The notes under the pieces: generated by a model
What the model saw: the letters and a program-made list of their open reading frames with translations, nothing else
Database searches by the model: none
What the model was told of the DNA's origin: nothing
Part shown: one piece after another, positions 1 to 40,229 of the stretch
How positions within the stretch are numbered: the first letter of the stretch is position 1
Layout: each line of letters opens with the position of its first letter
Program-made: the position numbers and the translations under genes
Source: a virus
Lineage: Duplodnaviria; Caudoviricetes
Strand: one strand, 5' to 3'
Virus record (IMG/VR): IMGVR_UViG_3300037478_000195
Span: 1 to 40,229 of that record
Length of the DNA stretch: 40,229 bases

Positions 1-79
1 GCAAGCTCACGGCCGAGCGGCGGGCCGAGGAGGTTGAGTGGGGGCGCTCGATGCTCTGGCCGAAGGGCTGATTGCTCAT
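1..79 (-). CDS. 5' part of a 47-aa hypothetical protein that continues at 40229..40165 across the circular junction
   Basis: The ATG at 79 overlaps the stop of 76..414 (ATGA). Joined translation is MSNQPFGQSIERPHSTSSARRSAVSLPGRAAGDMWQSLKQVEVVKEA, ending in an ATGA overlap with 39914..40168. Confidence 0.65.
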   Translation of the reverse strand, partial: MSNQPFGQSIERPHSTSSARRSAVSL

Positions 80-414
80 TTGGCCGTCTCGCTGCGGCCA
101 CTCGGCTGCGGCACCACGAGCCAGCCCGCGCTGAGTCGCTCGGCCAGCAGCAGCGCCTGCTCCACGGTCTCAACCACGGTCACCGGCCAGCGGGCGTGCC
201 ACTCACGCTGCGCCGCGGTCAGCCGCCGCCGGCTCGGCGGTAGGTCGCCGTCCTTGATCTCGGCCAGCGCCAGCCTCCCGGTCGGCCGGTGGTGCACCAG
301 CAAATCGGGCACGCCATCACCCACAGCGGCGAGGCTCTGCACATCGCACCCGCATTTGCGCAGCACGCTCACAATCTGGGCGTGATTTGCGTCTGTTTTT
401 GCTGCGCGGCGCAT
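76..414 (-). CDS. PD-(D/E)XK nuclease, VRR-NUC-like / putative Holliday junction resolvase
   Basis: GVPDLLV...AEIKDG...RLTAAQREW motif pattern, located in the nin-like region. Confidence 0.75.
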   Translation of the reverse strand: MRRAAKTDANHAQIVSVLRKCGCDVQSLAAVGDGVPDLLVHHRPTGRLALAEIKDGDLPPSRRRLTAAQREWHARWPVTVVETVEQALLLAERLSAGWLVVPQPSGRSETAK

Positions 415-420
415 TTTTAT

Positions 421-490
421 GGGGCCAAGTTATGCGTCATAGTCGTTGCCAAGTTAGGCGTCACGTGACGTACAAATTACGTTGGGCCCC
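421..490. repeat. Imperfect palindromic element with a 16-bp near-identical direct repeat and three GTTRRRY-like cores
   Basis: GCCAAGTTATGCGTCA at 424-439 and GCCAAGTTAGGCGTCA at 448-463. Outer arms GGGGCCAA (421) and TTGGGCCCC (482-490). Confidence 0.6.
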
Positions 491-850
491 ACGGCCTATG
501 TTCGCGTCAATGTCCAGGCGGGCGCCACCAATGCCGCGCGCCGGGATGCTTTGACAGATCGAGCGAACCCGCTCGCGCACTTCGGGGTCGGCGTGGTCTG
601 CAGTCAGCCAGCGCAGTCGCAGCGCATCGGCGCGCATCTCTCCCATAGCAGCAGCATCGCCGCGTCTGGCCTCGGCCATCGCGTGCCACTCGGCAGCGTC
701 GCCACGCCGGGCCTCGCTCATCATGCCCACGGCATTGCGCAGGCTCACCAGCTCGCGCTCGCGGTCCAGCCAGCGGCGCAGCACGGCGCGCAGGTTGCGC
801 CAGAAGGTGCCCACGTTCAGGCGGCGGGCGTCAGTGTCATAGGTGTTCAT
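461..850 (-). CDS. Hypothetical phage protein with internal repeat (EARRGDAA x2)
   Basis: 129-aa ORF with RBS GAGGA, in operon orientation. Confidence 0.7.
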   Translation of the reverse strand: MNTYDTDARRLNVGTFWRNLRAVLRRWLDRERELVSLRNAVGMMSEARRGDAAEWHAMAEARRGDAAAMGEMRADALRLRWLTADHADPEVRERVRSICQSIPARGIGGARLDIDANIGRGAQRNLYVT

Positions 851-875
851 CAGTTTCCTCGCTTCGGATACAGGG

Positions 876-938
876 GCCTAACCCCCGGTTGGAGAGCCGG
901 ACTTGCCTTCGGCAAGCCGCTCAACCGGAACGTTAGGC
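876..938 (-). repeat. attC-like (59-base-element-like) imperfect hairpin
   Basis: GCCTAAC at 876-882 and GTTAGGC at 932-938, inner arms CCGGTT/AACCGG and CTTGCC/GGCAAG with bulged bases. The TAA stop of 933..1124 lies inside the RYYYAAC box. Confidence 0.65.
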
Positions 939-1124
939 CCTACGAATCGCCTTAGCCACGCGATGCGCCAGGTTCTCGAAGCCATCGCCAATCTCGGCCA
1001 GCGCTGCGTCAACACACCGCTCGCGCTCTGCGGCTACGGCAGCGTCATACAGCCATTGCAGTGCCGCCCACTTGGTTTCGTGGTTGCGGGCCGACCAGTC
1101 AATGAGTTTCGTGCGCTCGTCCAT
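933..1124 (-). CDS. Hypothetical protein (AAVAAERERC coiled-coil motif, common in phage nin regions)
   Basis: 63-aa ORF with RBS AAGGA. Confidence 0.7.
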   Translation of the reverse strand: MDERTKLIDWSARNHETKWAALQWLYDAAVAAERERCVDAALAEIGDGFENLAHRVAKAIRRA

Positions 1125-1170
1125 CGTTGTTCCTTTCGCTTCGGCACCAGAGGCCCGTTGTCTGCATTGC

Positions 1171-1644
1171 TCATTGCCATAGCCCCGCCAGTGTCCCGAT
1201 AGTCCACACCATGCCCACCGTGGCCGCTACCGCAATCCAGGCGGTGAGGCATATCCAGAGCACGCCCGGGTCCAACTGCATCACGGGTTTTTCTTGTGCC
1301 GCGCATGTGCGGCCTTGATTGCAATTGCTGGTGCATGGTGGGCATGTTCGATTACCTGCGTGTTCAACAACCTCGCCGACCGCCTCGGCTTGTGGAGCAT
1401 CGAGCACGGTCGCTGAACGCGTCAGCGCCTTGCTGTATAGGCGTTGCTCGACTGGCGAAAGACTGACTTCGCCAGCGTCAAGATCGAACTCTTCGGTGAC
1501 TCGCTCGATTAGCTCTTGACCTTCGCGAAGCTCTTCGACGATGGCGCGCATTGCTGACAGCTCGCCTTTGGTCAAATCAAGGAGAGGGTCCGCTGCCATG
1601 AGGTCCAGGCGCTTGATCCGCTCGCCCATGTCTTTTGGATTCAT
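1171..1644 (-). CDS. Hypothetical protein with Cys cluster and C-terminal transmembrane helix
   Basis: Starts MNPKDM in an ATGA overlap with 1641..1850. Contains CPPCTSNCNQGRTC and a hydrophobic C-terminus. Confidence 0.7.
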   Translation of the reverse strand: MNPKDMGERIKRLDLMAADPLLDLTKGELSAMRAIVEELREGQELIERVTEEFDLDAGEVSLSPVEQRLYSKALTRSATVLDAPQAEAVGEVVEHAGNRTCPPCTSNCNQGRTCAAQEKPVMQLDPGVLWICLTAWIAVAATVGMVWTIGTLAGLWQ

Positions 1645-1850
1645 TGATCCTCCGGTGCCCAGCCGATGCGGCCGAGAAGCGATCCGCAGCACGCGCATCG
1701 CATGATTGGAAACCCGCCTTGATCTGCTGGCAGGTCATAAGCCACCGCAAAGGTCTTGTTCCTGCAACCCTTGCACGCCAAGTCCTCGCGCCACTCGGTA
1801 TCCGCTTTGTTGGTGCGATGCGCGAGATAAACAACCGTGTCGCTGGTCAT
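1641..1850 (-). CDS. Small zinc-ribbon protein
   Basis: CKGC...CACC motifs, ATGA overlaps at both ends. Confidence 0.75.
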   Translation of the reverse strand: MTSDTVVYLAHRTNKADTEWREDLACKGCRNKTFAVAYDLPADQGGFPIMRCACCGSLLGRIGWAPEDQ

Positions 1851-2233
1851 GCAGCACCCCCGTGCGTGTTGGTGTGGTACACGCGCTCAGCAGGCGCCTT
1901 ACCGTACGTGATGCGCGTCTGAGGCGTGATGATTGGCTCGCCAGGCATGCGGGCTGGGCCGCCTCGTGTTGGAGGCGCCAGCCTGTTCGCGCTACCCGAC
2001 TTGCGCAGCACAGTGGGCTGTGGAGTTGCGTAGTACGCATCAGCCCGCTCGCGGGTGTCGAAATATCGCTTCTCAGCTTTCCCGCCCATGGACGCCAGCG
2101 TGAAAACCCGCCCAGCTCGCACTAGCCGCGTAGTCGTGCAGCAGATTGATCTTTCGGTCCAGCCGATGACCTCCTTGTTTGCGTAGCCAGTGGGCTGCTT
2201 TGCCAATTGCTCAAGATGCGCCGTGAGCTGCAT
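1847..2233 (-). CDS. Hypothetical protein, possible winged-helix N-terminus
   Basis: Start MQLTAHL with RBS GGAG, stop overlaps the next gene. Confidence 0.6.
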   Translation of the reverse strand: MQLTAHLEQLAKQPTGYANKEVIGWTERSICCTTTRLVRAGRVFTLASMGGKAEKRYFDTRERADAYYATPQPTVLRKSGSANRLAPPTRGGPARMPGEPIITPQTRITYGKAPAERVYHTNTHGGAA

Positions 2234-2492
2234 GTGGGTTGCTCCAAGGTTTGAAAACGATAAGGCTCGGAAAGTGCCGCACTTCCGGCTCACGGACCTT
2301 TGTCCTGCGCCTCCCGGAGACCTGAGACGGCAAAGCACAGGCCGGAGGCAATGGCTCAATCACGGGCTCTGGCTCGCGCTTGATCGGGTCTAGATCGCCA
2401 GTGGCAGCGAGAGCACGCAGCACCTGAGTCCGTGATGCCGCCATTCCGGCGCGGACGGCATTGAGAAACGTGCGGGCGTCTTGGCGGTTCAT
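2211..2492 (-). CDS. Hypothetical protein
   Basis: Start MNRQDART in an ATGA overlap with 2489..2713. Confidence 0.6.
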   Translation of the reverse strand: MNRQDARTFLNAVRAGMAASRTQVLRALAATGDLDPIKREPEPVIEPLPPACALPSQVSGRRRTKVREPEVRHFPSLIVFKPWSNPHAAHGAS

Positions 2493-2713
2493 GCGGGCCG
2501 CCCCAAGCCAAGGCGCTGCTGATTCGTGATACTCGGCCACCTGTCCCGGTCTGACCAGGCATGCGCAGAACACAGCCGGTGAATGCCACGATCACCGCTA
2601 TCGACAGTCCAACGGTTCGGGCACCCGTGTGCACAGCACATCAATGAACCGCCAGAGACGGCCTCATCAACTGCGCGTTGATCGCGGTTTTCATCGAACG
2701 TGGTGCGCCTCAT
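2489..2713 (-). CDS. Small Cys/His-rich protein directly downstream of the replication initiator
   Basis: MRRTTF start coupled to the rep stop. CCAHGCPNRW...LCSAH is a likely Zn site. Confidence 0.7.
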   Translation of the reverse strand: MRRTTFDENRDQRAVDEAVSGGSLMCCAHGCPNRWTVDSGDRGIHRLCSAHAWSDRDRWPSITNQQRLGLGRPA

Positions 2714-3558
2714 GCTGTCTCCTGGTGGTACTTGCCTTCGATGACCTTGGCCCAATTCGTCGGGTTTACGAGCCATTCCAGCTCGATCACGAACGGCCTT
2801 TTGTCGCCGCGAGGCGGGGACTTGCCGGTGAGGAACATGCTCTGCCCGACGTAGCCGAAGAGCTTGCGTAGGTAGGCCAGCCCTTGAGCTTCATCCGCCC
2901 ATGATTTTTCGACTGCCGTCTCTCGCCAGCGGGCCCTGAGGTGGTCGGCCCGCGCGCCTCGCCACTGCGAAGGGAGGTGTTGAGGGAGGTGCGGTAGCAC
3001 TTCCGCCCACAGCGCCAAAACCGCGAGGTGCGGGCAGTCTGGCGGGCTCTTTTGCCTTGGGCGCGAAGCAACGAGCGCTAACGCGGGCTGCTCGGCCGAA
3101 GGCGGAGCGGGAGCAACCGTAAGGTTGCTTGTCTTTTCCAAGGAATCAAGAGAGAGGGAATCAGGAATCAGCCCGGCTCGTTCCGGTTGAGGCGGTTGCT
3201 CGCCTTGTTCTGACACCGAACTAGCACCAGACTTGCATGGTGCTGGTATGGTGCTAGCAGCTTCTTTAATGTGAGGGTTCTGATGCTCCGCCCAGGTTTT
3301 CACCTGCAAGTACCGTTTTCCATCGACCTCGTATCGCTCGATGAAGCCCGTTTGGTGCAGCATCTGCAATAGGGCATCTGCGTCGCACTCGTCATATGGC
3401 AGCACTTCGGCCCTGATCTTCTTGGGGCGGTCTTCAAGACGCCCCTCCCGGTCGCACAGCGTCCAGATGCCAGCAAACAGCAGGCGCGCTAGAGGCGGCA
3501 GCTCGCCCAGCACATCGTTCGTGAAAAAGCCGGGCTTGATATTCCTAGAGCGTGCCAT
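2710..3558 (-). CDS. Phage replication initiator (O-analogue; N-terminal winged helix)
   Basis: MARSRNIKPGFF...ARLLFAGIW...DREGR N-terminus and C-terminal LEWLVNPTNWAKVIEGKY, typical of phage initiators. Lies downstream of cII and contains internal iterons. Confidence 0.85.
   Translation of the reverse strand: MARSRNIKPGFFTNDVLGELPPLARLLFAGIWTLCDREGRLEDRPKKIRAEVLPYDECDADALLQMLHQTGFIERYEVDGKRYLQVKTWAEHQNPHIKEAASTIPAPCKSGASSVSEQGEQPPQPERAGLIPDSLSLDSLEKTSNLTVAPAPPSAEQPALALVASRPRQKSPPDCPHLAVLALWAEVLPHLPQHLPSQWRGARADHLRARWRETAVEKSWADEAQGLAYLRKLFGYVGQSMFLTGKSPPRGDKRPFVIELEWLVNPTNWAKVIEGKYHQETA
3140..3257. other. Putative replication origin (iterons within rep)
   Basis: AGCACCA at 3223-3229, TGGTGCT at 3238-3244 and 3249-3255, next to a purine-rich tract with GGAATCA x3 (3140-3171). 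Confidence 0.55.
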
Positions 3559-3754
3559 CGCGCGCCCCCGCCTCTAGCTCCATCAGCATCACCTTGCGGG
3601 GCTGATAGAGCGGGTATTCATTGCCTTGAGCACAGCTGTCGATGAACACCTGATGCTCGTTCTTGTTGCCGTCCACGGCTTCGTATCGAGTGCATGTGCC
3701 GTGCTTTGGGCAGCACAGGCCATAGCAGGCGGATCGGTCTGCGGGCCAGGTCAT
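3545..3754 (-). CDS. Small Cys-rich hypothetical protein
   Basis: MTWPADRSACYGLCCPKHGTCTRY, ATGA overlap with the upstream ORF. Confidence 0.65.
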   Translation of the reverse strand: MTWPADRSACYGLCCPKHGTCTRYEAVDGNKNEHQVFIDSCAQGNEYPLYQPRKVMLMELEAGARDGTL

Positions 3755-3870
3755 CCCACGATCCTCCAAGCCTTGAACCGCGACCCGTTGCAGCTCACCC
3801 ACTTGTCGATTACCTTGATGCCTGAGCGCATGAGTCGCTCCAGGGCCTTGGTCTTTGTGGTGCATGTCAT
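3751..3870 (-). CDS. 39-aa hypothetical protein (not in the ORF track)
   Basis: MTCTTKTKALERLMRSGIKVIDKWVSCNGSRFKAWRIVG, ATGA overlaps at both ends. Confidence 0.6.
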   Translation of the reverse strand: MTCTTKTKALERLMRSGIKVIDKWVSCNGSRFKAWRIVG

Positions 3871-4064
3871 GCCGCCCTCGCTTTCTCGATGTAGACACTC
3901 GCGCACTGGTAGGCCGCAAGTGCCTCAAGTGCTTGCAATGCGTTGTGTGCAGCTGCCAGCGCTCTGTGCAGGGATGCCTCGGTCTGCTGGGGCAGCGCGG
4001 AAACTTCTTTCAGCACTGCTTGGCTGTTGATGACGATGACTTCGAGGTTTTGGATTTCGGTCAT
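3867..4064 (-). CDS. Hypothetical helical protein
   Basis: Translationally coupled at both ends. Confidence 0.65.
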   Translation of the reverse strand: MTEIQNLEVIVINSQAVLKEVSALPQQTEASLHRALAAAHNALQALEALAAYQCASVYIEKARAA

Positions 4065-4336
4065 TCAAACCCCCGCATTGCCTTCACGGCAATCGTCAGT
4101 TGCGGGATCGAGGCGCGCGGGTTCCTCGCCAGCGCCAGACCTTGCTTCTGGGAGGCAACCCAATCGCGGGTTAGCTTGACTCCGCCGTTGACAACCCCAG
4201 GGGGGGGTCTCATGCACAAGCGCCCCAGCTCAAGGCAAAGCTGAGCCTTCTCTTCGGCCGCGCTCGATCTGGTGTTGCGGATGTCGCGGAAGCCTTGTGG
4301 CGGCGGAAGCCCGCCGATGAAATCGAGCTGGGTCAT
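4061..4336 (-). CDS. Hypothetical protein
   Basis: Translationally coupled at both ends. Confidence 0.65.
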   Translation of the reverse strand: MTQLDFIGGLPPPQGFRDIRNTRSSAAEEKAQLCLELGRLCMRPPPGVVNGGVKLTRDWVASQKQGLALARNPRASIPQLTIAVKAMRGFE

Positions 4337-4521
4337 CTCAGACGCCTTTCGATGTCTTCCAGGTGTACCTGGGCAAGGATTGAGAATTTCTCAAGCGCAG
4401 CTTCTGCGTCTTGGATCTCGCCAAAGGCAATCGCCTCATCGAATTCCCACAACTGACGCAGGCCGAGCTCGTCGTTCGCGGCGTAGAGCCGACGCTCAAG
4501 CTCTTCAATGGTGAGGTTCAT
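4333..4521 (-). CDS. Hypothetical acidic helical protein
   Basis: MNLTIEELERRLY start overlaps the cII stop (TGATG). Confidence 0.65.
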   Translation of the reverse strand: MNLTIEELERRLYAANDELGLRQLWEFDEAIAFGEIQDAEAALEKFSILAQVHLEDIERRLR

Positions 4522-4817
4522 CAGTCCCACTCCAGTTTTGGGCCCTCGGCCACGTGCATCGCGGCCAGGGCATGCAGGGCCTGCACGTAGTCGGCAGGGA
4601 AGCACTTCATCTCTTGCGGCACGACCTTGAAGCCGAGCTGATAGAGCAACACGAGCGCGTCCTCCAGCTTCTCGGTCTTCGTGCGGCTCACGGTCGATTC
4701 GCTGACACCCAGCACTTGCGCCACGTTGCGGGCGGTCCCAGGGTCTTGCATCGCCTGCAAGACGGCCGAATGCGCCTTGCGTGCTCTTTCCGATGGGCTC
4801 TGTGAGAGTTCGGACAT
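4521..4817 (-). CDS. cII: CII-family transcriptional activator
   Basis: VAQVLGVSESTVSRTK HTH followed by LGFKVVP, characteristic of lambda CII family. Downstream of cro. Confidence 0.85.
   Translation of the reverse strand: MSELSQSPSERARKAHSAVLQAMQDPGTARNVAQVLGVSESTVSRTKTEKLEDALVLLYQLGFKVVPQEMKCFPADYVQALHALAAMHVAEGPKLEWD
4777..4809 (+). promoter_or_regulatory. Putative CII-activated PRE promoter
   Basis: TTGC-N6-TTTC at 4777-4790, then 13 nt, then GAGAGT. Overlaps the 5' end of cII and points toward cI, matching lambda PRE geometry. Confidence 0.45.
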
Positions 4818-4964
4818 CACTACACCGGAGCGATGATGGACACGACCGAATGGGCCGCAGCCAAGCTGCGAGAGCTGGTGCGCCAAGCACTGCGCTGCAT
4901 CGCAGCGGAATACCTGCTGATGGCGGCCAGCCTATGACCTACACTGAAATGACTGGGAGATGCA

Positions 4965-5186
4965 ATGGAGACAAAACTCCAATCACTGGATGCGCGCCTA
5001 GTGCGCCTGGAAGGCGGCTTGCTGGCCGCAACGGTCGTGCTTGGGCTGCTGGTCCAGCGCGATCCACGGCTGAAAGAGTCGCTCAGGGCGGCGCAAGTGC
5101 ATGCCGTGCTGCCGCAGGCATACGCCGACCTGGGGCCGGAGGTGACGGCTGCGGCGCAGCGCTGGCTGGGCGATCTGCTTGCATAG
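4965..5186 (+). CDS. Small hypothetical protein, opposite strand to cro-cII
   Basis: RBS GGGAG at 4955-4959, 73 aa, with hydrophobic segment LLAATVVLGLLV. Confidence 0.6.
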   Translation: METKLQSLDARLVRLEGGLLAATVVLGLLVQRDPRLKESLRAAQVHAVLPQAYADLGPEVTAAAQRWLGDLLA

Positions 5187-5401
5187 CCCATTTGGGCATC
5201 AAGGGCACCCACAAAACATGTAGGTCCGCCGCCGTCATAACGCACAGTCATGGCGCTGTCATAACTCGCAAAAGGCGCGTAGAGTGGTCTGTTTCCAGCG
5301 CGCAAAGGCAATACATGTTCCAGACTCAAACGCAGCCCCGCATCATCTCGATGCGGGCATGGCGGCTGGCTCACCCTGAAAGATGCCAATGCCATGGCGG
5401 C

Positions 5402-5599
5402 CTACCTGCGGCGAGCGGGACGAGCCAGCGTGTCGCGCAAGGCGCGAAGCGTCTCAACCCCAGGATTGGGAATTTTCCCGTTGACAAACTTCGATATCCA
5501 GGAGTAGCTGACGCCGGACTCGCTAGAAATCTGTCTCCAAAAGCCAAGGCGCCCCTTCAGGGCCTCCCGGATCGGTGCAACGTCAAGGTCGATAGCCAT
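5402..5599 (-). CDS. cro: Cro-like XRE HTH regulator
   Basis: ISSESGVSYSWISKFVNGKIPNPGVETL HTH, divergent from the repressor. Confidence 0.85.
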   Translation of the reverse strand: MAIDLDVAPIREALKGRLGFWRQISSESGVSYSWISKFVNGKIPNPGVETLRALRDTLARPARRR

Positions 5600-5605
5600 G
5601 TTGGC

Positions 5606-5648
5606 AGTATCGCAAAACTTTGCGATTCACGCAATCAACACTTTGCGA
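5606..5648 (-). promoter_or_regulatory. PR promoter and OR operator(s)
   Basis: TTGCGT (5634-5629), 17 nt, GATACT (5611-5606). Palindrome ATCGCAAA-AC-TTTGCGAT at 5609-5626 and a half-site CTTTGCGA at 5641-5648. Confidence 0.8.
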
Positions 5649-5671
5649 GTGCGCTTGCCGACACTTCTAGC

Positions 5672-6022
5672 GTGGAGAAAAAACAAGGCAATCAAATACT
5701 TGCGGAGGCGATTGGCTTCTACTTGAAGGCCGCGGGCCTGAATTACTCGTCTCTCGCCGCGAAGGCCGGGGTGGCCCCGAACACGGTCAAGTACTGCCAC
5801 CAGCCCGGGAAGCGCCCCGGAGCTGACAGCAAGAGCGCAAAGACGCCATCCGCAAACATGGGCGACCTGGAAAAAATCGCCACCGCGCTCGGGCTGGAGC
5901 TGGCGGACCTGGTGACCGACAGAACCGATGCTGAGCGCATCGCCATTCTGCGCAAGCGCGCAGCCGCCCACTATGAAGCACATGGCGTGCTGCCAGAGTG
6001 GGCGCCGGACAAGGCCGCATAG
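5672..6022 (+). CDS. cI: CI-like repressor, XRE HTH only (116 aa, GTG start)
   Basis: LNYSSLAAKAGVAPNTV...LEKIATALGLELADL. Lies between divergent operator-containing promoters. Confidence 0.75.
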   Translation: MEKKQGNQILAEAIGFYLKAAGLNYSSLAAKAGVAPNTVKYCHQPGKRPGADSKSAKTPSANMGDLEKIATALGLELADLVTDRTDAERIAILRKRAAAHYEAHGVLPEWAPDKAA

Positions 6023-6068
6023 GCACCGCTGCGCACCAAAGCCCTAAGCGCTAACACCGTTGCGCAAC

Positions 6069-6088
6069 CCGCCCAGGCGGATTTTTTT
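6069..6088 (+). terminator. Rho-independent terminator after the repressor gene
   Basis: CCGC-CCAG-GCGG hairpin followed by ATTTTTTT. Confidence 0.7.
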
Positions 6089-6115
6089 GCGGACCCGGAA
6101 CTGTTACACGCCAAG

Positions 6116-6158
6116 TCGCAAAACTTTGCTTGACGACTTCGCAAAACTTTGCGATAGT
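6116..6158 (+). promoter_or_regulatory. PL promoter and two OL operators
   Basis: TTGACG (6130-6135), 17 nt, GATAGT (6153-6158). Operators TCGCAAAACTTTGCTT at 6116-6131 and TCGCAAAACTTTGCGA at 6139-6154, the latter identical to OR. Confidence 0.85.
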
Positions 6159-6196
6159 TCATCCCAGCGACACGCCACACGGCAAGGAGATGGGAA

Positions 6197-6520
6197 ATGC
6201 AAAGAGACCTCCCCACACAGTCAGAGCTGCATCAATCTGAGATAGCCCGACAGTGGGCTGACGCCGAGTTCGCCGAAGCCCTGCGCGTTATCAAAGGCGC
6301 CTATCGCAGCCATGCCAGGGCATGCCAACTGGCCGCCGTGGTTGAGGACTTCATGGGCGAGCTGGATGGCCTACATGGCCTGTCAGCAGTGGAAGACGCT
6401 GCTGCGCGCCTCTCGATGGCGCTGGACTGCTGCCACGCACCCGGCGATGTGGCCGCCCAGGCTCGTGAGTACCACGCCGAACAGCGGTTCGAGATGAGCC
6501 GCGAAGGTGGTGCTGCATGA
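6197..6520 (+). CDS. Hypothetical protein, first gene of the PL operon
   Basis: RBS AAGGAG, 107 aa. Confidence 0.75.
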   Translation: MQRDLPTQSELHQSEIARQWADAEFAEALRVIKGAYRSHARACQLAAVVEDFMGELDGLHGLSAVEDAAARLSMALDCCHAPGDVAAQAREYHAEQRFEMSREGGAA

Positions 6521-6849
6521 GCGCCTCGCGTGTCATCAGCGGCAAAGTCGGCGTGTGGCTGACGCCGTACAGCAGCCTAGGCCCAAAGCAGCTGGCAGAT
6601 GGAGATGGTGCCGCAATCGTCAGAGACGTTGATTTTTCGCAGCACGACATGGCGCCCGAGTGGACGCGCATCGGCACGGCGCAAGTGCAGATCACCCTTG
6701 AGCCGACCGACCAGATCATCAACAACAAGATCGATGCGCTGCGGACTGAGCAAAAGAAGGTCGTCGCCGACGCGCAGAAAAAATCGACCGACCTGGAGCG
6801 CGAAATTCAGCAGCTCCTGGCGATCACCTACGACGGCGGTGCTGCATGA
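6517..6849 (+). CDS. Hypothetical protein with C-terminal coiled coil
   Basis: ATGA overlaps at both ends, flanked by a 16-bp direct repeat. Confidence 0.8.
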   Translation: MSASRVISGKVGVWLTPYSSLGPKQLADGDGAAIVRDVDFSQHDMAPEWTRIGTAQVQITLEPTDQIINNKIDALRTEQKKVVADAQKKSTDLEREIQQLLAITYDGGAA

Positions 6850-7139
6850 GCGCGCAGACCAATCAGGCGGGAGCGCACACGCCGGGGTCAATGGCCAACG
6901 AGACAATGTTTTTTAGCGTCTGGCGCGAGGCCAAGGTCCTGTCGCGTCGCAAGCTCGCAGAGTTTCGCAACGAGGTCGATGCCCTCGCATTCGCCGAGTA
7001 CCGCGCACGCATTGAGGGTGCGAACGACGCTGACATCGACACCACGGTCTGGGTGTTGTGCAGCGATGGCACCGTAAGGCTGCACCAGACCTACCGGGCC
7101 CGCGCCGCCATCGCCGCAGCCACTGGAGGCGCGGCATGA
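6846..7139 (+). CDS. Hypothetical protein (HTPG...ARAAIAAATG ends)
   Basis: Coupled ORF. Confidence 0.7.
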   Translation: MSAQTNQAGAHTPGSMANETMFFSVWREAKVLSRRKLAEFRNEVDALAFAEYRARIEGANDADIDTTVWVLCSDGTVRLHQTYRARAAIAAATGGAA

Positions 7140-7309
7140 AAGCCTACGCACCCGACACAAAGAAAGGCCGCCACGTTGCCGGCCACGACGTGCACCACAA
7201 GACGGCCGATATGTCACGAGCTGGCGCGAAGAAGATCGCCAAGCGCCTGAAGCATGCCGCCCGTCAACAGGGCGTGCGCGCCTCCAAAACTGGAGGCTCA
7301 CATGGCTGA
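7136..7309 (+). CDS. Small basic hypothetical protein
   Basis: MKAYAPDTKKGRH start in an ATGA overlap, RBS GGAGG. Confidence 0.6.
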   Translation: MKAYAPDTKKGRHVAGHDVHHKTADMSRAGAKKIAKRLKHAARQQGVRASKTGGSHG

Positions 7310-7607
7310 TGCAAAGCACACGCCGGGGCCGTGGACATGGTTGCGCAATGACGCTTGCGCGCACGGCCTCAAAGGCGCCTACGTGCGATCCGCAGTCCTG
7401 ATGCCCGGCGGGCGCTACCGCGAGCTGGCAATCGTGAGTGCACGCGAAGTCGGCGATCAGGCGGTCTGCGAAGCGAACGCCCGCCTGATCGCCGCCGCGC
7501 CAGAGTTGCTCGCCGAAGCCAAGAACCTCCTCGCGCTCTACGAAGAGCTGGGCACGCCCGCCGACGAGCTGCGCGCCCTGATCGCACGCGCAGAGGGCCG
7601 GACATGA
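7302..7607 (+). CDS. HTPGPW-type phage protein
   Basis: KHTPGPW...EANARLIAAAPELL...IARAEG signature, RBS GGAGG. Confidence 0.8.
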   Translation: MADAKHTPGPWTWLRNDACAHGLKGAYVRSAVLMPGGRYRELAIVSAREVGDQAVCEANARLIAAAPELLAEAKNLLALYEELGTPADELRALIARAEGRT

Positions 7608-7744
7608 CACGCATCGAGTTCTGGCCTGCCAACACCGGCATTCACATTGTGCGGATCGACTCGCAGCGAAACATTCGCCAAGTAGCGGTGTGGAGCCTGC
7701 GGTGTGTGGAGCGTGTACGCGCAGCGCTGGGGGCGGCCAAATGA
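7604..7744 (+). CDS. Small hypothetical protein
   Basis: MTRIEFWP..., ATGA overlaps at both ends. Confidence 0.55.
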   Translation: MTRIEFWPANTGIHIVRIDSQRNIRQVAVWSLRCVERVRAALGAAK

Positions 7745-8148
7745 TCGACCTCGCATTCCTCGCGCCGGTCGCCATTGGCCTGCACATCGGTTCGGCTCAT
7801 TTGCCTGACCGTGGGCAGACGGACACGAATCCCGGCATCTACGCACGCACTGCGTCCGGCCTCGTGTACGGCGGCTATCGCAACAGCTACCGCCGCACGA
7901 CTGTGTATGTCGGCCAATCGTTCGCCGTGGGGCCTGTTGACCTGACGCTGGCTCTCGGCACTGGCTATCAGCGCAAGTGCGCGGACGGCAACGGGTTCAC
8001 GCGCACATACCTCGCGCCCATCGCGGCCGTGTCGTACCTGGTGCCCGTTGATCTGCTGGGCGCTCGGCCTCGCATCCATTTCGCGCCCGCCTGGGGCGGC
8101 AAGTCCAGCACTGTGTTCCACATCTCAGCGGAATGGAGCATCAAGTGA
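7741..8148 (+). CDS. PagP-like small outer-membrane beta-barrel
   Basis: SAH...NPGIY...GYRNSY...TGY...APIAAVSY...FHISAEW parallels the PagP motif order, with alternating hydrophobic strands. Confidence 0.55.
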   Translation: MIDLAFLAPVAIGLHIGSAHLPDRGQTDTNPGIYARTASGLVYGGYRNSYRRTTVYVGQSFAVGPVDLTLALGTGYQRKCADGNGFTRTYLAPIAAVSYLVPVDLLGARPRIHFAPAWGGKSSTVFHISAEWSIK

Positions 8149-8246
8149 AGCCAATCGACCACTTTATGGCCAATGTTCTAGCCGTCGGCATCGGGCTCTC
8201 GCTTTTCCTTCTCGCTTGCTACGAACTTGGAGTGATTGCGCCATGA
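8145..8246 (+). CDS. 33-aa single-TM peptide
   Basis: GTG start overlaps the previous stop. Contains NVLAVGIGLSLFLLAC, ATGA overlap with the next gene. Confidence 0.5.
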   Translation: MKPIDHFMANVLAVGIGLSLFLLACYELGVIAP

Positions 8247-8425
8247 CCTTCTGCGATCTTGAAGCCGACGACTGCAGCGCATCTGAAGGTGCCCAGCCCG
8301 GCGCACTGCGCGGCGTTGTGAGCGATGAGCTGATGGGCCAGCTGCGCGAGCGCAATGCCCAGCGTGTCAGGCGAGCGATTGAAGAGCTTGGCCCGAAGTG
8401 GCTGCTGGCGGAGCCGATTGCATGA
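8243..8425 (+). CDS. Hypothetical protein
   Basis: MTFCDLEADD, coupled at both ends. Confidence 0.6.
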   Translation: MTFCDLEADDCSASEGAQPGALRGVVSDELMGQLRERNAQRVRRAIEELGPKWLLAEPIA

Positions 8426-8535
8426 GCCGCCTCGTCGAGTTCGTGAGCGTGTACCGCGCATATCGAAGATTTCACCCGGCCCGCTACGCCGCACGCATCG
8501 CGTTCGGGTGTGCGTTCCGTGGCCTGCCGTTCTGA
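8422..8535 (+). CDS. 37-aa basic/aromatic peptide
   Basis: MSRLVEFVSVYRAYRRFHPARYAARIAFGCAFRGLPF, coupled start. Confidence 0.55.
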   Translation: MSRLVEFVSVYRAYRRFHPARYAARIAFGCAFRGLPF

Positions 8536-8543
8536 GGAATCAC

Positions 8544-9206
8544 ATGTCGATTGCAACCATGATTTTGGGCGAGAGTGGGACCGGCAAGAGCGCCAGTCTG
8601 CGCAACTTCGCCCCAGCTAATGTGCTGTTGATCCAAGCGGTCAGGAAGCCGCTGCCGTTCCGAACAAATGGCTGGGCGCCATACAACAAGGCAACCAAGC
8701 AAGGCTCGGTCATCGTTACCGACAACGCGCATTTCATCGAGGGCGCCATGCTGAGCATTCAGAGGCCCGTGGTCGTGCTGGATGACTTTCAATACGTCCT
8801 TGCCAATGAGTTCATGCGGCGCAGCGACGAGAAGGGTTTCGACAAGTTCACCGAGATCGGGCGCCACGCGTGGGACATCTTGCGCGCGGCGAGTGGCCTT
8901 GCCGAGAGCCGCCGCGTCTACATCCTTTGCCACACCGCCAGCGACGACCAGGGCAAAACGAAGATGAAAACGATTGGCAAGTTGCTGGACGAAAAGATCA
9001 CCCCCGAGGGGCTCGTGACCATCGTCCTGCGCACGATGGTGCGCGACGGCCAATTCCTCTTCGCTACGCAGAACAGCGGCAGCGACACCACCAAGAGCCC
9101 CATGGACATGTTTCCCGACATGTACATCGAGAACGACCTGGCGGCAGTCGATGCGGCCATTTGCTCTTACTACGAAATCCCCACTCAACAACAGAAGGCG
9201 GCGTGA
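8544..9206 (+). CDS. Sak4-like (AAA_24) ATPase, single-strand annealing recombinase
   Basis: Walker A GESGTGKS, Walker B VVVLDDFQY, KTIGKLLDEK and TTKSPM motifs. Confidence 0.85.
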   Translation: MSIATMILGESGTGKSASLRNFAPANVLLIQAVRKPLPFRTNGWAPYNKATKQGSVIVTDNAHFIEGAMLSIQRPVVVLDDFQYVLANEFMRRSDEKGFDKFTEIGRHAWDILRAASGLAESRRVYILCHTASDDQGKTKMKTIGKLLDEKITPEGLVTIVLRTMVRDGQFLFATQNSGSDTTKSPMDMFPDMYIENDLAAVDAAICSYYEIPTQQQKAA

Positions 9207-9844
9207 TGCTCACACTCAATTCAGAACTGGCAAAGGCCGCGGACAACATCGTCAGCGGTATCAAGGAAACCGGCAAGTACATCGGCGTCATAACCCGAGC
9301 TGAAAAGCTGACCGCGAGCACCGGGACCGTTGGCCTGGGCCTTTCCTTCAAAAGCGACCAGGGGCAAACCGCGGACTATTTGGACATCTGGCACACGAAG
9401 CTGGACGGCCAGGAGCTTAGTGGACTCAAGACCGTCAATGCCATCCTCTGCTGCGCGAAGGTGCACGAAGCAAAAGAGGGTTCCATTCGGGTCGAGAAAT
9501 GGAACGCTGACAAGGGCATGCGCGAACAGGTTGATGTCCGCGGCTACCCGGAGCTGATGGGGAGGCGCATCGGGTTCCTTTTGCAAAAGTCACTCGAAAC
9601 CAGCGACAAGGGCAAAGACGTGGAGCGCCTCCAAATCTTCGCCGTGTTCAACGCCGAGACGGAGCTGACGGCATCGGAGATGTACGCGCGGAAGACGAAT
9701 CCCGAGCGGCTGTCGTCGATGTTGGATGTACTCATCCAGCGTCCGGTGCGGGACAACCGCAAGAACAAGACTGCCGCGCCTGTCCGTGATGACTCGGACT
9801 TCTACGACGGCGTACCCCCGAACACAGAAGACCGGCCGTTCTGA
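9206..9844 (+). CDS. Putative ssDNA-binding protein (DUF669-like), partner of Sak4
   Basis: GKYIGVI OB-fold start, acidic C-terminal tail ending EDRPF, coupled to sak4. Confidence 0.7.
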   Translation: MLTLNSELAKAADNIVSGIKETGKYIGVITRAEKLTASTGTVGLGLSFKSDQGQTADYLDIWHTKLDGQELSGLKTVNAILCCAKVHEAKEGSIRVEKWNADKGMREQVDVRGYPELMGRRIGFLLQKSLETSDKGKDVERLQIFAVFNAETELTASEMYARKTNPERLSSMLDVLIQRPVRDNRKNKTAAPVRDDSDFYDGVPPNTEDRPF

Positions 9845-9856
9845 ACGGAGCACGCC

Positions 9857-10354
9857 ATGCAAATTACTCTACACGCCGCCGCCGATCAAGTGCGCAAGCT
9901 ACTCGAACAGATCGACCCAGAAACGGGCGAGCTACCGGAGGGTTTCGAGCAAGCCCGCGCCATCGTCGCCACGAAGTCTGCCGCCGTCGCAGCCTATCTG
10001 CTGGAGGACGAGCGGCAGGCAGAGATGGTTGAGGGCTACGCCAAGGACCTCATGGCACGCGTCAAAACGGCCCGCAAGCGGTCGGAATGGCTTCGGGAGT
10101 ACCTGCGTAGCCACATGGCCGCCTGCGGTCTCACGGAGATCAAAGACGAGCGCGGCATCTTCACTGCAAAGCTCGAAAAAGATCGAGACGAGGCAGTTGA
10201 AGTTTTCGACCTCGCGCAGATTCCGAAGGACTACCTGCGCGAGGTGCCTGCTACAGAGGTGCCCGACAAGGTGCTGATGAAAAAGGCCTTCAAGGACGGC
10301 TTCGAGGTTCCCGGCGCGAAGTTGGTCAGGCGCGACCGACTCACCATCAAGTAA
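9857..10354 (+). CDS. Siphovirus Gp157 family protein
   Basis: Coiled coil followed by IPKDYLR...PDKVLMKKAFKDGFEVPGAKLV...LTIK. Confidence 0.85.
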   Translation: MQITLHAAADQVRKLLEQIDPETGELPEGFEQARAIVATKSAAVAAYLLEDERQAEMVEGYAKDLMARVKTARKRSEWLREYLRSHMAACGLTEIKDERGIFTAKLEKDRDEAVEVFDLAQIPKDYLREVPATEVPDKVLMKKAFKDGFEVPGAKLVRRDRLTIK

Positions 10355-10356
10355 CC

Positions 10357-10623
10357 ATGCAGAGCAAGAACAAGCCAGCCATGACTGCCGTCGAGCGCGC
10401 CCACGTCGCGCGGATCAAGGAAATGGATTGCGCCGTCTGCGGAGACTTTGGGCCAAGCGATGCGCATGAGATCGAACAGGGTTCGTGGTTCACGTCGATC
10501 CCTCTTTGCCGCGACTGCCACATGGGGGCGCACAACGGGATTCACGGGCGCAAGTCCATCTGGCGAGCGATGAAGAAGACGGAGCTTTCTGTGTTGAACG
10601 ACACCATCAAGGAGCTTGTGTGA
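10357..10623 (+). CDS. HNH-type nuclease (Ref/DUF968-like)
   Basis: CAVC...DAHEI...IPLCRDCH...GIHG. Confidence 0.75.
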   Translation: MQSKNKPAMTAVERAHVARIKEMDCAVCGDFGPSDAHEIEQGSWFTSIPLCRDCHMGAHNGIHGRKSIWRAMKKTELSVLNDTIKELV

Positions 10624-10955
10624 GCCAAGAGAAAACAGAAGCCCGCTTCGCGGAACTGGAGGCCCTCGCCATCGAGTACGCCCAGGCACAGGCCCAGGCG
10701 GAACACTTGGGAGAGTTCCGCAAATCCAAGAAAGCAATGCTCATGAAAGAAGCGGAGCTTAACGGCTCTACATCAGCGGCGATTCAAGAGCGCGAGGCCT
10801 ACCGGCATGGCGACTACATCGAGCTTCTCAACGGGCTCAAGGTCGCCACAGAGCGTGCGCTGTCGTGCAAGTGGCGGCTTGAAGTTGCACGCATGCGGTT
10901 CGATTGGGCTCGCACGGTGCAAGCCACACGACGCGCAGAAATGAATCTGCGGTGA
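10620..10955 (+). CDS. Helical protein, possibly UvsY-like recombination mediator
   Basis: GTG start overlaps the previous stop. All-helical, in the recombination module. Confidence 0.55.
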   Translation: MSQEKTEARFAELEALAIEYAQAQAQAEHLGEFRKSKKAMLMKEAELNGSTSAAIQEREAYRHGDYIELLNGLKVATERALSCKWRLEVARMRFDWARTVQATRRAEMNLR

Positions 10956-11007
10956 GACACGCAGCCGCGTAGCCGAAGCGCGCCGGCCAAATGAAAAAGG
11001 AAAGCAC

Positions 11008-11745
11008 ATGACACACCAATGCCGAATGGGCTGGCAGCCCCTAGCCGCCCTACTCTCCCGCGATGAGCCAGTGAGGCCGAGCAGGCGCACGCCTGAGCGG
11101 GTGCGACTGAGCGCAGAGCAAGAGGCAGAGCGCAAGCTGCTGGATGCGCCACCACAACTTCCATTCTTCGGTGTGGATTTTGGTGCCGACGGTGGGAGTG
11201 TGGTGCACGTCATAGACAGTCTTATCGGCATGGCCAAAGCTATTGGCGCCATGCCGGTCCCGACGCGGTGGAACTACATCCCAGCCACGCCTGAGGCTGC
11301 CCCACCCTCTACGCCTGATGCAGACGGCTGGATTCCCCTCACGCTGGACGCACCAGACCTCAAGGCCGGCGAGTACGACTGGAAGGGTCACTTCAGCTGG
11401 AGTTCGGCCGATGAGATCGACGTGTCGCTGCGGGACGAAAATCTAGAAAGGTTTGTCCGTGAGGGCGGCTACTTCTATCGCCCGGCAAAGCGAGCAGCCC
11501 CACCTTCAACACCCTCCGCACCCACTGAGCTGGTGCCTGAAGAGGGGCGGGTGTATCTGCTTGTTCGACCGAGCGGCAAGGAAGTTTTTGCGAAAAAAAC
11601 TGCCGGTGGTTGGGGATTTGGCTGCATCGAGTCTGCTGGCCCGTTTCCCGCAAAGCGCGCCGCAGCGTGTGATGGCAACCGCGCACTACGCGACCGCACC
11701 ATCATCCGCCCCGCCACAGAAGCAGAACTGCGGGGTGAGGCATGA
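11008..11745 (+). CDS. Hypothetical mosaic protein
   Basis: RBS AAGGA, AAPPSTP linker twice, DADGWIP motif. Confidence 0.7.
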   Translation: MTHQCRMGWQPLAALLSRDEPVRPSRRTPERVRLSAEQEAERKLLDAPPQLPFFGVDFGADGGSVVHVIDSLIGMAKAIGAMPVPTRWNYIPATPEAAPPSTPDADGWIPLTLDAPDLKAGEYDWKGHFSWSSADEIDVSLRDENLERFVREGGYFYRPAKRAAPPSTPSAPTELVPEEGRVYLLVRPSGKEVFAKKTAGGWGFGCIESAGPFPAKRAAACDGNRALRDRTIIRPATEAELRGEA

Positions 11746-12518
11746 GCGCGCAGGGCTTGGTGCGGTCCTACATCCCGCTGGAGGAAGGCTTCGACATGAC
11801 CACACCAGAAGACTTCCCGCTGCCTGAGCCAGATGGCTACGCAGTGCTCACGCCGACCGGGACCATCATTGTCTCGCCGGCTGACTTCGCGAGGCACAAC
11901 GCCTATGCGGTGTTCACTGCAGAGCAGCTGCGCGCCACTCTCCGCGCCTGGGTTGCCTCCCGCCCAGCAGCAGAGGCCCCCAATACAGGCACAGCCCAGC
12001 CTGCGGCCCCCGACGTTGACGAACTGGCGCGAGCGATACGCATCTTCGGAGCCGGCGCACTGGCGGAGAGGCTCGTGGAGTGGATGCAGTCTCGCGTGCC
12101 GACAGCGGCACCTGTAGGGAGTGCGGCCGTGCGCGACGTCCTGTCCGACTACGAGCACAACATCCTGGAAGGCGTGGCGAGTTGGCTGCATTCACGCTCG
12201 GGGACCGTATGGGCCAGACAGGGCGGCTACACAGGCTTAATGCAATCGTGGGCCACCGATCTTCGAGGCCTGCGACTTCGTGCCCTCGCCCCTCACCCTG
12301 ATGCATCGGCTCAGCCTGCGAACGCCGACCTCGTTGATGCAGAGCGGTATCGGTGGCTTCGTGACCACTGGCTTGAGGTCCGCGCTTGCCCATCTCAGTT
12401 CGGAGGGACGCTGGGAGTGCGCATCCTTTGCGAAGACGATGACGCCATCGGCGACGGGGCCGAGCGACTGGACGCCGCCATCGACACCGCCCGCGCATCA
12501 AAAGGACAGACGGCATGA
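11742..12518 (+). CDS. Hypothetical Ead/Ea22-like mosaic protein
   Basis: DAERYRWLRD...LDAAIDTA motif, coupled at both ends. Confidence 0.7.
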   Translation: MSAQGLVRSYIPLEEGFDMTTPEDFPLPEPDGYAVLTPTGTIIVSPADFARHNAYAVFTAEQLRATLRAWVASRPAAEAPNTGTAQPAAPDVDELARAIRIFGAGALAERLVEWMQSRVPTAAPVGSAAVRDVLSDYEHNILEGVASWLHSRSGTVWARQGGYTGLMQSWATDLRGLRLRALAPHPDASAQPANADLVDAERYRWLRDHWLEVRACPSQFGGTLGVRILCEDDDAIGDGAERLDAAIDTARASKGQTA

Positions 12519-12739
12519 GCACGCCCTTCAATCCCTATGCTTTTCCGTCGCACGGGTCCATGGGCGAGGTGGTACAGGAGGGCATGTCCCTGCGCGACTA
12601 CTTCGCTGCGAAGGTCTTACACGCTGTCTGCCTTGATTCGGGGGGCTCCTCGTTCGCCCAACGCGCCGAGTGGGCCTACCAGCAGGCCGACGCCATGCTC
12701 CGCGCCCGTCTTGCCTCTCCCACCAAGGAGCCGCAATGA
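12515..12739 (+). CDS. Conserved small phage protein
   Basis: AFP...GMSLRDYFAAK...AYQQADAML signature. Confidence 0.8.
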   Translation: MSTPFNPYAFPSHGSMGEVVQEGMSLRDYFAAKVLHAVCLDSGGSSFAQRAEWAYQQADAMLRARLASPTKEPQ

Positions 12740-12888
12740 ACCCACACACGAAAGCGCTGGACTATGAGCGCGCAGTTTTCGATCACGCGTTTTTTAAGAA
12801 CGAGAGCGGTGGCGGCCTCAAGGAATTCTGCTGGCGCTTGTGGCAAGCCCGCGCCGCCATCTCCCAGTCCACTGGAGCACAGACATGA
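12736..12888 (+). CDS. 50-aa hypothetical protein
   Basis: RBS AAGGAG, ...WRLWQARAA, coupled at both ends. Confidence 0.6.
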   Translation: MNPHTKALDYERAVFDHAFFKNESGGGLKEFCWRLWQARAAISQSTGAQT

Positions 12889-13715
12889 CAACCACAGCAG
12901 AGACGCCGCTGGAGCTTGCGGCCGCACTTGAAAAGGATCGCTGGCACATCAGCGGGGTAACCGCTCAACGCGCCGCAGACATGCTGCGCGAGTACGCCGC
13001 CCTCGCACCCACACAGGCGGCAGCGCAGCCCGAGGCAGCGGGGGTGCTGAAGGTGTGTGCCGCGTGGTGCGACGACCAAGCCAAGAGCGATTGGTATGGA
13101 AGAACTGCAGGCGACATGGTGCGGGCATTCGCCGCCCTCTCCACTGGCGCAGGAGAGGTGGAGCCGGACGAGCGCAAGGGTGGGGGCAAATTGCCACCCC
13201 CCTTCGGCTCGGCCCAGCCCGTGCCTGCGGCTGATGTGCAGCCCTGCGGTCACCCCGCGAGCTTCTTGCTGCGCTCGGCCGAGACTGGCTTGCCGCTCTA
13301 CTGTGAAATCTGCGACTACCGCGAACAGCGCGACGATGCTGTGATGGTGGGGCAGGAGTTGCGCGAGCAGGTAGCACAGCTTGTCCGCGCTCTGCGAGAA
13401 GCAACCGAGGGGCAGACGTTCATGGGCGAGCCCGCCCTCGCCGCTCGCCCCACACAGGCGCCTGCACCGAGCCAGCAGGCCGACGAGCACGACGATCTGG
13501 TGCGGACCCTGCTGACGGTCTCCCGTGCGCTTTATGCGCTGCCGTACATGCACTGGCTTGTCCCTGCCTGGGACGGCCCACGACTCGCCGGTCAAATTGG
13601 ACGCGCTATCGAGGTGCTGAGTGGTGGGCGCATTACCGCCATCGATGAGTTTGCGCTGGCCATAGAGAAGGCACTCGACGACACCCCACAGCCGCCCAAG
13701 GCGGAGGGCTTATGA
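12885..13715 (+). CDS. Hypothetical mosaic protein with a Cys motif
   Basis: PCGH...YCEIC, Ala/Pro linkers, coupled. Confidence 0.7.
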   Translation: MTTTAETPLELAAALEKDRWHISGVTAQRAADMLREYAALAPTQAAAQPEAAGVLKVCAAWCDDQAKSDWYGRTAGDMVRAFAALSTGAGEVEPDERKGGGKLPPPFGSAQPVPAADVQPCGHPASFLLRSAETGLPLYCEICDYREQRDDAVMVGQELREQVAQLVRALREATEGQTFMGEPALAARPTQAPAPSQQADEHDDLVRTLLTVSRALYALPYMHWLVPAWDGPRLAGQIGRAIEVLSGGRITAIDEFALAIEKALDDTPQPPKAEGL

Positions 13716-14533
13716 GCCGCATCGTTTGCCAATTCTCCTGCGGGGCCGCGTCGGCGGTTGCCACGAAGCTTGCCCTCGCCCAGTACCGCGACACGCACGA
13801 GGTTGTGATCGTCAACGCCGAGATCGTCGAAGAGCACCCGGACAACCGCCGGTTCCTTGCCGATTGCGAAGGCTGGTTCGGGCGCCCTATCACCGTGCTG
13901 CGCGACAAAAAATACGGTGCATCCACGCGGGCTCTGTTCCGCAAACGCCGCTACCTGAAGGGGCGGCGCGGCGCACCGTGCTCGCTGGCCCTCAAGCGCG
14001 AACTGCTCGCCACGTATGAGCAGCCCGGCGACACGCTGGTGCTCGGGTACACGGCCGAGGAACAAGGTCGATTCGACGACTGGATCGACGCCAACAACCA
14101 CAAGCGCGCCATTGCGCCATTGATCGAGGCCAAGCTTGGCAAAGCCGACGTGCTCGCCATGGTCGAGCGTGCGGGGCTCGATCTGCCGGCCATGTACCGC
14201 ATGGGCTACCACAACGCCAACTGCATCGGCTGCGTGAAGGGCGGCGCGGGCTACTGGAACAAGATTCGCCGCGACTTCCCCGACGACTTTGAGGAGATGG
14301 CGCAGATTGAGCAGTCAATCGGCCCAGGTGCGCGCCTATTGCGCCATCGCGCCGGCCCGCTGATCGGGCAGCGCTTCTACCTGCATGAGCTTGACCCGAA
14401 CAGTGGGCGCTACGACGAAGAGCCCGACATTTCCTGCTCGGCGCAATGCGAGTTTGTCGAAGGATCGAGTCAGTGGCAGGAACTGAGTGAGCTTATGACC
14501 TCTACCGCCCAAGAAGAGGGCGAACTGACATGA
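13712..14533 (+). CDS. PAPS-reductase-like / adenine-nucleotide alpha-hydrolase family protein with Cys cluster
   Basis: Degenerate PP-loop FSCGAAS, EEHPDN, PCSLALK, LGY, HNANCIGCVKGG and C-terminal CSAQC. Confidence 0.75.
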   Translation: MSRIVCQFSCGAASAVATKLALAQYRDTHEVVIVNAEIVEEHPDNRRFLADCEGWFGRPITVLRDKKYGASTRALFRKRRYLKGRRGAPCSLALKRELLATYEQPGDTLVLGYTAEEQGRFDDWIDANNHKRAIAPLIEAKLGKADVLAMVERAGLDLPAMYRMGYHNANCIGCVKGGAGYWNKIRRDFPDDFEEMAQIEQSIGPGARLLRHRAGPLIGQRFYLHELDPNSGRYDEEPDISCSAQCEFVEGSSQWQELSELMTSTAQEEGELT

Positions 14534-15345
14534 ACACCACACCACCGAAGGCAGCCGAGGCGCTAAGCCAATTGACTGAACTGATACTCGATTACGGTCA
14601 AGCCCAGTTCGACTGCGGCGCCTACATGGGAGAGGACGCTGAAAAGTACGCCGCGTTGAGTGGCAAGCGCGAAGCCGCCTACGATAGGTTGCAGGCGGCT
14701 TTAGCCCTCTCCGCTCTCGCATCCCCCACAGGGGCGGCACCCCCAGCGCCAGCCGCGCGAGGGTTGACGAGCCGGCAACTGAGCATCGCGAGGGGGTGCG
14801 TTGAAAGATCAGCTTACGACACTCGCGCGTTTGCGCTGATCAAAGACGAGGAAAGCGCAACGCAGCTCCGCGCCGAAGCGGACGAACTCCAAGTCATCGC
14901 CGACGAGCTGACCCTCGTAATGATCGTCGGCGCCACCCCACCAGCACGCGCGCCCTACATCCCCGGGGGCGTCTGGCCGTTCCCGCCGAATCTCGAACGG
15001 CCAATCAAAAAGCAGGCGCCAGCCACAGGGGCGCGGACGATAGAGCCGTTTGTCGTCAAGCACTACAGCGAAGACGAGCGCCCGACGCTCAAAGGGAACG
15101 GCTTTGACGGTCTAGAGATTGGCTCGGATCGGGAAGAGGCCGAGCAATTCGTGGCGTTCGTGAATTACGCCGTGGCGGCCATGCGCGAGCGGTGCGCAAA
15201 GCTGTGCGAGGAAATCAGAGACAGGTACCGGCGACTGGAGGGTCTGAACTATCCGGAGTTGAAGACAGATGCGGAGACCGGGGCCAGCGATTGCATGCAC
15301 GCGATCCTTGATGCCTCCCTCGCCCAGCGCGGGGAGGGGTCATGA
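14530..15345 (+). CDS. Hypothetical mosaic protein
   Basis: Coupled at both ends. Contains LKGNGFDGLEIG and MRERCAKLCE segments. Confidence 0.7.
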   Translation: MNTTPPKAAEALSQLTELILDYGQAQFDCGAYMGEDAEKYAALSGKREAAYDRLQAALALSALASPTGAAPPAPAARGLTSRQLSIARGCVERSAYDTRAFALIKDEESATQLRAEADELQVIADELTLVMIVGATPPARAPYIPGGVWPFPPNLERPIKKQAPATGARTIEPFVVKHYSEDERPTLKGNGFDGLEIGSDREEAEQFVAFVNYAVAAMRERCAKLCEEIRDRYRRLEGLNYPELKTDAETGASDCMHAILDASLAQRGEGS

Positions 15346-15770
15346 ACACCGCGGCATCCAGCCTGGACGAGCAGATCAAAGCCGCAATGCGTTCGAGCCT
15401 GATGAACAACAAGGTCGAGGCGGAGCAGTCTGCGAACGTTGACAGCCTCGTGGCCCTCGCCTCAGCGCCAGCCGCTCCCGTGAGCATAGAGCCCGAGCCC
15501 GTCGCCCAGCTGCTGGAGCGCATGCGCAGCTTCGAGGCCGACCACACACCAGACGGCTGGCCCGCGGTGCGCATGCGCGACATCAGTGCGCTGTGTGCAG
15601 AGATCGAGCGGCTGACCGGAGAGCGAGACGAAGCCAGGGCCGACGCGAACGCAGCCATCTTTCTCGTCACAAATCTGCGCTTTGCCTTTGGCGACAACGG
15701 CAAGCGCATGCGGGATGAGCTGATCGAGTATGCGCGGCTTCTGGCGGCCGGGCAGGAGAGTGGGACATGA
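15342..15770 (+). CDS. Hypothetical protein
   Basis: Coupled. Contains DHTPDGWPAVRMRDISALC. Confidence 0.7.
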   Translation: MNTAASSLDEQIKAAMRSSLMNNKVEAEQSANVDSLVALASAPAAPVSIEPEPVAQLLERMRSFEADHTPDGWPAVRMRDISALCAEIERLTGERDEARADANAAIFLVTNLRFAFGDNGKRMRDELIEYARLLAAGQESGT

Positions 15771-16405
15771 CGGCATCCAAAGAACGCCCGATCCTGATGA
15801 GCGCGCCGATGGTGCGCGCGATCCTCGCCGGCACAAAGACGCAGACGCGGCGGGTGGTGAAGGGCGCGCCAGACGACTGGGCCCCTATGCAACCGCAGGT
15901 GTTCTCGCCAACGGTGATTGACCGGCGCGGAGACGAGCAGCCCGGGCCAGACGCGTTCGGCGCGGGCAACGAGGACGGCGACTGCTGGTTGCGCTGCCCC
16001 TACGGCCAGCCCGGCGACCGACTGTGGGTGCGCGAGTCTTTCAGCGGACCACATCATCAGGAGCGCCATCCGCCGCGCGACTGGCACAGCACTGACCCGA
16101 TCCACTGCTGGGCCGACGGCAACCCGGCGAGCGGTGACTGGACAAAGCCGCGCCCCGGGATGTTCATGCCCCGCTGGGCCAGCCGCGTCACGCTCGAAGT
16201 CACGGGCGTGCGCGTAGAGCGGTTGCAGGACATCAGCCGCGGTGACGCCATGGCTGAAGGCTGCCCGTTCCCGAACATGGCGAAAGGCGATGACCCGCGC
16301 CAGTGGTACGCCGATCTGTGGGAGTCGATCAACGGCCCCGGCAGCTGGGAGGCAAACCCTTGGGTGTGGGTTGTGGAATTCCGCGGGCAGGAGAGTGGAG
16401 GCTGA
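15767..16405 (+). CDS. ASCH/PUA-like phage protein
   Basis: MVRAILAGTKTQTRR, PGDRLWVRE, MPRWASR, RVERLQDIS, NPWVWVVEF. Confidence 0.8.
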   Translation: MTASKERPILMSAPMVRAILAGTKTQTRRVVKGAPDDWAPMQPQVFSPTVIDRRGDEQPGPDAFGAGNEDGDCWLRCPYGQPGDRLWVRESFSGPHHQERHPPRDWHSTDPIHCWADGNPASGDWTKPRPGMFMPRWASRVTLEVTGVRVERLQDISRGDAMAEGCPFPNMAKGDDPRQWYADLWESINGPGSWEANPWVWVVEFRGQESGG

Positions 16406-16406
16406 G

Positions 16407-16613
16407 ATGCTGACATTAAGCGTGGCTGAAGTCCGGCAGTTGACGAGCTACAAGATGCCCGACAAACAATGCGATTGGTTGCGATCAAACGGCGTGCCGT
16501 TTCGCGTTGACCACCTGGGACGCCCAATCGTTTGCGCTGCTCACGTTGAGGCATGGGTGCGCGGTGTCGCCATGCGGCCATCGTCGGGGGCGCTGCTTGA
16601 GAATGTCCGCTAA
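16407..16613 (+). CDS. xis: DUF4224-type excisionase / recombination directionality factor
   Basis: LSVAEVRQLT...QCDWLRSNGVPFRV..GRPIV, coupled to the integrase (TAATG). Confidence 0.75.
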   Translation: MLTLSVAEVRQLTSYKMPDKQCDWLRSNGVPFRVDHLGRPIVCAAHVEAWVRGVAMRPSSGALLENVR

Positions 16614-17638
16614 TGCCGCGCAAATCTAAGTACCCCCGGCTGCGCGTTCATGTTCGCAAGGGCAAAGCGGGGCAAGTCTGGACAAGCTACTACTACGACT
16701 GCCGCGCAGATGGCCTGCCCGACGAACCGCTTGGCAACGATTACGAGTTGGCGCTGAAAAAATGGGATGAGCTGCACAACCAAAAGCCCCGCATCATCGG
16801 CACCTGCCAAGAGGCATTCGATGCTTGGGAGAAGGAGGTTCTGCCAACATACACCAGCGATGAAACACGCAAGGGCTACGCGCGCAGCCTCAAGTTCCTG
16901 CGGCCGGTGTTCAACACGGCCACATGGGACAGCATCACGTTCCCGGTGCTAAAGAAGTACCTAAAGAAGCGCACCGCCAAGACCCAGGGCAACCGGGAGA
17001 TGGCGCTGTTTTCAATCATCTGGCGCTGGGCGTTTGGCGAGGGGTATACGGCCCTACCTTGGCCGGCAGCAGGCATGGAGAGAAGCAAATGGAAGAACAA
17101 GGAGACGCCTCGGGAGTTCGAGGTTACCGATGCCCTTTTTGCGGCAGTACATTCAGCAGCAGTTCAGCCGCTGAAGGACGCGATGGACTTAGCGAGCGCG
17201 ACCGGGCTTCGTTTGACCGATGTCAGGCTTTGCACAATGCCATCTGGTGCGGAGGGCCGTGGCCTGATGGTGTCAGCCAGCAAGACTGGCAAGCGGGTGG
17301 AGTTCGAGATCGAGGCTGGCTCGGTCTTGGCTTCTTTGGTCTCTAGGCGAAAAGCAATCAAGGCAAGTCATCTGATGCTTCTCAGCACGCCAACGGGACG
17401 CCCGGTGTCAGCTCGCATGCTGCGCGACTGGTGGGATGAAGCCCGCGAAGCAGCAGCCAAGAAGCACCCCGAACTTGCTGACCAACTCCGCGCGATGTAC
17501 CTGCGCGACATGCGCAAGAGGGCGGCCGATCTGGCGGGCGACTTGACCGAAGCATCCAAGCTCTTGCAGCACAGCAGCGAAGCCATCACGGCTGCGCATT
17601 ACAGAACCAAGGCGGTGAAGGTGAGGCCAGTTAGATGA
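16613..17638 (+). CDS. int: Tyrosine recombinase (phage integrase)
   Basis: TGLR (R), SKTGK (K), LRDMR (HxxR box with H replaced by R), LQH (H), HY (Y). Adjacent to attP. Confidence 0.93.
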   Translation: MPRKSKYPRLRVHVRKGKAGQVWTSYYYDCRADGLPDEPLGNDYELALKKWDELHNQKPRIIGTCQEAFDAWEKEVLPTYTSDETRKGYARSLKFLRPVFNTATWDSITFPVLKKYLKKRTAKTQGNREMALFSIIWRWAFGEGYTALPWPAAGMERSKWKNKETPREFEVTDALFAAVHSAAVQPLKDAMDLASATGLRLTDVRLCTMPSGAEGRGLMVSASKTGKRVEFEIEAGSVLASLVSRRKAIKASHLMLLSTPTGRPVSARMLRDWWDEAREAAAKKHPELADQLRAMYLRDMRKRAADLAGDLTEASKLLQHSSEAITAAHYRTKAVKVRPVR

Positions 17639-17922
17639 GCAACGTTCCTGCATTCATTGCACGCTTGCGGGTCATTGCAGCAGCGCTCGAAGAGAATTCG
17701 CCACACGCCAAGCAACGCGCTATTTTCGCCCTCCGCGCGGCTGCCGCGCGCATCGAAGTAGACAACCGGAGCACGCAGGACAAAGACAACGCCTCCGAGC
17801 CCGAGAGCTTCGGAGGCGTTGAATCCGGCGTGTACTTTGCCGGCAAGCCCCAGGGAGGGGAGACCCGGGAGCGACCAAATGGCGAAGCACTTGGTGAAGA
17901 AGTGGGGCCGAGTTTACAGTAG
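17635..17922 (+). CDS. Hypothetical protein between int and attP
   Basis: ATGA overlap with the int stop, 95 aa. Confidence 0.5.
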   Translation: MSNVPAFIARLRVIAAALEENSPHAKQRAIFALRAAAARIEVDNRSTQDKDNASEPESFGGVESGVYFAGKPQGGETRERPNGEALGEEVGPSLQ

Positions 17923-17925
17923 CGG

Positions 17926-18128
17926 TTGCGGAAGCGGTTGCGGAAACTATGCGGAAACGATGAGGCCCTGAAGCGGGGGTGGTGCCTCGGGTCGGAATCG
18001 AACCGACACTCCTTGCGGAACGGGATTTTGAGTCCCATATCGTTTTGAGCACTGGCGGGGCTTTGCTGGCGATTACTTCCGCAACGATACACGAAACCTC
18101 TCCTATGAGAACCTTTGGTTGCGGAAGC
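17926..18128. repeat. Integrase arm-type binding repeats flanking the attP core
   Basis: TTGCGGAAG 17926, TTGCGGAAA 17938, ATGCGGAAA 17949, inverted CTTCCGCAAC 18076-18085, GGTTGCGGAAGC 18117-18128. Confidence 0.75.
17980..18035 (-). other. attP core: 3' half of tRNA-Leu(CAA)
   Basis: Minus strand GGACTCAAAATCCCGTTCCGCAAGGAGTGTCGGTTCGATTCCGACCCGAGGCACCA contains the anticodon loop CAA, long variable arm, T-loop and CCA end. No 5' half is present. Confidence 0.9.
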
Positions 18129-18141
18129 GAAACCGCACCAA

Positions 18142-18576
18142 TCACTGACCCGCGCCTATGGCCTCTCGCTTCTGGCAGGCGTGGAGTTCAACCTGAAGAC
18201 TTCTAGCGAAGGCGCCGTACCCCTCAAGAAATCTTGCATCAGGATTTGCAAGTTCGGCCCCAGTGGCACCGGCGCAGGAGGCGCGGGAGGTTTCGGGCAG
18301 ACGGTCGGCGCGCTTGCGCAGCTCGCTAGCAAAACGGTCGCGCTCAGCAGCCACTTGTCGAATCTGGTCGTCTTTTTCATCACGAATCCTTGATGTGTCG
18401 ATTTGCTGCGCGCGCTCTTTGAGCCTTGCGGACTCCATGTCTGTTGCGCGCTTCTCTGCCGCATCAAGCTCAATGCCTCGGATGCGATAGGTCTGCACTC
18501 CTGCGGCAGTCCAGCCGGCAGCGGCAAGAGCCAGTGCGCCGGCCATGACGTAGCTTTTGATGGACGGGGGGATCAT
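18142..18576 (-). CDS. Rz: Inner-membrane spanin (Rz-like)
   Basis: N-terminal TM helix, coiled coil, two Cys, coupled to the endolysin stop. Confidence 0.8.
   Translation of the reverse strand: MIPPSIKSYVMAGALALAAAGWTAAGVQTYRIRGIELDAAEKRATDMESARLKERAQQIDTSRIRDEKDDQIRQVAAERDRFASELRKRADRLPETSRASCAGATGAELANPDARFLEGYGAFARSLQVELHACQKREAIGAGQ
18156..18380 (-). CDS. Rz1: Outer-membrane lipoprotein spanin (Rz1-like), embedded in Rz in another frame
   Basis: MKKTTRFDKWLLSATVLLAS-C lipobox, Pro-rich PKPPAPPAPVP. Confidence 0.8.
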   Translation of the reverse strand: MKKTTRFDKWLLSATVLLASCASAPTVCPKPPAPPAPVPLGPNLQILMQDFLRGTAPSLEVFRLNSTPARSERP

Positions 18577-18998
18577 TGCCACGTGTCCGTGAGCATTTGT
18601 CGCGACAGGCGCTTGGCCCGCTCCGGCGTTTGCTCCGCCCATTTGCTCTTCAGCATGGCGTCAGCAGCCTTCGCATACTCGCCTTGTTCAATCATCACGA
18701 GGGTGTTTTTGAAGCCCAGCAGCCCGTTTATGCCAAGCTGAAATGCCATGTTCTGCAGGGCTCCCCGCCTTGCCGGGCTGAGCGTCACAACCCACGGGAG
18801 GCGCTCTTGTAGTTGGCGGTCAACCTTGGCTATGTCGTTGCGAAGCAGGTAGGCGGATTCCTCACGCGTGATGCCGCCGCCCTTGCGTGAGTCGATCAAG
18901 CGGCCTATGCCTATAGTGAGCCAGCCCAGCGAGTCCGCGTAGGCGCTCAGGCGCTCGCCTTCATCTCTGCGTAGCTGTACTGTGAGTTCGTCGTACAT
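18573..18998 (-). CDS. Endolysin, T4-lysozyme-like (GH24)
   Basis: DEG...Y.DSLG..TIGIG (E-D-T triad), NMAFQLG, SKWAEQTPERA. Confidence 0.92.
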   Translation of the reverse strand: MYDELTVQLRRDEGERLSAYADSLGWLTIGIGRLIDSRKGGGITREESAYLLRNDIAKVDRQLQERLPWVVTLSPARRGALQNMAFQLGINGLLGFKNTLVMIEQGEYAKAADAMLKSKWAEQTPERAKRLSRQMLTDTWQ

Positions 18999-19186
18999 GG
19001 AACCTCCAATCCGTACTGCCGGCACAATTCGGCCGCCCTAAAGCTCTGGAGCAAAACGGCATCGGTGACCATCCTTACGTAGTGCTCCGCCTCGGCACGG
19101 CCTTGCTCCATCAGCCGGTCCGCCATCCTGTCGGCACTCGGGAAGTCAACCGCCGCCCTGCCGCCAGAGTCGCGGGTAACCTTCAT
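18947..19186 (-). CDS. Hypothetical protein
   Basis: ATGA-coupled to the upstream gene, overlaps the endolysin start by 52 nt. Confidence 0.45.
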   Translation of the reverse strand: MKVTRDSGGRAAVDFPSADRMADRLMEQGRAEAEHYVRMVTDAVLLQSFRAAELCRQYGLEVPCTTNSQYSYAEMKASA

Positions 19187-19797
19187 GCCGGCACCTTCAC
19201 GCAGATCGTCACCCGGTCGTTTCTGGCCTTCTCCATCGTGGTGCCGAATGGCAGGTAGAAGACTTCGTTGCCATCTTCAATCTGCATCTTTCCGCCCACG
19301 TCGGGCCAGCACTGGACGCCCACGGGGGCGCCACTTGTCTTGGCGCCGAGCACCAGCGTCGTCGGATTGATGGCCCACCACTGTCGGGTGGCATAGCTAC
19401 CGTTCGGCGCCACGACCCACTTCATCGGGATCGGTGGCTCGCTGCTGTAGATGAGGCTCTGCGCCGGCTGCCAGATGGGCAGCACGCGTGCATCGTTCGG
19501 GTCTTGCGGCAATGCCGGGTTGCGCGCCGCAAACGCAGCGATGGCCGCGCCGTAGTTCTCAGCGTTGAGCACGGTTGCGTAGTCAGATGCGACCGATGCG
19601 GCATCTAGTGCTCGGATGGCTGAGATATAGAGCTTGTACTTGCCGCTCTCCATGCACCAGTAAGACCACCACAGGCCCGGGCTGGATGGGTTGATGTTCA
19701 TGCCCAAGCGCAGGTTTTTGCCTGCCTTGGGGCCGCAGTCTGTCGCCTGGGCGGTGGCGGCAATCAGCAGCAATAGTGAGACGAATAGGCGCTTCAT
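19183..19797 (-). CDS. Secreted protein of unknown function in the lysis cassette
   Basis: Signal peptide MKRLFVSLLLLIAATAQA, four Cys, coupled at both ends. Confidence 0.7.
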   Translation of the reverse strand: MKRLFVSLLLLIAATAQATDCGPKAGKNLRLGMNINPSSPGLWWSYWCMESGKYKLYISAIRALDAASVASDYATVLNAENYGAAIAAFAARNPALPQDPNDARVLPIWQPAQSLIYSSEPPIPMKWVVAPNGSYATRQWWAINPTTLVLGAKTSGAPVGVQCWPDVGGKMQIEDGNEVFYLPFGTTMEKARNDRVTICVKVPA

Positions 19798-20087
19798 GAA
19801 AACATCCTTCGCATGTTCTTGGAAAAGTGTTCTGGTACGCCGTCTTTCCAGGTGGAGTAGCTGACGAATATCCACACGATGGCGCTCAAGAGGGCCGCGA
19901 TGTCACCTGGGGAGACATGCCCATTCCATGCGTCGTACCCCGCCCAGATGCTGGATACGGCAGGCCCCGCATGCAGGAGAATCGCGGACGCCCTGTGAGA
20001 GCCGATCCGCAGCATGTTCAGGCGGCACACGTAGGCCAGCACCGTAGGGATCGCCGCCGAAAGAACGATGAGGTCAAGGATGCTCAT
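19794..20087 (-). CDS. Multi-TM membrane protein, putative holin/antiholin
   Basis: Three hydrophobic segments, YVCRLN...H motif, W.DGVPEHF tail, in the lysis cassette. Confidence 0.65.
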   Translation of the reverse strand: MSILDLIVLSAAIPTVLAYVCRLNMLRIGSHRASAILLHAGPAVSSIWAGYDAWNGHVSPGDIAALLSAIVWIFVSYSTWKDGVPEHFSKNMRRMFS

Positions 20088-20455
20088 GCATGCCCCCCGA
20101 ATAGGCGCTGAACCCTCTCCGCGCCCCACGTGACTATCCCGGGTATCGTCCCGATGACCGCGGCAAGCAACGGGTGGAAAACGGCACCGAGAAGAACAGA
20201 AATGCTGTTTCGTGCGAGCGCAGATCCGCCGAAGAAGTGGTCTGATGCCATCGTTCCCCACAGTGCGCAGGCAAGAGTGGCCGCAAGGAACAGGAACACG
20301 GTATAGAGCCGGCTTGCCGGCTTAGCTAGAGTGACCCCCAGCACGCACCCCACCAGGCTCCACACGATGGCCTGCGGTTCTACGCCGAGCAGCGCCACGA
20401 AGAGGGCGCTCGACCCGGTAATGGCGGCCTGCGCCGTGATATCAGCTGCGCTCAT
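20084..20455 (-). CDS. Putative holin
   Basis: Three to four TM segments, first gene of the lysis cassette. Confidence 0.65.
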   Translation of the reverse strand: MSAADITAQAAITGSSALFVALLGVEPQAIVWSLVGCVLGVTLAKPASRLYTVFLFLAATLACALWGTMASDHFFGGSALARNSISVLLGAVFHPLLAAVIGTIPGIVTWGAERVQRLFGGHA

Positions 20456-20458
20456 TGT

Positions 20459-22543
20459 TTAGACCTTGTAGCTTCCCGTAATGACGCGATCCAGCCCATC
20501 GGCCGCCCACGTCGGCGGGAAGATGCGCCCAGCCGATGCGGTGGAGACGAGAGCTGACCCCTGATCCACGCCGGTCGTTGTCACGCAAGAGGCGGCGGAG
20601 TTTTCAAACGGGTCGTAGGGCAACCCCTCAAAGTAAGTCGTCCCGGCCGTGCTGGCTGTCGTGCCGCCGTTTGCCGTGATGCGCAGCGTGAAGTGCACAC
20701 GGTCCATGAAGCGGGTGAATGTCAACGAATACTGAGGCGACCCGGTAACTGTCAGGCTTGTCGGCGTCACCGTCGGAGAACCCGCATTAACACCCGTGTA
20801 GTCAGTCGCCCCAACGGCAGCCACCCGGCCCCACTGGTCGTTTACGGTGATGCCGGAATAAATGCCGGTTCCAGGGAAGGTTCCGATCACATCTGCGGAA
20901 ACCTTTTGTAGGCGGGTGCCGACAATGGTGAGGCTTCCTGAGCCCTCGCCGGCCGCGTCAGACTTGAAAATAGAGATGCCGGAGTGTGTTGCGTTCTCCG
21001 TATCTATTGACCCGCCCGCAAACGTGATGCTGCACGCCTTCGAGAAATCGAAAGCGGGGACCGTGCGCGTACCTTTGACGGTGATCTGGCAGCCGTGAAC
21101 GCTGAGGGTAGACAAAACACTCGCGTAGCCGGCCTGACCTGACTGCTGTCGGATGACGTAGGCGGCTGCGTCAGTGCCGGTCTCAAGGTGGAGGCCGTGA
21201 AGCTCAAGCGTGCCGGCAAGATGGTAGATGTAGTTCTCTGTCATCCCCTCAAGATTGCCGCCCTTGACGATGACGTGGACCTGTGGATTCTGGATGTCAA
21301 GGCCGGTAACCCCGCCATTCCAAAAGCAGTCCTCGTAGGAGAACATTGAGCCCGCCGCGCCGCTGACGGCCAACGGGAGGTACAGGTTCCGTGTGTTCCA
21401 GAGGAGGTTGCACTTCCTCCAAGTGATCGCCTGGGCGTTAGCGTCAGTCTTGGCTTGGATCGCCTCAGTGAAATTCTGGAACACGCTGTTCCTGATTTCG
21501 TATCCTGTCACGACGGTGGATGTTCCGCCGGCAATAAGTAGGCCGTTTCTTGTGACCGCTGGCGGAGATGTCGAGCCGGCGCCTTGCAGGCCCTTGAAAA
21601 TTATTCCCTGAATGAAATTGGGTGCAGCATAGAAACTGCCGCCCCCCACCAGGTCTTCGTCTGCGTTGAGCGTGAGCCCAAAATCTGCAGCGTCGAGGTT
21701 CGCGTAATCAATGGTCGTCTTCTGGCCGATGAGCGTGTGCACGCTGACATCGCCCGCAAGCCCTTCGTCGCAGCGGTATTTGCGTCCAGGAAGCAGCCTG
21801 AGAATTCCATTCCTGCCGCTCTGTGTGATAGCGGAAAGTGCCTTTGCGAGCGCGGCGGAGTTGTCCGTTCCTCCACCTATTCCGTCACCGTCGCCGGTGA
21901 CACCGAACCACTCAGCTTTGTATTCTGGTGCGCCATTGAGGATCGGTACGCCTGCGCCATCAAATGCCATCCTGGGTTGGCACTTGAATGGCCCAGAGAA
22001 AGTAAGCACCTTGCCGCTCGCCACTGTGACCACTGCAGCGTTATCGACCACAACGCCGGCTGTTGATGGAACTGTCAGATCATCAGAAACAGTGATGGAG
22101 TCTCGAACCACAATATCGGCGGCTGTGCTGCCCAGCCCAGACACCGCCGCCGCAAGGGTGGAGTAGCGCGTTAACTCGCCATCGACGATGGTTGTGATGG
22201 CGCCCCAGCCAATCAGCGCATCCCCCTTCGTCGCATCTGATGTGTTGGCTAGGTCTGCGCGGATGCCGGCTGGTTCTGGCGTTTCAAGTCTCTCCGGCCC
22301 CCATATCGTCGCGTCGCTTGCGTCCTTCAGCGTAACGTCATAGGCGCCATCCCAATACACGGACATTTCGCCACGCGCGTCTGCGATGACGGGGTTTGTG
22401 TTTGCTACGCTGGCTGCGCTGGTGGTGTACGTTGCCTTTGGCGTACTTGTGCCCGGCACGTGGGTATGGAGCTTATAGCCGACCCCGGGCGCCCCGGTTG
22501 CTGTGGTGAAGCTTTGCTTGCCCTCCGGTAGTGCGACGGCCAT
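20459..22543 (-). CDS. Tailspike / receptor-binding protein with right-handed beta-helix (probable depolymerase)
   Basis: N-terminal anchor domain, then WFGVTGDG...TDNSAALAKAL...LLPGRKY pectin-lyase-like cap, then beta-helix-type repeats. Confidence 0.85.
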   Translation of the reverse strand: MAVALPEGKQSFTTATGAPGVGYKLHTHVPGTSTPKATYTTSAASVANTNPVIADARGEMSVYWDGAYDVTLKDASDATIWGPERLETPEPAGIRADLANTSDATKGDALIGWGAITTIVDGELTRYSTLAAAVSGLGSTAADIVVRDSITVSDDLTVPSTAGVVVDNAAVVTVASGKVLTFSGPFKCQPRMAFDGAGVPILNGAPEYKAEWFGVTGDGDGIGGGTDNSAALAKALSAITQSGRNGILRLLPGRKYRCDEGLAGDVSVHTLIGQKTTIDYANLDAADFGLTLNADEDLVGGGSFYAAPNFIQGIIFKGLQGAGSTSPPAVTRNGLLIAGGTSTVVTGYEIRNSVFQNFTEAIQAKTDANAQAITWRKCNLLWNTRNLYLPLAVSGAAGSMFSYEDCFWNGGVTGLDIQNPQVHVIVKGGNLEGMTENYIYHLAGTLELHGLHLETGTDAAAYVIRQQSGQAGYASVLSTLSVHGCQITVKGTRTVPAFDFSKACSITFAGGSIDTENATHSGISIFKSDAAGEGSGSLTIVGTRLQKVSADVIGTFPGTGIYSGITVNDQWGRVAAVGATDYTGVNAGSPTVTPTSLTVTGSPQYSLTFTRFMDRVHFTLRITANGGTTASTAGTTYFEGLPYDPFENSAASCVTTTGVDQGSALVSTASAGRIFPPTWAADGLDRVITGSYKV

Positions 22544-23443
22544 CTACAGCACCCTGTACGAGAAGGAGAAGGAGAAGGCAAAGTTCACCCCGGATGCTGG
22601 CGATGTGAACTTCAGGGCCGCGCGATCATTCGCCGCATCGCCGCGAATCGCTCCGTACGCCTGTGGCACGAGCCCTAGTGACCCAGTGGTTGCGGCGGTG
22701 CCTGCGCAGTTGGCCTCGGCCGCAAAGCTAGAGGCAATCGGCAGGGAAATGCCAAGTTCTGTCGTCCCGGTAGCGGTGGTGCCAATGTCACATGAGCCGA
22801 ACACGGTCACCACATCGCCCGAGCGAGTCCATGGGCAAACGGCAGCCGTTGAGCTGGAAACGTTCGTTACCGACGTCTGCGTTGGTGTGTAGGCGCCGCT
22901 AGCAAGCTTCCCGCTCGGTGTTTCGTCGAACGTGACCACGCCTTCAAATGTGTGGCTCCCGGAGTGTGTCGGGTTGTTGCTCCACGTCACCGCGTTTGGC
23001 GCGATGATCAGTGTGTCAGTGGAGGCATTGCCAAGGGTGGCGTTGCCGTTCACTGTCACGTTATTCGTGAACGTGTGGTTCCCGCTGTGCGTTGGATTCC
23101 CGCTCCACGTCACCGCAGTACTCGTGACCGTCAGCGTGCCGGCTAGTGTGGCGTTGGTGAGCGTGCCGTTTACCGTGGCATCGCTGGCCCTGATTGGCCC
23201 CCAGCTCTGTACCTCGTCTGCGTCGGTCAGAGTGACATCAGTGTCTCCGCTGATGAAGATCGTGGCTTCACCAGCGGCATCCAGAATCACAGGGTTCGCA
23301 TTCGGCGTACCAAGCGTGTGGTCGGTGTAGGTGTCCTTTGGCGTGCTGGTGCCGGGGACGTAGGCGAACACCTTCCCCCCGACAAGCGGCAGGTTGTCGT
23401 CTCCTACCGCCCTGAAGCGCGAATAAGGAATCAGCTGCGCCAT
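22544..23443 (-). CDS. Second tail fibre/adhesin with the same N-terminal anchor domain
   Basis: VPGTSTPK.TYT...NPVI.DA.GE...WGP shared with 20459..22543. VTWS.NPTHSG.HTF occurs twice. Confidence 0.8.
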   Translation of the reverse strand: MAQLIPYSRFRAVGDDNLPLVGGKVFAYVPGTSTPKDTYTDHTLGTPNANPVILDAAGEATIFISGDTDVTLTDADEVQSWGPIRASDATVNGTLTNATLAGTLTVTSTAVTWSGNPTHSGNHTFTNNVTVNGNATLGNASTDTLIIAPNAVTWSNNPTHSGSHTFEGVVTFDETPSGKLASGAYTPTQTSVTNVSSSTAAVCPWTRSGDVVTVFGSCDIGTTATGTTELGISLPIASSFAAEANCAGTAATTGSLGLVPQAYGAIRGDAANDRAALKFTSPASGVNFAFSFSFSYRVL

Positions 23444-23445
23444 AA

Positions 23446-23457
23446 GTGAGTGCTCAC
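23446..23457. promoter_or_regulatory. Late-module palindrome copy (GTGAGTGCTCAC)
   Basis: Immediately upstream of the tail gene start, with related copies at 33104, 33135, 37583 and 39862. Confidence 0.55.
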
Positions 23458-23516
23458 ATCTTTGTGAGACTGATTATGGCTCAAGGAGGCCGGTTTGTGC
23501 CGGCTAGAATTGGCCC

Positions 23517-23684
23517 ATGAGCTGGCTTGTTGCGCTACTGGTTAAGCCGCTTGCGGCTCTCGTCCTGTTCGGGCTGATTTGCCTGCCGGCCAGAAGACTG
23601 GTGCAGCGCATGCCGCCCTCTCGTCTGCGGTCCCTACTGCTGCGTCAGATCGGCGGCAGAAAGTCCCGCAGGAATCGACCCTAG
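23517..23684 (+). CDS. 55-aa membrane peptide, moron-like, possible superinfection exclusion
   Basis: MSWLVALLVKPLAALVLFGLICLPARRLVQRMPPSRLRSLLLRQIGGRKSRRNRP. TAGAAT -10 box lies 6 nt before the ATG. Opposite strand to the late genes. Confidence 0.6.
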   Translation: MSWLVALLVKPLAALVLFGLICLPARRLVQRMPPSRLRSLLLRQIGGRKSRRNRP

Positions 23685-25205
23685 CGGGGCCATGCGCGGG
23701 AGCGCTGGGCCAACCGCGCGGCCGATCATTTGCGTTCCGGTGGACGCGCCACGCGCGGCAGCCGACACGGGCGCACTGAGGTACGCGCGAGTTAACAGGT
23801 TCGTAGGGATGCTTGCCAGATAATCGGCGGCCCCGAGCTTCCGCGTAGCCGTCCCTGAGTCCCCCACGATGCCGGGGAATGCCTGGAAGAAGCGGGCTGC
23901 GTTGTACATGTCGGTATCGTTGCGGCCCATCGTGAAGCCGCCCCGGTCCTTGCTCATCAGTGCATTGGCAAGCGAGCGGCCTTGCACATTGCCGCTTGAC
24001 GGGTTCACTACGTTCGTTTTGGCCGTCAGGCTCATGAGGTTTCGGTACTGCCCGCGTGCCTCGCCAAATGACTTTTGCAGCGCCCCGGGCAGGGCCGACT
24101 CGATGGAGTCATCAACCAACTCTTTCGCCTGGAAAAGGGCGGCGCCAAGCTCTCTGTCCCCCATCGGACTGGTCATGGCGTTCTTGGCTGCCTTGCCCAT
24201 CTTGCTCGATAGTGAGCGCAGCTGCTCACCAGTCGCCCCGCCCTGGAATGCGAACTCATCAAATCGCTGAATGAGCGCGTTGTCGGCCAAGCTGGCGTTG
24301 TTGCCGATCAAGCCGTCTGTGTCGCGCACCAGTCCTGCAAGCGCGTTTGTCACCTTGGGATCAATCGGCACGGGGCCGATGTTCTTTACTTGGTCAAACA
24401 CCTTGCCGATTCGTTGCTCGGCTTGCTGAAGCACGGGGGCGCTCAGCTCGTCTGCGTTCTCGCCAATTGCCTTCGCAGCAGCCCGGTTCAGGGCCGCCTG
24501 ATTCTGGTTTCTGACCGCATCGAACCCGCCCGATGTCATGGGGTTCGACTCAAGCGCGGCCTCAACTTTTTGCAGGGCGCGGCTGCCTGTTTGCTGGCCG
24601 GGCGTTGCCTTCATGCCCAGCGCTTCCGCCTTCCTCAGCGCAACCTCCTGCCCCTTGGACAGGTTCGGCTTGCCGATCTGGGCGAGCTTGTTGCCGATGA
24701 CGTTGGCCACCTTCTGCCCAGCCGCTCCAGCTGCCGCACCGAACCCCGTATTCGTCAGCGTCTCACGAGTGCTCACAGACGGCTGCGCCGCGCCAGCCAC
24801 GGCGCCAACCACGCCAGCCCCCGCAACCGTATTGGCGCCCGGGATCATGGCCGTGGGCGCGAGCATCGCCACATTCCCAACGATGTTCCCTACTGTGCCG
24901 GCCGTCGTGTTCATCAGCGGCGCGTCCAGCCTGCGCGACTCGGCAACGTCATCCCGACTCACCATGCCGAGCCACTGACCGGCCCCGCGCCCAACATCGG
25001 CGAATGCTTTGCCGACGCCAGCCAATCCACGCTCTACGCTTTCCGGTGTCTTGATGCCGGTGTCCCATGGGCCGAATTGCAGCGTGCCGCCGCCTGCGCT
25101 GGGGTCGTATGGCGGCGCTTCAGGCTGCGAGTATTTCGCCCAAGGCCCATCCTCGGCAGGAGCCGCAACAGGTGCTGCGTACTTCTCCCAAGGCCCCGAT
25201 GCCAT
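23634..25205 (-). CDS. DNA ejection / internal virion protein (P22 gp16 position)
   Basis: GPWEKY/GPWAKY N-terminal repeats, Gly/Ala-rich helical, third of three ejection-type genes. Confidence 0.75.
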   Translation of the reverse strand: MASGPWEKYAAPVAAPAEDGPWAKYSQPEAPPYDPSAGGGTLQFGPWDTGIKTPESVERGLAGVGKAFADVGRGAGQWLGMVSRDDVAESRRLDAPLMNTTAGTVGNIVGNVAMLAPTAMIPGANTVAGAGVVGAVAGAAQPSVSTRETLTNTGFGAAAGAAGQKVANVIGNKLAQIGKPNLSKGQEVALRKAEALGMKATPGQQTGSRALQKVEAALESNPMTSGGFDAVRNQNQAALNRAAAKAIGENADELSAPVLQQAEQRIGKVFDQVKNIGPVPIDPKVTNALAGLVRDTDGLIGNNASLADNALIQRFDEFAFQGGATGEQLRSLSSKMGKAAKNAMTSPMGDRELGAALFQAKELVDDSIESALPGALQKSFGEARGQYRNLMSLTAKTNVVNPSSGNVQGRSLANALMSKDRGGFTMGRNDTDMYNAARFFQAFPGIVGDSGTATRKLGAADYLASIPTNLLTRAYLSAPVSAAARGASTGTQMIGRAVGPALPRMAPLGSIPAGLSAADLTQQ

Positions 25206-26494
25206 TACTGCTTCTCCCAATTCTTCGCATCGCCTGGATCACCGCCCTTGAATCGGTATCCGTTCTCAATCGTGCCCTGTTTTGGCCCGCCAGCAGGCGC
25301 TGCACCACCAGAGCCGCCGCGCTGAATCTTTATCCCGCCGCGGTCCTCGTAGGTTCCCTTTACAGTGTCAGACACCCCAGCGGCGGCGTTGGCCTTGACT
25401 AGCTCGAACCTATTTCGCAGCTTGACTAGGCCGCGGCGCAATGCGTCATCTGACTGAGCGCCAGTGCCCAACTCTTCCACCATCCTGCGAAGTTCCTGGT
25501 CCGTCACGGCGGCGCCAGAGCGTGCCTGGAGCACAATGTTCCTGATCTGCGCGATGGATTGGCGCACGTCACTGCCTTCGTCTGTCAGCATGGCGGCAGG
25601 CAGTAGGCCGGCAACCCGACCGACGCCGGGGATAGGCTTGTCTTTGTAGCGACCGACAGCGCCCTCGGCCATGGAAAGCGCCGACTCGATCTCGGGGATG
25701 CCTTCCTTTTGCAAAGTGTCAGCGAACTTGGTCACCGCCTTTTCGTCGGCCGCCTCTTTGCGCGTTGATGCGGCGTTGTCTTTGGTGACTTGCGTCAGCT
25801 CTCGCAAGCGCGCGTCGTTGATGTCTTGCCCGCGCATCTGCACAGATCGGTTCGCTGAGCCTTCTGAACGGATGCGCTGATCGACGCGCCGATTGTTCTC
25901 GGCCATCTCCGTGAACTGCATCAGCTTCAGGCGCTCTTCCATCTGCGCCTTGATGGACATTGCCTTCTGCTGGTTCTCGGCCACGGCCTGCGGGTTGTAC
26001 ACGGGATCAATCTTGTCGGCGTACTGCGGTAGTGCTGCCGCGATCTGCTGGCGAGCCCGGTCATAGGACGCCTGATCGGTCACGCCGCTCATGGCTTGGC
26101 CGATCACCTCGAACATCTGGAGGCCGGTTTCTAGCTTTGTTTTCTCTGCGGTGGCCGTGTCCTTCTGGACGGTGGCAGCGGCCTTTTGCTTCTCCTGCAT
26201 GGCCTTCTCCAGCGCGTCGGCCTGCTGGAATCCGCCCGGAAGACCCGTGCCCTTGAGTGCGCCAATTCGCGCCTCGTCGGTCGCCCCGGGGCCGAGCCCC
26301 ATCAGCGCGTTGCGCAGCGTGGCCTGGTCCTGCATCGCCCGCTCGCGGTCCTGGAAGCTCAGTTGCCCAGCCTTCAGCGACATGGCGTTCTGCTGAATCT
26401 GCTGCTTCTGTAGGTCGTTGCGCGCAAAGTCGGCCTCATAGTCCGACACGGAGCGCAGGGGGTTCTGCCGGTACATGGAGGTGTCGATAGGCAT
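25205..26494 (-). CDS. DNA ejection protein (P22 gp20 position)
   Basis: Gln-rich helical, RSGAAVTDQE motif, C-terminal GYRFKGGDP...NWEK. Confidence 0.75.
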   Translation of the reverse strand: MPIDTSMYRQNPLRSVSDYEADFARNDLQKQQIQQNAMSLKAGQLSFQDRERAMQDQATLRNALMGLGPGATDEARIGALKGTGLPGGFQQADALEKAMQEKQKAAATVQKDTATAEKTKLETGLQMFEVIGQAMSGVTDQASYDRARQQIAAALPQYADKIDPVYNPQAVAENQQKAMSIKAQMEERLKLMQFTEMAENNRRVDQRIRSEGSANRSVQMRGQDINDARLRELTQVTKDNAASTRKEAADEKAVTKFADTLQKEGIPEIESALSMAEGAVGRYKDKPIPGVGRVAGLLPAAMLTDEGSDVRQSIAQIRNIVLQARSGAAVTDQELRRMVEELGTGAQSDDALRRGLVKLRNRFELVKANAAAGVSDTVKGTYEDRGGIKIQRGGSGGAAPAGGPKQGTIENGYRFKGGDPGDAKNWEKQ

Positions 26495-26495
26495 G

Positions 26496-27215
26496 TCAGT
26501 ACCCCCACTGGCTTACGTCAGCAAAACCGCCGCCAGATGGAGCGGCCCACCCGGCTCCAGTGGCCTGATACTGCGCCGGCTGCTGCTGTTGGTTGTACCA
26601 AGCCGCACCCTGGTTCAGGGCATTCCCATAGATGTTCGCCCGAGCCATGCCGCTGGCCGCCTGGGCGTTCGCCGCTCCCATCATGTTGTTGCCGGCCATG
26701 TTGGCGTAGTTCTGACCCGCCGCGCTGTTGGCGGCGTTGATCTGCTGGCCGGTGCCCGCGAGACCGGACAGCCGGTTGAAGATGTCCGACTGCTCCATGC
26801 GGTTGCGGTCGAAGGCCTGGCCGTACTTTGTTGACGCGTAGTCCTGGGCGTATCGAGTGCCGGCCTTGAGCGCGGCGCCTCCGATGCCGCCGCGGGCGGA
26901 TGCGCTGTTGTCGATAGCGCGCATGCCCTCGTTCATGCCAAAGGCGTACCCCGGCTCGTTCTGCACGTTGGTGCCGGCAAAGCGGCTCGTCAGGCTGCCG
27001 TCGTTGAGGAGGCCGGTCAGCTTGTTGAGGGCCTGCTCACCGGCCGCTCTCCATGGCGCGTTGTCCTCGCGCGTTTGCTCGAATTGCGCATAGCCAATAT
27101 CGGTAGCTCGATTCGCTGCGTCCGCCTGCGTTTGCGCGCCTTTCTTGGCCGCGTTTGAACCCATCACGCCGGATACAAGCGTAGCCCCGGCAACTGCCAC
27201 CATTCCCCAGCTCAT
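26496..27215 (-). CDS. DNA transfer protein (P22 gp7-like)
   Basis: Hydrophobic Gly/Ala N-terminus, PGYAFG...SASARGG motif. Confidence 0.8.
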   Translation of the reverse strand: MSWGMVAVAGATLVSGVMGSNAAKKGAQTQADAANRATDIGYAQFEQTREDNAPWRAAGEQALNKLTGLLNDGSLTSRFAGTNVQNEPGYAFGMNEGMRAIDNSASARGGIGGAALKAGTRYAQDYASTKYGQAFDRNRMEQSDIFNRLSGLAGTGQQINAANSAAGQNYANMAGNNMMGAANAQAASGMARANIYGNALNQGAAWYNQQQQPAQYQATGAGWAAPSGGGFADVSQWGY

Positions 27216-27670
27216 AGCAGCCCCCTATGTTGCTTTGCGGCCTCGATCACCTCGATTTCCGGGATGATGTGCTCCGCCTCAATTTGCTCAATGTCTTGCG
27301 TGTCGGTTGGATTGAGGTGCACCGTGACAAAGGTCGTGTCTTCGACCGCATGCACCACCCGCTTTGCCCCCGGTTGGGACACGTGGACAAACCCAGCGGC
27401 AACTTCTTGGGCGCCGAATTCGGTAACGATCTTTGCTCTGCCTTTGAGCACCATCATTAGGTGCTCGTGCTTGTGCTTTTTGCCGACTACCAACATTCCG
27501 GCAGGCATAGAGAACTCCCGCGCGTACATGCCTTTTGCGTAGTGGTGCGTTGCTTCCGGCATGTCGCACTGGATCGGCAGCATCTCGTCTTGCAGACGGA
27601 GGATGCGCTCCCGCATCACCGCTTGGGGCACAGCCCAGCCACACGTAAAGCCTGTGACCTCGTAGCTCAT
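27212..27670 (-). CDS. Cupin-fold protein
   Basis: HHYAKGMYARE...GKKHKHEH...PGAKRVVHAVEDT..VTVH. Confidence 0.75.
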   Translation of the reverse strand: MSYEVTGFTCGWAVPQAVMRERILRLQDEMLPIQCDMPEATHHYAKGMYAREFSMPAGMLVVGKKHKHEHLMMVLKGRAKIVTEFGAQEVAAGFVHVSQPGAKRVVHAVEDTTFVTVHLNPTDTQDIEQIEAEHIIPEIEVIEAAKQHRGLL

Positions 27671-28233
27671 ACGGCAATCCCGTTCGCAACTAGTGCTGCG
27701 CGCAGCTGGTTCACAAGCGCCGCGGTGTCGTTGATGATTCCCTGCTCGGTTGCGGTGTAGGCCGCACCGGCGGTCCCGGCCACCGCGGCATTGACGCTTG
27801 CGGCGGCCTGGGCTGTTTGCCCGTTGCAGCCGAACGTCCCGGTCGTCACGGCGCCAGAAAAAACACCAGTCGTTGACACGATGCCGGCGCTGTATGTGTG
27901 CAGAGCCGTCCACGTGGGCGCGATGCCCTGGTTAAGGGGCGGCGCAGCATCGGAGCGCATGAACGTCGCCGCGCTGCCATTGGTTGCGGACAGGCCGACA
28001 CTTGCGGTCGGGTTCGCCCCCACCGGATAGGACGGGACGGCGAATGAACCATCGGCGCGCAGGAACTTGGTCGTGGTGCCGTCGCCCCCGAGACTGCCAA
28101 TCGGCACAGATCCAGTACCGGCGCCGATGAAGTCAAACACAGAGCGCGTCCACCCCTTGGCGCGCTCGGTCAGCGTGCCGTCAGGGTTGCTCCATGCCGC
28201 CGTGGGCTCGAAGTTGCGAACGCGGTTAGCCAA
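27667..28233 (-). CDS. Putative tail needle/plug (P22 gp26 position)
   Basis: Follows the gp10-like gene, fibre-like TKFLRADGSFA motif, C-terminal VNQLRAALVANG. Confidence 0.55.
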   Translation of the reverse strand: MANRVRNFEPTAAWSNPDGTLTERAKGWTRSVFDFIGAGTGSVPIGSLGGDGTTTKFLRADGSFAVPSYPVGANPTASVGLSATNGSAATFMRSDAAPPLNQGIAPTWTALHTYSAGIVSTTGVFSGAVTTGTFGCNGQTAQAAASVNAAVAGTAGAAYTATEQGIINDTAALVNQLRAALVANGIAV

Positions 28234-29611
28234 GATAGGCCCCCGTTACGTTACGCCTCACCGGGTCCGTGATGGTCACTTCGAACACCATGCGGCGCCC
28301 GCCACCAACACGGCGCCACACGGCGCGCTTGCTGTACTCGCCAATCGCTCCAAAGCTGCGCCACAGCGAGTTGGACCACGTTTTGCCGCCGTCCTTTGAC
28401 CACCTCAGCATTGCTTGAGGATCAGACCCCTGCCCGGTCGTCAGGCCAACGCCTGTATCCATGTCGAGCTGGAAAGACACGGTTTTCTGCACCTCCAGGC
28501 CTTGCTGCAAAGTCGAGCAAGAACGAATTGCAGGCAGCGGGTTGCCGTTGTCGCTGTAGGCGCCAAGGTCGTATTCGTAGATGTTCCCGTTCTCGTAGTC
28601 GCCCACGAGGTTCATGCCGGCAAAGTAGAGGTGGCACCTCGGCCTGATGCGATGCAGGGCGCCAGAGGCGTGCAAATACGCGCGCTGATGCCACTCGCCC
28701 GTGCTGATGTCGTACACCCACGTTTCATTGCCGGAGACGGAAGACAGCACATAGAAGGCGTGGCCCTCTTGGCTGTACGTAAACGCCTCTGCGTCGGTCA
28801 TGTCGGGCCACTGGCTGATGGCGTACTCGATGGCCGGCGTTGAGATGGGGCGTGGCGCCCCGCTTTCCACCATCCACACGCGGCCGGCGCCGTTCGAGTC
28901 ACCGCCCAGCCAAATCACTGAATCAATCTCGGCGATTGAATCCTTGGCGAGACAGCCCACCTCGAATGAGCTGCCGTCGATGCGGGAGAACGGATTGTCT
29001 GCGCCACCAGAGTCGTACCAGGAGCGAATGGATTTGCGCCCGAGCAGGTACATCGTACGGCGCGCCACCTTGAGGCCCACCAGGATATCCGGGGCGCTGT
29101 TGTCGGCCTGGATATTCAGCGGGTCGAATGTGATCGAGACAGCATCCGACCAAATGAACCGGTTGCTGTCGTTCTCGTTCGCAACAAAGTGATCGTCGAG
29201 GAAATCGACCATACCAATGTTGGATTGAATGAGGGCCGAGCTTGTCCCCGTCAGGGTGAGCGAGTAGAGGCTGCCGGATGACGTGATGAGAATATCGCTG
29301 CCACTCCCGACAATCTGTACCGGGCGTGCGTCGTCAGGAACGGTGCCGATGATCGTAGGGGCGCCAGCTGCCGTTAGCTTGTAGACGTTTCCCCCACAGA
29401 CCCATATCGACGTGTTGTCGTCAACACCATAGGTGCCTCGCATGCCGCCACCCGATAGGGTGGCCCACGGAGCGCTGAGTCCGGGTGTTCCGACTAGCAA
29501 AGCAGGCTGTTTTCCCTTGCCTGGTTCGAGCATCCAGTTAACGCAGCGTTGCGCGCTGTAGTTGTCACTGCGCCCCTGGTAGGCCGGGCCGATGAACGGA
29601 AACGGCGTCAT
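28226..29611 (-). CDS. Packaged-DNA stabilization / tail hub protein (P22 gp10-like)
   Basis: GTPGL start, YSQEGHAFYVL, WVYD..TGEWHQR, LRWSKDGGKTWSN, G.IGEY..R..WRR.G. Confidence 0.9.
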   Translation of the reverse strand: MTPFPFIGPAYQGRSDNYSAQRCVNWMLEPGKGKQPALLVGTPGLSAPWATLSGGGMRGTYGVDDNTSIWVCGGNVYKLTAAGAPTIIGTVPDDARPVQIVGSGSDILITSSGSLYSLTLTGTSSALIQSNIGMVDFLDDHFVANENDSNRFIWSDAVSITFDPLNIQADNSAPDILVGLKVARRTMYLLGRKSIRSWYDSGGADNPFSRIDGSSFEVGCLAKDSIAEIDSVIWLGGDSNGAGRVWMVESGAPRPISTPAIEYAISQWPDMTDAEAFTYSQEGHAFYVLSSVSGNETWVYDISTGEWHQRAYLHASGALHRIRPRCHLYFAGMNLVGDYENGNIYEYDLGAYSDNGNPLPAIRSCSTLQQGLEVQKTVSFQLDMDTGVGLTTGQGSDPQAMLRWSKDGGKTWSNSLWRSFGAIGEYSKRAVWRRVGGGRRMVFEVTITDPVRRNVTGAYLG

Positions 29612-30306
29612 ACCCAGTCCGACGTGATGTCGCTGCGCCCGCCCCTGCCGGGCAGATCGAGCTGCGGGACACGCGCATTGGTGCGCTTGAGCATGCGCTT
29701 GGCGCTCATGTAGAGCTGCACAACAAGCGGGGATGGTGCGACGTTGAAATCAGACGCAATCTCCACCGCAAGGCCGTTCTCAATCATCCGTTGATAGCCG
29801 GGGGCAAAGTTGTATGCGGTGCTGGTGTCTGTCGCCTCGCCGCCTGGGGCCGGGCTCAACAGGTGCACCTCAACAGCGGATGCGACCGGGGGCCAGAAAT
29901 AAACATTCCCCGTGGGAGTGCCGCCGTCGTAGAAGCAGATTTCAGGCGCGACGGCGTTGAGCGTGGACTTCACGCTGATGGCGTTGTATTCCTGCTCAGA
30001 AACCGGCTCCAGAGGGTAGTCAATGTTGTTCAGGCGGCTGAATGAGCCCTTGAGGAACTCAACCGGGCGAACCATGGCAATCTGCTGCGCAGCACCAACC
30101 GTGCGGGATGCCGTATTCGCTGGCAATGTGAAGGTGGTTCGCGTCGTGGTGTAGTTGAAGATGTTCTCGTTCTCAAGCGCAGTCATCAGCGCGTTGAGCC
30201 GGCTCAGACACACCTGCGCATCCTCGGCCGATGGCGTCTCGCCGGCCGCGAGCACGTTGTTCTTGCTCATGGCCGCCTTGATGAGATCGAGGGCGGTAGT
30301 GGCCAT
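29608..30306 (-). CDS. Head-tail adaptor (P22 gp4-like)
   Basis: TALDLIKAAM...AGETPSAED...L..LN, LAVEIA. Position before gp10. Confidence 0.8.
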   Translation of the reverse strand: MATTALDLIKAAMSKNNVLAAGETPSAEDAQVCLSRLNALMTALENENIFNYTTTRTTFTLPANTASRTVGAAQQIAMVRPVEFLKGSFSRLNNIDYPLEPVSEQEYNAISVKSTLNAVAPEICFYDGGTPTGNVYFWPPVASAVEVHLLSPAPGGEATDTSTAYNFAPGYQRMIENGLAVEIASDFNVAPSPLVVQLYMSAKRMLKRTNARVPQLDLPGRGGRSDITSDWV

Positions 30307-30308
30307 GT

Positions 30309-30524
30309 TTACCCCTTACGTGGCCGGCCGGGCTTGCGTTTTTCTACGGCGACAACTTCCGCGATGAACTCGTCAGTTGTCAACGTTTGCTTGACAACTG
30401 GAGCCGCTCCGGCCTTCTGCTCTTTTGTGCGCGGCCACTTGACCCAACCTTCGGCCTGGAGCTTGTCAGCCTCGCTGTCCGCGACGTGCCTGTTTCCGAG
30501 CGATGCGTGCTTCACGTAGGCCAT
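30309..30524 (-). CDS. Small virion-associated hypothetical protein
   Basis: EGW motif and KRKPGRPRK tail. Confidence 0.7.
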   Translation of the reverse strand: MAYVKHASLGNRHVADSEADKLQAEGWVKWPRTKEQKAGAAPVVKQTLTTDEFIAEVVAVEKRKPGRPRKG

Positions 30525-30564
30525 AGAGATGCGGGCGCCCCGCTATAGAGCGCCCGCCCTTTCA

Positions 30565-31074
30565 TCAGGAGGTTGCGAAGCCGCTGGTGGTGGTGCCTGC
30601 GCCCTGCACCAGACCCTCGACATACCACTGCGTTGCGTTGATGCACGTGAATCGCAGGGTTGTGCCAATCAGGCCGCCCTCGGTGTCCGCATCCAGCGTG
30701 ATAGCCACGTGAGACGTGCCGTCACCAGTGAACACGTCACCAGAGGTTGCAACCGTAGGGTCTCCCACCATGTACGCGCCCAGCAGGTACACCGTTGCAG
30801 CGTTGGTGATGATCTTGTAGGCGTTGGTGCTGGTGCGCGAGACTGTCGCCACAAACTCAAACTGCATGCCGACGACTGGCGCGGGCAGCGTGAACGTGAC
30901 GCCCGTTGCGACATCAAGCAGGCACAGCGCGCCAGACTCCTCCGGGAGAAGGGTGCGGGTTGCGCCGACGCCGCTGATGACCTCGCGGTGAAGACCTGGA
31001 GCGATGCAGCCACCAGGAGCGCCGTAGCTGAGGCGCTCCAGAACGCTGGAGATTGCCGAAGAATTGGAAGCCAT
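30565..31074 (-). CDS. Putative capsid decoration/auxiliary protein
   Basis: RBS GGAG directly after the coat gene, beta-rich, FTLPAPVVGMQFEF. Confidence 0.65.
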   Translation of the reverse strand: MASNSSAISSVLERLSYGAPGGCIAPGLHREVISGVGATRTLLPEESGALCLLDVATGVTFTLPAPVVGMQFEFVATVSRTSTNAYKIITNAATVYLLGAYMVGDPTVATSGDVFTGDGTSHVAITLDADTEGGLIGTTLRFTCINATQWYVEGLVQGAGTTTSGFATS

Positions 31075-31085
31075 TTTGTTTCTCC

Positions 31086-32312
31086 TTAAGCGTTCGCGGC
31101 GCCGATGATTCGGCAGCCCCATTCAGGGCGAAGGGCGGCCATGCCGTACAAGATGTCCACGCGCATCAGCAGCTCGTCGTTGCGGATGTCGGATGCCATC
31201 CAGACGCGCAGGCTGAGGTTGTCCATCTTCTTGCGAACGCACTTCTGCGCATCGTCAAGCAGCGGCAGATCAGCCGTGATGAACTGGTACGCCTCTTTGT
31301 GGTACATCAGCTGCTGCACGTAGCTGGTGCTTGCATTTCCGACAAGAGTGATGTCGTCGCCATCGGTCGGTGCGCCGGAACAGTTCTGCCGCGGGTCCGT
31401 GGTGTCATAGATCAGCGCAGGGCTAAAGTTGATCGTGGTGGTCGTCGCCGACGTAACCACAAACTGCTTCAGGTGCGCATAGGCGGTCTTGGTTTCCGGG
31501 TGCACGTCGTACGTACCCTCCACCGTGAAGACTGCGCCCACGGCCGGGGCGGCAGTGAAGCCATCCACGGTTAGCGCAGTAATGCCGCTTGTGAGCGTGC
31601 CATTGTTGATCTCGCCCGCCACGTCGCCAAGGTTCGTCAGCGTCCACATGCGGTCGTTCTCGTACCAGTCGGCCATGGCCGTGCGGCCGAGCATGCCTTC
31701 GCGGTACTGCTCCTTGATCTGGGCGGAGTCTTGGAACAGGCCCTTGAGGCCATTGACCATCCCGCCCATGGCGATGGAATCGCACTGGATGTAGCGATTG
31801 CCGTCCTTCGGGGCCAGCGACTGGTTCAGCTTGGCTCGTGCGGCACCCACGGCCACCAGGTCGGTGAGCGCGGTTCCGGCAGTCCCGGCCAAGTTGTACG
31901 TGGCCTTCGTGCAGTAAGCCAAGAAATCGGCCTCGATTCCGGAACACATCACAGCAATGGCGGGCTCGATGTAGTTCTTCGACAGCGCGTCGAACGCTCC
32001 ATCGTTGTCAACGGACTGGATCAGCTCCTGAGAGTTGAAGCGCATATCCACGCCGTCTTGCGTAGCGACAGTGATGGTCTGCGTTTGCTCGTTCTGGTCC
32101 TGCACGTCCATGACGCGCGAGCCCTGACGGCGCTTGTACTGGTTCGGCGACTTGACCCGAAGCGTCGAGCCATGCGGAGCACGGCCGCTGCCGGACATGG
32201 TGAACGACTCGTCGAACTGGCGATCAACGGTGCCGATGAAGGAGAGCTTTTCATGCGCGATGCGCAGCGACTCCTTGGCAACGAGGTCGGTTACCTTGAA
32301 AAGGTTGGACAT
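31086..32312 (-). CDS. Major capsid protein (P22 coat-like, HK97 fold)
   Basis: 408 aa after the scaffold, with YHKEAY...ADLP and RVDILYG...RPEW motifs. Confidence 0.92.
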   Translation of the reverse strand: MSNLFKVTDLVAKESLRIAHEKLSFIGTVDRQFDESFTMSGSGRAPHGSTLRVKSPNQYKRRQGSRVMDVQDQNEQTQTITVATQDGVDMRFNSQELIQSVDNDGAFDALSKNYIEPAIAVMCSGIEADFLAYCTKATYNLAGTAGTALTDLVAVGAARAKLNQSLAPKDGNRYIQCDSIAMGGMVNGLKGLFQDSAQIKEQYREGMLGRTAMADWYENDRMWTLTNLGDVAGEINNGTLTSGITALTVDGFTAAPAVGAVFTVEGTYDVHPETKTAYAHLKQFVVTSATTTTINFSPALIYDTTDPRQNCSGAPTDGDDITLVGNASTSYVQQLMYHKEAYQFITADLPLLDDAQKCVRKKMDNLSLRVWMASDIRNDELLMRVDILYGMAALRPEWGCRIIGAANA

Positions 32313-32323
32313 GATTCAATTCC

Positions 32324-33070
32324 TCAGCGTCTGTTGGCGATCTGCTCACGACGCCTCTTCACGAAGTCCTTGTCCTCAAGATCAGCGAGCGCCCTTGATG
32401 CGCCGGCCGACCCGCGAACCTCCTGAAGCGGTTTCGGAGCGTTGCTTGTCTTTTTCGCGCCCGCCTCGGCTAGCTCGCGCTCGATTCGGTCGAGACGCTT
32501 TGCCAACTTGATCGGGCCCAGGTCCGCCAGCTCTTCCGCGATTTCCGGGTTTTTTCCCAGGTGGTACAGCAGCTCGGTCGGCTTCTCTGACACCTCCAGC
32601 ACCACCTCCATGAACGGGCTTGGTGTCCCGTCGCGCCTCACAAAGTCCCCGACCTCTGCGGCCAAGTCCTTCAATGCGCCCATGTAATCGGCGTGCTTTT
32701 TGGTGCCCTGCTCAACCAAGCTGTTTGCCTTCTCAGCGAAGCGCTCAGCCCGGGAGATTTCCCTGGCCAGCGCCATCGGATCTGGCTTGTCCCGCGGTTC
32801 TTCTGGCTTCTCTGACTTCGCTTCCAGCTCCGCCAATCGCGCCTTCAGCTGTTCGTTTTCAGCCTTGGTGCGGTAGACATCAGCTGTCCGCTTGTCGATG
32901 CGTCTTTGCATCCGCTTGAGCGCTTTGTCGGCGTCATCAGCCTCATCGGACTGCGCCTCATGCTCCGCATCTGCATCAACTGCTTCCGGGGCCACCAAGT
33001 CCGGCGTTTCGGTGTCAGGCGCTGGGTTTTGAGTCTCTGCGTCAGGCGAGACTTGGGCTTCAGTGCTCAT
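32324..33070 (-). CDS. Scaffolding protein
   Basis: Acidic N-terminus, QRRIDK coiled coil, LLYHLGKNPE, SNAPKP, basic C-terminal helix. Confidence 0.85.
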   Translation of the reverse strand: MSTEAQVSPDAETQNPAPDTETPDLVAPEAVDADAEHEAQSDEADDADKALKRMQRRIDKRTADVYRTKAENEQLKARLAELEAKSEKPEEPRDKPDPMALAREISRAERFAEKANSLVEQGTKKHADYMGALKDLAAEVGDFVRRDGTPSPFMEVVLEVSEKPTELLYHLGKNPEIAEELADLGPIKLAKRLDRIERELAEAGAKKTSNAPKPLQEVRGSAGASRALADLEDKDFVKRRREQIANRR

Positions 33071-33103
33071 TGAGTCCAATGATTCATGCCGTCAAGCCCC
33101 GGC

Positions 33104-33148
33104 AAGTGAGCGCTTACACACTAAGCGTAACTTAGTGGTCGCTAACTT
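33104..33148. promoter_or_regulatory. Two late-module palindrome copies plus a hairpin upstream of the scaffold gene
   Basis: AAGTGAGCGCTTAC at 33104-33117, CACTAAG-N5-CTTAGTG at 33119-33137, GTGGTCGCTAACTT at 33135-33148. Confidence 0.55.
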
Positions 33149-34605
33149 GCAAGCGCAAGAATCATGGAAAGCGCGTCGTCCTCGTCCATTTGGAGCTGCT
33201 TGGCCCGCTCAGTCAGCACGCCAGATACGAGCGCATCACGCTCTGCGTATGCGGCCCTTAGCTGCTCAACGAGGCGGCTATCCCTGGCCTCTGCGACGCG
33301 CAGCGCGCGACGTGAAATAAGGCGCTCTTGCTGGGCGGCAACATCGACGGCAGGCAGCGGCGCTGGCTTTTGTCGCTTCTCGCGCCCGGCCCCTGTGCGC
33401 GCCGGCCAAGAGGGCCAATATCCGCCTGACGGCTGCTCGGCCGGGACGGTGGCAAGGGGCGTGATGCTGGATGCCATGGCTACGCCGCTAGCCGGGACAA
33501 TCGACGCCACAACTACAGCCGAGCCGGCCAGCGTGCCAGTGACCGCGTACCCTGATGCGGCCGTGATCGTTGCGGCCCCGCCAGCGCTTGCTAGCGTGCT
33601 CGCCGTGGACGCTCCAGCGGCTGGCGTGATGCCAGACTCGGACACCGAACCACCGATGAGCGTAGACGTTGTTGCCGCCCCACCGGCTGCGGTCAGCTGC
33701 GACTCGGCAACCGATGACGCCACCAGCTGCGCCGCAGTCGCCACGCCATCGGCTTGAGCAAGCTCAGAGGCAGCAGTCGCCGCGCCGGCCAACGACAACG
33801 ACGTTGCGACGCCTGCGGCTGCAGTCGGGGCGGATTCGGCAACGGCTGCCCCAGCAATGGCGCTTGCGGCCCCCGCACCGGCAGCTGCCGTGATCGCCGA
33901 ATCCGCGACGGATGACCCAACAATCGCCCCAGCAGTGGACGCCCCGGCTGCGGACGTGATCGCTGCCCTAGCCTCCGACCAAAATTCGGAGAACGCCCAC
34001 ATGCCATCCGTAGATGCCGAGACGCTGGCTGTTTTGTTGCCCGTCGCGCCTGCCGCTGCCTGGATGGCCTCAGCCATCTCAATGCCATACGTAGCGTTGT
34101 CGATGCGCTCGGTAAGGCTTGCGTCCGGCGTGCATGCCTGGGCAGTGCCCTGAGCGATGTACACGGAGATGAGAGCGTTTGCCTTGGTCGTCGTGATGCT
34201 TGTCGCGGTCGGTGCTGTGCCGGTCCACGTGCCGAACGTCACTTGCCCAAACAGCGCCGCCAAATCGGGGTTGTCGTGCGCCGTGCGGGTCCACGCATGC
34301 GCAGCGTTTGCGCTCGACGTGAGCGTGGCCGCCGCTGGAGTCGCGGGTGCGGCCCTGTGGTACACGGTCATTCGGCTATTGAGCAGCCCGCCCGCCATCC
34401 CGGCCATCGTCGTCGTGCCGGCCACAGACCATCCGGCAGGCGTCGTGTGCGTCGGCGGGCCAGCTGGGGCAATCAGCGCCGACGAGTACCAGATAACCTC
34501 TAGATCGTCCTGCGCCGTCCCGGTCGGCACAGTCGCCGAGTCAGTGGCGGTTGTGAATGTGTTGTCGCCATTCGATGCCGCAGCGCGAAACGAGAGGTTA
34601 GCCAC
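33142..34605 (-). CDS. Putative virion fibre protein: N-terminal beta-sandwich, about 8 x 22-aa Ala/Ser/Thr/Gly repeats, helical C-terminus
   Basis: GTG start (VANLSF) after 34598..34801. Visible 22-residue period, ends DEDDALSMILALAS. Confidence 0.7.
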   Translation of the reverse strand: MANLSFRAAASNGDNTFTTATDSATVPTGTAQDDLEVIWYSSALIAPAGPPTHTTPAGWSVAGTTTMAGMAGGLLNSRMTVYHRAAPATPAAATLTSSANAAHAWTRTAHDNPDLAALFGQVTFGTWTGTAPTATSITTTKANALISVYIAQGTAQACTPDASLTERIDNATYGIEMAEAIQAAAGATGNKTASVSASTDGMWAFSEFWSEARAAITSAAGASTAGAIVGSSVADSAITAAAGAGAASAIAGAAVAESAPTAAAGVATSLSLAGAATAASELAQADGVATAAQLVASSVAESQLTAAGGAATTSTLIGGSVSESGITPAAGASTASTLASAGGAATITAASGYAVTGTLAGSAVVVASIVPASGVAMASSITPLATVPAEQPSGGYWPSWPARTGAGREKRQKPAPLPAVDVAAQQERLISRRALRVAEARDSRLVEQLRAAYAERDALVSGVLTERAKQLQMDEDDALSMILALAS

Positions 34606-34801
34606 GTCGCTTGCTCTCGACGAATGCCCGGCTCTCCGCGCGCATCTGCTCGGGCAGCCCATCGTGGGCCACGCGGGCCATGTGCATCTGCTCTAGTAGG
34701 GCAGCCCGGTCAGAACACGGGAACGGCGTATTCGCCAACGCGGCAATGAACCAATCCACGTCCAGACGCTTGAGCGCGTCGTCGCGGTCTTCCGGCTTCA
34801 T
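34598..34801 (-). CDS. Small helical hypothetical protein
   Basis: 67 aa, fills the gap between the two neighbouring genes. Confidence 0.6.
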   Translation of the reverse strand: MKPEDRDDALKRLDVDWFIAALANTPFPCSDRAALLEQMHMARVAHDGLPEQMRAESRAFVESKRRG

Positions 34802-34804
34802 CGC

Positions 34805-35242
34805 TCAGTCTTCGGTGACCACCGTCCCGGCCGTGAGCGTGGGAGTAACGCCGCTGCCCGTCACGATGCTTGGGCTGATTGAGCCCTTGTAAAGCAGCTT
34901 CCCGGCCGCGCTCGACGAGCATCCGAGGCCCCAATGGGTCGCTGTGCCGCTACCGCCAGAGCCAACGGGGAACACCACGTCAGCAGCCAGCGCCACAGCA
35001 CTCGCCGTGACCGTGAATCCCGCCCCGCTTCGCGCGACGGCGACGCGTGCATAGTCCGTGTACGTGCATTCGCTCGTCGTCTGGTCCCCGGCCTCGCCCG
35101 GGTCTCCAGTGTGCAGGCTGATGTAGTAGCTGCCGGCCGTGGAGCTGCCGCGCAGACCGGTCGCGTCCCCGTGCAAGCTGCTATCCGTGTTGTTGAACAT
35201 CAGCAGCAGGAGATCGTTCTCCCAGGTGTTGGTTTTGCTCAT
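34805..35242 (-). CDS. Small beta-rich virion structural subunit (often annotated phage tail fibre protein)
   Basis: YISLHTGDPGEAG...E..Y..YARVAV...FP...THWG...G.LLY.G, coupled to the portal stop. Confidence 0.75.
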   Translation of the reverse strand: MSKTNTWENDLLLLMFNNTDSSLHGDATGLRGSSTAGSYYISLHTGDPGEAGDQTTSECTYTDYARVAVARSGAGFTVTASAVALAADVVFPVGSGGSGTATHWGLGCSSSAAGKLLYKGSISPSIVTGSGVTPTLTAGTVVTED

Positions 35243-37569
35243 GATTGGCCCTCGCTAAGTTGTACGGTAGAGCGCGCGCCAATCGCGGCCCCCGATTCGT
35301 CTCGCTGCAATACGATCTCACGCGGCGCCGCAACGATCTCCGCCACCTCATCCAGCCCTTCGAGCACGTTCACGGTCAGCTGCTGTAGCTGAGCGATTGC
35401 CTGCGTTGTCTGCTGTAGCGCCGCAGCGATGGCCTCTTGCGACTGGCTCACCGTCTGAGCCATTGCTTCATCGCTTCCACGCCCCGACTCATCTTTTGGC
35501 GACTCTGGCTTGCTCATTACGGCTTGCTCCTGCTTTGCTAACGCGGCCTGCTGTGTTTGCTGCTGCAACTTCAGCTCAAGCTGCGCGATGCGTACATCAC
35601 GCTCGAACAGCTCTTTCTTGGCGTCGATCTCATCCGCCTGAGCCTGTAGCCCGGCCTGCGCGGCCTTGATTTCCGCCATGGCGGCCTTCGCTTGCTCCTG
35701 CACAGCGGTGTTCTTTTCATCCACTTGGCCCTGCAAGTCCTGGATCACAGAGCTGGCTTGCTCCATCGCGCCGGCCATCTGCTGCATCTGCTCGCCTTGT
35801 GCAGTCAGCTGCGCCTTCACGGCTGGCGGGATATCGTCGTTCTCGTCTTCGGCGTATACCTGTTGGACGTTCGGCGGCAGCAGTGCAATTGCCACCTTGC
35901 TGATCTTGTCGGACTCCGGCATGTCGTTGAGCTTGACCAACAGCGGGGCCAGCGCAGCACCCAATGCTGGGTTGCCTTGGCTTATCTCCACGAGGCGCTG
36001 GCTGGCCTCTGTGCGCATGCTGGTGTAGCTCGGGCCGATCTTCACTCGCACGTCATACGCGCCGACGTTGGGATTGATCGCAATGACTTTGCCGCCTTGC
36101 TTCTTGACGGCCTGTTCCATCGTCGGGTCTACATCGACCTGGGATTGCTCTCCATCCTCGCCAAGAATCTTTGCCTGCCTGCGCGTGTCGTAGATGCGCG
36201 GGATCATGGATACGATGATCCGGCCCATGTGCTCCATTGAGCGGCGCAGGTTGTCGATGTAGTGGAAATTGGCGGTGTCGCTTTCCCGCAGATCGGCCAA
36301 CTTTGCGCGCCCTGAGACTGCGTTCGATTGCTGCCCAAGGCTTGTTTTGTGCATGCCGACAGACGCTTGCATTTCCTGCGCACCGCGCGTCTCGCCGTTC
36401 ACAAATCCCGCTGGAAACGCTGGCGGGCTTAGGCGGATCGGCGGCGGCAGCGGATTGCCTGCGTCGTCTACGCCCTCATAGGACAGGTAGGCGGGATTGC
36501 CGCTGTTGAGGGCCTCCCATTCGTCCTCGTGACCATCAATTGAGCGCCGGTCAAGAATGAAGGGGGCCTTGGGCTGGGCCATCATGGCCTCTGTTTGCGC
36601 GCTGGCCTCGTAGTTGTGCAGACGCTGCCCGTCCCTCATGCGCCGCACCATGCCGCACAAGTAGCGCTTGCCGCCCACCCACAGCTCGTATCCGAGCACA
36701 GGGATGAGCGGCACCCAATCAGCGGGGAAATCAGTCTCTTCGAGAATTTCGGCGCCAGTCATCTTGCACCATCTCACCGTGCGCTTTTTTGCGATGAACT
36801 GGTCTTGCACTGGTGGCGAGTAACCAATCTGCTTGGCAAGCTGCCAGTACTCATCCTCGCCCACCGTCATGCGACCACCATCGGGGCCGTCAATGGCAAT
36901 GCGGTTTTCTTCCTTTTCGACGACCTTGAAATACTCGGCGATGCGGATGCTGTCTTGGCCGAACCACTCATCGCCTTCGCTCTCCCACGAGAGCTTTTTC
37001 GCCTTCGGGTACGCACGTTCGAAGGCGCGCTCGGTCATCACCGTTTCCGCAAACCCGTACATCGCGTCCGAGCCATCGGGCTCCACGCTATTTGGGTCCA
37101 GACAGATGCTCATCGGGTCATGCACCCGTTGGACGATGATCTCCTGCTCGTTTGTCTCTGGCCTCACCACACGAGGCAGCACACGCAGCCAGCCCAGCCC
37201 GACCCGCGCAGATAACTCGATAGCGCAGTCGTATGCGATACCAGCACGAGAGGTGTACTCGATGTGCCGAATGATCCCGTTGAGCTGCTGCGCTACTGCT
37301 GGATCGCCTTGGCTGTCGGCCGGCAGCACTTGGATGCTGGGCTTGTTCTGCCGCGCGTCGTTGACGATCTGGCTGATGAACTGGTTTGTGCGGTCCAGCG
37401 TCAGCATCGGGCGACCGCGGCGGGCCGTCTTGGCGTAGTCGTCCCACTGCTCGGGGCATGCCGGGTTGCTGAACTTAAGGTCCTCCCGGAAGCGGGCGTT
37501 CTGGTCGGACACGGCGTCCTGCGCGTCCTGATACCGCTCTTTCGCCTGCGCTAGGGTGTCCTGTGCCAT
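35239..37569 (-). CDS. Portal protein (P22 gp1-like, with C-terminal coiled-coil barrel)
   Basis: EDLKF...QW...GRP.LT, GLGWLRV, GMVRRMRDGQRLHNY, SGRA, G.YDVRV..GPSY...R.EA. Confidence 0.93.
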   Translation of the reverse strand: MAQDTLAQAKERYQDAQDAVSDQNARFREDLKFSNPACPEQWDDYAKTARRGRPMLTLDRTNQFISQIVNDARQNKPSIQVLPADSQGDPAVAQQLNGIIRHIEYTSRAGIAYDCAIELSARVGLGWLRVLPRVVRPETNEQEIIVQRVHDPMSICLDPNSVEPDGSDAMYGFAETVMTERAFERAYPKAKKLSWESEGDEWFGQDSIRIAEYFKVVEKEENRIAIDGPDGGRMTVGEDEYWQLAKQIGYSPPVQDQFIAKKRTVRWCKMTGAEILEETDFPADWVPLIPVLGYELWVGGKRYLCGMVRRMRDGQRLHNYEASAQTEAMMAQPKAPFILDRRSIDGHEDEWEALNSGNPAYLSYEGVDDAGNPLPPPIRLSPPAFPAGFVNGETRGAQEMQASVGMHKTSLGQQSNAVSGRAKLADLRESDTANFHYIDNLRRSMEHMGRIIVSMIPRIYDTRRQAKILGEDGEQSQVDVDPTMEQAVKKQGGKVIAINPNVGAYDVRVKIGPSYTSMRTEASQRLVEISQGNPALGAALAPLLVKLNDMPESDKISKVAIALLPPNVQQVYAEDENDDIPPAVKAQLTAQGEQMQQMAGAMEQASSVIQDLQGQVDEKNTAVQEQAKAAMAEIKAAQAGLQAQADEIDAKKELFERDVRIAQLELKLQQQTQQAALAKQEQAVMSKPESPKDESGRGSDEAMAQTVSQSQEAIAAALQQTTQAIAQLQQLTVNVLEGLDEVAEIVAAPREIVLQRDESGAAIGARSTVQLSEGQS

Positions 37570-37582
37570 TGTGCCGCACGTT

Positions 37583-37596
37583 AGTGTGCGCACACT
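37583..37596. promoter_or_regulatory. Perfect 14-bp palindrome AGTGTGCGCACACT upstream of the portal gene
   Basis: Sits in the 46-bp terL-portal gap and resembles the motif at 23446 and 33104. Confidence 0.6.
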
Positions 37597-37615
37597 TTAC
37601 AGGAAAACCATGATT

Positions 37616-39115
37616 CTAGCCAGCCATCCAGCTTTGAGGGGGTGTGTATGCTTTTTTGGGCTTTGTTTGCTTCGGTGGTGCGGCAAACGTCAGCACCCAG
37701 GAATCGGCGCGGTCAGGCGAGCGCCCTAATCGCTTCTTGTATTCCTTCTTGGACTCCATGAGAAGCAGGCCACCCTTGTAGCCGTAGCGGTAGGAACCAA
37801 GCTGCGCCTTTAGCTCCGGATCCTTTGGCATAGAGCAGCCGGCCACCTTGAGGTAGTCCTTGGCCGCGCGCCACATCCGCGCCTTGACGTTGTAATTTCG
37901 GTCGTCAGAGAGCTGCGCGCCAGTGTGAACACCGAATGTCACCGCTGCGTACTTGGTGCGCTTGAGGTGGTCATATGCGCTCACGCCAGGCCCGTCCAGC
38001 TCAATGCAGATCATGCCGATGGCGCCACCCGCATCCTCAAGCTCGCGGCACTGCTCCTCAACCACACCACCCAGCGCTGGGCCGTCAAGCTTGCTGCGCA
38101 TCACGAGCGGCAGCGTCAGGAGCCCTCGCCGCTTGCTAATACCGCTCTCGTCGTCTCCCATGTGCGCAGCGTCAACGCCGATCATCCAAGGGCCGTTTAC
38201 CTCCACATCTGCCGGGCCAAGGCGTTGAGCAGCCTCGATTAGCTCGCCATTGATCCAAGCATCACTTGTGCTGGCGTTGTAGTCAATGTCCACCTCTTGA
38301 GCCAGAACAACGGGGTCTAGGTCGTTCTGCTGCTTGGCGTACCAATCCGGGCCTTTGCGCGGGTCATCCCGCCAGTGGAATGTAAATACCTTGACCTTGC
38401 CGCCGTGGCGCTTGCGATAGAACGGGTTTCCGTTGCCGTTCGGCGTGCTTACGTCGATCTTGCAATTCGATGTTTGCGAAAGTGCGGCATCTATGGACTC
38501 TGCGCGCTCATAGAACGCACTCTCGTCCTTGAAATAGATGCTGGTCCGATTGCCTCGCCCGATGTTGTCGCCCGATTCACCAACGATGGTCGCCTCGTTC
38601 TCGGGGTTCTTGATGGTCATGAACGGGGCATGCTTCTTCGCATCCCAGCCCTTGGGCCTGAACTCAACCGGCAGCAGGTTGACAAACTGCCGCACCTTCC
38701 AGAACAGCGACTTGGGGTCGTTCAGGTCGTCAACGTACTCTTCCTTGCGTGACCCGAAGCCCGCCACCGTGCCGGGATGGAACAACCACATCCAGACCGC
38801 GAAGGCCACACACAACCACGACACGCCCATGTCGCGGCTTTTCTCGGCAAGGCCGTCCTCGCGCCCAAGCCAGCGCTCACGCAACCAGACAACGAACTCA
38901 GCTTGCTTTGGGAACAGAAGGAATGGGACCGTGGTTGGCAGCCCGATCTCCGCATTGCGCGGATCGAAGGTCATCCCCCACTCGCTGATGAACTCGACGG
39001 GGTGATCTTTGTAATACGCCTTGAGCGCCGCCAGGTCGTAGCCCGGCTCCCTGATGCGCGCCAGCCGCTCTGAACGCTTCGTGTACTCGGCCTCGTAGTC
39101 CGGCGCCCAGGTCAT
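37616..39115 (-). CDS. terL: Terminase large subunit
   Basis: Walker A variant EKSRDMGVS, Walker B YFKDES, STPNG, nuclease motifs IGVDAA and SPDRADS. Confidence 0.93.
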   Translation of the reverse strand: MTWAPDYEAEYTKRSERLARIREPGYDLAALKAYYKDHPVEFISEWGMTFDPRNAEIGLPTTVPFLLFPKQAEFVVWLRERWLGREDGLAEKSRDMGVSWLCVAFAVWMWLFHPGTVAGFGSRKEEYVDDLNDPKSLFWKVRQFVNLLPVEFRPKGWDAKKHAPFMTIKNPENEATIVGESGDNIGRGNRTSIYFKDESAFYERAESIDAALSQTSNCKIDVSTPNGNGNPFYRKRHGGKVKVFTFHWRDDPRKGPDWYAKQQNDLDPVVLAQEVDIDYNASTSDAWINGELIEAAQRLGPADVEVNGPWMIGVDAAHMGDDESGISKRRGLLTLPLVMRSKLDGPALGGVVEEQCRELEDAGGAIGMICIELDGPGVSAYDHLKRTKYAAVTFGVHTGAQLSDDRNYNVKARMWRAAKDYLKVAGCSMPKDPELKAQLGSYRYGYKGGLLLMESKKEYKKRLGRSPDRADSWVLTFAAPPKQTKPKKAYTPPQSWMAG

Positions 39116-39558
39116 CCCAGCATCCGCTTGTATGCCTCGTCGGGAGCCAAAATGATAGCGTGCTCGTGTCGCTGGGGTGCATCAGGATCGCCCGCAATTA
39201 CCGTGCGGTCGCCGTACCGCCCAGGCGACCACTTGGCGAGCAACTTAAGCCGAGTCTCGATCTGTAGCTTCCGGTGCCCCAGCATGTCGCCGCGCTTTTC
39301 GCTCGACCCTTTGTCGTCGGTGGTTGTTTCGACTCCCTCCAGCGGAGTGTCCGCGATTTGCAGCGCCTCCTCGGCAATTGCGTCATAGCCAACCTCACGC
39401 GCGTGCGCGAAGCGTGCGGCGAACGCGGGGCGCTCAGACTTCCAATCGTAAACAGTCCGCCAAGCTGGCATCCCTTCGCGTCGGCAAATCTGGCGGAGCG
39501 GCTCACCCTCGGCCAGTAGGTCGCAGATGCGGTCTGCTAGCTCTTGAGTGAATGGCAT
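39112..39558 (-). CDS. terS: Terminase small subunit (Sf6 gp1-like)
   Basis: ICDLLAEGEPLRQIC...MP...TVYDW...ARE.G.D...EE..IAD...L.IETR..LLAKW.P.RYGD. Confidence 0.9.
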   Translation of the reverse strand: MPFTQELADRICDLLAEGEPLRQICRREGMPAWRTVYDWKSERPAFAARFAHAREVGYDAIAEEALQIADTPLEGVETTTDDKGSSEKRGDMLGHRKLQIETRLKLLAKWSPGRYGDRTVIAGDPDAPQRHEHAIILAPDEAYKRMLG

Positions 39559-39559
39559 G

Positions 39560-39778
39560 TCAGCCCCAGAACTTCCACCACGGGGCGCTCGGCTCTTCTG
39601 GTGGTGCGATAAGCCGTATGCCAGTCGGCACCCAGCCTGTATCCTCGATCAGCCGACCATTTCCGGCGTAGCGTTTCGTGCGCCCCTCACCGATCAAGTC
39701 ACGCCCGACTGAACGGAAGCGAGTTTCTAGCTCACAGTGCCAGAGGAAGATTTCGATTCTGATCGCATCGTCTGTCAT
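39560..39778 (-). CDS. Hypothetical protein
   Basis: MTDDAIRIEIF start, ends PWWKFWG, 1 nt before terS. Confidence 0.55.
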   Translation of the reverse strand: MTDDAIRIEIFLWHCELETRFRSVGRDLIGEGRTKRYAGNGRLIEDTGWVPTGIRLIAPPEEPSAPWWKFWG

Positions 39779-39913
39779 GTCGCTTCTCGCAACGCATGCG
39801 GAACCGCCGCAAGACGGGCAAAAGAGGGCCAGCAATGAGAGCTGGCGCCTAAGCAACTGCTAGTAGACACTAACATATTCGCGCTGCCGACGCAATAAGC
39901 GGGCTTCGCCAAG

Positions 39914-40168
39914 TCATGGCTTGGGGAAGCCCGCGAGGATGGCTTCGAGGATGGCGTTCGCGCGGCTCGGCCGGTCGGGCAGGTCATCGTGCTCTTGGCA
40001 CACGCGCACCCCGATGGCGGCGCACCGCTCGGCCACCAGGGCGGCGAAGCGCTGTAGTGCGCCGTCAGGCAGGTACTGGTTGCCATACCAGGTGTCGATG
40101 CCGCCGCCCTGCTTGGCCAATTCCACGCTGATGCCAGCCTCTTCGGCCATCTGTTCGAGTGTTTTCAT
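39914..40168 (-). CDS. Hypothetical nin-region protein
   Basis: MAEEAG...LQRFAALVAERCA motif, RBS AAGGA. Confidence 0.7.
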   Translation of the reverse strand: MKTLEQMAEEAGISVELAKQGGGIDTWYGNQYLPDGALQRFAALVAERCAAIGVRVCQEHDDLPDRPSRANAILEAILAGFPKP

Positions 40169-40229
40169 GCTTCCTTCACCACCTCGACTTGCTTGAGACT
40201 TTGCCACATGTCGCCCGCGGCTCGGCCAG
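40165..40229 (-). CDS. 3' part of the 47-aa ORF that begins at position 79
   Basis: In-frame continuation across the junction, TGA at 40167-40165. Confidence 0.65.
   Translation of the reverse strand, partial: GRAAGDMWQSLKQVEVVKEA

What the first reader, a model, noticed from the sequence alone, without database searches (positions are those of the whole stretch)
876..938. Integron attC-like site in a phage nin region with no integron integrase: possible phage gene-cassette system
Seen: a 63-bp imperfect hairpin with GCCTAAC and GTTAGGC ends, a short unpaired spacer, inner arms with bulged bases on one arm, and the upstream gene's TAA inside the RYYYAAC box. It has no U-tract. Established: this matches the architecture of integron attC sites, which IntI recombines as folded single strands. 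The phage integrase here is a tRNA-targeting type with its own attP. Inference: either phage accessory genes are captured or shuffled by a host IntI in trans, or attC-derived repeats serve as homology anchors for the phage Sak4 recombinase. I regard this as the best candidate for an under-described system in the window.
Basis: partly seen in the sequence, partly recalled or inferred. Interest (0 to 1): 0.8.

Follow-up and report, generated by a model that had tools for sequence, protein, structure and literature searches.

The report
Backward integron cassette in a phage
This temperate phage carries a real integron recombination site (attC) on a small gene cassette whose gene faces backwards, next to a likely docking site (attI); many related phages carry whole arrays of such backward cassettes, some with their own integron enzyme, so phages likely swap accessory early genes with integron machinery, which this one would have to borrow.

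Summary
The 63-nt hairpin at 876-938 is real and is an attC. A covariance model built only from bacterial attC sites scores it 33.6 bits (E about 2e-6) on the minus strand and 11.1 on plus. The site closes a 451-nt cassette (482-932) with an antisense gene, docked at an attI-like site (424-487). No IntI is encoded here. In 78 viral loci the cassette-side gene was antisense at 185 of 254 sites (12 sense); in bacterial loci it was sense at 126 of 254 (19 antisense). Identical cassettes recur in new flanks with breaks at G|TT. Nineteen phage IntI proteins with intact catalytic residues group together. Likely mechanism: IntI supplied in trans. This copy is somewhat decayed and activity is untested. 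Phage attC clusters are published (Qi 2023); I found no paper on the reversed layout. The scan found this layout before on other DNA (69 findings).

The parts
876..938 (+). attC site (top strand = plus; recombining bottom strand = minus). R'' 876-882, spacer 883-887, L'' 888-895, first extrahelical base at 891 (C on the bottom strand, G is usual), 3-nt extra bulge at about 895-897, second extrahelical base 901 (T on the bottom strand), L' 919-925, spacer 926-931, R' 932-938; predicted crossover G932|T933
   Evidence: (33.6 bits minus, 11.1 plus)
482..932 (+). Cassette 1: 451-nt unit from the R core at 481-487 to the attC crossover. R'' pairs 6 of 7 with the 481-487 core
   Evidence: homologous cassette in other phages, one pair 100% identical over 438 nt with different flanks
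461..850 (-). Cassette gene, 129 aa, function unknown, antisense to the attC. Six of the 32 aligned homologues end at the matching GRGA position; here the codon in the R core is CAA and the frame runs 7 codons on into the attI-like site
   Evidence: (141 hits); codon score 25.8 versus -6.9 for the overlapping plus-strand ORF; no Pfam, PHROG or atlas function
851..875 (-). Short leader with ribosome-binding site between R'' and the start codon; typical spacing for these phage cassettes (20-29 nt in 67 of 185)
424..487 (+). attI-like site: 16-nt direct repeats 424-439 and 448-463 (GTT boxes at 429 and 453), L-like region 466-480, R core 481-487; predicted insertion point G481|T482
   Evidence: repeats 94% identical; best of 935 GTT in the window, 19.3 bits against a profile of attI sites next to phage intI; next best 9.7; 3 of 100 whole-window shuffles reach it
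933..1155 (-). Likely second cassette that has lost its own attC: 63-aa gene 933-1124 whose TAA is the TTA of R', with a leader (1125-1155) like that of cassette 1
   Evidence: 20-nt repeat, 80%; leader motif occurs only at 867 and 1144; no attC found upstream
16613..17638 (+). Context: phage tyrosine integrase, not an IntI
17975..18036 (-). Context: attP core matching the 3' 62 nt of tRNA-Leu(CAA); points to hosts in the family of an Aquabacterium genome

Best explanation
The site is an integron attC that closes a gene cassette whose gene lies on the strand opposite to the usual one, next to a likely attI; it was likely inserted by an integron integrase (IntI) and would be excised or joined by new cassettes only with IntI supplied in trans by the host or a co-resident phage. 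Shown: attC anatomy and strand; antisense gene; no intI in this genome; the same layout in many phages; cassette-sized units moving with breaks at G|TT; phages with a complete intI-attI-array between their early genes and their own integrase. Inferred: the minus strand folds during replication and IntI exchanges it at G932|T933 or G481|T482; the genes are read from the phage early promoter rather than from a Pc, so a new cassette lands last in the operon; the reversal places the recombining strand on the lagging-strand template, which favours recombination; this attI descends from a phage integron that lost intI.
For: Model from 62 bacterial attC sites: 33.6 bits, E about 2e-6, minus strand. 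Polarity: viral 185 antisense, 12 sense, 57 uncalled of 254 sites; bacterial 126 sense, 19 antisense, 109 uncalled of 254. Model hits lie on the gene-coding strand in 57 of 58 hits around homologues of this cassette gene and 68 of 69 in intI-bearing and array phages, and on the opposite strand in 7 of 7 class 1 sites. Circle signature: 55 of 79 non-GCCT R'' boxes pair perfectly with the core at the far end of their own cassette versus 4 with their array neighbour (shuffles mean 6.3, max 16); bacterial 52 of 93 versus 6. Two cassettes 100% identical in new flanks, breaking within 3 nt of both G|TT points (L398/L399 = this gene family; L157/L161). L378/L380: 96-97% identical flanks, different arrays from the last attC to attI. 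G039 contig ends diverge exactly at attI G|TT. 19 phage IntI keep R-K-H-R-H-Y and the IntI insertion; the one scanned passes TIGR02249 at 410.9 versus 265; they form one side of a branch (83/72; SH-aLRT 96 with the 15 nearest host-family IntI). IntI over cut-off in 132 of 301 genomes of the likely host family and 12 of the 13 best attP matches. Lagging-template effect: PMC5371416 passages.
Against: No recombination or expression was tested. This copy is imperfect: C instead of G as first extrahelical base (a 2.7-fold loss in PMC2727003), a 3-nt extra bulge, canonical fold probability about 0.05 versus 0.115 and 0.695 for two class 1 sites (my rough calculation), one mismatch between R'' and its core, DR spacing 28 versus 31 in 16 of 19 phage attI, and 3 of 100 shuffles match the attI score. 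Contigs of four runs show no excision joint. 11 of 32 homologous genes lack an upstream R'' box. Among 90-95% identical cassette pairs most attC-side breaks fall in the leader or hairpin, not at G|TT (3 of 38 right breaks at G, 11 of 34 left). Only 1 of 50 attC-bearing virus records has a full IntI. No origin iterons were found, so the lagging-strand step rests on lambdoid precedent. The phage IntI set was chosen by similarity to one query.
Confidence: 0.72

Rival explanations
1. Inert relic: the cassette was placed by IntI in an ancestor but this copy no longer recombines; the hairpin persists as part of the gene leader and is being lost, as the second cassette's attC appears to have been.
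For: Atypical extrahelical base and bulge, fold probability about 0.05; read-through of the R core; shortened attI spacing; no intI; second cassette without attC; attC-free homologues; no joints.
Against: All boxes and both extrahelical positions are kept; G-to-C costs only 2.7-fold; the attI repeats are intact; likely hosts commonly carry intI.
Confidence: 0.2
2. The attC-like repeats serve mainly as short homology anchors for the phage Sak4-like annealing protein, and IntI plays little part.
For: Sak4-like, SSB and Gam-like genes are present. Some homologous cassettes swap leaders or hairpin interiors away from G|TT (L003/L401, L397/L401).
Against: This genome has a single attC, so no repeat family to anneal. 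Identical moved cassettes break at G|TT on both sides. The circle signature equals that of bacterial integrons. attI and intact intI occur in relatives. Strand-specific extrahelical bases are conserved.
Confidence: 0.06
3. The hairpin is an RNA element (RNase III site or attenuator) or a chance inverted repeat.
For: It lies between two co-transcribed genes on the coding strand, so it would be in the mRNA and could also affect expression.
Against: z about -6; attC model E about 2e-6 with strand asymmetry; 77.8% match to a class 1 attC; no terminator or Rfam call.
Confidence: 0.02

Closest known systems
Phage CALINs and integrons (Qi et al. 2023, PMC9892861; read main text parts 1-4 of 7 and supplement part 1 of 2; figures and Dryad file not seen)
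   Same: attC sites in phage genomes without intI; DNA methyltransferase cargo; five phage attC sites were recombined by IntI1. One of their examples, MW202573, is a P22-like phage with the reversed layout (5 model hits on the gene strand).
   Different: The text I read does not mention reversed genes, phage attI without intI, or a phage IntI group. Their tested phage TJE1 and Shewanella M16-3 have normal polarity.
SALIN and attG insertion (Loot et al., bioRxiv 10.1101/2022.09.11.507474; passages only)
   Same: A single attC without integrase; formally this window is a SALIN.
   Different: The cassette sits at an attI-like site with direct repeats, not a bare GWT attG; the gene is antisense; relatives are long arrays with intI.
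Class 1 and chromosomal integrons (IntI, attI with DR1/DR2, Pc, sense cassettes)
   Same: attC grammar, crossover at G|TT, circle signature, intI placed on the attC bottom strand next to attI in the intI-bearing phages.
   Different: Genes lie on the bottom strand and point towards attI and intI; the stop codon is often the TTA of R' (84 of 194); expression would come from the far end; no intI in this window.
Inverted-integrase integrons (Cury et al. 2016, PMC4889954; passages only)
   Same: intI and cassette genes point the same way.
   Different: There intI is flipped relative to attC; here intI keeps its normal place and the genes are flipped relative to attC.

Membership tests
attC site | R''/R' boxes with AAC/GTT, L''/L' boxes, 5-6-nt unpaired spacer | tested here: met
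attC site | Extrahelical bases on the R''-L'' arm defining one recombining strand | tested here: met
   positions 891 (C instead of usual G) and 901 (T), plus a 3-nt extra bulge; 33.6 versus 11.1 bits by strand
attC site | Canonical fold is well populated | tested here: inconclusive
   probability about 0.05 versus 0.115 and 0.695 for class 1 controls
attC site | Recombined by IntI as a folded bottom strand at G|TT | not testable with these tools
   needs a conjugation assay; comparative breaks at G|TT in relatives
Complete integron | intI gene beside the array | tested here: not met
   none in this genome; present in relatives
Complete integron | attI with R core, L box and direct repeats | tested here: inconclusive
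   best site in the window and at the predicted place, but 3 of 100 shuffles reach the score
Complete integron | Pc promoter at attI reading the cassette genes | tested here: not met
   genes point towards attI; no sigma-70-like site near 424-487
Canonical gene cassette | Unit bounded by G|TT with R'' complementary to its own 5' core | tested here: met
   6 of 7 here; 55 of 79 informative viral sites perfect
Canonical gene cassette | ORF on the top strand ending at R'' | tested here: not met
   ORF on the bottom strand
CALIN | Two or more attC sites without intI | tested here: not met
   one attC; many relatives meet it
SALIN | Single attC with a gene, no other att site or intI nearby | tested here: inconclusive
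   single attC and no intI, but an attI-like site is adjacent

The most novel reading that the evidence does not exclude
Temperate phages of Betaproteobacteria run their own class of integron: a phage-specific IntI lineage and attI family with reversed cassettes wired into the early operons, stocked with DNA-modification and anti-restriction genes. IntI-less phages such as this one keep a working attI and cassette and hitch-hike on the IntI of hosts or co-infecting phages. This would be a site-specific engine for the mosaic nin/ea accessory regions and the counterpart of host integrons that stock anti-phage defences.
Probability: 0.55. Interest if true: 0.88.

Novelty: new variant of a known kind. 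Interest (0 to 1): 0.72.

Why it matters
How lambdoid phages gain and lose the small genes of their early accessory regions is usually put down to homologous or illegitimate recombination. A site-specific cassette system gives exact, testable boundaries for these modules. It reverses the integron rule that strand choice serves expression from Pc, and it marks out a library of small phage genes that includes methyltransferases and Lar-, Mom- and TGT-like proteins (54 of 143 match PHROGs) for counter-defence screens. This window is a minimal, partly decayed case: it shows the platform can persist without intI and outside the int-linked operon.

Tried and rejected
Direct BLAST of the site against GenBank phages gave no full-length hit. 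Three tight patterns found 0, 1 and 2 viral loci. In 80 loci found with the replication protein my scan gave one convincing attC locus (L013), most being unrelated phages, so the trait does not simply follow that gene. 453-459 was considered as the cassette start because it is the perfect complement of R''; rejected because homologues end at the 481 core and 453 scores -11.4 versus 19.3 as attI core. An intI remnant after attI: none in the window; the short frame in L003 resembles an IntI N-terminus by eye but scores E 7.6. Overlapping plus-strand ORFs score as non-coding. No function for the cassette protein. A weak model hit at 15906-15961 (E 0.73) lies inside a gene and was dropped. One weak homologue of gene 933-1124. 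The cassette gene was found in 1 of 401 host-family genomes, with no attC hit there. Contigs of four runs show no joint; contigs drop rare variants; runs with small word shares are no evidence of habitat. No iterons in the replication gene. Rows left out: L170-L220 and L297 onward of the two pattern scans (short flanks), L006 and L420, L372 and L379 in the attI profile. IntegronFinder itself was not available; a home-made grammar scan and model were used.

Full report
The window is a complete 40.2-kb P22-like temperate phage. The site lies in the rightward early (nin-like) operon, between the replication gene (2710-3558) and an endonuclease (76-414), all on the minus strand. Its integrase is not an IntI. 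Its attP core (17975-18036) matches the 3' end of tRNA-Leu(CAA), 100% over 62 nt in genome G370 of the family that holds an Aquabacterium genome.

Observation. The hairpin is there, z about -6 against 200 shuffles, and is the only site in the window that fits attC grammar. It aligns end to end, 77.8%, same orientation, with an attC inside two class 1 integrons. I built a covariance model from 62 bottom strands of attC sites from bacterial genomes only. It scores 876-938 at 33.6 bits (E about 2e-6, rough) on the minus strand and 11.1 on plus. The site is slightly atypical: C as first extrahelical base (2.7-fold loss in Bouvier 2009, PMC2727003 passages), a 3-nt extra bulge, and a canonical-fold probability of about 0.05 versus 0.115 and 0.695 for two class 1 sites.

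The cassette. With a crossover at G932|T933 the attC belongs to the gene on its left, 461-850, whose start lies 25 nt from R''. The far boundary is the core at 481-487. The protein has 141 database hits and no known function. In 30 metagenome loci with a homologue, 13 have a model hit just before the start codon, as does viral locus L003. An R'' box is there in 21 of 32 loci examined; 11 lack it. The gene sits inside arrays in some loci and next to attI-like sequence in others. L398 and L399 hold it 100% identical over 438 nt, attC included, with different neighbours on both sides and breaks at the two G|TT points; L157/L161 is a second such pair among 224 units tested. Against a purely site-specific story: pairs at 90-95% identity mostly break in the leader or hairpin on the attC side, so other recombination or fast drift also acts. 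Gene 933-1124 stops in R' and has the same leader motif but no attC; it is likely a decayed second cassette.

The attI-like site. 424-487 has two 16-nt repeats and three GTT boxes. A profile from 19 attI sites next to phage intI ranks G481 first of 935 GTT in the window (19.3 bits; next 9.7); 3 of 100 whole-window shuffles reach this, and spacing is 28 rather than the usual 31. I call it likely, not shown. GTTA at the DR1 position occurs at 7 of 30 array ends versus 2 of 531 background GTT.

The family. I analysed those with flanks: 87 viral loci including five found earlier, and 76 bacterial. With a codon model trained on window genes, the cassette-side gene was antisense at 185, sense at 12 and uncalled at 57 of 254 viral sites (70, 4, 4 of 78 loci); in bacteria sense at 126, antisense at 19, uncalled at 109 of 254 (46, 8, 11 of 65 loci). 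Some loci overlap on one contig; duplicate sites were removed. As an independent check, 54 of 143 antisense ORFs (141 of the 185 plus 2 from L003) match PHROGs at E 1e-5: 12 with a DNA methyltransferase as best hit, 3 Lar-like, 1 Mom-like, 1 queuine tRNA-ribosyltransferase, 2 RNA ligase, 2 HNH (my count). The circle signature is as strong as in bacterial integrons: 55 of 79 versus 4 (shuffles mean 6.3, max 16 of 2000), bacteria 52 of 93 versus 6. A complete phage, G018, has at least 14 such sites in its leftward early operon and no IntI.

Phages with their own IntI. One of 50 attC-bearing records has a full IntI and two have fragments. The two ends of that contig, G039, share sequence up to attI G|TT and then differ, as expected for two first cassettes in one population. 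Searching with it gave 26 viral loci laid out as early genes, reversed cassettes, attI, intI, phage integrase. The following gene was an integrase in 15 of 15 loci tested, and tail genes were found in 9 of 12. Nineteen distinct proteins keep all six catalytic residues and the IntI insertion and form one side of a branch, weakly (83/72) and at SH-aLRT 96 once the 15 nearest IntI from 401 host-family genomes are added; the set was chosen by similarity, so one origin is not proven. L378 and L380 are 96-97% identical on both flanks and differ in the whole array, from the last attC to attI. Model hits in these loci are on the gene strand in 68 of 69 cases.

Mechanism. Likely: an IntI recombines the folded minus strand at R' with attI or another attC. 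For this phage it must come in trans; IntI passes the family cut-off in 132 of 301 host-family genomes and 12 of the 13 best attP matches, and related phages carry one. The reversal is inferred to serve two ends. The genes are read from the phage early promoter with no Pc, so the newest cassette is last. And with an origin in or near the replication gene (lambdoid precedent, recalled; no iterons found) the coding strand is the lagging template, where attC folding and excision are higher (Loot 2017, PMC5371416 passages). None of this was tested, and this copy may be a relic.

Known work. Qi et al. 2023 (PMC9892861) reported 17 phage CALINs and showed IntI1 recombination of five phage attC sites. 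Their phage TJE1 and Shewanella M16-3 have normal polarity; MW202573 has the reversed one, which the text I read does not mention; their figures and Dryad annotation file, which I could not see, may show it. SALINs and inverted-integrase integrons differ as listed. Ten full-text searches and passages of three reviews and one survey turned up no description of reversed phage cassettes or a phage IntI group; most subscription papers are not in the library. The scan's own notes describe the same layout in at least 68 other genomes; I saw them after and do not count them as support.

Verdict. A real attC in a reversed cassette at a likely attI, an IntI-less and partly decayed member of a phage variant of the integron. 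New variant of a known kind; interest 0.72.

Noticed in passing
window 17975-18036: attP core is the 3' 62 nt of tRNA-Leu(CAA), 100% identical in genome G370.
   Followed up: yes
L365 9600-9786 and L366 1-130 (G039): Both contig ends share sequence up to attI G|TT and then diverge; several other intI phage contigs also end within 200 nt of intI (L374, L375, L379, L381, L388), suggesting assemblies break at variable arrays.
   Followed up: partly
L117/L151 3063-4078: Provirus with five near-identical attC sites at about 316-nt spacing and a fragmented intI: tandemly repeated cassettes.
   Followed up: no
L004 3096-4612: Reversed array right after a Mu-like gpG/head-morphogenesis-type gene; several cassettes have about 100-nt leaders with small hairpins, possibly their own promoters or RNAs.
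   Followed up: no
L442 (MW202573) 2069-3738: A phage shown in Qi et al. 2023 has the reversed layout; it is annotated Myoviridae but has P22-like portal and coat genes.
   Followed up: partly
L443 (KX853513) 4680-5678: GenBank virus Rctr41k encodes an IntI-like protein (46% to a phage IntI) in line with small genes, with no clear attC nearby.
   Followed up: partly
L391/L392: attI and intI are separated from the array by an inverted stretch and intI appears truncated.
   Followed up: no
window 7254-7607 and 12515-12739: These attC-free genes belong to PHROG families (1273, 2201) that occur as cassette genes in other phages (L088, L099).
   Followed up: no
window 13712-14533: PAPS-reductase-like gene in the leftward early operon, possibly for DNA modification.
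   Followed up: no
L372: attI core next to an intact intI reads GCT instead of GTT.
   Followed up: no
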